Position numbers and translations under genes: made by a program
Shown: one piece after another, positions 1 to 64,000 of the stretch
Position numbering within the stretch: position 1 is the stretch's first letter
Layout of the letters: every line of letters starts with the position of its first letter
Notes under the pieces: generated by a model
Seen by the model: only the letters and a program-made list of their open reading frames with translations
What the model was told of the DNA's origin: nothing
Databases searched by the model: none
Assembly (NCBI GenBank): GCA_032249395.1
Contig: JAVVFY010000003.1
Span: 40,738-104,737, forward strand
Length of the DNA stretch: 64,000 bases
Direction of reading: 5' to 3'
Source of the DNA: Candidatus Aenigmatarchaeota archaeon
Lineage (GTDB): Archaea > Aenigmatarchaeota > Aenigmatarchaeia > CG10238-14 > SpSt-28

Positions 1-3000
1 ATATTTCTCAAAGAATTAACAAAGTTTGTTGAATCGTTGCTGTCAATTGAATAATTGCTCCAAACTTTTGATAAAGCTAATGAATGAGAATAATTTTGCC
101 AGAATATTCTTTTGTTCAATAAATCATCTGCAATTGAAACCTTTGCCTCAGCGATTGTTAGATTTTCATCTCCAAAACTATAGTTGATTAAAAATGCAAT
201 TTCTTTCATTTTTTCATATCTTGCGTTAATTGGTTTTGTAAACACGAATGGATAAGTTAAGCTACAAGAGTTTCCATAACAAGAAATTGAAGTATCGTTA
301 ACAAAATAGCTTTCGCTTCTCGTATCCAAAATTCCTTCAGCAACCAAAACTTTCTTTCCTTCTAATGAACAATTCAAAGTGAAGTTTAAGTAAGAAGAAG
401 AATATACACTCAAAGATGGTAAGCTCCAAGATATCTTTCTTGTTGATGGATTGAAAGTTCCGCCATTATAAACATTTAAAACGTCGCACTCTTCTGGAAT
501 GCTTAAATAAACGCTCCATCCAGAAGCTGTTGTATCGCCAATATTAGTTACTTTAAGGCTGTAATTGTAAGCTCTGTTTAGTTGAGAAGATCTTACTTCT
601 GGCCATGGATATTCATCTTGCTGTATTGCCTCTATATCGAATGATAGATGAGACTCTTGATTGTAAGAAGCTGTTGAAACTGTAAATGGATTTTCTTCTT
701 CAAAGCTTTTTCCATCCCAACTAACATTAAACTTGAAGCTTCCAGTTTTCGAATAAATATTTGGTGCTTTTACTTGATAAGTTAGAACTGCATACTCATT
801 TACATCAATGTCTCCAAGATTCCAAATTACCAAATTGTTTATCAAATCTACTGAAGAAGAAAGCAACTGAACGCTGCTCCCATAAACGTTTGTTTTAATG
901 CTTGGATTTGCTGGAGTCCAACCACTTTCCAAAGTCTCAATTATTGTTGCACCAGAAGCTTTAGCACATCCTTTGTTGTGAACTACTAATCTACTTTCGA
1001 AAACTTTATCTGGTGAAACAAATGGAGGAGTTTCTCTTATGACTTCAAGAATTGCTATTGAATTGCTTTCTTGAATTTGGAAAGTTGCTGTTTTTGTTTT
1101 TTGAGTTATGTGATTGTAATTAACAATTGCTTGAATGTTTGCCAACTCGCTTGTTGAATTGCTCGAAGTTAAAGTGAACTGAGCATAATACTTTCCGGGA
1201 GTTATTGCTTTAACAAGTTGATAAGATGGGGTGAATGTCCAGCCAGTTGGAACAGAAAGAGTTACATTGTAATCTATTTCTTCGTTGAATGGATGATATA
1301 TTTCTACAATGAATGGTTCGCTAGTGGAATTGCACATCCAATTGCTTCCTTTAGCATTAACAGTAACGTCTTTAATGGTTAATAATTCAACTCTAGTAGA
1401 AACGTTTGAATTGTAAACAAATGTTGCAATTATATTGTAATTTCCTTCACTCCAAGCTTGAGTATCAATGTTTGAGAAGTTTGCTATGTAACTAGATTTT
1501 TGATTCAAAAGTAAAGGTGAGCTAGATGAATAAACAACATTACCATAAGCATCTGTTATGTTTAAGTAAAGCGTTCCAGAAATTTGTTGGTTGAATGAGT
1601 TTGAAAGAATTACAGAAATGTTCAAGTATCTATCTGTTTTTTCCAATCCTTTTACAGAAATGCCATTAACGTTTGTATCTACATCTTGAATCAAAACAGT
1701 TTCATTGTAGTAAGCAGAAAGCTTTAGGCCAGAAATGTTTACAGGATTGTCACCAATGTTTGTAATTCTTATTTTGCAATAGCCAGTTTCACTTGGCTGA
1801 ATTTGTTTTTCTAATATTGGAATGAAGAGAGAAGATGGAGAAGTGAAGTAGAGAGAATGAGAAACATCTAACCAATAAGTTCCGTTGTAAACCTCTATTC
1901 TAATTTTTCCATCTTGCAAGCTTGAGGAATAAGTGGAAATTGAAAGATTAGCTATTCTGTAACTTCCAGCTTCACAAACAAAATTGAACTCTTTAGCTTC
2001 ATTTGAATTGAGCAAATATGGCAATTCTTCTTGAGAAAAAGTTTCACTCATGAACTTATAAGTAAAAACATTTATCGTTAAGCTATCGTTTTCGGCGTTG
2101 CTTGAATTAACAAATATTATTATTTGGTTTGACGAATAGGTTGTTGGGTAAATGTTGAACCAAATTGTTTTTAATTCTCCAACGCTAACATTTCCAACAT
2201 ATTTTGTTGTTGAATCTGCTTGCCACCCAGTTGGCAAAGTCAAATTAACATAAACATCATTCGCTACAGTACCGCTTGGTCCCAAAGTTCCAACTGTAAC
2301 TCCAAGAGTGAAGTTTTTGTATTGGAAGGCTTCTTTTGGTTGTTTGATTTCTCCTATTTTTATTTGAGGTTTACAACCAGAAGTATCTATTGAAATGTTG
2401 AAGTAGCTTGTTGTGTATGGCTTGTAATATGGCTCATCTGAAGCTATTTCAGCATACCAATATTGATCTCCGCTAGAAAAGCTACAATCTGGAGTAAAGT
2501 AGAATTCTGCGTATCCAGAAGAGTTTGTTATGTTTGATCCTATAATTTTATCGTAAAGGCCATTATACTTTATTCTAAATGTAACAGTTGCTGCCGGATT
2601 CAAATTGTAGGTTTGTGCATCTAAATCGTAAACTCTAACAACAAACTTAGCTGATTGAGCAGGAGAATATTTAGCAAAGCTATTGTTACCTTCTACATAG
2701 CTTATATTAACATCATCTTTTTCTACAGTTACATACAAAACTTGAGTAGTTTCTGCCCCATCCATCTTAAACTGATAATACCAATTTCCTATGTCGTTTG
2801 CAGTAAAGTTTCTATACCAATACTTTGTTGAATTTATGCAATTGGAGCATTCATTCGGAGTTTGATTTATGCAAGTTGGGGCTTCACATTTGAATATTGG
2901 CGGCCATGTTTTTCCCATATACAAGCTAACGTTTAGAACGTTTTCTGAATCACCTGAAGAAGCTTTTACCGAAAAGTTCCAATTTGGATAACCCCAACCT

Positions 3001-6000
3001 TCAGATAGTGGATAAGCTTGTGGATTTTCCAATTTTTTGATTGGCAACAAGTAGAACAAGCCAGGATATAAAGCATTAACTGTTGAGTTGGGATAATGAT
3101 AATCTTTACTTGCATACATTGTTGTGTTGTACCAGCCCATTGGAGTTAAAATATCAGTTTGCCAATCGCAAGTGTAAGCGTTAGCACCTACTTGATATAC
3201 TGGCAAACATTCAAAGCTTTGAGTTGATTTATTAGCAAAGAATCTCACGTTTGTTGTTAATGCATCTCCACAATCATCAGTAGTTGCTCCTAAAAAGCTT
3301 ACTTTTTGTTCTTGTGTGAAGTTTGTCGTACCATCTGGCTTTTGGAAGTTTAAGATTATATCTCCTGTAACCAAGACTGAAAGATTGACAAAATTTTCTG
3401 TTGAATTATCAAAGTAACAAGCATGACCACTAACAACTGCCTTCCATTTCTGATATCCAACTTGATATTTTGGCGAGCATTTTGCTTGGAAGTAGTAATT
3501 AGCATAAGCTGATTCGTTTGTTGAATTAGTTGTTCCAGAATCGTAAATGTTTCCATCTAATGTTACGTAAAATGTTACTGGCAAGTTTGTTATTAGAGTG
3601 TTATTCTTATCTCTAACCCTCAAAGCAAGCAAAGTTGTTGTTTTTCCTCTTCTCGTTTCTGTACCATTGCCAATAATATCTTCAAAGAATATTGTGTCTT
3701 TTGTTATTGTGAATGTTGTTGAAGTTGAGTTTGTTGTTCCTGCATTGTTTGTAGCGTTAAACTTAACGAAAACTGGAGAACCTATATCGCTACAATCGGC
3801 GTCAAACTCAAAAGTAAAGTTTATCCAATCTCCAGTATTTCCAGCACCTGGAGCAGGATAAACATCACAACCTACTAACCTCCAAGGCTCTGAACCAGTT
3901 TTGCTAAAGTATGAGCAAACTTGAACATCGTTTTCTGAATTTGTAACTCTAACGCTTACATTAAAAGTAAAGTTGAATCCCCAGCTTCCAGTGGAAGTTC
4001 CTGTTTCTTTTGAAATTACCAGTGGATTTTCCATTTCAATGGTTGCTGGTGGTAAGCCAACTAAAACATCATTGCAAGACATTACTTCAGTTGAATTTTC
4101 AGTTGAATTTGCTCTTATGCAAATTGTGTAAGTTCCTGCAGTATTTGCTGTAATGTTCCATTTTGCTTCTCTAATTCCGTTCAATTCTATAGTTCCAAGG
4201 TAATTGACGTCACTTAAATCACCAGTAGCATTTCTAATTTCTAAAACTCCTGGGCCAGTGTAATTTATTACAGCAATAACATTGCTTGCGTTTCCTGGGC
4301 CAAAGTTTGTTATTGTTGAGCTTGCATTGAAAGGCTGATTTAAAAATGGATTGTTAGGAGAGAAGCTTGGTTGACTAACTGTTAAACTTGCTCCACATGC
4401 AATGAAAATATCATATGGTTCGTCTAAGAATGTGAATGTTCCGTTTGTTGGAATTGCTTGAAATCTGAAAGTACCATTGGTCTGGAAAGTTACATTAATT
4501 GTGTAATTGTAAATTTTAGTTCCGTCAAGTCTTCCGAAGGGTGAACCAAAATTTATTCCTCCGTCCCAATTGATTTTTCTTGCATCATCTATTGTTGCTG
4601 TTGTTGGGAGGGATGACCAAGGATATTGAAATATTAAATCTTGCGGGTGCGTTACTGTAATGTTATATTTATTTTCTGTAATATTTGCATTTATCAATGG
4701 TAAGTTGCCTTTATTCCATGTTTGTAAAGATACATTGAAAATACCGCAACCTACAGTTGATGGAAAACCTGTTTTATAGCTTGTTGAAGTATCATTGTAA
4801 AGTCTTTGTGTTTTGATCCATGGACCTTCTACAACTAAAGGTATAACATCATCAGTAAACAACCACATTGTTGGAGATTGAGCAGTGTAAGATCTTCCTA
4901 TAGTTCTAATAAATATATGTTTTCCTCCTGGAGTAATATGAGGTATATTGCTAACATCTAAATTGAAAGTAAGAGATACAAAACCATTATTTGATGGAAC
5001 TGAAAACAATAAACCTCCTTTAAACCAAACGGTCCATCTTACAACCCATCCTTCATCGGGAGAACCATATGGATAGCCTGGTGCTGGTGGGACACCAAGA
5101 TCAGCTCCTGCTGAGCTTCTCCAAACAAAATTTTTCGGAGTTAAACCCGGTGGGAAATGTATTTCAACATCGTAGATATCGCTAAAAGTACCAGCTCCAC
5201 CCCCACTTCCAAAAAGTCTAATTTCTACGCCAACATTTGTAGAATTTGCAGGAATTTTAGTGATGTTTATTCCATATACAGTAGAACCTCCGGCTCTACC
5301 ACTTCTTGCAGGGAAGAAAGCTAATTCCGGATCTGTTGTTATAGAGAAAGTTTGCCCAGTTACAGGATCATTCCATACAACTTGAGCTATAAATTCCTCT
5401 GGAAATGTATCTCCACTACCAGGATATCTAACTAAAAACCATTGGCATTGTGAAGTTGAAATATTGTAATTTAGCCATTTGACTTCTCCTTTTACAGGAG
5501 TTACGCTAGCTGCTGGTACTTGAAAATCTGATGCTGATAAAGTACGAGTAAAATCTGTTAGGTTATAAGTTATATTGTAGTCACCATAGTTACATACCGT
5601 AATATTGCGCCAAACCGTACCGCTACCAGCTGATTGAGTTACTGCAGTTGCATAAGAAGGTGTTACTGTTGTTAAAGTTAGTGGAGAGGGTTTAATTCCT
5701 AAAGACTCTACTTGGAATATTTTATCATGAACGATTTCTGGTTTGTTTGGAGATTTTATTCTAATTCTTGCTATGTATTTTTTTGAAGCATCCACATCAT
5801 CAGGAATTTTTACATGCCAAACAGTATCATTAAACGACCAATTACCAATTTGTGATGGTGGCGTACTCTTTACAAATACGCTTCTGTCAGCACCTTCAAG
5901 AATAAACCAATTCTGTTTATTTCCTTGTTCATCTAAAATTTCTAAAGATACATTGGCAATTAAGTCGTTTGTAGTGTTGTAATTTCCTATAGGCGCTACT

Positions 6001-8795
6001 ACTAGCGCCCAATAACCACCAATAACTTTATCTTTTGCGTGGGTAGATACAACTATATCTCTTGCAAGATTGATATCATTACAATCTATAACTCTAATGT
6101 TCTGCTTATCTGTATCTTTTTGTGGTGCTGTTGGATGTAGAGGATGGAATATACGAAGCGTATATTCGCCGAGCTCTACATCATTAGTTATGTTTAAGAA
6201 ATATGTTCCCCAAAAACATTTATCATTTACTCCTCCTCCTAATTGACAACCATCAGCATTTCCTAATTCAGTTCCTGAAATTGGAACATCATTAGCTATA
6301 AATCCGAGAGAAGGCATATCAGAGAATACTACATCATTTTTTCTTTTAACTTGTAACTTAAGATTGCCTGCTGATGTTGGATCATCATCTGCATTATCAA
6401 TTAGAGTAAAGTTTATTGTATAATTGTACCCTCTGCATAACGTTAAAGGATCGGCACGAAAACTAGTTTGATTAAAGTAAAAATCCCAACCAAATAAGTA
6501 AAATCTTAAATCTTCTGCAAGTATAGTCCAGCTTCTGCTTTCCTTAAATGTTTCTCCATTGTTGTAATGCATTTCTACTGGACCAAGAAGGTAAATTCTT
6601 GGAAATAGTGGGGGTAAGTCAAAGGAGTAATTCAACAAAATTCTTTCTCCCTTTCTAATATTCGGTAAATTCCAAACTATTAAAATCTCTTCTGGATTCT
6701 TGATTATCACCCCATCACTTTTAATATTCAAAAATTCAGTAGGAACGCGCTCAATTACAGTTAAGTTGTAGGCATCTATCTTTGCTATTATATTCAAAGA
6801 AACAGTAGTTCTTGCTTCAACCCTTATTTTCGTAGGAAATTCATCTAAAAATGGCTCTTGCCTCAATATATCAAAGGGATAAAATTCTTTAACTTCGAAG
6901 TTTGTGGAGTATTCATTGCTTACGTTCAAACCTTCTTCAACACGTACATATACAGAGTAATTGCCTACTTCACTTACAGTATAATTAGCTACATAAGTCC
7001 CGTCAAATCTATTTAAAATTTCTGTAGGATTTATTATCGTTTTTTTACCAGAAGGATTAGTTACTTCTATAAAAACTATAGCATTTGTAACAGCCTTACC
7101 TTCGGCATTTAAAGCGCCAACAACTATTCTAACAGTTTCCCCAGGAGAGAAAGTCCCTGCACCAACATATACAGTTCTTTTAAAGCCATTATTAGAAATT
7201 TCCAGTGCCTTTAAAGTATTTACATTTACTAAACCGACAGCAAAGCTAATTTCTTCTTCAACCACTTCCTCTCCAGGATTCGGACTTACATAACTCAATT
7301 TAACTTTAAGCTTGTACAAACCTGGCCTAAATTCTCTTTCTGCATCTAACTCAACAACAAACTTTCCAGGACCAACTTGAGTATAATTAACTTCAGTTAT
7401 ATTTCCATCTGGATCTACAACAAAAGCTTGCAAAGTAGCATTTGGAAATATTTCGCCAGTATCTTCATAAATAGCTGAAATCTCAAACCTTATTTTTTCT
7501 CCAAGCTCATAATTGAACTTCTCTTGCTTAACTTTTGGTTTTACTTTTATGTGCTTCAAAACATTGAAATCAAGAGTTTTGCTTGCATTTCCAAATTCAC
7601 TTTCAGCAAAAATTTCTGCTGAATATTTACCATAAGCTTTTGGCAAAATTTCAAAAGTGAAATTAAAGCTACCATTAACAAATTGCTCATCCTCAAAAAC
7701 GACTTTACCTTTAACATCTTTAACTATAAGCTTAACTCTAGAATTAACCAAATTTCCATTGTAGTTAACATTTCCGTAAATTGAAACGACTTTCCAATCG
7801 CCTTTTCCTTTTGTGATATTTTTAACTGAATAAAATGCTTCGACTGATGGAACAAAACTTATTTTAGGTTGCGAATAGTTAGATACAACAAAATAAAAGC
7901 TTGTTTCATTTTTCAAGCCTAATGCTTCTATTATCAAATAATAAATTCCATCTTCGCTAAAGTTAGCAATTAGAGAAGAATTAAAGCTACCGTTAACAAT
8001 TTCTATTTCTTTTGAAAGCAAGAGAGAAGAATTAAATTGCAAGCTTAAGTTTGCGGTAGCATTAACTTTTTCTCCATCAACAACAAGTTCTCCAAAAATG
8101 TTAATTGTTTCGTTTGAAGTGTAATTTGATTTATCAGTTAAAATTGTCAAGTATGTCTGATTAGTTTGAGTAATATTTTCACTTACGTTTTCAGAAGGAA
8201 TTGTAGTTGTTGTTACAGAAGTTGTAGTAGTTATCTCTTCTTTTCTCTCAATTGTTATTTCAGCTTCACTTGGATTCAAATAATCTTTTTCACTTCCTTT
8301 GAAAACTGCTTTTACTTTTGATGCATTGATAAGATTAAAAGAAAATGTTGAAATTCCAGAATCATCTGTAAAATTGCTACCGACAAAATTCCCATCAACA
8401 TAAAATTCTATTTCTTTATTTGGAACAAAAGAACCATTATCGAGCAAAAGCTTAGCAGCTATTAAACCATTCTCAACTTTCAAATCTATTGAAGTGTTTG
8501 CAAAAACTTCAACTTTAATGCTTTCTTCAACAACATTAGAAACTCCAATAAATCTTCCCGTAATATTACTCCAGTTTGTTGCTAAAAGAATTGCAGAAGC
8601 TAGAGCAATGAAAAGTAAAGAAGTAATTATTTGGGTTTGTCCCTTCAAACTTTTTTTCGATTTTAAATTTAGTAATGCAAAAAAGAAAAGAATTGCAAAA
8701 GAAATTGCAAATGGTAAGAAAATTAAGAAAGGTAAAGTTAAGTATGGCAAAAATTCTTCAATAAGACTTTGACTTTTTAGTTTAAACTTACTCAT
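1..8795 (-). CDS. Giant (>2,900 aa) cell-surface/adhesin-like protein with tandem Ig-like beta-sandwich modules; 3' end lies beyond the window
   Basis: ATG at 8795 overlaps the upstream gene's stop. It reads MSKFKLKSQSLIEEFLPYLTL...KSLKGQTQIITSLLFIALASAILL and the same frame is still open at the window edge (...SNDSTNFVNSLRN). Its absence from the ORF track is consistent with no stop in the window. Thr-rich linker (~8160-8240), many N-x-S/T sequons, CARDB/DUF11-like motifs (TITNFGPGNASNV, KVTNIGDTTASG). Confidence 0.88.
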   Translation of the reverse strand, partial: MSKFKLKSQSLIEEFLPYLTLPFLIFLPFAISFAILFFFALLNLKSKKSLKGQTQIITSLLFIALASAILLATNWSNITGRFIGVSNVVEESIKVEVFANTSIDLKVENGLIAAKLLLDNGSFVPNKEIEFYVDGNFVGSNFTDDSGISTFSFNLINASKVKAVFKGSEKDYLNPSEAEITIERKEEITTTTSVTTTTIPSENVSENITQTNQTYLTILTDKSNYTSNETINIFGELVVDGEKVNATANLSLQFNSSLLLSKEIEIVNGSFNSSLIANFSEDGIYYLIIEALGLKNETSFYFVVSNYSQPKISFVPSVEAFYSVKNITKGKGDWKVVSIYGNVNYNGNLVNSRVKLIVKDVKGKVVFEDEQFVNGSFNFTFEILPKAYGKYSAEIFAESEFGNASKTLDFNVLKHIKVKPKVKQEKFNYELGEKIRFEISAIYEDTGEIFPNATLQAFVVDPDGNITEVNYTQVGPGKFVVELDAEREFRPGLYKLKVKLSYVSPNPGEEVVEEEISFAVGLVNVNTLKALEISNNGFKRTVYVGAGTFSPGETVRIVVGALNAEGKAVTNAIVFIEVTNPSGKKTIINPTEILNRFDGTYVANYTVSEVGNYSVYVRVEEGLNVSNEYSTNFEVKEFYPFDILRQEPFLDEFPTKIRVEARTTVSLNIIAKIDAYNLTVIERVPTEFLNIKSDGVIIKNPEEILIVWNLPNIRKGERILLNYSFDLPPLFPRIYLLGPVEMHYNNGETFKESRSWTILAEDLRFYLFGWDFYFNQTSFRADPLTLCRGYNYTINFTLIDNADDDPTSAGNLKLQVKRKNDVVFSDMPSLGFIANDVPISGTELGNADGCQLGGGVNDKCFWGTYFLNITNDVELGEYTLRIFHPLHPTAPQKDTDKQNIRVIDCNDINLARDIVVSTHAKDKVIGGYWALVVAPIGNYNTTNDLIANVSLEILDEQGNKQNWFILEGADRSVFVKSTPPSQIGNWSFNDTVWHVKIPDDVDASKKYIARIRIKSPNKPEIVHDKIFQVESLGIKPSPLTLTTVTPSYATAVTQSAGSGTVWRNITVCNYGDYNITYNLTDFTRTLSASDFQVPAASVTPVKGEVKWLNYNISTSQCQWFLVRYPGSGDTFPEEFIAQVVWNDPVTGQTFSITTDPELAFFPARSGRAGGSTVYGINITKIPANSTNVGVEIRLFGSGGGAGTFSDIYDVEIHFPPGLTPKNFVWRSSAGADLGVPPAPGYPYGSPDEGWVVRWTVWFKGGLLFSVPSNNGFVSLTFNLDVSNIPHITPGGKHIFIRTIGRSYTAQSPTMWLFTDDVIPLVVEGPWIKTQRLYNDTSTSYKTGFPSTVGCGIFNVSLQTWNKGNLPLINANITENKYNITVTHPQDLIFQYPWSSLPTTATIDDARKINWDGGINFGSPFGRLDGTKIYNYTINVTFQTNGTFRFQAIPTNGTFTFLDEPYDIFIACGASLTVSQPSFSPNNPFLNQPFNASSTITNFGPGNASNVIAVINYTGPGVLEIRNATGDLSDVNYLGTIELNGIREAKWNITANTAGTYTICIRANSTENSTEVMSCNDVLVGLPPATIEMENPLVISKETGTSTGSWGFNFTFNVSVRVTNSENDVQVCSYFSKTGSEPWRLVGCDVYPAPGAGNTGDWINFTFEFDADCSDIGSPVFVKFNATNNAGTTNSTSTTFTITKDTIFFEDIIGNGTETRRGKTTTLLALRVRDKNNTLITNLPVTFYVTLDGNIYDSGTTNSTNESAYANYYFQAKCSPKYQVGYQKWKAVVSGHACYFDNSTENFVNLSVLVTGDIILNFQKPDGTTNFTQEQKVSFLGATTDDCGDALTTNVRFFANKSTQSFECLPVYQVGANAYTCDWQTDILTPMGWYNTTMYASKDYHYPNSTVNALYPGLFYLLPIKKLENPQAYPLSEGWGYPNWNFSVKASSGDSENVLNVSLYMGKTWPPIFKCEAPTCINQTPNECSNCINSTKYWYRNFTANDIGNWYYQFKMDGAETTQVLYVTVEKDDVNISYVEGNNSFAKYSPAQSAKFVVRVYDLDAQTYNLNPAATVTFRIKYNGLYDKIIGSNITNSSGYAEFYFTPDCSFSSGDQYWYAEIASDEPYYKPYTTSYFNISIDTSGCKPQIKIGEIKQPKEAFQYKNFTLGVTVGTLGPSGTVANDVYVNLTLPTGWQADSTTKYVGNVSVGELKTIWFNIYPTTYSSNQIIIFVNSSNAENDSLTINVFTYKFMSETFSQEELPYLLNSNEAKEFNFVCEAGSYRIANLSISTYSSSLQDGKIRIEVYNGTYWLDVSHSLYFTSPSSLFIPILEKQIQPSETGYCKIRITNIGDNPVNISGLKLSAYYNETVLIQDVDTNVNGISVKGLEKTDRYLNISVILSNSFNQQISGTLYLNITDAYGNVVYSSSSPLLLNQKSSYIANFSNIDTQAWSEGNYNIIATFVYNSNVSTRVELLTIKDVTVNAKGSNWMCNSTSEPFIVEIYHPFNEEIDYNVTLSVPTGWTFTPSYQLVKAITPGKYYAQFTLTSSNSTSELANIQAIVNYNHITQKTKTATFQIQESNSIAILEVIRETPPFVSPDKVFESRLVVHNKGCAKASGATIIETLESGWTPANPSIKTNVYGSSVQLLSSSVDLINNLVIWNLGDIDVNEYAVLTYQVKAPNIYSKTGSFKFNVSWDGKSFEEENPFTVSTASYNQESHLSFDIEAIQQDEYPWPEVRSSQLNRAYNYSLKVTNIGDTTASGWSVYLSIPEECDVLNVYNGGTFNPSTRKISWSLPSLSVYSSSYLNFTLNCSLEGKKVLVAEGILDTRSESYFVNDTSISCYGNSCSLTYPFVFTKPINARYEKMKEIAFLINYSFGDENLTIAEAKVSIADDLLNKRIFWQNYSHSLALSKVWSNYSIDSNDSTNFVNSLRN

Positions 8796-9381
8796 AAGCT
8801 ACTCTCACCTTTATCTCACTTTCTCCAAGTTTCGTTGATAAATCGCTTTTAACAGAAAACTCTAACTCGCAATAAGAGTTTACTTCGATTACATTGCAAA
8901 CTTTTTCTAAGGCGTCTGTCGAAAATCCTTTCGGCAAATCGACAGATACTCGAACGTTTGTGGCATTAGCACTTCCTTCATTGCTAACAACAACTCTTAA
9001 CAAGAAACTCTCTCCTCTTGTTATTCTGCTTTTATCGGTGCTTAATCTCAAAGAGATTTTTGGTTTTGCGATAATTTCTGTTGTTTGAGAAATTTGCGTA
9101 GCAGATGTCGAAACGTTTTCACTTGCTCCATTTTCTTCTGTGCTATTAGATTCATTCATTTGAGTAAGTTCAGAAGAAGTTGTATTCGACGAGTCGACAG
9201 ATTGTTGTGAAGTTGAGTTTTCAGAAACCAAATTTGTCGAAGCTGACTGTTCACTCGAATTTTCATTTGTTGTCAAATTTAGTGAGCTGTTCATAGCTTC
9301 TTGAGCAATCGACAAGTAGAAAAAGAAAGAAAAGGCTAAGAAAATTGCCAATAAAGCTAGAAATTGGGCTTTTCCCTTCAT
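8788..9381 (-). CDS. Secreted/surface protein with a class III-like signal peptide, Ser/Asn/Thr-rich linker and C-terminal CARDB/NEW3-like Ig domain
   Basis: MKGKAQ plus hydrophobic stretch; VVVSNEGSANATNVRVSVDLPKGF motif; translationally coupled to the giant ORF. Confidence 0.8.
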   Translation of the reverse strand: MKGKAQFLALLAIFLAFSFFFYLSIAQEAMNSSLNLTTNENSSEQSASTNLVSENSTSQQSVDSSNTTSSELTQMNESNSTEENGASENVSTSATQISQTTEIIAKPKISLRLSTDKSRITRGESFLLRVVVSNEGSANATNVRVSVDLPKGFSTDALEKVCNVIEVNSYCELEFSVKSDLSTKLGESEIKVRVAYE

Positions 9382-10354
9382 TTTTAACTCCTATTGCTTA
9401 ACACTAATGATAAGCAGAGTTGTTTGTCGACCCATATATAATTTTTTTAACAACCTGTCGAGAGTGAAAATCGACAGTTCGACACCTCGACAAAAAAGAA
9501 GAATAGCTTTTATTTTTAGAATAAAAGAAAGAATATATGCTTAAAGAGATTTTTGGTTTGAAAAAAGAAAACAAAGATGAAAAAATTGATGAGATGATTA
9601 AGTTAATTGATTCTCAGCTCTCTATGATTTCTATGGAAATTGAGAAGTTGAAGAATTTGGGTTCTAAAATTGAGAATATTGAGAAAAAAATAGCAATTTT
9701 AGAAGAGCTTATTAAAGAACAAGGAGTCGAAATAAAGCCAAAACCGGTTAGTGAGAAAACAAAAGAAGCAATAAAGACTTTGTTGAAGAGATATGGAAGC
9801 TTAAATGCCTGGCAGGTTGCCAAATTATTAAACATGTCTAGAACAAGATGCGCAGAATATCTTAAGCAAATGGAAGAAGAGGGGATTTTAGTCTCTCAAT
9901 GGAAGAGTCGAAAAAAGTACTATTCGATTCGACAGTAAAATTTTTCGATGAAGTTTTTATTCGACAGATCGACTTTATCCTCTCTATAGATTGTTCCCCT
10001 ATGAAGTTTGTTTATTTTCAAGAATTTCGACAGTTTAACAAGCTTTATTTTTTGAGTAGTCTGAAGAAAGTAAGAGGAATTCTGAGTTGTCGAAAATCCG
10101 ACAGTTATAATAGCTAGTTAGTTTTATTATTTTTTCTGTCGAAGTAGTTGTCGAGATGCTGTTGGGAGAGAATTGAACAAAAAATGCATTATTGAAGGTG
10201 CATTCATCTCAATCTGTCGACAAAAATCGACTGTTTTTCTGAAATTCTCTACTTACTAGAGATAAAAATCTGAAGAGAGAAAAAATTTTGAGAGTTGAAG
10301 TATTTATCTTTAGCATTTTTAATTTTATTTCTAACTATCTAATCAACTCGACAC
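8885..10354. repeat. Dispersed array of TCGACA/TGTCGA motifs (consensus TCGACAG) in both orientations
   Basis: Hand count of ~29 TCGA, of which ~19 are TCGACA/TGTCGA: 8917, 8939, 9106, 9194, 9235, 9309, 9425, 9456, 9471, 9479, 9487, 9929, 9961, 10027, 10088, 10137, 10149, 10215, 10348. Confidence 0.85.
9537..9938 (+). CDS. Coiled-coil plus C-terminal winged-helix DNA-binding protein
   Basis: Heptad-rich N-half; C-terminal LNAWQVAKLLNMSRTRCAEYLKQMEEEGILVSQWKSRKKYY is an HTH with wing. Confidence 0.8.
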   Translation: MLKEIFGLKKENKDEKIDEMIKLIDSQLSMISMEIEKLKNLGSKIENIEKKIAILEELIKEQGVEIKPKPVSEKTKEAIKTLLKRYGSLNAWQVAKLLNMSRTRCAEYLKQMEEEGILVSQWKSRKKYYSIRQ

Positions 10355-10506
10355 TTATTTAGAAATTTTGGGCTTTAGCCTAAGTAAGCCTAAAATGCCA
10401 AGAAAAACCTCAAGATCATAATTTTTGGCCCCTGAGGACAAAAATCATCACAGACCTTTTTATCCTCTTAGCATAAGATTTCAAATTTTTAAGTATCTCT
10501 AGTTCA

Positions 10507-10583
10507 AAATGCTCCACTTGGATCACTTCATACTTCTTAAATTTTAAAAATCAACGCAGATAAATTGTCTAAGTGGAACATTT
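10507..10583. promoter_or_regulatory. Inverted ORB-like pair flanking a 45-bp AT-rich spacer (candidate replication origin)
   Basis: AAATGCTCCACTTGGA (10507-10522) matches the reverse complement of 10568-10583 (AAATGTTCCACTTAGA) at 14/16; resembles the archaeal ORB core GTTCCAnTnGAA; lies in a ~1.1-kb gene-free region. Confidence 0.45.
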
Positions 10584-11050
10584 CAAGACTCTTCTAGCTC
10601 CAATAATGTTAAAGACAAAATCTTTTTATCTATCAACAACTCCTAATTTTTTATGTTCTCTTTCTTGTCAATCAAGCACTTTCTCGTATGCTACATAGGG
10701 AAAAAACTTTATATATGAATCTTTATCCATGATTGCGAAACTCCTTATTTGAAGATATTTTTTTGCAGAGATTGCTTTAAATAATTATCAATAGTTCTAA
10801 TAAAAGAGATAAATTTAGCACAGTATCCTGTGTACCAGAAAAATTTTACATATACCCTTTTACAATGCTGAGGGATTTTTAATTCCTCCAACTTCATTCT
10901 AATTATAAGTTAGAGATATAAATGCTCGTTTGAATATACTAAATTGTGGAAACTGCTCCCCCAGAAAGCCCACTATGTCAATGTTGCTATATCCTCACTA
11001 AAAAAGATGAGGAAAAGGTAGAGAATTTAAGTAGAAGTGGAATCAGGAGT

Positions 11051-11123
11051 GGGCGGGTAGCTTAGTGGCTGGAGCGCTCGGCTGATAACCGAGAGGTCGT
11101 GGGTTCGAATCCCACCCCGCCCA
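11051..11123 (+). tRNA. tRNA-Ile(GAU)
   Basis: Acceptor GGGCGGG/CCCGCCC-A; anticodon arm CTCGG-CT-GAT-AA-CCGAG; T-loop TTCGAAT. Confidence 0.95.
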
Positions 11124-11293
11124 TCTTTACTATTTTTGACTCAGAACCGTACTTAATATTATTATTAATTAATCGCAAATGAGGGAAAAATTAACTATCT
11201 TTATTATTTGTTTACATTCTATTCTTATTTTTACCCTTTCCACTCTTTAAAAAATTAAAGAAGAAGTTTTTAATTAAAACGAGAATAATTTAG

Positions 11294-11890
11294 ATGAAAG
11301 GCAAGTTTATAGTTTTTGAAGGTATTGACGGCGCCGGCCTAACAACACAAGCAGAGTTGTTGGAAAAATATCTAAAAGAAAAAAAATATGAAGTTGTTCT
11401 AACAAAAGAACCAACAAACAGCTTAATTGGAGGTATAATAAGAGCTGCTTTGAAAAAAGAATGGTTAACATCAAACAGAACATTGCAACTATTATTCTCT
11501 GCTGATAGATCCCATCATATTGAAAAAGAAATAATTCCAGCTTTAGAAAGCGGAAAAATAGTTATTTGTGATAGGTATTTCATTTCAACAATTGCTTATG
11601 GAATGATAGAGGTAGAAAAAGATTGGTTAAAATCTCTTAACTCAAAGTTTTTGTTGCCAGATATTATTTTCATAATCGACGTTCCAGTAGAAGTTTCAAT
11701 AGAAAGGATAAAAGCGAGCAGATTTGGATTCGAGCTTTTTGAAGAAAAGAAAAAACTTGAAAAGATAAGAAACAATTTTCTTGAGCTTTCAAAAGAATAC
11801 AAAAATTGCTTTGTGATTAATGGAAACAGAAGTATAGAGGATGTTCATAAGGAAATTGTTAAAATTGTAGAAGAAAAACTAAAGCTCTAA
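11294..11890 (+). CDS. tmk: Thymidylate (dTMP) kinase
   Basis: FIVFEGIDGAG P-loop region, KEPT, ICDRY motifs. Confidence 0.93.
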   Translation: MKGKFIVFEGIDGAGLTTQAELLEKYLKEKKYEVVLTKEPTNSLIGGIIRAALKKEWLTSNRTLQLLFSADRSHHIEKEIIPALESGKIVICDRYFISTIAYGMIEVEKDWLKSLNSKFLLPDIIFIIDVPVEVSIERIKASRFGFELFEEKKKLEKIRNNFLELSKEYKNCFVINGNRSIEDVHKEIVKIVEEKLKL

Positions 11891-12946
11891 TTCGGCCAAT
11901 CTTTTCAAAGCCTCTACTTTTTCTTTTCTTTCAATTTCTGCTTTCTCTAAAATTTCTTTTAATGTTCTTATGCTTTCATCATAAGTCTTTCTATCAACAG
12001 GGTAAGGTATTCTGTCTTTCCCACCGTGTGCAAATGTGTATTTAACTGGATCTATCCAGCTTGCCTCCTTTCCATAAACTAGCTTTGCTATTAAAGCTAG
12101 GGCTCTAACAGTTTTTGGACCAACTCCTTCAAAGGCGACAAGTTCTTCATAATTTTTTGGATCAAATTCATGCAAATCCAAAAGTTTCTGATAAACCTTT
12201 ATATCGAAAGTGTGTTCTACCGGCATTTTGAGAAACTTATATAGGCTATGAGGAGAAGAAAAATATTTCTTGAATTTTCTAACATCCTCTTTAACAATAT
12301 CAACGCTCGCTTTTCTCGCTTCTTCGCTTTCTTTAGCAACCATATTTAAAACTTTCTCTTCCTTAAAGCCAACTATTGCTGAATGAGGTTCCACAACAAA
12401 AGAATTTAATGAGAAAGAAAGCCAATGATATCTTCTTGCCAATTTATTTTCAACATTCATTCCTTGTTGAACTACTGCCCATTTCCCATCTTCTGTTACA
12501 AAAAATGAATGATGATAAATTTGATAACCAGCCTGAATTAAGGAATTATCAACCTTTGCTACCATTCTGCTTGCATACTTTAATTCTTCAATTTTTCTCG
12601 TAGATAGTCTAAATTCCTCCCCAATTTTTTCTATTTCCTCTGGAGTCTTTTTAGAGGATGAACCCTTACCTCCTAAAACTTTAACACCAACATTTTCTTT
12701 GTTTAATCCTTCTTTTAGTGCACCAGTCAGAGTTGTTGTTGTTCCTGAGCTATGAAAATCCATACCTACACAACAAGACAATGCCTGAAACCAAAAAGGA
12801 TTAGATATTCTTTTTAAAAATTCATCAACGCCGTATTCTTCAATTATTATTTTAACTATCGATGTCGAAAGCTTAGTCATTCTTTTGAACAACCAAGCTG
12901 GTACACTTCCATAGTGTAATGGTAGTTCGGCAATTCCCACTCTCAT
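11879..12946 (-). CDS. DUF763-family protein
   Basis: AELPLHYG, DFHSSGTTT, VVQQGMN, ARRYHW, FAHGGKD motifs and an HhH (GVGPKT). Confidence 0.85.
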   Translation of the reverse strand: MRVGIAELPLHYGSVPAWLFKRMTKLSTSIVKIIIEEYGVDEFLKRISNPFWFQALSCCVGMDFHSSGTTTTLTGALKEGLNKENVGVKVLGGKGSSSKKTPEEIEKIGEEFRLSTRKIEELKYASRMVAKVDNSLIQAGYQIYHHSFFVTEDGKWAVVQQGMNVENKLARRYHWLSFSLNSFVVEPHSAIVGFKEEKVLNMVAKESEEARKASVDIVKEDVRKFKKYFSSPHSLYKFLKMPVEHTFDIKVYQKLLDLHEFDPKNYEELVAFEGVGPKTVRALALIAKLVYGKEASWIDPVKYTFAHGGKDRIPYPVDRKTYDESIRTLKEILEKAEIERKEKVEALKRLAELEL

Positions 12947-12951
12947 AGGAA

Positions 12952-13839
12952 TTACTTTGTAAGACGTTTTTTAAACTCTCTTTCAGCCTCTTTTATACAT
13001 TTTATTACTTCTTTTTTAATTTCCTTCCTTAATTTTTCTTTCAACTTAACAATCCTTGACAAATTTTTTCTTTTCTGGACTTTCAATATTAACTTAATCA
13101 TCTTAATTTTCTCTTCATGTTTCGTGTATTTAAGCAACTTTCTGGCAATAGAAATCACTTCATCTTGTCTCTCTAAATATACGATCCAGCGCTTGCATGG
13201 TTCCTTATGAAGTCTAAAAATTGGATGATATCCATCTTTTTTAAGTCTCTCGTATATGCCTCTTAATATGTGCCTGTCCTTTGTGATTATAGAGAGTCTT
13301 ATATTGATACTATTCTCGCCTCTTTTCCTTATAAACCAACAGCCATCAGCATCTATATATCCAGCAAGGAATGCATAAAAAAATTCGCCTTGTGGAAGTT
13401 TTACTGGTTTTTCTAATATAAATTCAAACGAAGAATCTAAGTAAGCTTTAAGGTTCCAATCAAACTTTGGAGTAATCTTTCTTTTTCTGGGTGTCTTACT
13501 GCAGTGACCATACTTACTGAAGAGTTTACAAAAAAGATGAACCATAGAAGGATGAGTAGTTGACAAAGAACATATTATCTTATTGTGCGACTTCACTACA
13601 TAAAGGTCCCCCGAGCGAAAACCGATTAAGTAATATTTCTCTATTTCATTTCCTGAGAAAGGAGATGTTGGATATTCACTATTTGCTTCTGACAAAGTTC
13701 TACGAGAGAGGCTGTATTCAATCATTCTCCGTCTTATAGTTTCTTTACCAACTCCAATTATTTTAGCTATTTGAGATAAACTTAGCTTTTCTTTATAATA
13801 CATTCTCTTTATTTCTTTTATAGGAAATTCTTTTTCCAT
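12952..13839 (-). CDS. Free-standing two-motif LAGLIDADG endonuclease-like protein with N-terminal HTH
   Basis: YYLIGFRSGD and FLAGYIDADGC motifs; N-terminal LSLSQIAKIIGVGKETIRRRM. Confidence 0.8.
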   Translation of the reverse strand: MEKEFPIKEIKRMYYKEKLSLSQIAKIIGVGKETIRRRMIEYSLSRRTLSEANSEYPTSPFSGNEIEKYYLIGFRSGDLYVVKSHNKIICSLSTTHPSMVHLFCKLFSKYGHCSKTPRKRKITPKFDWNLKAYLDSSFEFILEKPVKLPQGEFFYAFLAGYIDADGCWFIRKRGENSINIRLSIITKDRHILRGIYERLKKDGYHPIFRLHKEPCKRWIVYLERQDEVISIARKLLKYTKHEEKIKMIKLILKVQKRKNLSRIVKLKEKLRKEIKKEVIKCIKEAEREFKKRLTK

Positions 13840-14042
13840 TTTATTCTAGCTATTAATGCGGCTTCTTTTAAGTTTCTTCTTTTTATACCAAACTTTTTTA
13901 AATAATATCTCACTCCAGCAGGAGACATTCCTACTAATTTAGCAATCTCGGTAGTGCTTTTCTTTTTTCTCCAATAAAGGTTATATAGCTTTGCTTTTTC
14001 CAAGACTTTTTTGTTTCTACTATTTATTTTTTTATCACTCAT
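13818..14042 (-). CDS. Small basic HTH protein, similar to the N-terminus of the adjacent LAGLIDADG ORF
   Basis: LYWRKKKSTTEIAKLVGMSPAGVRYYLKKFGIKRRNLKEA aligns by eye with MYYKEKLSLSQIAKIIGVGKETIRRRMIEYSLSRRTLSEA. Confidence 0.65.
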   Translation of the reverse strand: MSDKKINSRNKKVLEKAKLYNLYWRKKKSTTEIAKLVGMSPAGVRYYLKKFGIKRRNLKEAALIARIKWKKNFL

Positions 14043-14257
14043 ATAGTGTATTATATTATGTATATAAATATTTTTCTTTTTATAAATATATAAATTTAAA
14101 TATATAAATTATTATTGCAAATTTTAGAGGAATAGCAAAAATTTGCCTTTTAATAAACCTCTTCCAAAAACCACACTATTGTTATGTAAATATCCAGTAA
14201 CGTCCTCATTTTTTACTGCAGCTTTCCATAAAAATCTTTAGGAAAATAATTAGATAT

Positions 14258-14330
14258 GCGCCAGTCGTCTAGCCTGGTAGGACACGAGCTTCCCAAGCTC
14301 GGAGCCCGGGTTCAAATCCCGGCTGGCGCA
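14258..14330 (+). tRNA. tRNA-Gly(CCC)
   Basis: GCGCCAG/CTGGCGC-A acceptor; CGAGC-TT-CCC-AA-GCTCG anticodon arm. Confidence 0.95.
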
Positions 14331-14424
14331 AGGATTTTAAAATGTAACTTAATTTTTAAAATTTAATGTCTTAGAATTTTGGTTGTATTTAATAAAAACA
14401 TTAAAAACATCACTATTTAATTAA

Positions 14425-14709
14425 TTATAATTCTCTGTGTTTTTTTCTAACGCTTTTCCCTGGCTGAGCTATTCCCCTGAATCTAGCGCAGCTTGGGCAA
14501 ACATAATATTTTCTTTTAAATGTATGCAAGTATCTCGGATCAATTTGTTTCCTCAAAGTTGGGTCGTTTATGAAAAAACCTTTAGTAACTATAAAAGCTT
14601 TGTATCTAGGCAATCTTCTTCCACAAAAAGAGCATTCAACTACAGTTTCGCTTCCTCTCGCATGTGTATGTTCATATTTTCTCTTGTAAGGTGCTTCACT
14701 TATTGGCAT
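14425..14709 (-). CDS. rps26e: 30S ribosomal protein eS26 (S26e)
   Basis: RG...VECSFCGRRLPRYKA...KYYVCPSCARFRGI matches the eS26 zinc-finger pattern. Confidence 0.8.
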   Translation of the reverse strand: MPISEAPYKRKYEHTHARGSETVVECSFCGRRLPRYKAFIVTKGFFINDPTLRKQIDPRYLHTFKRKYYVCPSCARFRGIAQPGKSVRKKHREL

Positions 14710-14842
14710 AATTCTTAATGATTTTAATGTTTAAATCTTTGAAGTAGATAGCCTCTTTAAACTTTAAGTGATAGAACGTGATGTTAACTTCTACAAAACA
14801 ACTTGTAGTAAGCAATTTTTAATTAATTTTTGAAGTGAAAAT

Positions 14843-15868
14843 ATGGGGGTTCAGATTGGAACGATAATTCCTAGAAGAGAAATAGAATTAGAAAGCCTAG
14901 CTGGTAAAAAAATCGCTATTGATGCCTACAATGCTCTATTTCAATTTTTAAGTATAATAAGAGATAAGATGACTGGAGAACCTTTGAAAGACAGCAAAGG
15001 TAGAATAACATCTCATTTATCAGGTCTGTTCTACCGAACTATAAATTTAATAGAAGCTGGAATTAAGCCAATTTATGTTTTTGATGGAAAACCGCCTGAA
15101 TTCAAAAAAGCCACTCTCGAGAAAAGAGAGGAAATGAAAAAAGAAGCTGAAGAAAAGATGAAAGAAGCTTTGGAAAAAGGAGAAGAGGCAATAAAATATG
15201 CCCAAGCAACAGCAAGAGTTACGGAGGAAATAGTTAACGATGCAAAAAAGCTTTTACAACTAATGGGAGTTCCAATAGTTCAGGCTCCAAGTGAAGGCGA
15301 AATGCAAGCCGCATACATTGCAAAAAAAGGAGACGCTTATGCTTCTGCTTCTCAAGATTATGATTCTTTGCTTGTTGGTTCCCCAAGATTAATAAGAAAT
15401 CTGAACATTACTGGTAAAAGAAAATTGCCAAATAAAGAAGTTTATGTTGATATAAAGCCTGAGCTAATAGAATTAGAAGAGGTTTTGAAGACTTTAGAAA
15501 TAAATAGGGAGCAACTAATAATAATAGGTATTTTGGTTGGGACTGACTATAATCCGGAAGGAATAGAGGGTATTGGACCAAAAAAAGCTTTAAAGCTCGT
15601 TAAAGAAAAAAAGACTTTGGAAAATGTTTTGAAAGAAGTTGAGTGGAAGTTTGACGTCAAAGCAGAAGATATCTACAACTTTTTCCTGAATCCTCCCGTT
15701 ACCGATAGTTATAAGCTTGAGTGGAAAACGCCAGACGAAGATGGAATAATAAAATTCATGGTCGAAGAACACGATTTTTCTGAGGAAAGGATAAGAAATG
15801 GAATAGAAAAGTTAAAGCAAGCATTTTCTAAATCTCAACAAAAAAGCTTGGGAAACTGGCTTAGATAA
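14843..15868 (+). CDS. fen: Flap endonuclease-1
   Basis: MGV start, [24 protein letters not shown]-terminal PIP box QKSLGNW. Confidence 0.97.
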
Positions 15869-15981
15869 TCTTAGATAATCAAATTTTGTAGGAAATTTCC
15901 TTTAGTTTTTTAACTATTTTATGAGTCTGAGTGAAACTCTAGTAAATATTAGTGTTATTAAACCTGTTGTCATTTTGTACA

Positions 15982-16965
15982 TCAAGATTTTATCCTTTCA
16001 ACTACTTTATAATTTCCGTTTTCAAGCTTATAATGAAGTATATAATCATTAGAAATCTTCCCAAATAAAGGAGTGTAAATCCACTTTTTAATATTTCTTA
16101 AAGTTGGATTTTTTAAATAATACTCGATTGCTCTTGTATGTTGAGCACCGTAAATAACTAATAAGTAGTTTTTAGACTTTTGTAGCTCGGATAATCTTTC
16201 TAACCTTTCAGAAGCTATCACATTTCTATAATCAAACACCCCATAGCCAACAATATCCTCTATTCCATAATTAAAAAGTGATTTGCTATCGATCAAATTA
16301 GCAGAATATCTACCATTATAGCTACCAAAAAATAAAGGAAAGAAAAGTTGCGAAAGGAGAAAAACGATAAACCTTCTTCTTTTCAACTTTTTTCTAAAAA
16401 AGTAAAAATAAAGTGCTAGCGAAACAGGATAAGATAAATACATAAAACTGTCTACAGCAAAAAATACATCATCGTTATCAAATGTATTAGGATCGACAAC
16501 ATATATTTCTTTGCTTAGCTCTGCGCATAATTTTACTACATTGCTATAAAAATATGAAGATTGATAGTAAATGTCACTCTCTAACACTTTATCTATATAA
16601 TATTCTAAAACGACAGCATCCGCTTCTTTTATTACTTTATAAAGAAACTCTTTATAGTATCTAAAATATTTTTCATTATGAGCAACACCAACAATTTTAT
16701 ATTTTACTCCATTTACTTCCAAGTCTAAAATTTCAAAAAGAGATGGCAAATCTGACCAATCTCCCCTTCTTTCAACCCACTTCTCAAACTCTCTTTCGAA
16801 TCTTTCCCTATTAGGATTTTCTGTAAGCTCTTTTCCAACTTCTGAAGCTAAAATTGGAACAAAGGGAATGGACAAAGAGATTAATTCGAAAGCAGATTTC
16901 GAATTCTCGCTGATAAATTTAATAAATTCTTTTATAAACAGTCTTCCACTTAACTTTTCACGCAT
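15982..16965 (-). CDS. Hypothetical membrane protein, TraB/GumN(Tiki)-like
   Basis: IVGVAH...AVVLE...RN...LVIYGAQH pattern with two internal hydrophobic segments. Confidence 0.5.
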   Translation of the reverse strand: MREKLSGRLFIKEFIKFISENSKSAFELISLSIPFVPILASEVGKELTENPNRERFEREFEKWVERRGDWSDLPSLFEILDLEVNGVKYKIVGVAHNEKYFRYYKEFLYKVIKEADAVVLEYYIDKVLESDIYYQSSYFYSNVVKLCAELSKEIYVVDPNTFDNDDVFFAVDSFMYLSYPVSLALYFYFFRKKLKRRRFIVFLLSQLFFPLFFGSYNGRYSANLIDSKSLFNYGIEDIVGYGVFDYRNVIASERLERLSELQKSKNYLLVIYGAQHTRAIEYYLKNPTLRNIKKWIYTPLFGKISNDYILHYKLENGNYKVVERIKS

Positions 16966-17139
16966 TATAATTTAGATTAAAAACAAAAATAAAAAAATTA
17001 ATACCCTTAAGCTCTTTTTCTTGACAGTATTTGTAAATTAGTACATAAACGTATCATTCATGACGTTACCATATTGTTTACAGAATCGAACAGTTTTCAT
17101 AAATCCTACTTTGATTTATAACTAAATCAAGTTGAATTT

Positions 17140-17213
17140 TGGGCCTGGCGGGATTCGAACCCGCGACCAACCGGTTAAGAGCCGGCTGCTCTACCTGGCT
17201 GAGCTACAGGCCC
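17140..17213 (-). tRNA. tRNA-Lys(CUU)
   Basis: Reverse complement GGGCCTG...GCCGG-CT-CTT-AA-CCGGT...GGTTCGAATCC...CAGGCCC-A. Confidence 0.95.
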
Positions 17214-17249
17214 GAGATAATTTTTTTCTACTAAACATTAAAATTTTAT

Positions 17250-17618
17250 ATGAAAAAAGAAATAGAAGCTTTTTTAGAATTAAAAAATTTGGTAGAAAAA
17301 ATGAATTCTGAAATTTCTTGCGTTATTGTTGAAGGTAGAAAAGATAAAGAAGCTTTAGAGAGAATTGGTTATAAAGGTAGGATAATATATGCTAATAAAT
17401 TCGAGATGGCTAATGGAATGGTTGTTATATTGACTGATTTCGACAAAGAGGGAAAAGAAATAGCAAAAAGAATAACAATAAGTATTGGAGAAAAGAATAT
17501 TGATAAGTTTTTCAGAAATGAATTCAAAAAAATTTTGAAATCTATTGGCAGAGACGATATTCAATCGATAATCAATCTTTGCAAAAAGTATGAAAAAATG
17601 TCCGATCAAAACTTATAA
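17250..17618 (+). CDS. Small TOPRIM-domain protein
   Basis: VIVEGRKD and ILTDFDKEG TOPRIM motifs. Confidence 0.85.
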   Translation: MKKEIEAFLELKNLVEKMNSEISCVIVEGRKDKEALERIGYKGRIIYANKFEMANGMVVILTDFDKEGKEIAKRITISIGEKNIDKFFRNEFKKILKSIGRDDIQSIINLCKKYEKMSDQNL

Positions 17619-18232
17619 GCAACTAAACCTTTTGTCTCTTCAACTTTTACAATTTTACTAAAACCAGCTAATAAAAGCCTTCTTGCTATTCCCTTAATAA
17701 AATTCTTACCAGAAAGTTTCCCTGGTTCCCCAGTATAATGGAATATCTTTCCACCTTTCTTCAAAACTCTGAAAAGTTGATTGTAAAACTCTTGAGAATA
17801 AAGTTCCGGTGCTAAGGAAAATCTCGGAGGATCATGAATTATAAAATTAAAACTTTCACTCTCAAAGCTTCTAACAACTTCAAATGCATCACCAATTATC
17901 AATTCTATTTTTGGATTTTCAAAAAGCTCTCTAGAAAATTCATTTTGCTTAGCAATTTTTATCACATTCTCATCTTTTTCAATAGTCACAACTTTCTCGA
18001 CGCTTTTCTTCCTAGCCGCTAAAATTGCTGTATAACCTAAACCAGTGCAAATATCTAAAATCTTGCCATAAATTTTACCTAAAGATTTTATTTTTAGTTC
18101 AGTATCGGTTTTTGGATCCACATCTTTAATTCTATGCATGTGAATTCCAGAAATTTCTAATGTTGGCCAAGTTGACGTTGGGATTAGTTTGTAAAATTTA
18201 TTCGTTTTCTTATCAAAGAGCTTAACTCCCAT
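17606..18232 (-). CDS. Archaeal SAM-dependent methyltransferase (COG2521-like)
   Basis: PTLEISGIHMH, LDICTGLGYTA, IIHDPPRF. Confidence 0.8.
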   Translation of the reverse strand: MGVKLFDKKTNKFYKLIPTSTWPTLEISGIHMHRIKDVDPKTDTELKIKSLGKIYGKILDICTGLGYTAILAARKKSVEKVVTIEKDENVIKIAKQNEFSRELFENPKIELIIGDAFEVVRSFESESFNFIIHDPPRFSLAPELYSQEFYNQLFRVLKKGGKIFHYTGEPGKLSGKNFIKGIARRLLLAGFSKIVKVEETKGLVAYKF

Positions 18233-18347
18233 AAAAAACTTTGTTAAAAGAAAAAATAAGAAAAGTGAAATTATTGAATGGAACTATATTTTCTAAAAGC
18301 ACGTAAAAATAAAAATATTTATAAAAATGGTTAAAATCAACCATAAA

Positions 18348-18499
18348 ATGGAGGAAAAAGACAGCACGCGAAGAGGGTTGATTTTGATTTTTGTGTTATA
18401 GTAAAAGAGAGGAATTAGGAGAAAGAATTTTGAAGAATTGAAAAAGAAAAAAGATAAACTTGTTAAAGATATTCTGATAGATGGAATAGAAATAATTTA
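18348..18499 (+). pseudogene. Possible degraded minimal nucleotidyltransferase (MNT antitoxin-like) remnant
   Basis: Fragments in different frames read STRRG, VDFDFCVIVK and FEELKKKKDKLVKDILIDGIEII*. Confidence 0.3.
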
Positions 18500-18502
18500 A
18501 GT

Positions 18503-19144
18503 TCAAAACTTCTCTTCTTCAATTTTTCTAAAGCTATACTTATATGCCAAAAAGAAAACCATTATCATAGCAACTAATACCAAACCAAACTTAACATCTA
18601 TTGGGCTAACTGTTGTTGTTATGGGTAATGGCACAATTTTAGAACTACCAACATTAAGGACTGATGGTGCATAAAAGTTTATAACTCCACTACCAACTAA
18701 AGTAAAGGGATACACTCCACTTGTCACATTACAAGGAATTGAGGCAACTATTGCTATTGTTTTTGTTTCGTTAACATCTATGCTTATTTTTTCTGGATAT
18801 CTTATCCATTTTGCTGCTTCTCCTATGACGCTCAAGCTAATATCTCCTTTTGTCCCTCCTATGTTACTTACAGAAGCAAATATAATATTGTCATTGCATG
18901 CTTTAACATCATAAATTTCTTTAATGTTAATAACTGGTACTTCTTTTTTAGTCAAACAAACTCCATACTTGCAACCATAAGGACAATAATCTAAAATTCT
19001 ATAACCAACGCTTCCGTCTGATTCTCTCACTTTTACAATCACATAATTTCCTTCGCAAGTTTTTTCGATAATTTGAAAGCTATTCGCTAAAGCTACTTCA
19101 AACATTAGCAACGCTATCGCAATTAACAAAATTTTTTTGTTCAT
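18503..19144 (-). CDS. Secreted, C-terminally membrane-anchored Cys-containing hypothetical protein
   Basis: Signal peptide, CPYGCKYGVC, Ig-like segment, C-terminal TM helix plus basic tail. Confidence 0.7.
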   Translation of the reverse strand: MNKKILLIAIALLMFEVALANSFQIIEKTCEGNYVIVKVRESDGSVGYRILDYCPYGCKYGVCLTKKEVPVINIKEIYDVKACNDNIIFASVSNIGGTKGDISLSVIGEAAKWIRYPEKISIDVNETKTIAIVASIPCNVTSGVYPFTLVGSGVINFYAPSVLNVGSSKIVPLPITTTVSPIDVKFGLVLVAMIMVFFLAYKYSFRKIEEEKF

Positions 19145-19191
19145 GATTAATTATTGAAGCGAAAAGCTTAAATATCTTTACTAACTAGTGA

Positions 19192-20373
19192 CTAAGGAGT
19201 AAACCATTCTATTTCATAATATTTGTGTTCTGAACCAGGCAATTCTATTCTATTAGCCAAATAATATGTTACGCTTGTTTCCCTATCGTTTATAGCAATT
19301 AGCAATCTTAGTCCAAGCTCGTCAGCTCTATCCAAAGCGCTAGCAAGCATCTTCCCGCTTAAACTTTCATCTTCATTAAGAGAAATTATTAGAAAAGAAG
19401 GATCGTCTTTTTTTGGTTTCTCAACTTGATTCCCAGCTTTTCTGTGCCACGCAACAAAATCTATCGGAGTTCTCTCTTTTAAATAGTCTTCCTTCTTCAT
19501 TCCTGGAATTGCCATTATAAAAGTTTTTCTCACGCTATGAGCTACTCTAATTGCTCTTGACCATTCGCTCATTGGCATGCTAATTTCTTTTGGAAACACG
19601 TGAATGACATGCTTAGAATGTTGCCATTCTTTTTTTGTTCCAACCGGCTTTGCTCCGGGAAAATAAATTCTAAAATGAGTTCCAAATTTAAAACCAGTTT
19701 TCAAAATAAAACCTTTATCTCTCCAATCCTCGTAAACTTCTAGCATTCTAGATGCAAAAGGTATCCTTTGTTCAACTTCTTTTAGTACCTCTTCGAAGCT
19801 CATTTTTTTGTTAGAAGATACATCTATCACTTCTACTCCCTTTTTTGAAAGATATAAAGTTTCAATAGCATCCAAAGTTAAACAATTCCCTCTTTCAATA
19901 TTCTTATAAACACCCCATTGACCAAACCAGTAATCCTCAAAAAATTTTCTTGCTTCTCTTCCAAAAGCTAAAGAATAACATTCTTCTCTCATGAAAAATA
20001 TCTGAAAATTTATTTGAAGGGAAATTTTATTTGAAGGATATTTTTTGATTGGACTCTTCCCAAAGTTTTTCATTGTAATCCTTTCAGGAAATGTTATAAA
20101 AAGTCCTCTATCTTTCCAATCTCTAAACACATTATACCTAACAAAGAAATGGTTAGAATAAAATCTTTGAAAAATAGTTGAAAGAGAAACTTCCTTATTA
20201 CCTTCAAAAACGCTAGCCTTTCTTATGTTAGCAAGGTAAAAAACTTCTATGGGATGTAAGTAGATTTTATTTCCTTTCACCTCTCCAATAAAACTTTCCT
20301 CTAGTTCTTTGTTTTGAGAAAATGCTTTACCATCTTCAAAATAAATCCTTATCTCCTCTCTCTCAAACTTCAT
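19192..20373 (-). CDS. endA: tRNA-splicing endonuclease, three-unit (epsilon2-like) type
   Basis: Catalytic unit KTGFKFGTHFRIY...HSKH...RVAHSVRK, preceded by a degenerate unit (VFRDWKDRG) and followed by a third partial unit (ETSVTYY); ~393 aa; start chosen at the ATGA overlap (track gives 20394). Confidence 0.88.
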   Translation of the reverse strand: MKFEREEIRIYFEDGKAFSQNKELEESFIGEVKGNKIYLHPIEVFYLANIRKASVFEGNKEVSLSTIFQRFYSNHFFVRYNVFRDWKDRGLFITFPERITMKNFGKSPIKKYPSNKISLQINFQIFFMREECYSLAFGREARKFFEDYWFGQWGVYKNIERGNCLTLDAIETLYLSKKGVEVIDVSSNKKMSFEEVLKEVEQRIPFASRMLEVYEDWRDKGFILKTGFKFGTHFRIYFPGAKPVGTKKEWQHSKHVIHVFPKEISMPMSEWSRAIRVAHSVRKTFIMAIPGMKKEDYLKERTPIDFVAWHRKAGNQVEKPKKDDPSFLIISLNEDESLSGKMLASALDRADELGLRLLIAINDRETSVTYYLANRIELPGSEHKYYEIEWFTP

Positions 20374-20792
20374 TTTATATCCCTTAATACGCAATCTATT
20401 GGCATATCTATCATAATTTTACACAAAAGATCTATTGTTTGATTTAAAGTGGGGTTTTTTATTTCTCTAGAACCTTTTAAGCTCTCTATTTTTAAATAGT
20501 CTTCATTAGATTGATTTTCTACTAGATATACTTTATAGTTTATTGTTAAGTTATCTAGATAAGACCTTATTTCACTATTTGGAGAAGTGTAGTTTAAATA
20601 AATTATAGTATAGCCTTGAGATATTGCCAAAATTCTTTGGTTTTCACTGAGAAAAGAAATTTTCCTTTCCTTAGGTAGTTCTTGATCTTTATTAGTTGGG
20701 GTATAATATCCTTGTATAAATGCATATGCAAAGCTAGATAGAACCATCACAAATATAAGTAAATATCCTATTGTTTTCTTATCAACTTTCAT
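20370..20792 (-). CDS. Hypothetical membrane-anchored protein
   Basis: N-terminal TM helix, C-terminal CxxxxxxPxxC; coupled to endA. Confidence 0.7.
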   Translation of the reverse strand: MKVDKKTIGYLLIFVMVLSSFAYAFIQGYYTPTNKDQELPKERKISFLSENQRILAISQGYTIIYLNYTSPNSEIRSYLDNLTINYKVYLVENQSNEDYLKIESLKGSREIKNPTLNQTIDLLCKIMIDMPIDCVLRDIK

Positions 20793-20841
20793 AAAAGACT
20801 CTTTTTCAACAAAATTAAAAATTATAACTTCATCAATTTAT

Positions 20842-21783
20842 ATGGTATTAGAAAGTTTAGTTTCTATAAAAGAAGGAATAAGAAATCCTTGGAAAGTCTT
20901 CTACCTTTCTTCAGTAGTTTCTTTAGTTTCTTTTGTAATTTCTTTCATCATATTCAAGCAAGATGTTGGGTTATATGCAGTAATACTAACTACATTGGGA
21001 TTAACTCCATTCATGACAAAGCTAAATATTTATGAAGCAAAGAAAAGTGAAGTCAAAAGAAGTATGGACATTGAAAATATGCTGTTTTACTACGCAAAAG
21101 ATAAGGGTTCTATATTAAAATTAGCTATAATATCATTCTTACCATTTTTAATAGCAGCCTTTATTCTAAATAATCTACAAAGCTTAATAATTTTGATATC
21201 TCTATACATTGGAATTTTCTTAATTTTTTCTCTAATTTTCTTCTCAATTTACAAAGAGATTATAATTTCTTTTGTTGCAATTTTTGCTGGAATGGTTTTG
21301 ACTTTTTCAATTCTTTACTTGCTATTGCCAGCGGAAATTGCAGAAAAAACTTTTAAAACACAAATAGAAGAAATAAAGGCAATAAGAGGTTATTTTTCGT
21401 TTGGAGGAACCTTTCAGACAATATTCATTAACAACGTGGGTGTTTTATTTTTATCTTTTGTTTTTTCTTTCGTTTATGGATCTGGTGCAATACTAATACT
21501 TGCTTGGAATGCATCCATACTTGCGACAGCAGCAAGTATGATGACTAAAAGCTTAGGAGGAAGTTACACGCTCCCTATAGCTTTAGCATCATATTTACCG
21601 CATGGCAGTCTAGAAATTGTTGCCTATTTTCTTGCTGCTATGGCTGGAGGAATTATTTCTTATCACTTAATGAAAGAGAAGGGAATAAAAACAGTTTTAG
21701 AAGATTGTTTATTCTTGCTTTCTCTTGGAGTTTTGTTCGTATTGTTAGGAGCTATAGTAGAAACGGCTGCAATTTTAGGTTAG
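20842..21783 (+). CDS. SpoIIM/DUF95-like integral membrane protein
   Basis: IFINN, WNA, LPHGSLEI motifs; multiple TM helices. Confidence 0.8.
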   Translation: MVLESLVSIKEGIRNPWKVFYLSSVVSLVSFVISFIIFKQDVGLYAVILTTLGLTPFMTKLNIYEAKKSEVKRSMDIENMLFYYAKDKGSILKLAIISFLPFLIAAFILNNLQSLIILISLYIGIFLIFSLIFFSIYKEIIISFVAIFAGMVLTFSILYLLLPAEIAEKTFKTQIEEIKAIRGYFSFGGTFQTIFINNVGVLFLSFVFSFVYGSGAILILAWNASILATAASMMTKSLGGSYTLPIALASYLPHGSLEIVAYFLAAMAGGIISYHLMKEKGIKTVLEDCLFLLSLGVLFVLLGAIVETAAILG

Positions 21784-24596
21784 ATTGAAAAATAAATAGC
21801 CGGCTTGAAAGGTTCTGCTTTTTTTGCTTTTTCTAATCCACTCCTTTCTTCAAAAGTAATTATTATCTTTGCTCCAGCCTCTTTCTCCAAAATTTCCCTT
21901 GCCTCTTCTAAAAGCTTAACTTCTTCTTTCCTTGATAGAATTTTTAATGATTCCCTTTCTCTTTCAATCTTCTTATAGAACTTCGCAACCATTTCTTTTT
22001 CTTCTGGCCCAAAATTTTCTAGTAAGCTCTTTAATTCAACCTTTTCTCCTCTCACGATTTTTCTAACCAAATCAAATTTCCATTTGGCAGCAATTATTAT
22101 ATCTACTTCTTTTGGAGCTCCTCCAGCCAATTTCTTTACTTGCTTTATGTCTTCTATTAAAGATTTTATGTATTCTTCACCTAAAATTGCTTTCTCATCA
22201 ACTCTTTTAAACCTTGGTAAACCTTCTTGAAATACAAACTTCTTTCCACCGAGCATTCTCCAAAACTCCTCAGACAAATGTGGAATTAGAGGAGAAACCA
22301 ATATTACAAATTTCTTTAAAACATCTTTCATTATCTTTCCGTTACCGTTTTTAATATCCCCTACCCTTTTAAAATACCACTCTAAATCGTTTAAAAATTC
22401 GAAAAATAAAAGTTGAGTAGACGTTCTAAACTTAAGATTTTCGTAGGCGTTTATAACGTCTTTACCTATTTTATTTATTTTGGCCAACAAAAATCTATCA
22501 ACATTTCTATTTTTCTTAGATTTCATTCTTTTCAACGACTTAATGAGAGAAAATAAAAAATTCAGCCTCTCTAAAAATACCTTAACATTTTCTCCTCTCC
22601 AATCAGCGTCGCTTAATCCTTCAGCTGAAGAGATTATATTTATTCTTGTTAAATCGCTCCCGAATTCCTCTAACAAACGAAATAGAGGAATTATGTTTCC
22701 TTTGCTTTTGCTCATTTTTTCTCCCGCAATATTAACAAAACCATTTACAGCTATTGCTTTAGGCCAATATTTTTTATTCCAAATTGCAGTATGATGAAAA
22801 AGATAAAATGTTAAATGATTCTGAACTAAATCTTTTGCGGATGACCTTAAATCTACAGGATAAAAGTATTCAAACTCTTCCCTCATCTTTTTCAAAAGAC
22901 TTTCTTTAATTCCATATCTCTTAGCTATTTTATTACAATTACCTTTTCCTAAGAATATGAAATCGAAGACTTCGTCACTCAATTTATCTGCTGGTATATT
23001 TTTCAAATGATGGAAAATTGTATAGAAAGCCATGTATATGGTTGAATCGCTTAAAGTTTCAATAATCCATTCTTTATCCCATGGTAACTTTGTTCCTAAT
23101 CCTGTTTTTCGGGCGCAAGCTTTGTTTTCTAACCAATCAACAGTATTTATAAATTGTTGTCTTATTTCTTCTGGATAAAACTTCATCATATTTATGCATT
23201 CTTTAACTTTTTTCTTCCATTCCTCATCAGAAAATTTTAAGAACCATTGATTCTCTAGTATCTTTACGTGACATCTTGTATTACATCTACAAACCACTAA
23301 ACCTGTGGTTTCCCAAATAAAATCTAAAGCATTAATCGCTTTTAATAATTCAACGGTTTTCTCTTTTGCTTCTCTAACTGGTAAGTCTTTAAATTTGTCT
23401 ACAATCATCTTTCCTTTGTGAAACTCTCTCTTGTAAACTTCTTGAGTAGCCAATTCTAATTTTTCGAATTGCTCTTGATTTTCTATATTATAAGCTTTAC
23501 AAGCTTCTTCGGCCGGAATACCCTTGTAATCTTCCAGTTCTATTATCTTCTTTGGTTTAATTTTCTCTATGTTTAATTCTTTTCCAATTTCACTCTTTTT
23601 CAAATCTTCTAAAGCAATAAAATCGTAAGGAGCATGAGCAGGCACAGACATAACAATCCCTGTACCAAATTCTAAATCTATAAATTTCGCAGGCAATATT
23701 GGTACTTTCTCTCTTGTTACAGGATTTTCTGTTAGTTTACCAACCAAAGAGCTTGAGTTTATTTTTTCTAATTCTTCAACGCTTCTTAACTGATCTCTTA
23801 ATTTTTCTACAGTCTTTTTGCTAACTATCCACTTTTCTCCATTTACTTTTGCTAATACATATTCTTCATTAGGTTTAATCCAAATGTTTGTAACACCGAA
23901 AATAGTTTCTGGTCTTAAAGTAGCACATGGTAAAATTTCCCCGCTATCTAGCCTGAATTTTATTACGTAAAACTGAATCGGACTTTCCCCTTCTCCTTTC
24001 AACCTATCATGATCCCCAGTTGGGCTTTGGCAATGTGGGCACCATATTACCGGATGAGTTCCTTGAACAACATAGCCTTTCTTTCTTAAAGTATTATATT
24101 GCCATTCAATGAATTTGTTGTAATGAGGAGTAATAGCAGTTATGAATGTTCTTCTCCAATCTATACTCATTCCGCATCTTCTCAAGTCTTCTATCCATCT
24201 ATTCATCCAGTATTTAGCAACAAATTCTGGTCCTTTCTCAACAAAATTTTTTATATCTTCGTCGCTTGCCCCAAAAAGTTTAAAAGTTTCTATTTGCGTT
24301 TCGTCATTTTGTTTAATTCTCTCTATAACACCCAATATAGGCTCTCCTGTGGCATGAAAGCCTTGAGGAAAAAGAACGTTAAAGCCTTGTAGTCTTTTGA
24401 ATCTTGCAAAAGAATCAGCCCTAAAAAAAGAAAATGTATGACCAATATGAGGTGCCCCATTTACGTAGGGATATGGAAATGTTACGAAAAACTTTTTTCT
24501 TTTATTATCAACATTTGCTTCGAAAACTTTTGTTTTTTCCCATTTTTTTTGCCATTTCTCTTCTATTTTTTTGATTTCTTCAAAAGTCAAATTCAT
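21780..24596 (-). CDS. leuS: Leucyl-tRNA synthetase
   Basis: PYPYVNGAPHIGH, TLRPET, KDLVQNHL, KMSKS. Confidence 0.97.
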   Translation of the reverse strand: MNLTFEEIKKIEEKWQKKWEKTKVFEANVDNKRKKFFVTFPYPYVNGAPHIGHTFSFFRADSFARFKRLQGFNVLFPQGFHATGEPILGVIERIKQNDETQIETFKLFGASDEDIKNFVEKGPEFVAKYWMNRWIEDLRRCGMSIDWRRTFITAITPHYNKFIEWQYNTLRKKGYVVQGTHPVIWCPHCQSPTGDHDRLKGEGESPIQFYVIKFRLDSGEILPCATLRPETIFGVTNIWIKPNEEYVLAKVNGEKWIVSKKTVEKLRDQLRSVEELEKINSSSLVGKLTENPVTREKVPILPAKFIDLEFGTGIVMSVPAHAPYDFIALEDLKKSEIGKELNIEKIKPKKIIELEDYKGIPAEEACKAYNIENQEQFEKLELATQEVYKREFHKGKMIVDKFKDLPVREAKEKTVELLKAINALDFIWETTGLVVCRCNTRCHVKILENQWFLKFSDEEWKKKVKECINMMKFYPEEIRQQFINTVDWLENKACARKTGLGTKLPWDKEWIIETLSDSTIYMAFYTIFHHLKNIPADKLSDEVFDFIFLGKGNCNKIAKRYGIKESLLKKMREEFEYFYPVDLRSSAKDLVQNHLTFYLFHHTAIWNKKYWPKAIAVNGFVNIAGEKMSKSKGNIIPLFRLLEEFGSDLTRINIISSAEGLSDADWRGENVKVFLERLNFLFSLIKSLKRMKSKKNRNVDRFLLAKINKIGKDVINAYENLKFRTSTQLLFFEFLNDLEWYFKRVGDIKNGNGKIMKDVLKKFVILVSPLIPHLSEEFWRMLGGKKFVFQEGLPRFKRVDEKAILGEEYIKSLIEDIKQVKKLAGGAPKEVDIIIAAKWKFDLVRKIVRGEKVELKSLLENFGPEEKEMVAKFYKKIERERESLKILSRKEEVKLLEEAREILEKEAGAKIIITFEERSGLEKAKKAEPFKPAIYFSI

Positions 24597-24748
24597 TAGA
24601 TAAATTTTAATTGCAAGTTTAAAACTTTATTTCCTACTTTCTATTCGGAAATAGATCTTCAAAAATTTATTAATTTTGAAAGTAAGATTAAAAAAGATAA
24701 AACTAGAAAATATCTAAATGTTTTCTGATGCCGCTCTATCCAACTTGA

Positions 24749-24860
24749 GCCCCCGTAAATTGGGGAAAGCTCAGCTTGGATAGAGCGGCACCCTTCTATC
24801 GAGAAGGTTTGACAAAAGGATGAAAGGTGACGGTCGCGGGTTCAAATCCCGCCGGGGGCG
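24749..24860 (+). tRNA. tRNA-Arg(UCU) with two introns: 8/9 (24757-24767, 11 nt) and 37/38 (about 24799-24824, 26 nt)
   Basis: Acceptor GCCCCCG/CGGGGGC-G; D-arm GCTC-AGCTTGGATA-GAGC with Arg-type A20; GCACC-CT-TCT-A..A-GGTGA (27:43 mismatch); T-arm GCGGG-TTCAAAT-CCCGC. Confidence 0.85.
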
Positions 24861-25011
24861 CTCCTGGAAAACGTTCATCGCCCAACCACCTCATTTAAAT
24901 AACCTTCACTCATTTTCGCCTATGAGAGTTGAAGAAGAAAAATTCAAGAAAATTGTTGAGAAAAGGCTAGAGAAAATAAACAATGATTCAAGCATAAATC
25001 AAAATATTTGG

Positions 25012-25437
25012 TTAATATTCATTATCTTTACTCATTTCTTCTAATTCTTCATCTAAAATTTTTAAAAGTTCTTGTAGGTTCATGTCTTTCCTAAGTTTAC
25101 TATACTTCGATAATGATAATGCCTCTTTCATACTAATTAATGAGCTTAACTCGCGAATCTGTCTATCCAGATTGGACATTAAAATAACTTCTTTAAAACC
25201 TTCTGATAATTCTTCACTTAAAGGGAAGCGTTCTCGAAATTTCTCGTATACAAGGGGAGGAAAATTATAATTATAATTTTCACGAAGATACTTATAAGCT
25301 CCATTCTCACTGTAGGCTATTGAGAAAACGTCCTTAAGAGTAATATAGGGTATCTTCCAATATTCTATTAAATCTTTTATAATAGAGATTGCTCTAGTTG
25401 TATATAATTCCATAAGAAACTTTTTAAATTCGTCCAT
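25012..25437 (-). CDS. Hypothetical protein
   Basis: 141-aa ORF with ATG start; no recognised motif. Confidence 0.55.
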   Translation of the reverse strand: MDEFKKFLMELYTTRAISIIKDLIEYWKIPYITLKDVFSIAYSENGAYKYLRENYNYNFPPLVYEKFRERFPLSEELSEGFKEVILMSNLDRQIRELSSLISMKEALSLSKYSKLRKDMNLQELLKILDEELEEMSKDNEY

Positions 25438-25647
25438 ATCTATTATTATTTTATTATTTTATAATGTTATTTAAATTAGTAACACTAACATAAAGCAACA
25501 CTATTCTGTCTATAAGGATAAAAGCTGGGGTCACTTTTCCAATTTCATAATACTAACTTTTATCCTCTAAATTTTAGTATCTTTGGAATTTGTTGCAACT
25601 TAACAAAAATTCTATATTTTAAATACTTTTCCAATCCAACTGCTATT

Positions 25648-25902
25648 GTGGTAGAGAAAATATTAATAGGAGAACTCACTCATTACTACCAAAAAATTGG
25701 AGTTGCAGTAGTTGAGTTTCAAGAAAGACTTTCCAAAGGAGATAGAATAGAAATGGAAGGGAAAAACAACAAAATTGACGCAGACAGCAACCTCAATGCA
25801 ACTAAATTATGTTGATATAGATGTTGCAGAAGAGGTCAATCAATAGGACTGAAAGTAGCGGAAAGAGTGGGGGCTAAAGTTTACAAAATTGTAGAATGGT
25901 AA
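25648..25902 (+). pseudogene. Frameshifted small EF-Tu domain II-like / U32 C-terminal-like beta-barrel protein
   Basis: IGELTHYYQKIGVAVVEF...GDRIEMEGK | TTKLTQTATSMQL...VAE | GQSIGLKVAERV..KVYK is recoverable only across two frameshifts. Confidence 0.65.
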
Positions 25903-26024
25903 AGCTAAAAAACGAATAGTAAAGTTTTTAAATACTCTATACAATAAATATAATGCAAACGGCCCCAAGAAAGTGTACATTTAATTCTAAAATTTTAAAT
26001 ATTGATTACTTGGGGCCATAAGGG

Positions 26025-26470
26025 ATGATCCTAAAAAACTTCCAACGAGTGGGGACCTAAACGAAGTAGATGTTTGCGATTTATGTGGTAATGAAACAGA
26101 AGATTATTCAATCGTAGATGGGTTAGTTGTCTGTGAAAGCTGTAAAGAAAACTTCGAAATGAAAGTAGAAGAAGAGTATACTTCAGATATTTGTGCTTTA
26201 TGTGGGTGGCCTATAAATAAACCAATAACAAAAAAAGAGGCAGCAAAACTTATTAGTGGTATTATTGATTGGTTAAATAACAATAAGAGTCTTACAAAAA
26301 ATTTAGAGAAAAAAATAGAAAAATTTGGTAAAGGAGAATTGTACATTTGTAGATACGATTTCTTCTACCTAATTAAAGACATTATCGAATGCGAAAATGA
26401 AGAAATAGCCAAGAAGTTTGAGAACGAACTAGCTTCAAAGTACGAGTTCTACGGAGGAATAATAAGTTAA
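26025..26470 (+). CDS. Double zinc-ribbon hypothetical protein; the track ORF (26159-26470) has an in-frame upstream CDLC...CESC domain that lacks an in-frame start
   Basis: Frame open from 26006 with no ATG/GTG/TTG until 26159; ATG at 26025 is out of frame and joined by A-AAA-AAC at 26033-26039. Confidence 0.6.
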
Positions 26471-26503
26471 TATTTCTAACAAACTAACAAAAAATTATCT
26501 AAT

Positions 26504-26577
26504 GCCCTGGTAGCTCAGCATGGTAGAGCACCTCACTGGTAATGAGGGGGTCGCGGGTTCGAATCCCGCCCAGGGCT
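26504..26577 (+). tRNA. tRNA-Thr(GGU)
   Basis: GCCCTGG/CCAGGGC-T; CCTCA-CT-GGT-AA-TGAGG. Confidence 0.95.
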
Positions 26578-26676
26578 TTTAAATATTTTTTAAGACTATA
26601 GCTATTTTGAAAAACTTAAAAGCTCGAAAGGCTTAAAAATAAATGTGTGGAAATTATATAACATCGAGGTGTCATT

Positions 26677-26922
26677 GTGAAGAAAGAAATAGATGTTTCT
26701 AAGCATGAATTAGTACCAAAACACGAAATAGTTAGCGAAAAGGAAAAAGAAGAACTAATAAAGAAGTATGGAAGTATAAAGAATTTTCCTAGAATTTTGT
26801 CGACAGATCCTCAAGTAAAATTATTAAATGCAAAACCAGGAGATGTTATAAAAATAAGAAGGTATAATGATGTAACGGGAGAATCAATATACTATAGAGT
26901 AGTTGTAGAGGTGAAAGAATAA
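26677..26922 (+). CDS. rpoH: RNA polymerase subunit H (Rpo5)
   Basis: HELVPKHEI, PRILSTDP, GDVIKIRR, YYRVV; GAGGTG SD before GTG. Confidence 0.96.
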   Translation: MKKEIDVSKHELVPKHEIVSEKEKEELIKKYGSIKNFPRILSTDPQVKLLNAKPGDVIKIRRYNDVTGESIYYRVVVEVKE

Positions 26923-28412
26923 TGGAAAATGTTTTCACAATTCTAATGAAGTCCTATCTTAGAGAAAAAGGACTAGTAAATTTTCAAATAGAGTCCTTTA
27001 ATGAGTTCGTCGAAAAAAGGCTACCAAAATTAATAAAGAGTATTGGAAAAATAAAGCCAGAACTTCCTGAAATTGGGGAGTTAGAAATAAAGCTTGGTAA
27101 ATTTGAGCTTGGGGAGCCAAGAGTTAAAGAAGCTGATGGCTCTATAAGAAAGATATATCCAATGGAAGCGAGAATAAGGAATTTGACATATTCAGCACCA
27201 ATGTACGTTGAAATGACCCAAGTATTAAATGGAATAGAAAGTAAACCAACAATGGTTGAAATAGGCGATCTACCAATAATGGTGAAATCTAAATTTTGCC
27301 CTTTATCGAGAATGAGTAGAAAAGAGCTTATAGAAATAGGAGAAGATCCTGATGATCCAGGAGGATATTTTATCATAAATGGTACGGAAAGAATTCTAAT
27401 GCTTGTAGAAGAAATAGCAACTGACAGAATTATAGTAGAAAAAACTAAAGATTCTTCTGTTCCACAAATAGCAAGAATACATTCTGAAAGGGAAGGATTT
27501 GTACAAAAACACTTAATAGAAAGAAAAAGAACTGGAGAAATTTATATAACATTTGCTAACATTCGTAGGATTCCTATAGTAATAATACTAAAGGCTTTAG
27601 GATTAGAAAAGGACAAAGAAATCTTAGAAGCCATATCTTTAGATGAAAGAATTCAAGAGTCATTTTTAATTAACATTTTAGAATTTCCGATAAAAAATGG
27701 AGAAGAGGCTATAGATGAATTGGGTAAATACCTTAGGATTCCTCAAAAATCTATGAGAAAAAAACAAGCAATAAGAATGATAGATAAGTATTTGCTACCT
27801 CATATTGGACAGGAGCCGGAAAATAGACTAGCCAAAGCTATGTTTATAGCCAAAGCTATAGAAAAAATTTTAAAACTTCACTTGGGCGAAATAGAAGAAG
27901 ATGATGTAGATCACTATGCAAATAAGAGAATTAAAATGGCTGGAGACTTGTTGGAATTGCTCTTAAGGTCTATACTTTTGGGAAAATGGGGATTAATAGT
28001 TAGAATGAACTACAATTATCAAAAACTTGTAAAAAGAGGAAAATTGCCTCCCTTGCAAGCTGTAGTAGAAAACGCAATATTAACTAACCAAATAGTTTCA
28101 GCTATGGCCGTTGGAAGTTGGATAGGTGGAAGAACTGGGGTAACTCAGAGGCTTGAAAGAAGTAGTTGGAACAAAACTATAACTCATATGAGAAATATTG
28201 TCTCACCACTTTCTTCTACCCAAGAACATTTCGAAGCAAGAGAACTTCACCCTACTCATTTTGGTAAACTATGCGTAACTCAAACGCCAGAAGGAGCAAA
28301 TATTGGTTTGAGAAAGTATCTTGCTATTAGTGCGACGATAACTCCTAAGATAGACAAAAAAGATATAACTCCAATACTAGAGTTACTAGATTCTGTAAAG
28401 GTGAAAAAATGA
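26922..28412 (+). CDS. rpoB2: RNA polymerase subunit B'' (Rpo2N)
   Basis: EARIRNLTYSAP, DPGGYFIINGTE, ARELHPTHFG, TPEG. Confidence 0.95.
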   Translation: MENVFTILMKSYLREKGLVNFQIESFNEFVEKRLPKLIKSIGKIKPELPEIGELEIKLGKFELGEPRVKEADGSIRKIYPMEARIRNLTYSAPMYVEMTQVLNGIESKPTMVEIGDLPIMVKSKFCPLSRMSRKELIEIGEDPDDPGGYFIINGTERILMLVEEIATDRIIVEKTKDSSVPQIARIHSEREGFVQKHLIERKRTGEIYITFANIRRIPIVIILKALGLEKDKEILEAISLDERIQESFLINILEFPIKNGEEAIDELGKYLRIPQKSMRKKQAIRMIDKYLLPHIGQEPENRLAKAMFIAKAIEKILKLHLGEIEEDDVDHYANKRIKMAGDLLELLLRSILLGKWGLIVRMNYNYQKLVKRGKLPPLQAVVENAILTNQIVSAMAVGSWIGGRTGVTQRLERSSWNKTITHMRNIVSPLSSTQEHFEARELHPTHFGKLCVTQTPEGANIGLRKYLAISATITPKIDKKDITPILELLDSVKVKK

Positions 28413-31400
28413 CAAGGGCTAGCGTTTTTCTAGATGGTGAATATTTGGGTGAAATTGAAAACCCTAAAGAATTCGTAGAAAGCGTTAGAAAAATGAGAAG
28501 GGAGGGAAAAATACCACCATTTGTTAATATTGCATACCATGCTCACTTAAATGAAGTAAGAATTTTAACTTCGCCAGGAAGAGTAGTTAGACCTCTGATA
28601 GTTGTAGAAAATGGAGTTCCAAAATTAACAAAAGATATATTAGAAAAAGTGAGAAGGGGTGAATTGAGTTTTTCTGATCTAGTGAAAAATGGAATTATTG
28701 AGTATTTGGATGCGGAAGAGGAGGAAAATGCTTATATTGCAATAAGACCTGAAGAAGTAACCAAAGAACACACACATTTAGAAATAGATCCTGCAGTAAT
28801 TCTTGGTTTTTCCGCCCAATTTGTTCCTTATCCAGAATTTAATAGGGGAGATAGAGTTAATTATGGAGCTAAAATGGGGGATCAATCTATAGGTATATTT
28901 GCGGCAAACTTTCTTAATAGAGTTGACAGCAAATCAAGCGTATTAGTTTACCCGCAAAAGCCGCTAGTACAGACATACATACATAAAATTCTAGACTATA
29001 CAGAAAACTATCCCCATGGTGTTAATGTTGTAATAGCAGTAGCCACTTATGAAGGATACAATATTGAAGATGCTATCGTTTTAAATAAGTCTTCGGTAGA
29101 AAGAGGTATGTTTTGGAGCTATATGTATAGAACTTATGAGACGGAAGAAAAAAGATATCTTGGTGGTCAAGAAGATATAATTGGAATACCACAACCAGGA
29201 ATAAGAGGTTATGGTGGTGAGGAGGAATACAAACACCTTCCAGAAGATGGGATAGTAAATCCAGAAACCGAAGTACATTCAGATCAAGTTCTTATAGGAA
29301 AAACTTCTCCTCTAAGATTCTTAGGCAAAGCCGATATATTTTTAGCAGGAATGGAAAACTTAAGAGAAACGTCTGTAAGAGTAAGGCATGGTGATAAAGG
29401 AATAGTTGATAGAGTTTATTTAACTCAAACAACCGATGGTACAAAATTAGTTAAAGTTGTTGTTAGAGACTTGAAAAAACCAGAAATAGGCGATAAATTT
29501 GCTTCTAGACATGGACAAAAAGGAGTAATAGGGTTAGTGGTTCCTCATGAAGACATGCCATTTACAGAAAGTGGTATTGTTCCTGATATTATTTTCAATC
29601 CTCATGGACTGCCATCTAGAATGACAGTTGGTCAACTTCTAGAAATTTTAGCAGGAAAAGTAGCGGCAATATCTGGAAGATACATAGATGCCCCAGCTTT
29701 TAATCCTACCAATGAAGAAGAGTTGAAAAACGTTCTGAAGAAATTAGGATTTGAAGAAAGTGGGAAAGAGATAATGTATGATGGCAAAACGGGAAGAAAA
29801 TTCGAAGCTAAGATTTTCATAGGCTGTTCTTTCTATATGAAGTTGGATCACCTAGTTTCAAATAAACTACAATCAAGAGCAAGAGGTCCTGTAACTTTAT
29901 TAACGAAACAACCAACAGAAGGTAGAAGCAAAGAAGGTGGTTTAAGATTGGGTGAAATGGAAAAGGATTGTTTATTGGCTCATGGTGCTGTGCTAACTTT
30001 AAAAGAAAGATTCGATTCAGATAGAATTATTCTACCTGTTTGTAAGAAATGTGGAATGGTAGCTGTTCACGAAAAACCAAAAAACAGATATTTCTGTCCT
30101 GTATGCAAAGATGATGCAGAAATAACAAATGTTGAGATGACTCACGCTTTCAAATTACTATTGGATGAACTAAAGAGCTTGCTAATATATCCTAAGTTGG
30201 TTATTAACGATGAAGGAAAGATAAGCAAAATAGAATTCAGTATTCTAGATCCTGATACTATAAGAAAGATGGCGTTCGCTGATATAACTAAAATTGATAT
30301 CTACGATGAAGAAGGATACCCTATAGAAGGAGGTGTTATGGATCCTAGATTAGGAACAGTAGAACCTGGAATAAGATGTAGGGTTTGTGGAGGAAATGTT
30401 GGAGAGTGTCTAGGTCATTTTGGTAAAGTAGAACTTGTAAAACCTGTTATTCATCCTCACTATGTCAAGTTTTTGCATTTTGTATTAAAAATAACATGTA
30501 GAAAATGCGGAAAACTTTTGATAGATGAGGAGACAAAAAAGAAAGGTAAGATATCGTGGAAAGAAATAGAGAAACTTGCGTTGAAAAAATGCCCATATTG
30601 TAATACTCAACAAAAAGAAATTAAATTAATTAAGCCATACATATTTATAGAAGGTAACAAAGTATTAAATCAGGAGGAGATTAGAGAGAGGCTAGAGAAA
30701 ATACCAAATGAGGACCTGAAGATACTTAATCTTAAAATAAGACCTGAATGGTTGATTCTAACAGTACTTCCAATACCTCCAGTAACTATAAGACCATCCA
30801 TAACATTAGAAACTGGAGAAAGAAGCGAAGATGACTTAACCCATAAGCTGGTAGAGATAGTAAGAATTAACGACAGGCTTAGAGAAAATTTGGAGTTGGG
30901 AGCACCACAATTCTTATTGAACGATTTATGGGAGCTTCTACAATATCATGTAGCAACTTATTTTGATAATGAATTGTCTGGAGTTCCGCCAGCGAGACAT
31001 AGATCTGGTAGGGTTTTAAAAACTCTAAGCCAAAGATTGAAAACGAAAGAAGGAAGATTTAGAGGAAACCTACTTGGAAAGAGAGTTAACTTCTGTGCAA
31101 GAACAGTTATTTCCCCCGACCCTAAAATTAAAATAAATGAAGTTGGTGTTCCACAAATAATAGCTAAAGATATAACAATTCCTATAAGAGTAGATGAGAG
31201 AAATATAGAAGAGTGTAGAAAACTTGTTTTGAACGGTCCTAATTGTTGGCCTGGTGCAAACTACGTTATTAGACCTGATGGAAAGAGAAAAAGAATCTTA
31301 GAAACAAACAAAGAGGAAATAGCAAAAGAACTTGATGTTGGTTATATAGTTGAAAGACATTTAATGGACGGAGATATTGTTATTTTTAACAGACAGCCAA

Positions 31401-32698
31401 GCCTGCATAGAATGAGCATGATGGCTCATAGAGTAAGAGTAATGCCATACCTAACTTTTAGATTAAATGTAGCTGTCTGTCCGCCATACAATGCCGACTT
31501 TGATGGAGATGAGATGAACTTACATGTTCCACAAACAGAAGAAGCCAGAAGTGAAATAGATATCCTTGCTTCGGTGGAAAAAAACATAAGAAGCCCGAGA
31601 TACTCTGCTCCCATAATAGGACCAATAAGGGATGGGATAACTGGTCTATACTTGTTAACTAAAGACGGTAACAAGCTTAGCAGAAGAGATGCAATTAGAT
31701 TGATAAGAAGCGTAGATACTGATGTAGAAATTCCGGAAAAGGATGAATTCACCGGTAAGGAAGTCTTTAGTATTCTACTACCTAAAGATTTCTCTATCGA
31801 ATACAAAGGAAAAACAGGAATTGTAAAAATAGAAAATGGTAAACTTATAAAAGGTGAATTAGAAAAAAACGGAATAAGCGCGGACGGAGGAAAAATAATA
31901 GACAAAATAGAAAAATATTATGGAAGAGTGTTCGCTAGCGAATTCATTTATAAAATTCAGCTTTTAGGGATTAACTATCTGGACATGAAAGGATTTTCTC
32001 TTGGGATTACGGATTTGAGTATAGAAAAAAGAGTAAAAGAGGAGATACAGAAGATTATAGAACAAACAGAAAGCGATATTAATAAAATGATTGAAAAATT
32101 CAACAAAGGAGAGCTAATTCCTATGATAGGGAGAACTACCGAGGAAACTTTAGAAAATATGATAAAAGAAAGAATAGCTATGTGTTTGAATGAAAGCATG
32201 AGTGTATTAGAAAGAGGAATTAAAGAATCTCCAGCTTTAGATATGGTAAAATGCGGTGCTAGAGGAAGTTTAGTAAATCTCTTACAAATAGTTGGGTTAA
32301 TTGGTCAGGAAATGATAATGGGCGAAAGAATAGAAAAAGGATATTATAAGAGGACTTTTCCTCATTTTAAGATGAATGATATAAGTCCGGCATCCAAAGG
32401 TTTTGTTGCGCATGCTTTTAAAGATGGTTTAAACGTATTTGAATTCTACTTCGATAATATGAACTCCAGAGAAAGTCTTATGGATAAAAGTTTAAAAACA
32501 AGGCACTCTGGTTATATGGAGAGAAGATTAGTCGGCGCTCTTCAAGATTTAAAAATCGCATACGACGGAACAATAAGAGACGCCGCAAATAGAATAATTC
32601 AATTCGTTCCATTCGAGGATGGTCTAGACCCATCGAAAATTACTAGAGAAGGAATAAATGTTAGAGAAATAGCAAGGAGGATCTTCAATGCTTCCTAA
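28409..32698 (+). CDS. Fused RNA polymerase subunits B' (Rpo2C) and A' (Rpo1N)
   Basis: B' motifs [29 protein letters not shown] run in frame into A' motifs [39 protein letters not shown]; junction ~30200. Confidence 0.93.
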
Positions 32699-33824
32699 AA
32701 AGATTTTAGAAGAGGTGGAAAAGGTCTCTAAAGAACTAAAACTTAATGAAGAAGATAAAAATAAATTGATAAAAGAAGTGGAAAAAGAATACCTTAATAT
32801 GATGGCCGAACCTGGTGAAGCTGTAGGTATTTTGGCTGCTCAAAGTATTTCTGAACCAGCTACTCAACTTACCATGAGAACTTATCACCTTGCTGGAGCT
32901 GCAGGAGTTAAGATTACATTTGGTTTACCAAGACTGATAGAGATATTCGATGCAAAAAGAAACATAGAAACCCCGATGATGACGATATATTTGAAAAAAG
33001 AATTTAACACTAAGGAAGAGGCGGAAAAAGTGGCATTTAAAATAGTTGAGAAGAGAGTTATAGACCTATCTAGTTATATATCAATGGATATAGGAGAAAC
33101 TTCCATTATTGTAGAACCTTCTGACAAAAGAAAAGCGGAAAAGATAGAAACGGCAATAAAAGAATATTTAGGTAAGAAAGCAGAAGTAAGCACTAAAGAA
33201 GGCAAAATAATTGTTCGAGTCAAAGAGAAGGAAGTAAGTCTTTCAGATTTACAAAAAATAAAAGAAGATATCTGCAATATCGTTGTAGAGGGTATTCCTG
33301 GAGTAACAGCAGTAATAGTTAAAAAAGAAGGAGACGAATGGATTTTGCAAACTGTTGGATCAAATCTAAAAGAAGTATTGAAACTCCCCGAAGTAAATGA
33401 ACATAAAACGATATCTAACGACATTTTTGAGGTTTATGAAATTTTTGGAATTGAAGCAGCTAGAAATGTCATAATAAAAGAAGCTTACAAGACTATGCAA
33501 GAACAAGGATTAGATACAGATATAAGATATTTGCTGCTTTTGGCAGATGTGATGATATGGAGTGGAGAAATAAGCTCTATAGGAAGATATGGTGTGGCTG
33601 GTGCTAAGTTTTCGGTACTTTCAAGAGCTGCGTTTGAAGAAACAATAAAACATCTAATTAGAGCATCGATAAGAAATGAAGTTGATGAATTTAAAGGTTT
33701 GTTCGAAAATGTTATGATAGGTCAACCGGCACCAGTAGGTACTGGTATGTTTGAGCTATTAGTTAGAGGGGGAGAAGAAAATGAAAGTGGAGGAGATGGT
33801 GAAAAAAGCATTAAAGGAGAATAG
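32688..33824 (+). CDS. rpoA2: RNA polymerase subunit A'' (Rpo1C)
   Basis: [43 protein letters not shown]. Confidence 0.96.
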
Positions 33825-34035
33825 AATAATCTTCGGTTATAGAGAATCATTAAAATACATAAGGAATAACACTCCAGAAGTCGTCATAATTGCTAAAAAT
33901 GCGCCAGAGAAAATAAGAAAAGTTATACTAAATAGTAATGTTAAGTTTATCATTTTTGAAGGGAGCAGCAAAGAGTTGGGCACTATTTGTGGCAGGCCAC
34001 ATCCTATAACGACAATAGTAATAAGGGGAAATTGA
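33781..34035 (+). CDS. rpl30e: 50S ribosomal protein eL30
   Basis: IIAKNAP...[14 protein letters not shown]; conserved operon position. Confidence 0.9.
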
Positions 34036-34036
34036 A

Positions 34037-34450
34037 ATGAAGATAACTTTTGATACAGAAACAATTAAAACCATTAATCTATTTGAAACTATTAACAAAG
34101 CTAGTGTTAAAGATTGCATAATTATGGATGATAGAATATACTTCTTAATAGATGAGGGAGAATCAAAAAAAATAAAAGAAAATGGCAATTTAGTAAGAAA
34201 CCTGGAAAAGATGCTAAAAAAGAAAATAATAATTTTTGAATATTCCAAAGACTTATCGACATTTCTAAAAAACTCAATAAAGGGTGTTCGTGAAATAAAA
34301 ATAAGAAATGAAAAAGAAGAGAAAATAGTGGAAATAAGTGTTGATAACTATCTAAAAAGTATAGTAATAGGTAAGGATGGTAAAAACATAAAAGCTTTAA
34401 GACAAATTTTGAAAAGAAACTATAACATAGATAATTTGGTGATAAGGTAA
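34037..34450 (+). CDS. nusA: Archaeal NusA (KH-domain)
   Basis: [17 protein letters not shown] motif; operon position. Confidence 0.88.
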
Positions 34451-34872
34451 TGCCTGGAGAATTTGCTGGTAGAAAATTAAAGCAAAGAAGAAAAAAGTTC
34501 AGATGGTCTAGCGAAGCATATAAAAGAAGAGTTTTGCAGCTATGGAAAAAAGATCCGCTAGAGGGAGCTCCCATGGCTAGAGGAATAGTTATAGAAAAGA
34601 GAGCTGTAGAGCAAAGAAAACCGGCTTCCGGTTTAACGAAATGTGTTAGGGTCCAATTGATTAAAAACAACATACAAGTTACTGCCCATGTTCCAGGAGT
34701 TGGAGCAATTGATAAGATTAGTGAACACGATGAAGTATTAATAGAAAAAGTTGGTGGAGGCCAAGGAGGATCAAAAGGTAGTATGGTAGGTATAAAATAT
34801 AGAGTTATTGCTGTTAATGGAGTCGCTCTAAGTGAAATCCTCAAAGGTAAAAAACAGAAACCTGCTAGGTAG
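34450..34872 (+). CDS. rps12: 30S ribosomal protein uS12
   Basis: [23 protein letters not shown]. Confidence 0.96.
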
Positions 34873-34877
34873 ATTTT

Positions 34878-35480
34878 ATGAGTGAGGAGATAAAACTGTT
34901 TGGCAAATGGTCTTTCGACGTTAAAATTTTAGATAAAGGACTTGAAAGATATATTAATTTAACTCCAAAAATAGTTCCAAAATCGTGTGGTAGATATGCT
35001 AAACAACAATTTCATAAATCAAAAATGAATATTGTTGAAAGACTTATTACCCATTTAATGGTTCCAGGCCATAAAGGTAAAAAACATGTTTTAACTTCTG
35101 GAAGAGTTGTTGGAAGATGGCAAACAACCTATAAAATTGTGGAAAAAGCGTTTGATAAAATATACGAAATTACAAAGAAAAATCCTTTAGAGATTTTTGT
35201 TAGAGCTATAGAAAACGCTGCTATTAGAGAAGAAATTGCTGCTTATCAAGTTGGTGGAATAATAGTTAGAAAAGCTGTAGTTACCTCTCCTCAAAGAAGA
35301 GTTGATTTAGCTCTAAGGCATATAGCGCAAGCGGCATATAGGAAGGCTTTTGGAAAAAAAGCAAATATGGTTGATGCGTTAGTTGAAGAAATTATTGGCG
35401 CTTATGAAAATAATCCAACAAAAAGTGAAGCTATAAGAGAAAAAGAGAGAATAGAAAAAGAAGCAGAGGGAGCAAGATAG
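34878..35480 (+). CDS. rps7: 30S ribosomal protein uS7
   Basis: KLFGKW, IVERL, SPQRRVDLALR. Confidence 0.96.
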   Translation: MSEEIKLFGKWSFDVKILDKGLERYINLTPKIVPKSCGRYAKQQFHKSKMNIVERLITHLMVPGHKGKKHVLTSGRVVGRWQTTYKIVEKAFDKIYEITKKNPLEIFVRAIENAAIREEIAAYQVGGIIVRKAVVTSPQRRVDLALRHIAQAAYRKAFGKKANMVDALVEEIIGAYENNPTKSEAIREKERIEKEAEGAR

Positions 35481-35513
35481 ATTTGATTATTTTTAAGAAA
35501 GGGGTGGATATTT

Positions 35514-38500
35514 ATGACTATGAAAAAAGAGATGATTGAAAGAATCAAAGAATGTATGAAGCATCCGGAGAGAATAAGAAACGTTGCTACTAGTTCTCAC
35601 GTTCACCATGGAAAATGTGTAAGTGGCGATACATTGATATTCCTAGAAGATAAAACCCTAACTGCAAAAGAACTTTTTGAGATAGCAAAAAAAGACGGCG
35701 TACTTTTAAAGAAGGATTTAGAGGAAATTTATAAACTTGCAGAACCTATAAGTGTACTAACCTATAAGGACGGAGTAATTTCAAGAGGATTAATAACTCA
35801 TGCATGGAAGATTAAGAATTTTGATAAATTGATAGAAGTTGAAACAAACGATGGGAGGAGAATTAAAGTTACGCCAGAACATAAATTTTTGATTTTTAAG
35901 AACGGAAAAATATATGAAAAAGAGGCGAGAGATTTAAACAGGGGAGAGATTTTAGTTTTACCAAATGTTATTCCTTCAAAATCTATAGACCTAAAAGAGA
36001 TTAAAACTTACTTTCTAAAGAAATTATCCGAAGATTATTCTTTTCTGGCTTACGTTAGCGATAATTTAAAGAAAAAACTCCACAAGATTGTCATAGAGTA
36101 TGGAAGAATGAAAATTCACAAAGAAATAAAAAGCAAAATAAAGCCTCTTTCCTTTTATCATGGTGTGTGGGGAGGCAGATACAGAATTTCCGACTTAATA
36201 AAGTTGGCAGAGAAATTCCAAGTTGATTTATCAGAAGTTTACGATAACATCGAATTCATTTCCTATAGAAAAGGAATAAAAAGATACGGTTCGAGAACCT
36301 CTATCAAATTAAAACTTCCTAAAAATGAAAAAGAATTTATTGAGTTCTTCTATTTACTTGGTCTTTTGTTTGGAGACGGAAGTGTAAATTTAACGTTTGA
36401 TAACAATAATCCAAAACTTTTAGAAAAGGTTGTTAAAATCTGTAGAGAAATTCTTGGAACATCTCCAGTACTTAAAAAGTATAAAAATAAGTGTCCACGA
36501 GTTTATTTGAATGGCGGATTTACATTAAAGTTTTTCCTCAATAAAGTGTTTGATTATCCGTTGAAGTCAAAAGCCAAAAATCTCAGAATTCCTTGTATTT
36601 TATTCAATTTGCCACTTCATTTCATTTCAAGTTTCATAAGAGGATACTTTGATACAGATGGTTCTGTGCATCAAACCGTCTACCTTTCTTCGGCAAGTAG
36701 AGAAGTATTAGAAGGCATAAAACTTTTGCTATTAAGGTTTGGATGTCACTCTTATATAAGAGAGAAAATTGCAAGTATTAAAGATAGAAAATATAGAGAA
36801 TTTGTATTACACATTTCTGGAAGGATTGACCTCGAAAGATTTATTCATTTTATAGGTTTTGGAGTAGATTACAAACAAAAAAAGCTTGAAAGGCTCCACT
36901 TGAATGCTTCTTTTAGCAAAGTTTTTGATACAATTAAAATAGAGCTACCATTCATAAAGATGGTTGAAAATCAAATAGCTCTTTTACCTGTGGTTAATGT
37001 TAGAGAAGTTTATGGTGAGGATTTTGTTTATGATTTTACAGTTGAAGAAACACATAACTTCCTTGCAAATGGCTTCTTCATTCATAATACAACTCTAACT
37101 GACAACCTAATGGCTGGGGCCGGAATGCTAGCAGAAGAGATGGCTGGTAAAGTGATGTATACCTGGTTTGATCCGGAGGAAAGAAAGAGACAATTGACTG
37201 TTTATGGAGCAAACGTTAGCATGGTACACGAATATGAAGGTCAAGACTATTTGATAAATTTGCTAGATACTCCTGGTCACGTAGATTTTGGTGGCGACGT
37301 TACAAAAGCTATGAGAGCTGCAGATGGAACAATAGTTTTAGTAGATGCAGTAGAAGGAGTAATGCCACAAACCGAAACTGTATTTAGACAGGCTTTAAGA
37401 GAGTATGTTAAACCAGTATTATTTATTAATAAAACTGACAGACTGATAAAGGAATTAAAGTTAACTCCAGAACAAATGATGGAAAGATTTGAAAGAATAA
37501 TAAAGGATGTTAATGGATTGATTGACAAATATTGTCCACCAGAATTCAAAGGAAAATGGTATGTTAGTGTAAAAGATGGTAGCGTAGCTATTGGTAGTGC
37601 TTTCAAAAGATGGGCAATTTCTATTCCTTATTTACAAAAAAGCGGAGTAACTTTGAAAGAAGTTATTCAACTAACATTAGAAGGAAAAGAAGAAGAATTA
37701 GCTAAAAAGGCTCCTTTACATCAAGTTGTTTTGGATATGATTATTAGACATCTTCCTTCTCCTGTAGAAGCACAAAAATATAGAATTCCAAAAATTTGGA
37801 AAGGAGATATCGAAAGCGAAATTGGAAAACAGATGTTAAATTGTGATTCGAATGGAAGATTAGCCGCAATAGTAACTAAAATGATCCCAGACGAGCATGT
37901 AGGTTTTGTTGCTACAGCAAGAATATTTTCTGGTAAAATATTCAAAGGAAAAGAAATATATCTGGTAAACTCCAAAAAGAAAGAAAAAGTTCAACAGGTA
38001 GCAGTTTTCAAAGGAATAAACAGAGTTCCTGTGGATGAAGTTACCGCTGGGAACGTAGTAGCTATTGTAGGAATACCCGAAGCTTTTACTGGAGAAACGA
38101 TTTGTGATGTAGATTATACGATAGAACCATTCGCAGAAATAAAACACATTTTCGAACCAGTTGTTACAAAATCCATAGAGCCTAAAAATCCTATGGATTT
38201 ACCAAAACTTGTTGATGCATTGAGAAAAATTGGAAAAGAAGATCCCACGCTAATCGTTAAGATTAATCAGGAAACTGGAGAATATCTTGTTTCTGGCTTA
38301 GGTGAATTACACCTAGAAATTAAAGTAGAACACAAGTTGAAAGATATGGGAATCGATGTTGAGTTGTCTCCACCAATAGTAGTTTATAGAGAAACAATTC
38401 TTAAACCTTCCCCAATGGTAGAAGGAAAATCCCCAAATAAACACAACAAACTCTATTTCATTGTTGAACCATTAGAAGATGGTGTTTATGAAGCCATGAG

Positions 38501-39194
38501 AGCTGGAGAGATACCAAGCACGATTGAAGTAAAGAAGAAGAATTTGGAACTATTTCAAAAATTAGAAAAAGCTGGTATGAAAGGGGAAGATGCGAGAAAC
38601 GTATTGCTTATTTACAATAAAAATGTTTTCATCGATCAAACAAAAGGAGTACAGTTCTTGTTAGAGGCAATTGAAATGATTAAAGAGGCGTTTAAAGAAG
38701 TTATGGATGATGGTCCATTAGCAAGAGAACCTTGCATGAAGCTTAAAGTAAAATTGGTAGATGCTGAATTACATGAAGATCCTGTACACAGAGGCCCTGG
38801 TCAGATAATGCCGGCTGTAAGGTACGCTATAAGACAAGCTATGTTGTTAGCAGGTGCCTTGCTATATGAACCTAAACAAATCTTGAGAATAGATATTCCG
38901 AATGAGAATATGGGAATTGTAGTGAGGGAAATAGAAAATAGAAGAGGTAGCATTCTAGAAATGAAAGAAGAAGGAGAAACAATGACAATAATGGCAAAGA
39001 TACCCGTTTCCGAGTTGTTTGGATTTGATGCAAAACTTAAATCTTTAACTAGCGGTAGGGGATTTTATAGTCTTGTTGACATAGTTTTTGAAAAGTTACC
39101 AGACGAACTAAGAGAACAGACAATAAAATCAATAAGAAAAAGGAAAGGTCTGCCTGAAGAGATCCCTAAAGCTGAAGCTGAGCCGGTCTCTTAG
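35514..39194 (+). CDS. fusA: Elongation factor aEF-2, intein-containing
   Basis: IRN...HGK|intein|TTLTDNL, DTPGHVDF, GLGELHLE, diphthamide loop HEDPVHRGPGQ. Confidence 0.96.
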   Translation: MTMKKEMIERIKECMKHPERIRNVATSSHVHHGKCVSGDTLIFLEDKTLTAKELFEIAKKDGVLLKKDLEEIYKLAEPISVLTYKDGVISRGLITHAWKIKNFDKLIEVETNDGRRIKVTPEHKFLIFKNGKIYEKEARDLNRGEILVLPNVIPSKSIDLKEIKTYFLKKLSEDYSFLAYVSDNLKKKLHKIVIEYGRMKIHKEIKSKIKPLSFYHGVWGGRYRISDLIKLAEKFQVDLSEVYDNIEFISYRKGIKRYGSRTSIKLKLPKNEKEFIEFFYLLGLLFGDGSVNLTFDNNNPKLLEKVVKICREILGTSPVLKKYKNKCPRVYLNGGFTLKFFLNKVFDYPLKSKAKNLRIPCILFNLPLHFISSFIRGYFDTDGSVHQTVYLSSASREVLEGIKLLLLRFGCHSYIREKIASIKDRKYREFVLHISGRIDLERFIHFIGFGVDYKQKKLERLHLNASFSKVFDTIKIELPFIKMVENQIALLPVVNVREVYGEDFVYDFTVEETHNFLANGFFIHNTTLTDNLMAGAGMLAEEMAGKVMYTWFDPEERKRQLTVYGANVSMVHEYEGQDYLINLLDTPGHVDFGGDVTKAMRAADGTIVLVDAVEGVMPQTETVFRQALREYVKPVLFINKTDRLIKELKLTPEQMMERFERIIKDVNGLIDKYCPPEFKGKWYVSVKDGSVAIGSAFKRWAISIPYLQKSGVTLKEVIQLTLEGKEEELAKKAPLHQVVLDMIIRHLPSPVEAQKYRIPKIWKGDIESEIGKQMLNCDSNGRLAAIVTKMIPDEHVGFVATARIFSGKIFKGKEIYLVNSKKKEKVQQVAVFKGINRVPVDEVTAGNVVAIVGIPEAFTGETICDVDYTIEPFAEIKHIFEPVVTKSIEPKNPMDLPKLVDALRKIGKEDPTLIVKINQETGEYLVSGLGELHLEIKVEHKLKDMGIDVELSPPIVVYRETILKPSPMVEGKSPNKHNKLYFIVEPLEDGVYEAMRAGEIPSTIEVKKKNLELFQKLEKAGMKGEDARNVLLIYNKNVFIDQTKGVQFLLEAIEMIKEAFKEVMDDGPLAREPCMKLKVKLVDAELHEDPVHRGPGQIMPAVRYAIRQAMLLAGALLYEPKQILRIDIPNENMGIVVREIENRRGSILEMKEEGETMTIMAKIPVSELFGFDAKLKSLTSGRGFYSLVDIVFEKLPDELREQTIKSIRKRKGLPEEIPKAEAEPVS
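35616..37088 (+). mobile_element. Intein (491 aa) with LAGLIDADG homing endonuclease, inserted in the EF-2 P-loop
   Basis: Starts CVSGDT; block B VTPEHKF; LLGLLFGDGS and FIRGYFDTDGS; ends VYDFTVEETHNFLANGFFIHN followed by Thr +1. Confidence 0.95.
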
Positions 39195-39252
39195 ATTTTT
39201 AAATGGTTAAGTTAAGTATTTAAATTATAAAATTACAAATTTAAAAGGAGGG

Positions 39253-40530
39253 ATGAAGATGGCAAAGCCTCACATGAACATTGTAGTAATTGGTCATGTA
39301 GATCATGGTAAGTCAACAATAATTGGAAGATTGCTATATGAAAGCGGGGCCGTTAGAGAAGAAGAAATGAGAAAACTGCAAGAATTGGCAAAGGAATTTA
39401 AGATAGAGGGTGGTGAATTTGCTTATATCGTAGATAGAGAGAAAGAAGAGAGAATGAGAGGAATGACAATTGATATCATGCATAGACCTTTCGAAACTCA
39501 AAAATATTTCTTTACTGTTATTGATGCTCCGGGACATAGAGACTTTGTTAAGAACATGATTACTGGAGCATCCCAAGCAGATGCAGCAATACTAGTTGTT
39601 TCTGCTAGACCTGGGGAAGGTGTTCAAGAACAAACTAAAGAGCATGCGTTTTTAGCAAAAGTTCTAGGCATTAACCAATTGATTGTAGCTATTTCTAAAA
39701 TGGACCTTGCAGAATACAAAAAAGAAGTATATGAAAAATTAAAAGAAGAGACAAGCAAGCTTCTAAGAAGCATTGGATATAATGTTGATAAGATACATTT
39801 CGTTCCCGTTGCCGCACAATTCGGAGAAAATATCATAAAAAGAAGCGATAAAATGCCATGGTATAATGGGCCTACTTTAGTAGAGGCTTTAGATACTTTG
39901 CAAGTGCCTCCAAGACCTGTTGACAAACCGTTAAGAATACCGATACAAGATGTTTATTCTATTACTGGAGTAGGAACAGTCCCTGTAGGAAAAGTTGAAA
40001 GTGGTGTTTTAAAAGTTAATGATGTTGTTGTTTTCGAACCAAGTGGAGTTAAAGGAGAAGTTAAGTCTATTGAGATGCACCATCAATCAATACCACAAGC
40101 AATGCCAGGAGATAATATTGGATTTAATGTTAGAGGAGTGAGCAAAACAGATATTAGAAGAGGAGATGTAGCTGGTCATCCGAATAATCCACCAACTGTT
40201 GCTAAAGAATTTACAGCTCAAATTGTAGTATTACAACATCCAACTGTAATAGCTCCTGGTTATACTCCTGTATTACACATACATACTGCAACAGTTGCAG
40301 TTAGATTTGAAGAATTAATCGCAAAAATAGATCCAAGAACAGGCAATGTTATACAAGAAAAACCTGAATTTTTGAAAACGGGAGATGTAGCAAAAGTTAG
40401 ATTAGTACCAGTAAGGCCTACTGTTATAGAAAAGCAATCAGAATTTCCAGCTTTAGGAAAGTTTGCTATAAGAGATATGGGAATCACTGTTGCTGCAGGA
40501 ATAGTATTGGATGTAGTTAAGGCCAAGTAG
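39253..40530 (+). CDS. tuf: Elongation factor aEF-1alpha
   Basis: [29 protein letters not shown]; true start may be ATG 39259. Confidence 0.97.
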
Positions 40531-40616
40531 ATTTCTTATTTTCAACTTTTGCATTTTTATTTTGAATATTTTATAATTTTATATAAAGTCTATCGTATTA
40601 TTACAATGGTGAAAAT

Positions 40617-40940
40617 ATGCAAGTAGCACGAATAAAGTTGGTTGGAAGAAATCCAAAAAAGCTAGATGAAATAGCTAGAGAAATAATCGAAATAGCTAAA
40701 AAATTTGGAGTTGAGTATAGAGGGCCTATTCCTTTACCAACAAAAATACTAAGAATAACCACTTTAAAAACTCCATGCGGAGATGGGACGGGTCATGGAA
40801 ATGCTACATACGATAAATTTGAGATGAGAATACACAAGAGAATAGTAGACGTGCAAGCAGATGAGAGAACACTAAAACAAATATTAAGAGTTGGTATTCC
40901 TCAAGATATTCATGTTGAGATAAAGTTGATAAATCGTTAA
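40617..40940 (+). CDS. rps10: 30S ribosomal protein uS10
   Basis: GPIPLPTK, TPCGDG, MRIHKR. Confidence 0.96.
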   Translation: MQVARIKLVGRNPKKLDEIAREIIEIAKKFGVEYRGPIPLPTKILRITTLKTPCGDGTGHGNATYDKFEMRIHKRIVDVQADERTLKQILRVGIPQDIHVEIKLINR

Positions 40941-40972
40941 ATCATTTTATTTTTCTACTTCAAAACTTAATA

Positions 40973-41572
40973 ATGAAAACATTTATAAAATTTTTTGAAA
41001 ATGATGAGAAAGAATTTGAAAAAAATTATAAACATTCTGGGTTGACTATAACTGTTTCTGGGTTGACTTGCTCTGGTAAAACAACTGGCGCGAGGGCAAT
41101 AGCAGAGTATTTTGGACTAGAATATCATTCTTCAGGTTCAATATTCAGAGAAATTGCAAAGAGAAAAGGGATACCGCTAGAAGAATTCGTAAAAATAAGA
41201 AGCAATGAAATTGACATAGAAGCGGATAGACAAACGTTAAAATTGGCGATAATTGGTAACGTTGTTTTAGATGGTAGATTAACAGGTTGGGTTGCTGGAA
41301 GATGGGCTAATGTTAAGGTATTTTATGATGTCCCATTTGAAATAAGAGTAAAGAGATATGCAGAAAGAGAAGGAGTTGATGTTAATACGGCAATAAAAAG
41401 TGTTAAGGAAATTGATGAAGCTAACGAGAAAAAGTACAAAAGTTTGTATGGTATTGATTTATCTGACTTATCTATTTATGATATAATTATTGATAACAGC
41501 AATTGGAGTTTAGAGGAATCTAAGAAAAAATCTATTGAAATTATAGAAAAGTTTTTGGAGAAAAGAAAATGA
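40973..41572 (+). CDS. cmk: Archaeal cytidylate kinase
   Basis: ITVSGLTCSGKTT, VVLDGRL, YGIDLSDLSIYD. Confidence 0.88.
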   Translation: MKTFIKFFENDEKEFEKNYKHSGLTITVSGLTCSGKTTGARAIAEYFGLEYHSSGSIFREIAKRKGIPLEEFVKIRSNEIDIEADRQTLKLAIIGNVVLDGRLTGWVAGRWANVKVFYDVPFEIRVKRYAEREGVDVNTAIKSVKEIDEANEKKYKSLYGIDLSDLSIYDIIIDNSNWSLEESKKKSIEIIEKFLEKRK

Positions 41573-42510
41573 AGGTAATACCAATAGCTTTTGATTCTTT
41601 TGGAGTAAGAAGTATGGCAACTTTTGTTAAAACTAAAGACGTAAACATTCTAATTGATGGTGCCGCAGCTTTAGGACCTAACAGATATGGATTAAAACCA
41701 ACAAATGAAGAGTTTAAAGCGCTAGAAATATGTAAAGATATAATAGTAGAAATTGGAAAAATTGCCGATATATTAATAGTAACTCATTTCCATTACGACC
41801 ACCATCCTTACCCATGGGATGAGAATCTATACTCAATATACAAGAACAAAATCATTCTTGCAAAAGATATTAGCAAAGACATAAATCTCTCGGGAAGGAT
41901 TAGAGGCAAAATATTTGAAAGTAAAGTTAAAGAAAATTCAAAATTGGAATATGTGGATGGCCGAAGCTTCGAATTTGGTAACACTATTATTTCATTTTCA
42001 AAAGCTGTTTGGCATGGCGATGTAGGAAGCAAAGTGGGAAAAGTTATAATGGTTTATATCGAAGAAGGCAAGGATTCTTTTTTGTTTGGTAGCGATGCTC
42101 AAAGTCTAGCTGATAAAGATGCTCTAGAATTTGTTAAAGAAAAAAATCCGAATTTTTTGATAGTTGATGGTTATCCAACAATCTTTGTTGGATGGGAAAT
42201 ACAAGAAAAAAATTTTCTAAAAGCTAAAGAAAATTTAAAAGAAGCAATTAGAGAGATCGATGCTAAAAAAATTATTTTAGACCATCATATAGTTAGAGAT
42301 TTGCATTATAAGGAAAAAATGAAAGATGTTTATGAACTTGGAGAGCAATTAAAAAAAGAAATATTAACAGCTGCAGAATTCCTTAAATTAGATAATTTTT
42401 TTCTAGAAGTCTGGAGAAAAGAAATTAAGGAAGGTAAGAGAAAAATAGAAGTAGATAAATATTTTGAAGAATTAAAAAACAAAATAAGAAAAGAAATAGA
42501 AACAGCCTAA
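41569..42510 (+). CDS. Metallo-beta-lactamase-fold hydrolase (UPF0282-like)
   Basis: DSFGVRSMATFV, THFHYDHH, ILDHHIVRD. Confidence 0.85.
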   Translation: MKVIPIAFDSFGVRSMATFVKTKDVNILIDGAAALGPNRYGLKPTNEEFKALEICKDIIVEIGKIADILIVTHFHYDHHPYPWDENLYSIYKNKIILAKDISKDINLSGRIRGKIFESKVKENSKLEYVDGRSFEFGNTIISFSKAVWHGDVGSKVGKVIMVYIEEGKDSFLFGSDAQSLADKDALEFVKEKNPNFLIVDGYPTIFVGWEIQEKNFLKAKENLKEAIREIDAKKIILDHHIVRDLHYKEKMKDVYELGEQLKKEILTAAEFLKLDNFFLEVWRKEIKEGKRKIEVDKYFEELKNKIRKEIETA

Positions 42511-42522
42511 AAACCTTAAGAT

Positions 42523-42567
42523 CTATTCCTTACTCTTTTTCTTCTTTCCTCCACATCCACGTGCCAC
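42523..42567 (-). CDS. Candidate 14-aa basic micro-protein MARGCGGKKKKSKE
   Basis: GGTGA SD 6 nt before GTG; TTTATAAA TATA-like element upstream. Confidence 0.35.
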   Translation of the reverse strand: MARGCGGKKKKSKE

Positions 42568-42629
42568 ATTTACTCACCATTTTTATTTTTCTTTATAAAA
42601 ATTTAGTTAATCGATTTTTATAGTTTTTA

Positions 42630-43298
42630 ATGATAGATGAGAGTAATATAGAACAAGTAATGAAAACTATAGAAAAATTTATTAAAGAAAAAACAATGAT
42701 TAAGAAGTTTGTAGAAGAAAAATTTAATCCATTTCAAATACTTGTTGCCACTATACTTAGCGCGAGAACAAAAGATGAACTAAGCGAGAAAATATCTAGA
42801 AAGATTTTTGAAAAAGTTAAAGAACCTAAAGATTTATTAAAGTTTAGTGAAGATGAACTAGCAAAAGAAATTTACCCAGTTGGCTTTTATAGAATTAAAG
42901 CTAAAAATCTTTTAAAACTTGCAAAAATTATTATAGAAAAGTATAACGGTAAAGTTCCAGAAAAAATGGAAGGGCTTCTAGAGTTGCCTGGAGTAGGAAG
43001 AAAAACTGCAAACATAGTGCTTTCATATGTTTTTAACAAACCGGCTATAGCAGTTGATACTCATGTACATAGAATATTTAATAGATGGAATTTTGTGAAA
43101 ACAAAAAATCCTGAAGAAACTGAAACTGAATTAAGAAAAAAATTGCCAAAAAAACTCTGGAAAAAAGTCAATAATTTACTTGTTAATTTTGGAAAAACTA
43201 TATGTAAGCCAATTAAACCGCTATGCAACAAATGTCCGATAAATAGAATTTGTCCCTATCCTCAAAAAGTAAAAATAAGATTTGTTCATGAAAAATAA
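42630..43298 (+). CDS. nth: Endonuclease III
   Basis: [11 protein letters not shown]hH, AVDTHV, C-x6-C-x2-C-x5-C FeS motif. Confidence 0.95.
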
Positions 43299-43306
43299 TT
43301 AGTTTT

Positions 43307-45754
43307 ATGAGAGAGAAGATTTTTCTTATTGACGTTGATTATGATGTAGAAAATGATAAAGGAATCATTTTTCTATTTGGAAAAAATAAAGAAGGCAAAA
43401 GAGTTTTGGTAAGAAAAGAGTTTTATACTTATTTCTTTGCAATGCCAAAAAAAGGAAAAGAAGAAATACTAAAGCAAAAAATTGAAAATTTGAAAAATCT
43501 GCCAACAAGAATCCTTTCTGTTGATATAGTCTCAAAAAACTGGATGGGGGAAGAAAGAAAATTAATAAAAATAACTATACAAAACCCAAGAAAATTAAAA
43601 GATGTTAGAGATGCAATAAAAGAATGGGAAGAGGTTGAAGAAACATACGAATACAATATTTCATTTTATAAGAGGTTTTTAATGGATTATAGAATAAAAC
43701 CTTGTAGCTGGATAGAAGTAGAAGGAGAAAAAGTAGAAAATAAGTTTGATGTTGATACGACAATAGAAGCGAAGGAAATAAGACAATTAGAAGATTATGA
43801 TGAACCAACACTTAAAGTTATTGCAATAGATACTGAATGGGTCGAAGTTGAAAATAAAGAAAAACTTATAATGATAAGTATTGCTTCGGAAAATTTGAGA
43901 AAAGTCCTAGCTTTATCAGACTGGCAACAAAAACAAGATTTCGTTGAAAGCTGTGCAAGCGAGGAAAAATTAATTAGGAGATTTATAGATATAATAAAAG
44001 AAGAAAAGCCAGATATAATAGTAACTTACAATGGGGATGGATTCGATTTCTTAAAATTGAGAGAAAAGGCAAAACAACTTAAAATAAAGTTTAGTTTTGG
44101 AATAGATAATAAGGAACTCGAATTTGTCAGAAGAGGAAGAGTTTCCGCCGCAAGATGTTTTGGTGTTGTTCACATAGATGAGTATGTTTTTATTGATAAG
44201 ATACTTTCTGCTAGCTTAAAAAGTGAAGTTCTAACTTTAGATGAAGTTGCAAGCGAGTTAATTGGAGAGGGTAAAAAAGACCTAGAATACAAACAAATGG
44301 TTGAATTTTGGAGGGAAAGAAAAGAACTAAATAAAATAGCAGAGTATAGCATGTGGGATGCTAATTTAACTTATTTGTTAAGTAAGATATTATTGCCTCA
44401 AATATTTTCTATTTCTAAACTAACTGGAGAGATTCCTTTTGATGCTTCTAGATATAGTTACTCTCAACTTGTTGAAGCTTATTTGATGAGAAAGGCTGTT
44501 GAAGATAATGTACTAATACCAAACTCTCCGAAGAGTGAAGAAAGAGAAGTTAGAATGATTGAACTACCATATAAAGGTGCTATAGTAGTTGAACCGAAGA
44601 AAGGAATCCATGAAAATATTGCAGTGATGGATTTCAAATCGCTTTATCCAACTATTATAGTATCTCACTCGATTTCTCCAGAATTGTTAAATTGTAATCA
44701 TGAAGAATGCAAAGAAAAAAATAGCGTGCCGGAAACAAAAAATCACTTCTGTATAAAGAAGGTTGGATTTATCCCAAAACATTTAAAATTCTTGATTGAT
44801 AGAAGAAAAGAACTAAAAGAAAAGATGAAAAAAGTTCCTAAGGATTCTCCGGAATATAAAATTTTAGATAACGAGCAATATGCAACAAAAATAATTAGCA
44901 ATGCTATGTATGGATATTTTGGTTTTGTTGGAGCAAGATGGTATAAGAGAGAGTGTGGAGAGGCAACTGCAGCGTGGGGAAGATTTTATATTAGAAAAAT
45001 AATGCAAATGGCTGAAAGTTTCGGATTTGAAATCATTTATGGAGATACTGATAGCATATTTGTTAGAAAGGAAGGTCTGTACTTAAAAGAATTGGAAGAA
45101 GAAGCTAAAAGTTTTGTAGAAAAGGTTAATGAAGAGCTGCCTGGAATAATAGAGTTAGAGTTTAGAGGAGTTTATATAAGAGGAATTTTTGTTGCAAGAG
45201 AAAAAGGCGAAACTGGAGCTAAGAAAAGATACGCATTATTGGATATTAACGGAAATCTTGAAATAAGAGGTTTCGAAACAGTAAGAAGAGATTGGTGCAA
45301 ATTAGCAAAGGAAACACAAAGGAAAGTTTTGGAGATTATTCTAAAAGAGAAGAATCCGGAAAAAGCAATTAAATTTGTTAATGATACTATAAAAAGAATT
45401 AAGGAAGGAAAAGTTGATATCGAAGAATTAACCATATACGAACAAATAACTAAACCTTTAAGTCAGTATGAACAAATTGGTCCACATGTTAAAGCGGCTA
45501 TGAAAGCAATAGAAAGAGGAAGAATTATTACTGAAGGATCAATAATAGCTTTTGTGATAACAAAAGGTATTGGAAGTATTTCTGATAGAGCAATGCCCGT
45601 AGAATTCGTTACAGAAAAAGATTATGATCCCGAGTATTACATACAGCATCAAATACTACCAGCTGCTCTGAGGGTGCTTAAAGCTTTAGGATACACTGAA
45701 CAAGATGTATTGAAACATAAAACAGTTGGATTGGAAGCATGGTTTAAAAAATAA
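43307..45754 (+). CDS. polB: Family B DNA polymerase
   Basis: Exo motifs IDTE, YNGDGFD; polymerase DFKSLYPTII, KIISNAMYGY, YGDTDS; C-terminal PIP-like GLEAWF. Confidence 0.96.
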   Translation: MREKIFLIDVDYDVENDKGIIFLFGKNKEGKRVLVRKEFYTYFFAMPKKGKEEILKQKIENLKNLPTRILSVDIVSKNWMGEERKLIKITIQNPRKLKDVRDAIKEWEEVEETYEYNISFYKRFLMDYRIKPCSWIEVEGEKVENKFDVDTTIEAKEIRQLEDYDEPTLKVIAIDTEWVEVENKEKLIMISIASENLRKVLALSDWQQKQDFVESCASEEKLIRRFIDIIKEEKPDIIVTYNGDGFDFLKLREKAKQLKIKFSFGIDNKELEFVRRGRVSAARCFGVVHIDEYVFIDKILSASLKSEVLTLDEVASELIGEGKKDLEYKQMVEFWRERKELNKIAEYSMWDANLTYLLSKILLPQIFSISKLTGEIPFDASRYSYSQLVEAYLMRKAVEDNVLIPNSPKSEEREVRMIELPYKGAIVVEPKKGIHENIAVMDFKSLYPTIIVSHSISPELLNCNHEECKEKNSVPETKNHFCIKKVGFIPKHLKFLIDRRKELKEKMKKVPKDSPEYKILDNEQYATKIISNAMYGYFGFVGARWYKRECGEATAAWGRFYIRKIMQMAESFGFEIIYGDTDSIFVRKEGLYLKELEEEAKSFVEKVNEELPGIIELEFRGVYIRGIFVAREKGETGAKKRYALLDINGNLEIRGFETVRRDWCKLAKETQRKVLEIILKEKNPEKAIKFVNDTIKRIKEGKVDIEELTIYEQITKPLSQYEQIGPHVKAAMKAIERGRIITEGSIIAFVITKGIGSISDRAMPVEFVTEKDYDPEYYIQHQILPAALRVLKALGYTEQDVLKHKTVGLEAWFKK

Positions 45755-45759
45755 AAAAA

Positions 45760-47175
45760 TTAGTAGGTTTTTCCAACCAATGTTAATTTATCTGTATTCT
45801 GCTTACAAACTATGCAAAAGCCGATTTTTCTTTCATCATACAAAAATCCTATTGGCTCTATAGAAGGTCCTACTTCCTTAATCTTATCAAAACATTCTTT
45901 ACTTCCACACCAGTTAACTTTTGCAACATTTCCTTTTTCTATCCATTCTTTGACGCTTTCAATACTATCAAAATACTTTATCTTTTGCTGATATAGTATC
46001 TCTACTTTCCTATACAAACTTTTTGGTATCTCTTCTTTCAACAAAACACTTACAACTTTCTCAATTTCTTGTTTATTAACTTCCATTCTTTCCTTAGTAT
46101 CTCTTCTATAAACAGTATATATGCCTTTTTCGACTTCTTTTTCTCCAATTTCTATCCTTATAGGAACTCCTTTAATATCCCAAATATTAAACTTTTCTCC
46201 AGGAGTCTTCTCACTTTTATCTATAAAAGTTACAACTCCGAAACTTTCAAGCCTTTTCTTCAACTCTTCTGCTTCTTCTAAATAGTACTTACCTTCTTTT
46301 GGAATCGTAATTATAACTACTTGAATAGGAGCTATTTTTGGTGGTAATACTAATCCTCTTTCATCACCATGTAAAGAAAAAGCTGCTACTAAAAACCTTG
46401 CCCCATTTCCAGTACAAACTTGCCAAACATATTGCTTATTTCCTTCTTCATCAACGTAAAACAAATCAAACTTTTTTGCATAAGCTTGACCTAAATTATT
46501 TACACTTCCATTCTCTAACAACCTACCATTTGGTAAAATCACGTAAAATTCATAAGCAGACTCTGCTCCAGGAAATATTTCATACTTAGGTTTTTCTACG
46601 CATATTGGCGGAATATTTAAAACTTCCTTCCATATGTACTCATAAATTTTTCTGTGTTTTTCCATTTCTTCGTTTGCTTCTTCTTTTGTTTTATGAGCTG
46701 TATGGATTTCGTGCCAAAATGTGATTTCTCTGTCTCTTATCATTGTGTGTGTCGTCTTTCCTTCGTTTCTAAATGAGGAAACAGTTTGATAAACTCTTAT
46801 TGGTAGTTTTCCTTCCATTATCCAATATTTAAAAATGGGATACATTGCTGGTTCGCCTGTAGGTCTTAGGATCGCATTCTCTCCTTCGACATAAAAAGCA
46901 TCGGTTTTAAATCCTTCGAACCACTCTTCATTTATTCTCGCAAACTCTAACGGAACGAACAAAGGAAAGTAAACCTGTTGTATTCCATTCTCTTCAAAAA
47001 TTTTATCCCAAATTTCTGTTAATCTCTTCATTATTTTAAAACCATATGGCAACCAAACAAAAGTTCCCTTTACCGGATACCTTCTGTCTGCAATTTCGGC
47101 TAACTGAAGCAAAGAATTATACCATTCTATAAAATTATCTTTTGAAGGAAGTCTCTCCGGCTTGATTTCCTCCAT
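45760..47175 (-). CDS. proS: Prolyl-tRNA synthetase (archaeal/eukaryotic type)
   Basis: LRPTGE, FRNE, GDERGLVLPPKIAPIQV, C-terminal zinc domain ending GKTY. Confidence 0.93.
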   Translation of the reverse strand: MEEIKPERLPSKDNFIEWYNSLLQLAEIADRRYPVKGTFVWLPYGFKIMKRLTEIWDKIFEENGIQQVYFPLFVPLEFARINEEWFEGFKTDAFYVEGENAILRPTGEPAMYPIFKYWIMEGKLPIRVYQTVSSFRNEGKTTHTMIRDREITFWHEIHTAHKTKEEANEEMEKHRKIYEYIWKEVLNIPPICVEKPKYEIFPGAESAYEFYVILPNGRLLENGSVNNLGQAYAKKFDLFYVDEEGNKQYVWQVCTGNGARFLVAAFSLHGDERGLVLPPKIAPIQVVIITIPKEGKYYLEEAEELKKRLESFGVVTFIDKSEKTPGEKFNIWDIKGVPIRIEIGEKEVEKGIYTVYRRDTKERMEVNKQEIEKVVSVLLKEEIPKSLYRKVEILYQQKIKYFDSIESVKEWIEKGNVAKVNWCGSKECFDKIKEVGPSIEPIGFLYDERKIGFCIVCKQNTDKLTLVGKTY

Positions 47176-47237
47176 TAAATTTATTTAACATTAATATTTA
47201 AACCGAAAGTTCTTATTTTTTATTATCAATTTAAAAG

Positions 47238-48293
47238 ATGGAATTGAATAACCTTTGGTATGTTATAAGTTTTTTTGGAGAGGTAGCTTATTGGATGGGT
47301 TTTGCATCAGCTTTTATTATTATATATCCATTTCTAGAAAAAAGAAGCAAAAGAAAACAAAGATGGATACTTTATTATTTATTGCCTGCTATTGTTCTTT
47401 CGTCTTTGTCTTCTTTTTTCCTAAAGTTAATATTTAAAATTCCAAGAATATGTGAAGGACTAGAATATTGTCCTGAAACATACTCATTCCCTTCTGGCCA
47501 TTCTACAGTAGCATTCTCTTTATTTACTATATCTTTGCTACATTTTAAAGATATAAAGATTTATTTGCCTTTATTTTTTCTAGCAATACTAGTTAGTTAC
47601 TCAAGACTTGCTCTAAAAGTTCATACTTTAAGCGATGTAGTTGGGGGAGCTTTAGTTGGAATTTTAGTTTCTTCTTTTTGGTATTATTTCTTTAGAAGAA
47701 TCGAAAATAGAAAGAATGGAGCTAGTTTTTACTTCAGAAAACTAATTCACCTATTAGGAATTGCGGTAATTTTCTTGAGATTAACAGTAGAAACAAAATA
47801 CATCTCTCCTCTATTGTTTTCTCTAACTTTATTATTTTTCGTTTCGGAATTGCTTAGATTAAGAAAAATGAAACTCCCTATATTCTACGAAATATCAGAA
47901 TTTTGCAAGAAAAAAGAAGAAAGAGGATTTTTGGTACAACCATTATTTTTCGCTCTTTCCCTATTCATTTTACTACACTTCCCTTTAGATTTCTTTATAG
48001 TTGGTAGTGTGCCACTAGTTATAGGTGATGGTTTAGCAGGATTAATTGGTTATAGATTTGGTTCTCATAAACTTTTCTACAATAAGAATAAATCTATAGA
48101 GGGAAGCATAGCATTCTTTATCTCAACACTTATTAGCTTTCTTCTATTTTTTGATGTTAAAATTTCTTTTATATTGGCGCTATTTTCAACGATACTGGAA
48201 ATCATTATAAAAAAATATGAAAACCTTATATTGCCATTTGGTTGTGTTTTGTTTTATTTTGTTTTGTCAAAAACAATAATAAATATTTTCTAG
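47238..48293 (+). CDS. PAP2 lipid phosphatase fused to a dolichol/phytol-kinase-like (CTP-dependent) domain
   Basis: KxxxxxPR, SFPSGHS, SRLALKVHTLSDV (PAP2); then RKLIH, GDGLAGLIGYRFG, KSIEGS, ENLILP (polyprenol kinase family). Confidence 0.82.
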   Translation: MELNNLWYVISFFGEVAYWMGFASAFIIIYPFLEKRSKRKQRWILYYLLPAIVLSSLSSFFLKLIFKIPRICEGLEYCPETYSFPSGHSTVAFSLFTISLLHFKDIKIYLPLFFLAILVSYSRLALKVHTLSDVVGGALVGILVSSFWYYFFRRIENRKNGASFYFRKLIHLLGIAVIFLRLTVETKYISPLLFSLTLLFFVSELLRLRKMKLPIFYEISEFCKKKEERGFLVQPLFFALSLFILLHFPLDFFIVGSVPLVIGDGLAGLIGYRFGSHKLFYNKNKSIEGSIAFFISTLISFLLFFDVKISFILALFSTILEIIIKKYENLILPFGCVLFYFVLSKTIINIF

Positions 48294-48306
48294 GTAAGAA
48301 AGATTA

Positions 48307-49581
48307 ATGAGAATTTATTCCAACCAACTAAAGGAGAATGAAGGCAAAAAGGTTTTATTAAAAGGTTGGGTTCACGATTTTAGGCTTATTGGCAAATTAA
48401 ATTTCATAATATTGAGAGATTATGGTGGATTAGCTCAAATAGTTTTGAAAGAAGAAAAATTTAAAGAGATAGCTAAAAGTTTGCATTTAGAAGATGTAAT
48501 AGAGGTTGAAGGAACAGTAAAAAAATCTAGATCAGAGAAATTTGAGTTTGAGGTTGAAGCAGAAAGAATAAACATAATAAATAGATCTGAGCCTCAATTA
48601 CCTTTAGACCCAAGAGAAGTAACAAAAACTAATTTGGAAACAAGGCTAGACTGGAGATTTCTATATTTCAGAACTCAAGAAGGAAGAGCAATTTTTAAGA
48701 TCCAAACTGAAATATTAAAATCCTTTAGGGAACATTTCTTGAAAAAGGGATTTATAGAAATGCAGCCTCCTATAATAATTGCCTCAGCTAGTGAAGGTGG
48801 TGCTGAGCTTTTTGAATTACCGTACTTCGAGAAAAAAGCATATCTTGCCCAGTCTCCTCAATTATACAAGCAAATGGGTGCTATATCATTCGAAAAGGTT
48901 TTCATGATAGTTCCAGTTTTTAGAGCAGAAAAGTTCGATCAACCAACCCACTTGAATGAAATAAGACAAATGGATATAGAAATGGCTTTTGCTGATGATG
49001 AAGCAGTGATAAAAGAGTTGGAAGAAGTTTTCGTTTATATTTTAAAAAGTGTTAAAGAAAATTGCAAAGAGGAACTTAAAATTTTAAATCAAGAGCTTAA
49101 AATTCCTGAATTGCCATTAAAAAGAGTGAAATATGAAGAGGCAATAGATGCTCTTAGAAAAATGGGAGAAAAAATAGAGTTTGGAGAAGATTTTTCTAAG
49201 TCGCAAGAAAAGAAACTAGCTGAAGTTTTTGGAGAAGCCTTTATACTAAAAGATTGGCCGGAAGAGCTAAAGCCATTTTATGCTATGCCAAAAGAAGATA
49301 ACCCTAAAATAGTTAAGGCTTTTGATTTAATATATAAAGGTTTGGAAATATCCTCTGGAACGCAAAGAATACATTTATCGAATGTTTTAGAAGAAAGAAT
49401 AAGAAAAAAAGGATTGAACCCTAAAGATTTCGAGTATTACATAAACGCTTTTAAGTATGGTGCTCCTCCGCATGCTGGCTGGAGCATTGGATTAGAAAGA
49501 TTAACGATGAAAATTTGTGGTAAAGAAAACATACAAGAAGTAACTATGTTCCCAAGAACAAGAACTAGAATATATCCATGA
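48307..49581 (+). CDS. aspS: Aspartyl-tRNA synthetase (archaeal type, probably non-discriminating)
   Basis: EGGAELF, YLAQSPQLYKQ, FRAE, GAPPHAGWSIGLERL; His in the WVH N-terminal motif. Confidence 0.92.
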   Translation: MRIYSNQLKENEGKKVLLKGWVHDFRLIGKLNFIILRDYGGLAQIVLKEEKFKEIAKSLHLEDVIEVEGTVKKSRSEKFEFEVEAERINIINRSEPQLPLDPREVTKTNLETRLDWRFLYFRTQEGRAIFKIQTEILKSFREHFLKKGFIEMQPPIIIASASEGGAELFELPYFEKKAYLAQSPQLYKQMGAISFEKVFMIVPVFRAEKFDQPTHLNEIRQMDIEMAFADDEAVIKELEEVFVYILKSVKENCKEELKILNQELKIPELPLKRVKYEEAIDALRKMGEKIEFGEDFSKSQEKKLAEVFGEAFILKDWPEELKPFYAMPKEDNPKIVKAFDLIYKGLEISSGTQRIHLSNVLEERIRKKGLNPKDFEYYINAFKYGAPPHAGWSIGLERLTMKICGKENIQEVTMFPRTRTRIYP

Positions 49582-49596
49582 AATTAAATTTTAATA

Positions 49597-50364
49597 ATGA
49601 TTGAGAAAAATGGAAAATTTGTTAGAATTTTGGAATGCGATAAACTATTTGTTGTTGGAGATATTCATGGTGATTTAGAGGTTTTTGAAAAAATAAAAAA
49701 TGTTTTTAAGAAAGAATTAGAGAAAGATTCAAAAGTATGTTTAGTTTTCCTTGGAGATTATGCCGATAGAGGAGACTTTGGCTTAGAAGTTATAGAAGGA
49801 TTAAAAGAGTTAATAAGAGAATATAGGGAAAATGTAATAGCGTTAAAAGGGAATCATGAAGATTATGATGATGAAGGTAACCCAAACTTTAGACCTTGTG
49901 ATTTAAAGTATGAAGTGGTTAGTAAAAGAGGGGTTTGGTATGATTACTTTAAAGAGCAACTACAACCATTCTTCAATTCTTTGTTTATTGCAGCAAAATA
50001 CAATTCCTTTTTGTTTGTTCATGGTGGTATATCATCTAAAATAAAAAGTGAAGAAAGCTTAGCATATCCTGATAAAAAAATTGAAGAAGATGTACTATGG
50101 AGCGATCCTTTTGAAGGTTATGGAGAATATCCTAATCCAAGAGGTGCTGGAGTTTTATTTGGAAAAGATATTACAGATAAGGTTTTGAATTCCTTATCAG
50201 TTGATAAATTAATAAGAAGCCATCAACCTCAAAAGGCAATGGATGGTATTTATGAGGAGCATGATGGCAAAGTTTTAACAATTAATTCAACTCGCGTTTA
50301 TGGTGGTAAGCCTATAATTTTAGAAATCTCCAATGATAAAATAAAAGCTAAACGTATTTTATGA
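49597..50364 (+). CDS. PPP-family Ser/Thr protein phosphatase
   Basis: GDIHG, GDYADRG, KGNHE, VHGG, LWSDP, RGAG, IRSHQ. Confidence 0.9.
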   Translation: MIEKNGKFVRILECDKLFVVGDIHGDLEVFEKIKNVFKKELEKDSKVCLVFLGDYADRGDFGLEVIEGLKELIREYRENVIALKGNHEDYDDEGNPNFRPCDLKYEVVSKRGVWYDYFKEQLQPFFNSLFIAAKYNSFLFVHGGISSKIKSEESLAYPDKKIEEDVLWSDPFEGYGEYPNPRGAGVLFGKDITDKVLNSLSVDKLIRSHQPQKAMDGIYEEHDGKVLTINSTRVYGGKPIILEISNDKIKAKRIL

Positions 50365-50623
50365 ATCCTACCCTTTCAAATTCTTCTAATATTGGCTTAA
50401 GTCCTCTAATAACATCTTCAGCATTCATTTGAAGCTCTTCTGATAAAATTCTAGCAATTTCTGAAACGCTTCTCCTTCCATCACACAACTTTAAAATTTC
50501 AAAAGCCCATTTCTCTATTCTCCAATATTGCTCTCCATCAAAAGTTGCATATAGGCTTCCGATATGTTCAATTATTTTCAAATTTTCGGCTTTCTTAGGT
50601 CTTTTCAATGCCCATTCTTCCAT
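50348..50623 (-). CDS. PqqD-like small winged-helix protein
   Basis: EILKLCDGRRSVSEIARIL...LEEFERVGFI. Confidence 0.65.
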   Translation of the reverse strand: MEEWALKRPKKAENLKIIEHIGSLYATFDGEQYWRIEKWAFEILKLCDGRRSVSEIARILSEELQMNAEDVIRGLKPILEEFERVGFIKYV

Positions 50624-50695
50624 CTTAGATTTTAGAAACTAGCAATATATAGCAATTTTTAAAACGAAAGCTATTTAAAAAAACAATATTATTTT

Positions 50696-51874
50696 ATGAG
50701 TCTAAAATCAATTTCCACTTTTCTAGCAAGCGTTTTATTAATTGGCTTTACTATTGCTAGTGGAATAATAGTTTATTATTTTTTAACAAATTTACCAAAA
50801 GTTCAAACTACAGAAATTTCTAGCCAAGCTTCTAAAGTATTAAGCTGTGCAGGAGATACTTTTGATGTTAAAGTAAGAAATTGCAATTTATTGAATGGAT
50901 TAGTATTATGGCTACCAATGGATGAAGGCAGTGGAACAATAACTTATGATTATTCTGGTTATGGAAACAATGGAACATTATATAATGGTACTAACATATG
51001 TTCTAATCCACCTACTTCTGGTTGTCCAACTTGGGTTGATGGAAAGATTGGAAAAGCTTTGAGTTTTGATGGTAGCGATGATTATGTAACCATAGGTAAT
51101 GTTGGTTCTGGAGTTACAAGTGGTAGTAGTAATGATATAGGTAGTTTATTGGGTAATGGTCCATTTACTGTTACTTTATGGTATAAACCAATTTCTAATC
51201 CAGGATCTAGTGATTGGGATTTTTTACTTGATCAAAGAGCTGACATTAATTGGGGGGATGGTTTTTATATCCTAAATGATGGTAGACTTTCAAATAAAAT
51301 ACTATTTGGTGTTGCTGATTCGACATCAAGTGAAAAGACAGTAAATAGCAATACTCAATTACAGGTAAACAATTGGTATCATATTGTTGCTTTGTATGAT
51401 GGAAGTGCGATAAGAATCTATGTAAATGGTAACTTCGAAAACTCTGTATCTCAAACAACGAGAAGAAGTAACACAGTAGGAGCAGTCATAGGTTCTAGAT
51501 ATTCTAAGGATCAAAAATATGTTAACGGTATTATAGACGAGGTCCACATTTACAACAGAGCTTTAAGCGAAGATGAAATTAAACAATTGTATTACAATGG
51601 CTTAACGAACAAATTCAACATAACTATTGGATTGTTGAATTTTGGATATGCAGATTTGGGTAAAAGCTTTAATGCTATTGTTTATTTAAAAAATGGAACA
51701 ATTTTACAATTACCTCTAGTTTTAAACAGAGATTTAACTAAAGGAAGCTATTTAGAAAAAACTTTAACAATAGATGGCTATTATCCGAGCTATGGATTAG
51801 TTGATAAAATAATGGTTTGTAGCAATGATTGCCAAGGGGTTTGTAGTGAAATAAAAATAAACAATCAATGTTAA
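50696..51874 (+). CDS. Type IV pilin-like protein with an inserted LamG/concanavalin-A-like domain
   Basis: Class III signal LKS/ISTFLASVLLIGFTIA; GLVLWLPMDEGSG...DYSGYGNNG...ALSFDG...WYHIV...IYVNG...IDEVHIYNRALSEDEI. Confidence 0.85.
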   Translation: MSLKSISTFLASVLLIGFTIASGIIVYYFLTNLPKVQTTEISSQASKVLSCAGDTFDVKVRNCNLLNGLVLWLPMDEGSGTITYDYSGYGNNGTLYNGTNICSNPPTSGCPTWVDGKIGKALSFDGSDDYVTIGNVGSGVTSGSSNDIGSLLGNGPFTVTLWYKPISNPGSSDWDFLLDQRADINWGDGFYILNDGRLSNKILFGVADSTSSEKTVNSNTQLQVNNWYHIVALYDGSAIRIYVNGNFENSVSQTTRRSNTVGAVIGSRYSKDQKYVNGIIDEVHIYNRALSEDEIKQLYYNGLTNKFNITIGLLNFGYADLGKSFNAIVYLKNGTILQLPLVLNRDLTKGSYLEKTLTIDGYYPSYGLVDKIMVCSNDCQGVCSEIKINNQC

Positions 51875-51880
51875 AATCTT

Positions 51881-52045
51881 TTACACTCTAATTCTCGTTC
51901 TTCTCCATCTTTTAGGATGAGTAATTATTCTTCTTGTTCTTGCCCTTTTCAATCCAAACTTTCTTATGCTAGCCCATATTGGTGCTCTTCTTATCTTTGC
52001 TATTGCAGCAAGCTTTATTTTCTTAGTTATATGCTCTATAGACAA
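51881..52045 (-). CDS. rpl39e: 50S ribosomal protein eL39 (not in ORF track)
   Basis: TTG start directly after the rrp42 stop; MSIEHITKKIKLAAIAKIRRAPIWASIRKFGLKRARTRRIITHPKRWRRTRIRV. Confidence 0.82.
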   Translation of the reverse strand: MSIEHITKKIKLAAIAKIRRAPIWASIRKFGLKRARTRRIITHPKRWRRTRIRV

Positions 52046-52798
52046 TTACAACAACCTCCTTAATTCTTTTGATTTTTCTATTGCTAAATCTAAAGCATTT
52101 TCTATATCTTTAAAACTAAAAGTTCCTATTCCTTGCTTTTGTATAGCGCAAATCCTATCATCATCTCTAATTCCAATAACAAGTCTAGCATCAATTACAT
52201 CTTCCTCTTCTTTACTTAAATCTACAAGCAGGCTATTGTTATATTTTCCAATAGTTACACTAACTGGCTTGTAAATTACAGGCAATTTAGAAACAAACTC
52301 TCCTCTTATTATTTTTCCGTTTTCTATTTTTGGGATTTGAGTATGAAGCAAAGCTTTTATAGATGCAAGCATAGAAGCATCCATAATGTTGCCTCTCATA
52401 TCAAATATAGCTATGTCAACATAAACAATCCAAACTTTTCCTTCTTCTATAAATAGTTTATCAAGTTCTATTGCTTGAGATTCTCTAATTATTCTATCTA
52501 CGATCCTAGCTAACTCTATTGCATCTTCTCCTGGAGGTCCGGGTTCTATTTCTGGAGAAGATAATGGAGTAAATTCTGCATTAACTATCAATATTCCTTC
52601 ATTAGGAGAATCTGGAAATGGTTCCCCTAAATCCAGTTTTACTCCAGCATAAACTTTTGTTCCTCCAAGATTAACAAAAGCTGAACCTTCTGCTTTAGAA
52701 GCTACAGAATGTTTTATTTCTATAGGTCTGTAATCTTTAAAACCCCTTCCATCAATCCTTTTACCTTGGTTTAAATACTCTTTAACAAATTCTTCCAT
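52046..52798 (-). CDS. rrp42: Exosome subunit Rrp42
   Basis: RIDGR, AEGSA, PFPDSPNEG, ELARIVDRIIRES. Confidence 0.95.
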   Translation of the reverse strand: MEEFVKEYLNQGKRIDGRGFKDYRPIEIKHSVASKAEGSAFVNLGGTKVYAGVKLDLGEPFPDSPNEGILIVNAEFTPLSSPEIEPGPPGEDAIELARIVDRIIRESQAIELDKLFIEEGKVWIVYVDIAIFDMRGNIMDASMLASIKALLHTQIPKIENGKIIRGEFVSKLPVIYKPVSVTIGKYNNSLLVDLSKEEEDVIDARLVIGIRDDDRICAIQKQGIGTFSFKDIENALDLAIEKSKELRRLL

Positions 52799-53527
52799 TC
52801 ACTCTTCCTCCCTTTCTGTTTTGAATTTATCGAGCAATGTCTTTTTTTGTAATTCATATATTTTTTTACAAACTTCTTCAGCTTTCTTCAAAAGTTCCAA
52901 AACTTCCTCTTTAGTTAACCTTCCGTCCATTTGTAAAAGAGTTATTAAACCTTTAGAGGGCATCATAGCAACAGCCATATCTGATTCTGAATAGTTATCT
53001 TCTTTACCATTCAAATCAACTATTAAAGTATTATCAACTTTTCCCACAGAACAAGCAGCAACTAAATCTTTCATTGGTATGCCAGCAGAAGCTAAAGCCA
53101 AAGACGCCGCATTTATAGCTGTTACTCTTGTGCTACCATCGGCTTGAACAATATTTTCATAAACATCCACGACTGCCTTTGGAAAATCTTCAATAAAAAT
53201 TGCTGCAGTCAAAGCTTCCTTTGTAACTTTTGAAATCTCTATGCTTCTTCTATCTGGAGCCGGATTTTTTCTTTCATCGACAGAAAAGGGAGACATAGAA
53301 TAAATCACTCTAACCAAACCGACGTCACTTTCTTGCAAGAACTTTGGGAATAGTGCCCTAGGCCCATAAACAGCAACTATAGCTTCTGTATTTCCAAAGC
53401 TAACTCTGGCGGAGCCATCAGCATTAGAAATTTCCCCTACTGACATTTTTATTTCTCTAACTTCTTCTGGCAATCTACCATCAATTCTTCTGCCATTAAC
53501 TATAAGCTTAACATCTGATTTTTTCAT
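52799..53527 (-). CDS. rrp41: Exosome subunit Rrp41
   Basis: ADGSA, VYGPR, DRRSIEISKV, QADGSTR, LLQMDG. Confidence 0.95.
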   Translation of the reverse strand: MKKSDVKLIVNGRRIDGRLPEEVREIKMSVGEISNADGSARVSFGNTEAIVAVYGPRALFPKFLQESDVGLVRVIYSMSPFSVDERKNPAPDRRSIEISKVTKEALTAAIFIEDFPKAVVDVYENIVQADGSTRVTAINAASLALASAGIPMKDLVAACSVGKVDNTLIVDLNGKEDNYSESDMAVAMMPSKGLITLLQMDGRLTKEEVLELLKKAEEVCKKIYELQKKTLLDKFKTEREEE

Positions 53528-54184
53528 TTAACCACCCAACATTTTTGCTATTTTTTCAGTTAATCCAACTGTATGAGCTTCTTTTTCGATTGTCAAAATA
53601 GCCTCAATGGCCTTTTCTTTATTCCCTCCTTTTATCCAAATTACTCCATTCTGACCAACATAAATTTCGGAACCAGTTTTTTTCTTAATCATTTCTATCA
53701 TGCTTCCTCCCTTCCCTATAACTCTAGCAACTTTGTAAGGAGTAATTTTTATAGTTATCCCACCAAAAAGTTTTCTTGCTAGCATGTCTTTCATGCTAAC
53801 TTGAATTATTTTATTTTTCGTTACTTTTGTTATTTTACAAAATATTACATCATCAATATCATAAAACCTGCTTAAATCAACTCTTCTAACATCAACAAAC
53901 TCTTCAACCGCTTCACCTAATGGTAAGAATGCTCTATAAGGAGAATTTATATCAACCCACCATCCAGAAACTTCTATTTCTTCTATTCTTCCTATAATCC
54001 TATCTCCAACCTTAGGAAAATACTTGCCTGCCAACGGGACTACAGCTATTTCTTCTTCGCTAATTTTAAGTACACCTAACACTTTTGAAAATACTTTTTC
54101 CCCTTCAACATAACAATTAACGATCTTTCTCCCTTTCCTCTCTCCAATGTACGTTCCAGGTAAAACAATTTCTCTTTGAGTCAT
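53528..54184 (-). CDS. rrp4: Exosome RNA-binding subunit Rrp4
   Basis: S1 (VDINSPY) plus KH (RVIGKGGSM, VGQNGVIW). Confidence 0.94.
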   Translation of the reverse strand: MTQREIVLPGTYIGERKGRKIVNCYVEGEKVFSKVLGVLKISEEEIAVVPLAGKYFPKVGDRIIGRIEEIEVSGWWVDINSPYRAFLPLGEAVEEFVDVRRVDLSRFYDIDDVIFCKITKVTKNKIIQVSMKDMLARKLFGGITIKITPYKVARVIGKGGSMIEMIKKKTGSEIYVGQNGVIWIKGGNKEKAIEAILTIEKEAHTVGLTEKIAKMLGG

Positions 54185-54888
54185 ACTTCCACCTTCTTCA
54201 GAACTTTAGATTCAAAATTTCCTTTTGTTATTTCGGCAATCTTTCTAAAGAATTCATCTTGAACACCGCTAAATATTTCAATTTGTACTTGCAAACTTCC
54301 GTCTCCCAAATACTCTTCGCTTTTTACCTCCCCCGCCTTAGTTATTACACTATAAACTTTTCCAGAATATTCAGCAGGAATTTTTAATTGCAGAAGAACT
54401 CTCTCAAATTTTATTGGTAATATAGGTTTTATAGCCTTAAGAACTCTCTCTAATTGAATTTCCGCATCAAGAAAAGGATCAATATTTACACCAGCCATCT
54501 CCATAGCATTGAGAATTCTTTGAGGAGGATGTGGTGTATTTGTTTGGGGATTTATTGCCCTCTTTGAAATTAAATTTGCTATTTGATTTTTCTTTTCTTC
54601 TATCAACTCTCTCTTTTGCTCGGTTGTTAAAGAAAACTCTCCTTTCTTTATTATCTCTTCCGCTATTTTGAATACATCAGTAGTTCCAAAAGTCTTTTGT
54701 AAATCTTCCTCTCTTGCAGCTTCTCCTCTTCTTGCATCTTTGTATATAGCAGGATAAGCTAATACTTCTTGTATATTTATGTTTGCGCCTTTTTTCATCT
54801 CAAAAGCTTTTCTTGGATCTACTAAAATCTCAAAATTCATCCCTTTAGATTTTAACCTTGCAACTACAGCCTTATCAACACTAATCAT
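54181..54888 (-). CDS. Ribosome maturation factor SBDS/Sdo1
   Basis: VVARL...FEILVDP, FGTTD, PHPPQRI. Confidence 0.94.
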   Translation of the reverse strand: MISVDKAVVARLKSKGMNFEILVDPRKAFEMKKGANINIQEVLAYPAIYKDARRGEAAREEDLQKTFGTTDVFKIAEEIIKKGEFSLTTEQKRELIEEKKNQIANLISKRAINPQTNTPHPPQRILNAMEMAGVNIDPFLDAEIQLERVLKAIKPILPIKFERVLLQLKIPAEYSGKVYSVITKAGEVKSEEYLGDGSLQVQIEIFSGVQDEFFRKIAEITKGNFESKVLKKVEV

Positions 54889-54894
54889 AAGAAT

Positions 54895-55602
54895 TCACTT
54901 TAGTATCTTTTTTATGTCATCTTCCCCTAAAATGGTAAACTTTTTGTTTTCAATAACTGCTATATCAATCTTCTTTCCTTCTTTTATCTTTTCTGTTTTT
55001 TCAAGTACGTCTATTGCTAATTTTATAGCATCTTTCTTTGTTATGTTTGGGTTCCATTCTTCTCTAAATATTTTCATCGCAGTCTGCGCCCCTCTTCCAA
55101 TAGCATAGGCATACCATTCAAAAAGCATGCCAGATGGGTCTGCTTCTATTAAATGAGTTCCTGTATGATCCTCTCCTCCAAAAATTATTGTAACTCCATA
55201 AGGTCTCAAGCCACCATATTGGGTCAAAAGTTGCATTCTATTTCCAACTTCCTTTGCTAAAGTCCACACATCTATTGGCTCTTCATAAGTTATTTGATGT
55301 CTTTGAGCCACTATTCTCGCGAAATCCACCAAAACTCTTGCATCCGCAAGATATCCTGAAGCTACTGCTCCGATGTGATCATCGACTTGAAAAACTTTTT
55401 CTATAGATGTAGGTGCCATAAGCTCATCTAATACTTTTGCGGTAGCCAAAACTACTCCTTTATTAAAAACTATACCCAAAGCTGTTATTCCTCTTTTAAC
55501 CGCTTCTTTAGCATACTCTACTTGGAACAGCCTACCATCTGGAGAGAACATTGCAATAGTTCTATCATATCCCATAGCTTCGGGAAAACCTTCTTCTGGC
55601 AT
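54895..55602 (-). CDS. psmA: Proteasome alpha subunit
   Basis: GYDRTIAMFSPDGRLFQVEYA, TQYGGLRPYG. Confidence 0.96.
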   Translation of the reverse strand: MPEEGFPEAMGYDRTIAMFSPDGRLFQVEYAKEAVKRGITALGIVFNKGVVLATAKVLDELMAPTSIEKVFQVDDHIGAVASGYLADARVLVDFARIVAQRHQITYEEPIDVWTLAKEVGNRMQLLTQYGGLRPYGVTIIFGGEDHTGTHLIEADPSGMLFEWYAYAIGRGAQTAMKIFREEWNPNITKKDAIKLAIDVLEKTEKIKEGKKIDIAVIENKKFTILGEDDIKKILK

Positions 55603-55606
55603 TTTA

Positions 55607-55981
55607 TCACCTCAAATCACTTAATTTTTTATCTTTTATCCTTAAATTTTTTAACAAAGACTTAATTGTTCCAGAAACTTTTAAAATTTTAACATTAATT
55701 CTCGAATCTCCAATTCTTTGCAACAAACCAAAAGCCAAAATTATATTTGGAACAAATTTATGATTACACTTAACTACTCCAATTTGCTCTTTTTCATTCC
55801 ATCTCTCATCTAAAAACTTAAAACCAAACTTACCAAATGTTAACTCGCCATAAAACTTTAAAATTGTTGAATTAACTAATTCTTTAAACGAAGTGTAGTT
55901 TATGGGTTCCTCAGAAATTATTTTAAACAAAATGTATCTTTTTCTTTCCCTCAAGCTAGGCAATAAAATTTTTAATCTCAT
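55607..55981 (-). CDS. rnp2: RNase P protein Pop5/Rpp14
   Basis: LPSLRERKRYI, VSGTIK. Confidence 0.9.
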   Translation of the reverse strand: MRLKILLPSLRERKRYILFKIISEEPINYTSFKELVNSTILKFYGELTFGKFGFKFLDERWNEKEQIGVVKCNHKFVPNIILAFGLLQRIGDSRINVKILKVSGTIKSLLKNLRIKDKKLSDLR

Positions 55982-56002
55982 TTATGATTTTCGAATAAAA
56001 AT

Positions 56003-56836
56003 TTAGAAATTTTGAAGATATTTAACTGCCTCTTCATTAGCAAACTCCAAACATTCCCTTAAATCATAACCTAAATAGTAATGATGAATAAAAGCTGCAT
56101 TAAAAACATCCCCCACTCCAGTAGGATTTTTTACTTCAGCTTTTATTCCCTCAATTTCTATTTTCTCCCCATTTTCAATTGCCATAGCCCCATCTTTTCC
56201 TCTCTTTATAACCAATGTTCTACCTTTAAACCAGTCAAAATTATTTGAAATTAAAGATGCCTCTTTTTCATTTAAAAACATTACATCAACAAATTTTACT
56301 ACTTCAAAAAATTCGTTCTTTTCAAAATTAATTCCTGATTTCAAATCAGGGTCAAAGGAAATTATTTTATCTTTATTTTTTATTTCTCTAAAAAGTTTTG
56401 GTAACTCTTTTCTTAAATTTTCTAACAAATTATAACCAGCAAAATGTACCACTTCACCTTCTATTTCAGAAATTTTTATATGTTCTAAAGACAAAAGCTT
56501 GTTAGTTCCTCTAAAAGTTACTAATTTTTTATTGCCATCTTTAAATTGCAAGCCAACTGTTATACCAGTTCTTTCATTAACTCTTTTCAATTTTAAGTCG
56601 ACGTTTGCTTTCCTTAATTCTTCTATTATAAAATTTCCAAAATAATCATTCCCTACTAAACCTATTAGCCTAACTTTCATACCAAGCTTGCTCAACCATA
56701 TAGAAAAATTTGCCGCCCCACCACCCACTTTTAATTTAACGTCTTCTACAATTTTTTGTTCATTCTCGTCAAAATTCTCAAGAGCTTCTGTAAGAATGTC
56801 TACATTAACATCTCCAATAGAAGTTACATCTATCAT
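56003..56836 (-). CDS. PfkB-family carbohydrate kinase
   Basis: GGGAAN, GLVGNDYFG, FLNEKE, NPTGVGDVFNAAF. Confidence 0.9.
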   Translation of the reverse strand: MIDVTSIGDVNVDILTEALENFDENEQKIVEDVKLKVGGGAANFSIWLSKLGMKVRLIGLVGNDYFGNFIIEELRKANVDLKLKRVNERTGITVGLQFKDGNKKLVTFRGTNKLLSLEHIKISEIEGEVVHFAGYNLLENLRKELPKLFREIKNKDKIISFDPDLKSGINFEKNEFFEVVKFVDVMFLNEKEASLISNNFDWFKGRTLVIKRGKDGAMAIENGEKIEIEGIKAEVKNPTGVGDVFNAAFIHHYYLGYDLRECLEFANEEAVKYLQNF

Positions 56837-56870
56837 AAATTTCTTTTTAATGAAAATTTTAATTTATGAT

Positions 56871-58190
56871 ATGAGCATATTCAAAGCCTATGATATTAGG
56901 GGTATTTATCCTAATGAAATTAATGAGAAAATTGCCTATAAAATAGCTAGAGCTTGTGCAAGATATTTTAAAGGTAATAATGCGCTTGTAGGCGGAGATG
57001 GAAGAATATCTACACCAACATTAAAAAAAGGGTTAATAGACGGGTTGTTAGAAGAGGGGGTAAACGTTTATGATTTAGGCACGATATCGACATCCACTTT
57101 TAATTTTATAATTTCTAGTGGCAATTTTGATTTTGGACTGCATGTAACTGCATCTCATAATCCAAAAGAGTTTAACGGAATAAAAATATACGATAATACT
57201 GGAAATTTCATTGGTTTGGGAATGGGACTTGAAAAAATAGAAGAGATTTTTAATGCGATAAATATAGAGAATGGAAATAAAAGTGGTAAATTAATAGATG
57301 CATCCGAAATGAAAAATCTACATAAAAAATTCCTAGAAGATTTTATAGAAAGCTTTGATAAAAGAATTTGTATAGATTATTCTAATGGATGTGGCAGCGT
57401 AGTATTTTCAGATGTTATAAAAAACAGAATAAACGCTATAGAAATCAACAAAGAGATTGATGGAAATTTTCCTTCCCATCCACCAGAACCTACTGAAGAG
57501 AACTTAAAAAAACTAAGCGAGCTTATAAAGAAAAACAACTGCTCATTAGGAATAGCTTTTGATGGAGATGCAGATAGAATTGTATTTTTAGATGAAAAGG
57601 GGAAATTAATTAGAGGGGATAGAATTCTTTATATTTTTTCTAAGTTTTTAAGACCAAAGAAAGTTGTCTACGAAGTTTCATTCCCACCGTTATTCAGAAA
57701 TATGCTCGAAAAATTGGGAATAAGACATGTGGAAAGTAAAGTTGGTAGAGTTTACATAATAAATGAAATGAGAAAGGAAAATGCAGATATTGGTGGTGAG
57801 ACTTCGTCTCACTTCTACTTTAAAGCTACAAACTTCGTGGAAGATGCTTTTTATGCTTTTGCTTTAATGATAAAAATACTTAAAAAAGAAGAAAAAACAA
57901 TAAGCGAGTTATTAGAAGAATATCCAGAGTTACCTCATGAAAGTTTTAAAATAAGCGTTCCTGAAGATAAAAAATATCATATAGTTGAAAAACTTAAAGA
58001 GGAAATATCAAAAGAATTTGAAACTATAACAATAGATGGAGTTAAAGTTATATTGGACGATAAAAATTGGTTCTTAATTAGAGCATCCAATACTGAACCT
58101 GTTATCAGAGTTTATGTTGAGGGGGAAAGCAAAGAAAAGTTAGATAAAAACAAAAAGATTGTTGAGAATTTTATCAAAAAATTTATTTAG
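56871..58190 (+). CDS. Phosphoglucomutase/phosphomannomutase
   Basis: Start at MSIFKAYDIRG (the track's 56688 extension overlaps pfkB); TASHNP, FDGDADR, GGETSSH, RASNTEP. Confidence 0.93.
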   Translation: MSIFKAYDIRGIYPNEINEKIAYKIARACARYFKGNNALVGGDGRISTPTLKKGLIDGLLEEGVNVYDLGTISTSTFNFIISSGNFDFGLHVTASHNPKEFNGIKIYDNTGNFIGLGMGLEKIEEIFNAINIENGNKSGKLIDASEMKNLHKKFLEDFIESFDKRICIDYSNGCGSVVFSDVIKNRINAIEINKEIDGNFPSHPPEPTEENLKKLSELIKKNNCSLGIAFDGDADRIVFLDEKGKLIRGDRILYIFSKFLRPKKVVYEVSFPPLFRNMLEKLGIRHVESKVGRVYIINEMRKENADIGGETSSHFYFKATNFVEDAFYAFALMIKILKKEEKTISELLEEYPELPHESFKISVPEDKKYHIVEKLKEEISKEFETITIDGVKVILDDKNWFLIRASNTEPVIRVYVEGESKEKLDKNKKIVENFIKKFI

Positions 58191-58208
58191 GACGGACAAT
58201 TTTTCTTT

Positions 58209-59693
58209 ATGGATGAATTAAAAGATAAAACAATTCTATTTGTTTCTCCTGAGCTAAAGACATTTAAATCCAGAGCTGGAGGGTTGGGTCAAGTAGCTGA
58301 AGAATTGACAAAGGCTTTAGGCGAGTTAGGTTTAAAAGTAATTGTGGGGTCTTGTCTTTATAAGTATATAGTAATAGATTCCTATAAAAAAGAAATTGAT
58401 TTCTCCGATCTTAACCTAAAGGAAGCTGGTGAGATTGATGTGATAATTGACAAAAAATATAAAACGAAAATTTTTACAACAGAAAAATATGGAGTAAAAT
58501 TCGTTTTTCTTTTTAACGATGAACTAACAGAAGCTTTATATATAGGTGACTTATTAAAATTTTCTATATTCTTTGCTAAAGGTATTCTAGAAGCTATGAA
58601 ATTGTTAAACATTAAGCCTGATATAATACATTTGAATGACGCTTTAACGAGCCTTGTAGCAATATACGCTAAAGATGATCCATCTTACATAGATTTCTCC
58701 AAGGCAAAATTCGTATTTACAATACATAATGCGGGCTTTGCTTATCAGCAAATTCACTCTATTGAAAGAAAAAACTTACTTAACCTTCATTCTTTCTCTT
58801 TAGAAAAGTTGATTTGGAACGGAAATATAAACTTGTTATACGCTGGAATAGAAAATTGCGATATAGTAAATACTGTAAGTGAAGATTACGCTATCAACTT
58901 AAAAGTTGAAGGAGAGGGAATGAGAGATGTCTTCGTTAGAAAAAACGTATTTGGAATTTTAAATGGGATTGACGTTGATTATTGGAGGTCGAAGACATAC
59001 AAAAATGCTACTATTGATAACATTTTAGAGCTGAAATTGAAAGAGAAAGAAAAATTAATTAAAGAAATAAAAGCTAGAACAGGGAAGAGATTGAAAGAAG
59101 ATAATATGATAGTCATAATGCCGAGAAGACTAAGCAGCCAAAAGGGATTTGATACAATAATGCCTCTTATAGAAGAATTCCACAATAATTACGGGCTTCA
59201 ATTTGTTGTTCTTGGCGTCGCTCACCCAAATGACAATGTTGGTCAAGATTGGGCTAGAAAATTTTTCGAATTACACAAAAAGTTAGAAGGATTTGCCTTT
59301 ATTTATTCCTTTGATGAAGAACTTGCGAAAATGATGTACGCTGGTGCTGATCTTTTACTCTATCCATCCCTACCTAATAAAGAGCCTTGTGGTACTGGCT
59401 ATATGATGTCAATGGTTAATGCAACTCCATGCTTAGGAACAAGAACGGGTGGTTTAGCTGAAGTTATAAAAGAGTTTGATGAGATTTTAGAAACTGGTAA
59501 TGGTTTTCTTGTATGGAAAGAAGAGTATTCAACTGAAGCATTCAGAAGAAAATTGGAGAAATCTATAAGAATTTTTAACAAAAAAGAGAAGTGGAAAAAA
59601 TTGATATGGAATGCTTTTAATACGGAGGTAGACATGAAGAATGTAGCAAGAGAATATATATCAAAAGTTTATTTACAAGCTCTAAAAATGTAA
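58209..59693 (+). CDS. glgA: Glycogen/starch synthase (GT5)
   Basis: RAGGLG, IIHLND, FTIHN, GILNGID, QKGFD, EPCG, TGGL. Confidence 0.88.
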   Translation: MDELKDKTILFVSPELKTFKSRAGGLGQVAEELTKALGELGLKVIVGSCLYKYIVIDSYKKEIDFSDLNLKEAGEIDVIIDKKYKTKIFTTEKYGVKFVFLFNDELTEALYIGDLLKFSIFFAKGILEAMKLLNIKPDIIHLNDALTSLVAIYAKDDPSYIDFSKAKFVFTIHNAGFAYQQIHSIERKNLLNLHSFSLEKLIWNGNINLLYAGIENCDIVNTVSEDYAINLKVEGEGMRDVFVRKNVFGILNGIDVDYWRSKTYKNATIDNILELKLKEKEKLIKEIKARTGKRLKEDNMIVIMPRRLSSQKGFDTIMPLIEEFHNNYGLQFVVLGVAHPNDNVGQDWARKFFELHKKLEGFAFIYSFDEELAKMMYAGADLLLYPSLPNKEPCGTGYMMSMVNATPCLGTRTGGLAEVIKEFDEILETGNGFLVWKEEYSTEAFRRKLEKSIRIFNKKEKWKKLIWNAFNTEVDMKNVAREYISKVYLQALKM

Positions 59694-60929
59694 ATGAGAA
59701 TTGCCTTTTTTTGTTGGGAGTTTTGGCCTAGATTAGTTGGTGGTTTAGGAACTTACGCTATAGAAATTACAAAAAAGTTTGTCGAAATGGGGCATGAGGT
59801 TACAGTATTTACATTGAATGATGGATTTCTACCAACAAAAGATTATTGGAATGGAATAGAAATCCATAGACCAATGATTTTAGATAGCAGTGAAATATTT
59901 CCAATTTTTGTTAGAGAAGATTTGAAAAGATGGGGTCATCACATTAAATTTTTCTCTGATATATTTGCCTTCAATTACCTTTCTGCATCAAAACTTGTTA
60001 ATCAGCTAATCAAAAAAGAGCAAAGAAAGTTTGATATAATATCTTTTCACGACTGGTTAGCAGGATTTGCTGGAATAATGGTTAAGAACAATACTAATTT
60101 ACCCGCTGTATTTCACGTTCATTCTCTAGAAGAGCAAAGATCATTAGGTGGAGGGTCTGAAGTCGTAAAGGAAATAGAAAGAGAATCTGCAAGAAAAGCT
60201 GACAAAATAATAACAGTTTCTTATTCAATGAAGGAATTTCTAGAAAGTTTAGGATATCCTAAAGAAAAAATCAATGTCGTTTACAATGGAATTGATGCAG
60301 AAAAATATTCCTTGAAAAACGTTAATTGGGAACTAGTCGAAAAACTAAGAGAAAGGTATAAGATAAAAGACGAAAAAGTTATCTTCTTCATAGGAAGATT
60401 AACTTGGGTTAAAGGAGTGGCTAATTTAATAAGAGCAATGCCGGAAATCTTGAAGAGTTTTCCTAATGTTAAACTTGTTATTCTTGGTAAGGGAGAAAGC
60501 TATACTGATTTAATACAGCTTAAACAATCCTTAAGAATAGGCGACAAAGTAGAGATTAGAAGTGAGTGGGTGAGTGAAGAAGAAAGAATTGCACATTATG
60601 CTATGGCTGATGTTTGCGTTTTTCCAAGTATAAGCGAGCCTTTTGGAATAGTCTCCCTAGAAGCAATGAGCATGGAGAAGCCGGTAGTTGTTGGAGCTAG
60701 AGGAGTTAGTGGCCTAAGAGAACAAGTAATTCCAAATGGGGAAAATAGATGTGGTGTTCATATAAATGGAGAAGATCCTAATGATATTGCTTGGGGAATA
60801 AAAGTGGTTTTAGAGAATTTCGAAGAGGCTAAGAAATGGGGAGAAAATGGGAGAAAGAGGGTTTTAGAGAATTTTACTATAGAAAAAACGGCAAAAGAAA
60901 CGTTAAAAATATACGAAAGCTTAATTTGA
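59694..60929 (+). CDS. GT4-family glycosyltransferase
   Basis: WEFWPRLVGGLG, HDW, EPFGIVSLEAM. Confidence 0.9.
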   Translation: MRIAFFCWEFWPRLVGGLGTYAIEITKKFVEMGHEVTVFTLNDGFLPTKDYWNGIEIHRPMILDSSEIFPIFVREDLKRWGHHIKFFSDIFAFNYLSASKLVNQLIKKEQRKFDIISFHDWLAGFAGIMVKNNTNLPAVFHVHSLEEQRSLGGGSEVVKEIERESARKADKIITVSYSMKEFLESLGYPKEKINVVYNGIDAEKYSLKNVNWELVEKLRERYKIKDEKVIFFIGRLTWVKGVANLIRAMPEILKSFPNVKLVILGKGESYTDLIQLKQSLRIGDKVEIRSEWVSEEERIAHYAMADVCVFPSISEPFGIVSLEAMSMEKPVVVGARGVSGLREQVIPNGENRCGVHINGEDPNDIAWGIKVVLENFEEAKKWGENGRKRVLENFTIEKTAKETLKIYESLI

Positions 60930-60931
60930 AT

Positions 60932-61705
60932 ATGATAATAGGGGTAGTTTCTGGAAAAGGCGGAGTTGGTAAAACTACTATTGCATCAAACTTAAGCTAT
61001 TATCTTTCTCAAGTGGGTAAGAGTGTTACTCTTGTTGATTGTAATGTAACAACTTCTCACATAAACTTCAACTTTGGTTTTTTTAGCTTCAATAAAACTC
61101 TAAACAATGTTCTAAGAGGGGAAGCAGAAATTTGGGAAGCAACATACAAGTATAAAACACTAAATATTATACCTGCTTCGTTGAGATTAGAGGATTTGAG
61201 CTACATAGATTTCATGAGTTTAAATAGAGCAATAAGAAGTATAAATTCGGAATTTGTATTCTTAGATTCTGCACCAGGATTTGGAAAAGAGGCGATTAGT
61301 GTTTTAAATTCCGTTGATAGTGTGTTAATTGTAGCTACACCATTTATGACATCTATAGCTGATGTTCTTAGAATGAAAAAAGTTTTAGGTGAATTAAATG
61401 TCTATCCTTTAGGAATTGTATTAAATATGGTTAAAGGGAAACATTATGAACTTAGCAAAAAAGATGTCGAAGCTATAACTGGAATGAAAGTTGTTGAAGT
61501 TGTTCCTTACGATGAAAATGTTGAACATGCTCTCTCACTAGGAAAGCCTTTCATCGAAATTTTTCCAAATACTAAAGCGAGTTTGGCAATAAAAAGAATG
61601 GCAAACAAGCTTTTTGGAGTAGAAATAGTGGAAAAAATGGGATTCTTCGAAGGAATGAAGAAAGGAATATTAGAGTTGTTTAGAGGAAAATTCAAAATTA
61701 TCTAG
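60932..61705 (+). CDS. minD: MinD/ParA-family ATPase (archaeal MinD-like)
   Basis: SGKGGVGKTT deviant Walker A; C-terminal amphipathic GFFEGMKKGILELFRG; start at MIIGVV. Confidence 0.82.
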   Translation: MIIGVVSGKGGVGKTTIASNLSYYLSQVGKSVTLVDCNVTTSHINFNFGFFSFNKTLNNVLRGEAEIWEATYKYKTLNIIPASLRLEDLSYIDFMSLNRAIRSINSEFVFLDSAPGFGKEAISVLNSVDSVLIVATPFMTSIADVLRMKKVLGELNVYPLGIVLNMVKGKHYELSKKDVEAITGMKVVEVVPYDENVEHALSLGKPFIEIFPNTKASLAIKRMANKLFGVEIVEKMGFFEGMKKGILELFRGKFKII

Positions 61706-62267
61706 AAACAAATTCATCATTAACAACAAAAAATCTGAGTTTTTCTTTTAAATCTTTTCTAACACCAATTCTATGAGATGAATCAAATTCTACCTTAATT
61801 CCTCTATCTTCAATGTATATTGAGTTTTCTGGTGAAAGGAACTTTCCGTTAAAAGATTTATCTATCTTAAAAGCCTTAGTCAATTTTCCAGGACCACTCG
61901 TCAATTCTCTTATATCTTTTACTATTCTGTTTTTCATCATTTCTTCAATACCCTTCAGAGGATGTACTGCTCTTATTAAAACTGCTCCAACTTTATTGTC
62001 CTCATGAGCAACAATATTGAACATCCAATTATTGTGAACATTATAAATGAAAATTTTTCCCGGCTCTTCCCACATTTCTTTGTTATAATTTTTCTTTCCC
62101 TGGAAAGCTCTTGATGCTGGATCATCTTGACCAAAATAAGCTTCCGTTTCAACAATCATTCCTTCGAGAGTTTTGTCATCAATTTTTCTGACAAGTATTT
62201 TTCCTAAAAGATCTATTGCAACTACTTTGGGGTTTCTTCTAAAAAATTCACTTCTTATTATTACCAT
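61698..62267 (-). CDS. 3-methyladenine DNA glycosylase (MPG/AAG family)
   Basis: IVETEAY, DPASRA, AVLIRA, SGPGKL, RIGV; start at MVIIRSEFF. Confidence 0.9.
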   Translation of the reverse strand: MVIIRSEFFRRNPKVVAIDLLGKILVRKIDDKTLEGMIVETEAYFGQDDPASRAFQGKKNYNKEMWEEPGKIFIYNVHNNWMFNIVAHEDNKVGAVLIRAVHPLKGIEEMMKNRIVKDIRELTSGPGKLTKAFKIDKSFNGKFLSPENSIYIEDRGIKVEFDSSHRIGVRKDLKEKLRFFVVNDEFVSR

Positions 62268-62278
62268 TTTCTCCCAAG

Positions 62279-64000
62279 TTAGCCTTTTGTTGGGCAATTT
62301 GGATCTAAACACATAGAAAATGCTCTTTTTCCTTTTCTAACAACTCTTATAATTGGTGTATTACATTCTTCGCAAACTTTCCTTGTAGCTTCTATTCTCG
62401 CATTTCTCGACAAGGGATATATCTTCTTACATTTTGGATAGTTTGAACAACCAACAAATGCTTTGCCACCATAACTAATTATTATCAAATCTCCTCTACA
62501 AGTAGGACACTTTCCCAAAATCCTTTTTTCATTTCTACTGCTCATTATAGCATTTGAAAGTTCCTTGCCAATTTTTTCTTCAAATTTTTTGAAGTCTCTC
62601 AAAATCTCTTCAAGTAGTTTCTTTGCTTCTTCAACTATTTCTTCTCTTTTTTTCTTACCATTGTAAACATTTTCCATTTCTTCTTCAAGCTTTCTTGTAA
62701 GTTCCTCGGAAATTATTTTCGGAGAGTATTGCTCTAAAATTTTTACTACTGCCTTCCCTAAAGGTGTGACTTTTATCGATTTACCCATAATATAATTTCT
62801 GTCATACAGCGTCCTCAAAATCTCGCTTCTAGTTGCCTTAGTTCCGAGTCCTCTCTTTTCCATTTCTTTTATAATTGATGCTTGCGTATATCTTGGTGGA
62901 GGTTCTGTTTTTCTCTCTAAAATTTCAACTTTTTCAATATCTAATTCTTCTCCCTCTTTCAATTCTGGCAACAAAATTTCTTTATCCGAAACATAAGGAT
63001 AGTAAAATTCTTTCCAGCCATCTTTAACCGTTTTAATTCCTTTTAGAATGAATTTGTTTACGTTTATATCTAAGATTACTTGCATGAGTTCTCTTATCGA
63101 TGGTTCACCAAAAGCTGCTAAAAATCTTTTCACTATAAGATCGTACAATTTTCTTTCTTGGACACTTAGCTCATTTGGATTAGGAATTTCTTTAGTTGGA
63201 TATATTGCTGGATGTGCAGGATCATCTTTGCTTCCTTCTACGACATGCAATTCATTTCCAGAAAGTATTTTGTTAACTATTTTGTTATAAGAAGGCAATT
63301 TACCCAATGCTTGTAAAATGGATTTTAAACCTATAGAAGATGGCAACTTTTGGCTTGATGTTCTAGGATAACTTATTATTCCTTTCTGATATAAACTTTC
63401 AGCCAAGTTCATTGTTTGCATAGGAGAAAAACCGAATTGATTATATGCTTCTGTTTGTAAATCTGTGGTGTTAAATGGAGGGGGAGGCAATTGCTCATAT
63501 TGTCTTCTCTTTATTTTCAAAACTCTTGCGACTTTTTTGTTGGATTGAGAAAAAACTTTTTGCGCTTTTTCCTTATCCCATATTTTATCTTCTTCATAAA
63601 TTGCCTGATACTTAGTTTTTCCTATTTTTATAAAGGCAAAAATCTGCCAATATGGTTTTGGCTTGAAATTCTCTATTTCCTCTTCTCTTTTTACAAGTAA
63701 AGATAATGTTGGCCCTTGTACTCTTCCTGTAGAAAGTATAGAAAAAACCTTATTTCCATTATTTTTCAAAGATAAAGTTAGCGCTCTAGTTAAGTTTATT
63801 CCCCAGAGCCAATCTATTTCGTGTCTTGCTAAACCTGCTTCTAACTGTCCCCAATCCAAAGTTTTCATTGCGTTTTCATAAGAATCGATTAGTTCTTCTT
63901 TTGTTAAAGTAGAAAACTTCATCCTTTTAGCGTCTTTTCTGTTTAACAAAAATCTAAGAATGTTATATCCTATGACTTCTCCTTCTGTATCATAATCTGT
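62279..64000 (-). CDS. topA: DNA topoisomerase IA (5' end beyond the window)
   Basis: STGRVQGP, catalytic SYPRT, AHPAIYPT, LGTKATR, C-terminal zinc ribbons; frame continues upstream (DYDTEGEVIGYNIL). Confidence 0.95.
   Translation of the reverse strand, partial: TDYDTEGEVIGYNILRFLLNRKDAKRMKFSTLTKEELIDSYENAMKTLDWGQLEAGLARHEIDWLWGINLTRALTLSLKNNGNKVFSILSTGRVQGPTLSLLVKREEEIENFKPKPYWQIFAFIKIGKTKYQAIYEEDKIWDKEKAQKVFSQSNKKVARVLKIKRRQYEQLPPPPFNTTDLQTEAYNQFGFSPMQTMNLAESLYQKGIISYPRTSSQKLPSSIGLKSILQALGKLPSYNKIVNKILSGNELHVVEGSKDDPAHPAIYPTKEIPNPNELSVQERKLYDLIVKRFLAAFGEPSIRELMQVILDINVNKFILKGIKTVKDGWKEFYYPYVSDKEILLPELKEGEELDIEKVEILERKTEPPPRYTQASIIKEMEKRGLGTKATRSEILRTLYDRNYIMGKSIKVTPLGKAVVKILEQYSPKIISEELTRKLEEEMENVYNGKKKREEIVEEAKKLLEEILRDFKKFEEKIGKELSNAIMSSRNEKRILGKCPTCRGDLIIISYGGKAFVGCSNYPKCKKIYPLSRNARIEATRKVCEECNTPIIRVVRKGKRAFSMCLDPNCPTKG

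Follow-up and report, generated by a model that had tools for sequence, protein, structure and literature searches.

A field of TCGACA boxes around a winged-helix gene as a candidate operator array for a giant surface-protein operon in Aenigmatarchaeota

The surface-protein operon and the divergent winged-helix gene

The locus described here lies on contig C3 of a tiny hot-spring archaeon known from a 753-kb assembly, within a 64-kb stretch of DNA that was analysed as a whole and is called the window hereafter. It contains the head of an operon of ~38 kb, which codes for a 197-aa protein, an 11,434-aa giant that is probably of the SPEARE type, a 536-aa coiled-coil protein, MinD, and a 128-aa protein. 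The product of the first gene (8788..9381, minus strand) is secreted or sits in the membrane; it has a stretch rich in Ser and Thr and a domain like NEW3/CARDB (NPCBM_assoc, 32.7 bits against a cut-off of 24.4). The giant gene has its 5′ part in the window (1..8795, minus strand; whole gene C3:15228-49532), and its 34 kb represent 4.6% of the genome, the operon representing 5%. The giant protein carries Ig-like, MG2 and filamin-type domains and a C-terminal HerA-type ATPase. In profile scans, the N-terminal 2930 aa matched MG2, filamin and NEW3-like domains, and the final 350 aa matched HerA/DUF87; laminin-G and restriction-enzyme domains were absent from the two scanned parts (4520 of 11,434 aa).

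Divergently from this operon, a gene on the plus strand (9537..9938) encodes a 133-aa protein, our candidate regulator, which we characterized by its match to the HTH_24 profile, an AlphaFold2 model and an alignment of homologues. The model comprises an N-terminal helix (residues 2-61) with a 3-4 hydrophobic repeat, a low-confidence linker (62-72) and a winged helix (73-131) modelled at high confidence (pLDDT 86.7 to >90), made of helices 73-86, 91-98 and 102-114 and strands 118-123 and 126-131. Helix 102-114 is the recognition helix, with the core LSRTRCxEYL, and S101, R102, R104, E107, Y108 and L109 are invariant across 31 homologues. Both the profile (Pfam HTH_24, 26.7 bits against a cut-off of 21.9) and the fold (a three-helix bundle plus a beta-hairpin wing) place the protein in the winged helix-turn-helix (wHTH) class. 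The closest solved folds of its wHTH are MarR/ArsR repressors, with AdcR, CadC and MarR-family proteins as Foldseek neighbours (E 4.5e-4 to 8e-3). In profile tests, it scored below the cut-offs for ArsR/SmtB (NF033788, 24.6 bits against 55; HTH_5, 14.5 against 22) and TrmB (PF01978, 23.4 bits against 25.6). TrmB proteins start with a wHTH, followed by a coiled coil and then a sensor domain, whereas this protein has its domains in the opposite order and lacks a sensor domain. A likeness to EAP30/Vps36 of ESCRT-II (24.2 bits against a cut-off of 26.8; 3cuq_B at Foldseek rank 29) was set aside as generic winged-helix similarity. Fused or longer forms of the regulator were absent among proteins of 234-2000 aa, which is weak evidence, and a two-copy structure prediction with the homologue alignment scored 0.02 against a mark of 0.42, a result that counts for neither side on oligomerisation.

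The box field and its position at the promoters

Around this gene extends a field of short boxes (8917..10353) composed of 20 exact TCGACA/TGTCGA sites in 1.44 kb, both strands counted, plus five boxes reduced to TCGAC. A first-pass annotation of the same DNA had reported about 19 sites in ~1.5 kb, with some written into the coding DNA of both neighbours and nine or so trailing ~400 bp downstream of the helix-turn-helix gene, and our counts agree. Within it fall the 5′ half of the 197-aa gene, the divergent promoter, the end of the regulator gene, whose last codons do read ATT CGA CAG TAA as annotated, and ~420 bp of DNA past that gene. Six exact sites lie in the 197-aa gene, five in the divergent promoter and one in the regulator gene, and nine, the one in the regulator gene included, occur from the regulator stop codon to 10353 (at 9929, 9961, 10027, 10088, 10137, 10149, 10215, 10217 and 10348). 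The giant gene has none in the 8.8 kb that fall within the window. The flanks show a preference for the extended form TCGACA-R-n-T, with R at +6 in 17 of the 20 sites and T at +8 in 14. A strictly alternating orientation of the boxes, which is perfect in relative L014 (10/10) and in the first seven boxes here, was rejected as a general rule, being absent in other lineages.

No comparable cluster occurs anywhere else on the 25 contigs (753 kb) of the assembly. A genome-wide scan, which the annotation had proposed as a check of uniqueness, found no similar density elsewhere, the runner-up 1.5-kb window holding four sites. Beyond the cluster there are 145 sites in ~751 kb, equivalent to ~0.3 expected per 1.5 kb and consistent with the annotation's expectation of fewer than one; its assumed GC content of ~30% was roughly right, though not exact, the measured values being 0.31-0.36. 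The whole window has 33 TCGACA sites against 9.70 expected (shuffles: sd 2.86, largest 17, none of 100 reaching 33).

The boxes inside the first operon gene are far more numerous than its protein sequence requires, with 6 against 0.29 expected by synonymous resampling (5000 trials, maximum 5). They occupy three different reading frames and use rare codons (TCG, 5.4% of Ser; GTC, 6.7% of Val; CGA, 2.7% of Arg), a pattern which indicates that selection acts here on the DNA and not on the protein. A footprint of conservation was found at and after the regulator stop codon (9929..10353), where a four-genome alignment has five runs of at least five invariant columns, all of them boxes. Within the genus, these downstream boxes are the only conserved islands amid otherwise diverged non-coding DNA. 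This non-coding stretch reaches from 9939 to 11049 and is followed by tRNA-Ile and thymidylate kinase. Rfam searches of 8000-12000 with E up to 1 retrieved only the tRNA-Ile (11051-11123) and two sub-threshold chance matches, so no known RNA family accounts for the DNA past the regulator. The sequencing runs listed as covering 8700-11300 are all hot-spring DNA runs, with no RNA run among them. The stretch includes a 145-nt element (10215..10359, plus strand) bounded by the boxes TGTCGACAAAAATCGAC ... CTCGACAC, which has one paralogue at C12:417-561 (70.7% identity over 147 nt, E 1.2e-8). This second mini-cluster is not beside any surface-protein gene and has no similarity to the LAGLIDADG gene of the window.

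The divergent promoter region (9382..9536, 155 bp) holds boxes at 9425(-), 9456(-), 9471(+), 9479(+) and 9487(+). The candidate core operator of the surface operon (9425..9441, minus strand) consists of the TATA-like TTATATAT at 9441-9434 and, after 3 nt, a TCGACA box at 9430-9425. Across this genome, TATA-like words are commonest 26-30 nt upstream of ATG, and we infer that the core-operator box falls between the TATA-like box and the predicted transcription start of the operon. The layout recurs in relatives, since 9 of 11 loci have an A/T box (ATATA-type in six, weaker A/T in three) with TGTCGA 2-4 nt away on the side facing the surface gene; the tenth differs by one mismatch and the eleventh has a different layout. 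According to the article on EarA (PMC5512572), repressors in archaea occupy sites that overlap or follow the TATA/BRE elements, and activators occupy sites upstream of BRE. With the TATA-like box of the surface operon lying on the regulator-gene side of the box 2-4 nt off, the latter would be in a repressor position.

Three tandem boxes (9471..9492, plus strand), which do have the exact 8-bp spacing noted in the annotation, stop 15 nt short of the T/A-rich box (9508-9517) in the promoter of the regulator gene. Lying upstream of a TATA-like box, they hold a position of the activator type, and regulation may therefore not run in one direction at both promoters. With a spacing of 8 bp, neighbouring heads would face different sides of the double helix, an awkward arrangement if they are to bind at the same time. 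The word TCGACnnnTCGAC has four copies in the genome, all within this locus.

Conservation of the boxes with the regulator family

The boxes accompany the regulator gene family over at least two orders and many families. Near relatives (loci L002-L009, whose homologues have 86-46% identity) carry 7-15 sites per ~2-3.4 kb. A wider sample of 20 further loci extends to another order and spans GC contents from 0.28 to 0.45; seven or more sites were counted in 18 of these loci, and in 17 no GC-rich hexamer is more frequent than TCGACA. Pooled over 34 homologue loci, sites number 2.10 per kb up to a distance of 1.5 kb from the gene and 0.37 per kb farther away. Between genera, conservation is limited to the 6-7 bp word, the flanks having diverged, and the regulator gene itself contains a box in all 11 relatives checked, the L-S-R of the recognition helix being spelled CTG TCG AGR. 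In distant families the boxes number only 2-8, most of them inside the divergent intergenic region or close to it. The 20-site field would thus be an expansion specific to this lineage, going beyond what a simple repressor model calls for.

The gene neighbourhood is conserved on one side. Of 15 loci, 11 have a small secreted-protein gene transcribed divergently from the regulator, and in 9 a giant gene comes next, while the far-side neighbours of the regulator gene vary between genomes. Divergent ORFs of at least 1000 aa were present in 16 of the 34 loci although cut by the fetched stretch, so that these lengths are lower bounds.

Genus g2 offers an informative case. Its 93-95-aa paralogues have the helix LSIQRASEYL and, in the four loci out of four, 2-4 TTCGA(A) boxes within ~130 nt upstream, in tandem at 7-8 bp and without any TCGACA. 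An altered recognition helix thus appears to go with an altered box, the kind of co-variation that the annotation had proposed to look for. Its companion proposal, that homologues carry motif fields of their own, held for the 25 of 34 loci with at least five sites and failed for the full-length homologues of g2, which keep the same recognition helix, yet have 0-2 sites within 1.5 kb and no adjacent giant operon. The pairing of gene and box is therefore not obligatory.

A probable operator array, its alternatives and its known counterparts

We consider that the field is probably an expanded operator array of the 133-aa protein encoded in its middle, a local transcription regulator that would control both its own gene and the giant surface operon. 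This agrees with two proposals of the first-pass annotation, that the sites bind the 133-aa protein, for which the phylum-wide co-occurrence of gene, motif and giant operon and the apparent helix/box co-variation argue, and that they form a cooperative switch for the divergent operon, with whose TATA-like box one of the sites lies in close contact and with which gene and motif travel together. In this mechanism, the C-terminal winged helix would read the 6-7 bp box TCGACA(R), the long N-terminal helix would make oligomers of the regulator and the 11-residue flexible linker would let the heads reach boxes of either orientation and varied spacing. Protein sitting on the box 3 nt past the operon's TATA-like box would block the recruitment of RNA polymerase, and so the regulator would most likely repress, rather than activate, the ~38-kb operon. 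The boxes just upstream of the regulator promoter and at its stop codon could provide feedback on the regulator gene. The further coding and downstream boxes may raise local occupancy, allow cooperative bridging or looping, and sharpen the on/off response.

A more ambitious version of this model, which we regard as unlikely, is that the boxes nucleate a looped or spread nucleoprotein domain, built by coiled-coil oligomers, that encloses both promoters and the regulator gene. Self-regulation and titrating boxes would then generate an all-or-none, heritable ON/OFF switch of the 38-kb host-contact operon, resembling phase variation without DNA rearrangement. Its state might be set by TCGA methylation or by capture of the regulator helix by the coiled-coil cytoplasmic tail of the giant protein.

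It is improbable that some other factor, a global regulator or a chromatin protein, reads the boxes and that the wHTH gene is merely a co-regulated neighbour. Such a reader would accommodate the full-length g2 homologues, which retain the helix and lack a local field, but the boxes follow the regulator family through two orders or more and many families irrespective of its far-side neighbours, and in the g2 paralogues both the helix and the boxes have changed. Moreover, only 12 of the 145 sites outside the cluster are intergenic, in a genome with a non-coding share of 12%; lacking any intergenic excess, these sites therefore give no signal of a wider or global regulon.

Very improbable, in our opinion, is a switch depending primarily on methylation, in which TCGA would be the target of an m6A methyltransferase and the competition between methylation and protein binding would set heritable ON/OFF states. 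The palindrome TCGA is part of every box, methyltransferase domains of the Eco57I and N6/N4 types occur in the genome, and TCGA is found 1427 times genome-wide against ~2200 by a rough estimate from base composition. However, it is the extended word that is enriched and not TCGA by itself: 19 of the 29 TCGA in 8885-10354 are TCGACA and five more are TCGAC, whereas the 1427 genomic copies include 160 TCGACA and 200 TCGAC, so that the share of TCGAC(A) is 24/29 at the locus against 25% in the genome. TCGA methylation could be an extra layer on the operator model and not its rival.

We give slightly less credit still to a parS-type centromere-like array or a replication origin, as the first-pass annotation had suggested, where the boxes would load a segregation or initiation complex with the wHTH protein as adaptor. 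Many short boxes in two orientations over more than 1 kb, coding DNA included, unique in the genome, would suit such a function, as would the adjoining non-coding stretch (9939 to 11049) and the presence of a MinD/ParA-class gene in the same strand cluster. Against the origin, the sole Orc1/Cdc6 match above cut-off in this 25-contig, 89.5% complete assembly lies on another contig than the locus (C1:105590-106438, 233 bits); the repeats around that gene are weak two- and three-copy families only, with no clear origin there, so that its surroundings offer no positive control. There is no turn of the GC skew at ~50 kb of C3 either, the skew tracking gene strand with a minimum near 66 kb, though this evidence is weak because skew is often weak in archaea. 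Against the centromere, no ParA-type gene is adjacent, the nearest of five AAA_31 matches in the genome (C3:13168-13614, MinD-type) being separated from the field by ~36 kb, at the distal end of the operon. Conservation extends to the pairing with the giant operon and to the box abutting its TATA-like box, but not to the far side, and the small box numbers of distant relatives, mostly confined to the divergent intergenic region and its vicinity, likewise speak against both functions. Finally, there is next to no chance that the field is an artefact of composition or a functionless remnant of duplicated or mobile sequence, an idea for which the C12 paralogue of the 145-nt element might speak but which was refuted by the four-genome alignment, with only the 6-7 bp word kept between genera, by synonymous resampling, with boxes in three frames of a real gene at rare codons, and by conservation of the word over loci of GC 0.28 to 0.45.

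The operator array would matter beyond this genome. Among the genes of DPANN archaea, those for SPEARE-type giant surface proteins stand out most, and their products are suspected of serving in contact with hosts. To our knowledge, such archaea cannot yet be grown alone. Here, a 34-kb giant gene comes with a dedicated candidate regulator and a readable DNA word, conserved across the phylum, which amounts to a testable parts list of one 133-aa protein and a 155-bp promoter. The TCGACA word may serve as a marker for giant-gene promoters in metagenomes, and the natural series from 2 to 20 boxes would allow operator number to be related to switch behaviour.

Several known systems share features with this locus. 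MDR1, LrpA and Phr are archaeal repressors with operators overlapping or following the TATA box. The candidate regulator resembles such repressors in being small and of the wHTH class, in having a divergent gene that it may itself regulate, and in the putative operator directly after a TATA-like box, but it differs by its reversed domain order (long coiled-coil helix first, wHTH last), by having no ligand or metal domain, and by the use, instead of one palindrome, of a single 6-7 bp word in any orientation, with up to 20 boxes over 1.4 kb that include coding DNA and a stop codon. The Omega repressor of plasmid pSM19035 is a ribbon-helix-helix protein that binds contiguous heptad iterons, which double as a plasmid centromere with a ParA partner. 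Its short 7-8 bp words, arranged head-to-tail or head-to-head in variable number and bound cooperatively, illustrate that such arrays can serve transcription control, whereas here the fold is a wHTH, the boxes are scattered and no ParA gene is adjacent. KfrA of IncP/IncU plasmids is described as an alpha-helical coiled-coil DNA-binding oligomer that works with IncC and KorB (PMC7783346). On that description, the candidate regulator, predicted to be an alpha-helical coiled-coil DNA-binding protein that would oligomerise, resembles it, but KfrA is much longer, plasmid-borne and partnered with segregation proteins, and profile searches gave no match between the two.

For the target, the closest parallel is found in the SPEARE giants of Nanohaloarchaeota, which have similar sequences in Aenigmarchaeota (Hamm et al. 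2019, PMC6642349). As portrayed there, they are very long, mostly extracellular proteins with a cytoplasmic C-terminal enzyme domain, an organisation that the giant gene product would share, its C-terminal enzyme domain being a HerA-type ATPase here as opposed to the type III restriction-enzyme domains reported in PMC6642349. The main text of that article does not mention a regulator, promoter or helix-turn-helix, and our literature searches found nothing on a TCGACA array or on the control of SPEARE-type giants. For the regulation, EarA offers a parallel in layout. It activates the archaellum (fla) operon of Methanococcus maripaludis through a 6-bp word present in four copies immediately upstream of BRE (PMC5512572). 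As depicted in that article, it is small, like our candidate regulator, and reads several copies of its 6-bp word to serve a single long operon for the cell surface; the three tandem boxes upstream of our candidate regulator's TATA-like box are in the same kind of position. EarA is, however, an activator with four boxes on one side of a promoter, whereas here a box also follows a TATA-like box, the boxes number 20 and the likely target is a giant gene of putative SPEARE type.

The TCGACA box field and the putative 133-aa regulator

The clustering of TCGACA/TGTCGA boxes around the gene for a 133-aa coiled-coil/winged-helix protein (hereafter the regulator) is real. The window contains 33 TCGACA sites on both strands, against 9.7 expected, a number reached in none of 100 shuffles, and 20 of them fall within window positions 8917-10353, where the first-pass annotation had claimed about 19. 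It was equally correct on three boxes at 8-bp spacing (9471, 9479 and 9487), on the regulator gene ending in ATT CGA CAG TAA, on boxes inside the coding sequence of the divergent 197-aa gene (six) and on the nine boxes between the regulator stop codon and 10353. Scanning the whole assembly (752,806 bases in 25 contigs, GC content 0.30-0.36, 165 TCGACA sites) bore out the uniqueness of the cluster, the runner-up 1.5-kb stretch having four sites. The tandem word TCGACnnnTCGAC has four genomic copies, every one in this locus. The enriched word exceeds TCGA: among the 29 TCGA of the locus, 24 are TCGAC and 19 TCGACA (genome-wide shares, 25% and 11%), with a flank consensus of TCGACA-R-n-T. TCGA methylation had also been proposed as a possible control of the locus and the genome does have methyltransferase genes, but the enrichment is specific for TCGACA, which argues for methylation being at most an added layer.

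The regulator ORF (9537-9938, + strand) has an HTH_24 match above the cut-off. Its structure model (pLDDT 86.7) predicts a single helix (residues 2-61), a low-confidence linker (62-72) and a winged helix (73-131) with the recognition helix at 102-114. Conserved hydrophobic residues follow a 3-4 rhythm along positions 17-59 of the N-terminal helix, with one break near 38-41. The closest solved folds are MarR/ArsR-type repressors, and the solved-fold search found no closer analogue. Homologues are present in 25 of 41 relatives and in 122 of 301 genomes sampled across the phylum (59 of 151 genera); the family is small, a search of 1.84 billion proteins yielding 171 cluster representatives at E <= 0.001. 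Close homologues carry the source name Candidatus Aenigmatarchaeota.

Boxes, recognition helix and surface operon across relatives

Loci whose regulators share 86-46% identity have 7-15 boxes per ~2-3.4 kb. At least seven occur in 18 of 20 further loci, which include another order and GC contents of 0.28-0.45, and in 17 of these 20 no GC-rich hexamer outranks TCGACA. Distant families retain 2-8 boxes at most 1.5 kb from the gene, the majority of them at or close to the divergent intergenic region. Pooling 34 loci, density is 2.10 boxes per kb up to 1.5 kb from the gene versus 0.37 beyond that distance, and 25 loci carry at least five. In locus L014 (genome G035, contig C4, 1797-2891), ten boxes strictly alternate in orientation (-,+,-,+...), as do the first seven in the window; this alternation is absent from other lineages.

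That boxes follow the regulator gene in this way disfavours their being read by another factor, and so does a joint change of helix and word. The recognition-helix core (S101, R102, R104, E107, Y108, L109) does not vary among 31 homologues. One genus, g2, also encodes short paralogues (93-95 aa) with LSIQRASEYL as recognition helix, which adjoin their own giant operon in three of four loci. Upstream of all four, TCGACA is absent and 2-4 TTCGA(A) boxes lie within ~130 nt, in tandem at 7-8 bp. Reader and word appear to change together once, a single evolutionary event, so that the evidence for co-variation is suggestive and not statistical. Three full-length g2 homologues (L021-L023) keep the same recognition helix, yet have 0-2 boxes nearby; they come last in a different gene cluster, and no giant operon adjoins them. 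Their nearest boxes, a TGTCGACA palindrome and a second box 29 nt off, are ~7.5 kb away, where a cluster of six genes begins on the opposite strand.

The conserved partner of the regulator is the surface operon. A divergent small secreted-protein gene is found in 11 of 15 loci and a giant gene comes next in nine, while genes on the regulator's far side vary; a divergent ORF of >1000 aa, though truncated, occurs in 16 of 34 loci. In this genome, the 197-aa protein has a signal or membrane helix, a Ser/Thr-rich stretch and a NEW3/CARDB-like domain. Directly after it comes the giant ORF (11,434 aa), which extends beyond the window into its contig, C3 (C3:15228-49532), and ends in a HerA-type ATPase. 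Same-strand genes with overlapping or abutting ends follow (L095 1326-4229, that is, C3:12325-15228), encoding a 536-aa coiled-coil protein, an archaeal-type MinD (TIGR01969, 211 bits versus a cut-off of 201.75) and a 128-aa protein without family match. The first-pass suggestion of a parS-like centromere beside a replication origin is not upheld: Orc1/Cdc6 is encoded on a different contig, no skew turn occurs at the locus, no ParA-type gene is adjacent, and the conserved context of the boxes is the operon promoter. Its other suggestion, a switch for the divergent giant operon, is supported.

Selection on the DNA word

The DNA word itself is under selection. The six boxes in the 197-aa gene span different reading frames and use rare codons (TCG 5.4% of Ser, GTC 6.7% of Val, CGA 2.7% of Arg); resampling synonymous codons with genome usage gave a mean of 0.29 boxes and never reached six in 5000 trials. 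In all 11 relatives checked (L007, L009, L052, L054, L055, L060, L062, L064, L067, L070 and L071), the recognition-helix Leu-Ser-Arg codons are CTG TCG AGR, which creates a box within the regulator gene, ~94 nt ahead of the one at the stop codon; at this place the window reads ATG TCT AGA and lacks a box. Downstream of the regulator gene, each of the five invariant runs of at least five columns in a four-genome genus alignment is a box, the rest of the ~900-bp non-coding stretch having diverged. Conservation limited to the word, with unconserved flanks, speaks against a repeat element.

Genus relatives likewise retain a non-coding stretch of ~900 bp past the regulator gene. In the window, ~700 bp (10360-11049) separate the last box from tRNA-Ile (11050-11125), with no Rfam match (E <= 1) and no ORF of at least 60 aa. 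Further on (12952-14042), a 295-aa ORF that combines an N-terminal HTH with LAGLIDADG-type domains overlaps the 5' end of a same-strand 74-aa HTH ORF and could be a free-standing homing-endonuclease-like gene.

Promoter layout, surplus boxes and known systems

The surface-operon promoter reads TTATATAT-ggg-TCGACA (9441-9425, - strand), a TATA-like box followed by a box. Nine of 11 loci have an exact TGTCGA at a distance of 2-4 nt from an A/T box, on the surface-gene-facing side (A/T boxes ATATA-type in six, weaker in three); of the other two loci, one shows a single mismatch and one is laid out differently. In this genome, TATA-like words are most frequent 26-30 nt and Shine-Dalgarno-like words 6-15 nt before ATG; given these peaks and its GGAG 6-9 nt ahead of ATG, the surface operon is probably leadered. 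This would probably place the box downstream of the TATA box and ahead of the inferred transcription start. According to the introduction of PMC5512572, archaeal repressors block polymerase recruitment from the position after the TATA box; by this rule the box would occupy a repressor-type position, and bound regulator would block recruitment there. At the regulator promoter, where the start site is also inferred, 15 nt separate the last of the three tandem boxes from the T/A-rich box that follows (-29 to -20 from ATG), an arrangement consistent with boxes lying upstream of a leaderless transcript.

Two or three boxes suffice for a simple repressor, as the distant families illustrate. The window's 20 form the largest field among the surveyed loci, extending as far as 460 nt inside the operon, with one box at the regulator stop codon and eight past it. 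The 8-bp tandem spacing would put neighbouring heads on different helix faces. A 145-nt box-bounded element (10215-10359), which starts TGTCGACA-N4-TCGAC and ends YCGACAC, has one other genomic copy on a second contig (C12:417-561; 70.7% identity over 147 nt, E 1.2e-8), beside which no surface-protein gene was found. Extra boxes, spacing and second copy would fit cooperative bridging, looping or titration. Near that copy, a CRISPR array (29-30 nt repeat) is divided between two contig ends, with seven repeats at C16:7230-7692 and two to three partly degenerate ones at C12:1-160; its degenerate end is ~250 nt from the C12 copy. A 48-nt element (C12:607-654) is 90% identical to DNA downstream of the regulator gene in a sister genome (L019, G001).

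The regulator is best read as dedicated to a giant surface operon of SPEARE type, which it would control through an expanded operator array; of the SPEARE-type features of the giant protein, length and ATPase tail are those confirmed here. No description of this regulator-array system was found in the literature searched. The tandem boxes at the regulator promoter lie where activators such as EarA have their sites (PMC5512572), and since box position differs between the two promoters, the direction of regulation may differ as well. Regulator and array represent a new family and a new target within a known kind of system.

Follow-up and report, generated by a model that had tools for sequence, protein, structure and literature searches.

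Architecture of the tRNA-Arg(UCU) Locus

The window analyzed here is a stretch of 64,000 nucleotides (G000:C3:40738-104737) from the genome of a member of the Aenigmatarchaeota, a DPANN lineage (G000; 752,806 bp in 25 contigs, ∼31% G+C, rated 89.5% complete), an organism whose DNA occurs in hot-spring metagenomes. Its forward strand carries a G+C-rich tRNA-Arg(UCU) gene with two inserts (24749-24860, in window coordinates), all parts of which read on the plus strand. Exon 1, GCCCCCGT (24749-24756), runs from G1 to U8, and its C3-C6 (24751-54) form the 5′ strand of a 4-bp central helix. The first insert, the 11-nt putative mini-intron AAATTGGGGAA (24757-24767), lies between U8 and A9 and contributes the 3′ strand of that helix, GGGG (24762-65). 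Exon 2 (24768-24798) extends from A9 to A37 and comprises the D-arm, the 5′ side of the anticodon stem, and the anticodon TCT (24795-97). It is followed by a canonical 37/38 intron of 26 nt (24799-24824), which holds a D′/C′ K-loop-like motif (TTGA 24809-12, GATGA 24819-23) and whose central helix, read by eye, has three of four pairs. Exon 3 (24825-24860) completes the gene from A38 to the discriminator G73, and CCA is not encoded. The 20 nucleotides immediately upstream (24729-24748, plus strand), referred to below as the leader, complement the D-arm together with the first part of the anticodon stem (24771-24790). Some 5 kb away, on the minus strand (19192-20394), the window also encodes a three-unit (epsilon-type) tRNA splicing endonuclease, EndA, of 400 aa (PF01974 + PF02778), residues 31-400 of which match PDB chain 4fz2_A with an E value of 3.1e-89. 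Other tRNA mini-introns of 11-12 nt are present in the same genome, and its tRNA-Gln(CUG) gene has a mini-intron at 29/30. D′/C′ K-loop guides occur in its canonical introns, each directed at position 34 of the tRNA in which it resides.

A first-pass annotation of this DNA had described an insert at position 8/9 whose splice motif is clamped by an antisense leader, and this observation is confirmed. The letters and coordinates of the insert were checked against the sequence, and a repeat search returned inverted arms at 24729-24750 and 24769-24790 (22 nt, 91% complementary, spaced by 18 nt) with exactly the pairing that had been reported: 20 of the positions form Watson-Crick pairs, 24745:24774 is a T.G pair, and 24744:24775 is a C.C mismatch. 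The bulge-helix-loop (BHL) that these arms enclose consists of the helix CCCC (24751-54)/GGGG (24762-65), the bulge AAA (24766-68), and the loop GTAAATT (24755-61); the bulge is made up of A24766, A24767, and A9 (24768), and the outer pairs G10:C2 and C11:G1 stand directly next to it. Leader helix and BHL, in the geometry originally proposed, are both present in the MFE fold of 24729-24862 at 37 and 65 °C, with the boundary between U8 and the insert in a hairpin loop. A cut 2 nt downstream of each strand of the central helix would excise exactly 24757-24767 and restore U8-A9. The annotation had drawn the same consequence from the EndA cut rule, and when both inserts are removed in silico default ARAGORN indeed calls a tRNA-Arg(tct) with a regular cloverleaf. 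Pairing of this strength stands out among the tRNA genes of the genome: for the duplex between the upstream 25 nt and the gene body we obtained −31.1 kcal/mol, with a next best value of −11.6 and a median of −6.0 in the ranking set of 44 ARAGORN-called tRNA genes. A mobile or repeated element was not in evidence, as blastn of 24597-24768 against the whole genome matched nothing beyond the query region, its inverted arm, and chance words of AT-rich sequence.

The gene escapes both default ARAGORN and Rfam at the gathering threshold. Only 24768-24852 is matched by the Rfam tRNA model, with 26.1 bits against a cut-off of 29, and because this match begins at model position 9, the insert falls precisely at the 8/9 boundary. 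With introns allowed, ARAGORN reports "tRNA-Ser(cga) i(30,20)" at the locus, and after removal of the 8/9 insert alone it reports "tRNA-Gln(ctg)"; we regard both as artefacts of a single forced intron.

The Only tRNA-Arg(UCU) Found in the Genome

The annotation had named an intact tRNA-Arg(UCU) elsewhere as the sign that this copy is a decayed inverted duplication. No other tRNA-Arg(UCU) appeared among the 45 ARAGORN calls (introns allowed, one of them a false call inside rRNA) or the 44 Rfam matches in this 89.5%-complete genome, and a T-arm word scan brought up a single further hidden tRNA, an initiator. In 414 ORFs of at least 200 codons, AGA makes up 6174 of 7890 arginine codons. The gene at 24749-24860 is, in other words, the only decoder found for 78% of the arginine codons in the genome; a second copy is possible because the assembly is incomplete.

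Distribution of the 8/9 Insert

When 118 genomes belonging to the order (46 genera, 7 families) were scanned by pattern, the 8/9 insert turned up in eight genomes, three genera, and two families. The carriers are G000, G002, and G004 (three of nine genomes in this genus, G000 counted), G067 and G069 in genus g11, and G103, G104, and G107 in genus g17; a ninth match, in G020, was due to a chance upstream CCGT and has no insert. Scanning all species genomes and metagenome contigs returned the same lineages only, plus one new variant, L085, for a total of nine distinct insert-bearing genes in three genera of Aenigmatarchaeota. The inserts are 11-13 nt long, end in GGGGAA in all nine cases, and start with AAAT, AAGT, AGAT, or TTAG, and every one of the nine genes keeps the 4-bp central helix, the 3-nt AAA bulge, and a loop of 7-9 nt. 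Removal of the 8/9 insert alone from the G104 gene gives a 75-nt tRNA-Arg(tct) in ARAGORN. In genus g11 the insert resides in a paralogue with a CCT-type loop, and the UCU gene has none. The exons are 98-99% identical to those of insert-less orthologues of the genus, and a G27.A43 mismatch is common to all orthologues seen, insert-bearing or insert-less. Given that the BHL geometry is kept in nine genes of three genera and that removal of the insert leaves a normal tRNA-Arg(UCU), these data support the view that the 8/9 insert behaves as a real intron.

A Leader Complement Accompanies the Insert

An upstream complement to the D-arm is present in all nine insert-bearing genes, in lengths and layouts that vary (at least five layouts across the three genera). 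It comprises 20 contiguous nucleotides in G000; two blocks with small bulges in G002 and L085 (GGTGCCGC..., then ...CCAAG.TGA); CCAAGCT-A in G004; CTATCCAAA-TA in G103 and G107; AGCTGG in G067; CAAACTGG in G069; and AATTGG, before a duplicated first exon, in G104. At the short end, the complements of G067 and G104 amount to only 6 (+2) bp. Across the genes the outer helix is built from two exon pairs and 4-20 leader pairs, so that its 5′ strand is mostly leader. The annotation had staked its reading on conservation of the complementarity in relatives, and on this point it holds, since every carrier has a complement; the 22-bp length is confined to the present lineage, the complements elsewhere being 6-11 nt. 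A duplex of leader plus G1 and C2 with the D-arm at or below −11.7 kcal/mol is predicted for 8 of 8 insert-bearing genes; where the D-arm is the same but the insert is missing, it is predicted for 4 of 41 genes, counts that are not independent given that the genomes are kin. The strongest of those four insert-less duplexes belongs to G005.

Only one D-arm position in the helix varies, namely linear position 16 (C or T). It is paired G:C in G002, L085, and G004, A:U in G103, G107, and G069, and G.U in G067; it is a C.C mismatch in G000 and unpaired in G104. One pair thus covaries, from G:C to A:U, at a single variable position in related genomes. These assignments come sequence by sequence from constrained folds and are not a formal covariation count, because a MAFFT alignment of the nine leaders places indels regardless of pairing.

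The closest relative, G005 (EndA 86% identical), has the same neighboring DNA and no insert. Its upstream region keeps the distal GGTGCCGCT, and the 10 nt adjoining the gene no longer complement the D-arm. The ∼100 nt of intergenic DNA shared by G000, G002, and G005 are absent from the five other species of the genus, all of which lack both insert and complement.

Predicted Folding Depends on the Leader

We examined the MFE structure of each full-length precursor for the full motif, defined as the central helix together with G1:C11 and C2:G10, using a thermodynamic folding model that ignores proteins and tertiary structure. With no leader the motif was found in none of the nine genes, and the acceptor stem formed instead with a probability of about 1.0. 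A native leader of 12 nt restored the motif in seven of nine (all but G067 and G104), and one of 25 nt in eight of nine (all but G067). Shuffled leaders gave the motif in 9 of 900 folds at 12 nt and in 69 of 900 at 25 nt (10 of 100 for G000), and the natural leaders of insert-less orthologues gave it in 2 of 312 and 12 of 312 folds, respectively. With the complement present in 9/9 genes and the predicted motif dependent on the leader, the proposal made in the annotation that the leader is a cis-acting guide that replaces the cloverleaf during splicing is supported.

For G000 the probability of the C3:G pair was 0.05 or less at 37, 65, and 80 °C with leaders of up to 8 nt. A 12-nt leader raised it to 0.97 at 37 °C, 0.80 at 65 °C, and 0.26 at 80 °C, and a 20-nt leader to 0.97, 0.97, and 0.96 at the same three temperatures, a modeled series that may explain why a hot-spring organism would have a long clamp. 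The clamp is also predicted to be kept when the leader is attached to the mature RNA (−48.4 versus −34.9 kcal/mol). Because the clamp persists in the predicted fold after splicing, a release step would be needed, and because clamp and acceptor stem together would form a pseudoknot, the leader would have to be displaced or degraded.

Promoter Candidates and Transcription of the Leader

Promoter-like sites were scored with an iterated 14-nt matrix (PWM) from 42 tRNA upstream regions of the genome, with a position profile from 43. In ordinary tRNA genes here, positions −34 to −26 are A/T only, position −2 is a purine, and position −1 is T; their motif, AAAAAATTTTAATT, starts mostly at −33 to −42, a modal TATA-like position that implies leaders of 0-5 nt for most of them. 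At the tRNA-Arg(UCU) gene the best-scoring promoter-like site is a putative A-rich BRE with a TATA-like core at 24662-24675 (plus strand; PWM 6.7, in the top 0.2% of genome 14-mers), from which transcription would start near 24695-24698 and include the whole leader in ∼50 nt. G005 carries the identical 14-mer and G002 a weaker form of it; at this gene the site lies ∼50 nt further upstream than the modal tRNA promoter position. A weaker site at 24705-24718 (plus strand; PWM 2.7) predicts a start near 24738-24743, inside the leader, which would leave a leader of only ∼6-10 nt and hence predicted folds without the splice motif. A third conserved block, AAGATTAAAWAAG at 24684-96, has a low PWM score.

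Among the other carriers, the best sites of G004, G067, and G069 lie 8-13 nt upstream of the mode, enough to transcribe their short complements and within the spread of ordinary tRNA genes. Insert-less G005 has a strong promoter-like motif (score 8.1) at the usual distance, overlapping the equivalent region. Metatranscriptome contigs from four runs in which this DNA has small shares, derived from a strain 95-99% similar, cover the neighboring protein genes and leave 24708-24945 uncovered, a gap that weighs neither for nor against transcription. The promoter prediction for the gene is best described as ambiguous.

A Leader-guided Splicing Model and Its Alternatives

Taking together the anatomy of the gene, the conservation of the insert, its co-occurrence with a leader complement, and the predicted folding switch, we estimate a probability of roughly two-thirds that 24749-24860 is a functional tRNA-Arg(UCU) gene with two introns removed by EndA, and that the 8/9 BHL draws its outer helix from the 5′ leader. 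In this model the gene would be transcribed with its leader; the leader/D-arm helix and CCCC/GGGG would then outcompete the acceptor stem, extending the outer helix, and EndA would cut at the U8/insert and insert/A9 junctions, which lie 2 nt downstream of the two strands of the central helix. The leader helix would keep the 8-nt exon beside A9 for ligation by RtcB, and RNase P would take off the leader last, so that splicing would precede 5′ maturation. We infer transcription of the leader from the position of the intron near the 5′ end, where the mature tRNA offers only G1 and C2 to an outer helix and the acceptor stem competes for C3-C6. The formal hBH definition calls for an outer helix of at least two pairs (10.64898/2026.10.13.758758), which G1:C11 and C2:G10 provide by themselves; EndA may therefore not strictly need the leader.

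That last consideration leads to the competing explanation to which we give the most weight, one we hold to be improbable yet worth serious consideration: the 8/9 intron is real and spliced, and the upstream contribution is limited to the last few nucleotides, if there is any. EndA would then recognize CCCC/GGGG, the AAA bulge, and an outer helix of 2-4 bp, as the two-pair definition would allow (10.64898/2026.10.13.758758), and the 22-nt complement would be an untranscribed relic of the creation or movement of the intron, for instance by inverted duplication or template switching, lying between the TATA box and the transcription start. The 0-5-nt leaders typical of tRNA genes here fit this account, as do the weak TATA-like site at 24705-18, with its start near 24738-43, and the promoter-like motif of insert-less G005 (8.1), which leaves GGTGCCGCT between TATA and start. 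The ∼100 nt of extra intergenic DNA are likewise limited to G000, G002, and G005 and lacking in five other species of the genus, and the complements of G067 and G104 reach only 6 (+2) bp. However, a complement accompanies the insert in nine of nine genes, in at least five layouts over three genera and with one covarying pair, and a relic would not be expected to arise anew or persist in every lineage. In all predicted folds, moreover, the acceptor stem wins when the leader is shorter than 12 nt; G005, the single close relative to have lost the insert, shows decay in the gene-adjoining part of the complement; and the promoter-like site with the highest score (24662-75) precedes the entire leader.

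Two further readings are, in our judgment, very improbable. The failure of default ARAGORN and of Rfam at the gathering threshold to detect the gene, the G27.A43 mismatch, and the three of four pairs read by eye in the central helix of the canonical intron could point to a decaying, functionless pseudogene produced by an inverted partial duplication of the D-arm and a small insertion. A pseudogene would be redundant and non-conserved, yet this is the sole tRNA-Arg(UCU) candidate found in an 89.5%-complete genome where AGA accounts for 78% of arginine codons, the insert is kept with exact geometry across three genera, and the exons are 98-99% identical to those of insert-less orthologues of the genus; the mismatch, shared by all orthologues seen, including those without the insert, is a family trait and not decay. 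The chances are equally slim that the leader acts in cis as a box C/D-like guide for 2′-O-methylation of the D-loop and has no part in splicing. Motif-like letters for such a guide do occur in G000, where a C box CTGATGC (24725-31), a 13-nt guide, and a D box TTGA (24745-48) would, by the rule of the fifth nucleotide upstream of the D box, target G24779, and cis guides exist here in the D′/C′ K-loop introns directed at position 34. The C-box-like letters are, however, restricted to G000 among the leaders, being absent from G002 (which has TGGTGC), G005, G004, and the g11 and g17 leaders, which leaves no conserved C and D boxes to form a K-turn. The CTGA and TTGA are accounted for by complementarity to T12-G15, the leader has neither a partner motif nor a terminal stem, and a guide function offers no reason for the complement to be found exclusively with the 8/9 insert.

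Splicing and Processing Enzymes

The enzymes on which leader-guided splicing would draw are encoded in G000, which has, beside the three-unit EndA of the window, a second EndA (223 aa), RtcB, and RNase P RNA (116 bits). EndA is known to cut in 3-nt bulges beside a 4-bp helix (PMC3239211; 10.64898/2026.10.13.758758), and the homologous ARMAN-2 enzyme has been shown in vitro to cleave a BHL intron of 13 nt (PMC3239211). The annotation had pointed to the encoded EndA, which in this window is a homologue of the epsilon2 enzyme; such an enzyme is not required for the insert to be present. Among 61 genomes the three-unit form was found in families f1, f3, and f7, whereas each of the five f2 genomes with the 8/9 insert (76-88% complete) shows one EndA gene only, of 190-196 aa and alpha-type, so that occurrence of the insert does not go hand in hand with the three-unit form.

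Relation to Known tRNA Introns and Split tRNAs

From its sequence, the 8/9 insert would belong to the relaxed hBH/BHL tRNA introns, all of whose sequence-level features it displays; what appears to be new is an outer helix supplied by the 5′ leader. The nearest counterpart described is the 13-nt intron at position 59/60 of ARMAN-2 pre-tRNA-Cys(GCA), which is cleaved by the epsilon2 EndA (PMC3239211; PMC12397907). Both are very short (11-13 nt), form a central helix of 4 bp from exon and intron nucleotides, and have a single 3-nt bulge, the other splice site being in a loop; a homologue of the epsilon2 enzyme is encoded here 5 kb from the tRNA-Arg gene. They differ in position and in the outer helix, which here consists of the leader with G1 and C2 and not of two parts of the mature tRNA, and here formation of the motif excludes the acceptor stem.

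The positions listed in one review, 3/4, 20/21, 22/23, 25/26, 29/30, 30/31, 45/46, 53/54, 56/57, and 59/60, with an "etc." at the end (PMC4090602), do not include 8/9. The 3/4 intron of Thermoproteales (Sugahara et al. 2008, named in PMC4090602) is likewise at the extreme 5′ end, with little exon available for an outer helix, at a different position and in a different phylum (PMC4090602). The annotation knew of no described 8/9 intron with such an architecture, and we too found neither an 8/9 intron nor a leader-closed cis motif in the literature searched, a set outside which lie Sugahara 2008, the intron databases, and some supplements. An earlier description of such an intron is possible, because a 2026 Asgard preprint lumps insertions in the "acceptor stem and junction" as "other" in a supplementary note.

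The annotation had also likened the leader to the complementary flanks of split tRNAs, which join trans-spliced halves in Nanoarchaeum equitans and Caldivirga (PMC4033280; PMC4090602). The likeness stands insofar as non-tRNA sequence builds a helix beside the splice motif and would keep the pieces together for EndA and ligase. It fails in that the partner is an exon, the D-arm, and not a second flank, that the leader would have to be removed later, presumably by RNase P, and that the gene is not split: the halves of split genes occupy separate loci with their own promoters, whereas the exons here are contiguous within 24749-24860, in one gene and one transcript. Flanking sequence also builds the EndA substrate in permuted tRNAs and in rRNA processing stems, where leader and trailer form a BHB that releases or circularizes the RNA between them (PMC3978253; PMC3218864; PMC7714728). 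By contrast, the present leader would pair inside the tRNA and lead to excision of a small internal intron.

More generally, and more tentatively, EndA sites might be specifiable in cis by sequence outside the tRNA, with the leader as a built-in guide that refolds the precursor; we consider this conceivable, at somewhat less than even odds. Were it so, processing would follow a fixed order of splicing, ligation, and RNase P cleavage, the 5′ leader staying in place until after splicing, and an intron could reside where the mature tRNA supplies no helix, extending the rules for intron position. The gene would then be a direct intermediate between intron-containing and split tRNA genes, an evolutionary bridge from cis-spliced to split forms.

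The initiator tRNA of the same genome (G000:C1), with a leader-trailer helix and an intron in the T-stem, may be a second flank-dependent case. That helix was considered as a BHB by hand and by folding; its internal-loop strands lie opposite each other and are not staggered by 4 bp, no 4-bp helix fits the cut rule, and apparently there is no EndA motif.

For annotation, the locus fills a gap, namely the decoder of most arginine codons in this genome. Current motif classifiers score introns in the context of the spliced tRNA only (10.64898/2026.10.13.758758); they would give the 8/9 intron a minimal outer helix of 2 bp, and standard tRNA finders miss the gene. Kaneta et al. (2018) observed that the tRNA sets of DPANN genomes are incomplete and suspected that disrupted genes had gone unidentified (PMC5829648). 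If dependence on flanking sequence is general, many of these "missing" DPANN tRNAs would be hidden by introns of this kind near the 5′ or 3′ end.

Splice motifs and splicing endonucleases of the source genome

The 11-nt insert at position 8/9 of the tRNA-Arg(UCU) gene has counterparts elsewhere in the source genome (G000), where mini-introns of 11-12 nt lie in the genes for tRNA-Arg(TCG), Pro(GGG) and Glu(CTC), for a tRNA with a GAA anticodon, in which the intron sits at about position 33/34, and for Gln(CTG), in which it sits at 29/30 (loci C2:32844-32931, C2:46525-46613, C2:54231-54316 on the minus strand, C6:12093-12180 on the minus strand and C1:35200-35286 on the minus strand). Judged by eye, several of these obey the bulge-helix-loop rule of the tRNA-Arg(UCU) insert, in which a 4-bp exon-intron helix is followed by a bulge of two intron nucleotides and one exon nucleotide. 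The genome encodes two kinds of tRNA splicing endonuclease (EndA), a three-unit epsilon-type enzyme (window 19192-20394, minus strand) and a separate alpha-type enzyme of ∼190-225 amino acids (C2:53668-54150, minus strand). A 2018 paper gives the three-unit epsilon-type enzyme as known only from Micrarchaeota; among the 61 genomes of the order that were searched, we detected it in families f1, f3 and f7 and not in f2 or f5.

Among the insert-bearing genes of related genomes, that of G104 (L038, contig C3, about 1490-1560) has a second copy of exon 1 and the start of the insert (GCCCCCGTAA) 17 nt upstream, and either copy could act as exon 1. When a 25-nt leader is included, the predicted fold draws the acceptor stem from the upstream copy and the splice motif from the downstream one. 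This duplication may be a trace of the insert's origin or movement. The insert-bearing genes of genus g11 (L035 in G067 and L036 in G069) are paralogues with a CCT anticodon; their second intron forms a perfect central helix (CGGC/GCCG), and its removal leaves the anticodon loop CCCCTAA, with C at position 33, where U is near-universal.

Introns in the anticodon loop

The canonical anticodon-loop introns of the source genome carry a K-loop, composed of a D'-like (C/T)TGA, a loop of 3-7 nt and a C'-like ATGA(A/T)(A/G/T), both in tRNA-Arg(UCU) (window 24799-24824) and in the genes at C2:102786-102892, C4:20739-20842, C5:26684-26803, C5:36039-36152, C6:21145-21268, C9:29202-29327 and C12:6099-6208. 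The 9 nt 5' of D' are complementary to the anticodon loop of the same tRNA, and in 7 of 10 K-loop introns position 34 is the partner of the fifth nucleotide upstream of D', with 6-9 of 9 pairs formed. For the tRNA-Arg(UCU) intron the script ranked a different site first; by hand, AGAAGG (24802-07) pairs with CCTTCT (24792-97), aimed at U34. In Haloferax, the tRNA-Trp intron is a cis guide for 2'-O-methylation, and from their sequences the anticodon-loop introns described here look like cis guides for the same modification at the wobble position.

A hidden initiator tRNA

The initiator tRNA(CAT) gene (C1:106634-106792, locus L086/L087) was undetected by ARAGORN and Rfam. Two inserts interrupt it: the first, of ∼14 nt, lies near 28/29, and the second, of ∼30 nt, lies within the 3' T-stem. 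The leader (GGGTAGCGGG) and the trailer (CCCGCTATCC) form a helix that lengthens the acceptor stem past a small internal loop. The leader-trailer helix does not appear to form a bulge-helix-bulge splice motif. The same layout occurs in G002, where A:T replaces G.T; across the 21 genomes searched, neither the initiator genes without introns in G009, G012, G007 and G019 nor the single-insert gene of G010 showed it.

Upstream signals

Upstream regions of the tRNA genes of the source genome (n = 43) share an A/T-only block from -34 to -26 and an A-rich one from -14 to -12; position -2 is a purine, and the T that occupies position -1 often pairs with A at position 73. This arrangement suggests that tRNA leaders are very short, despite the presence of RNase P RNA. 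The divergent neighbor of tRNA-Arg(UCU) on the minus strand (start at 24596, within 24594-24632) has a consensus BRE/TATA (reverse complement ATAAAGTTTTAAAC) at 24617-32, and because of this placement its mRNA would be leaderless.
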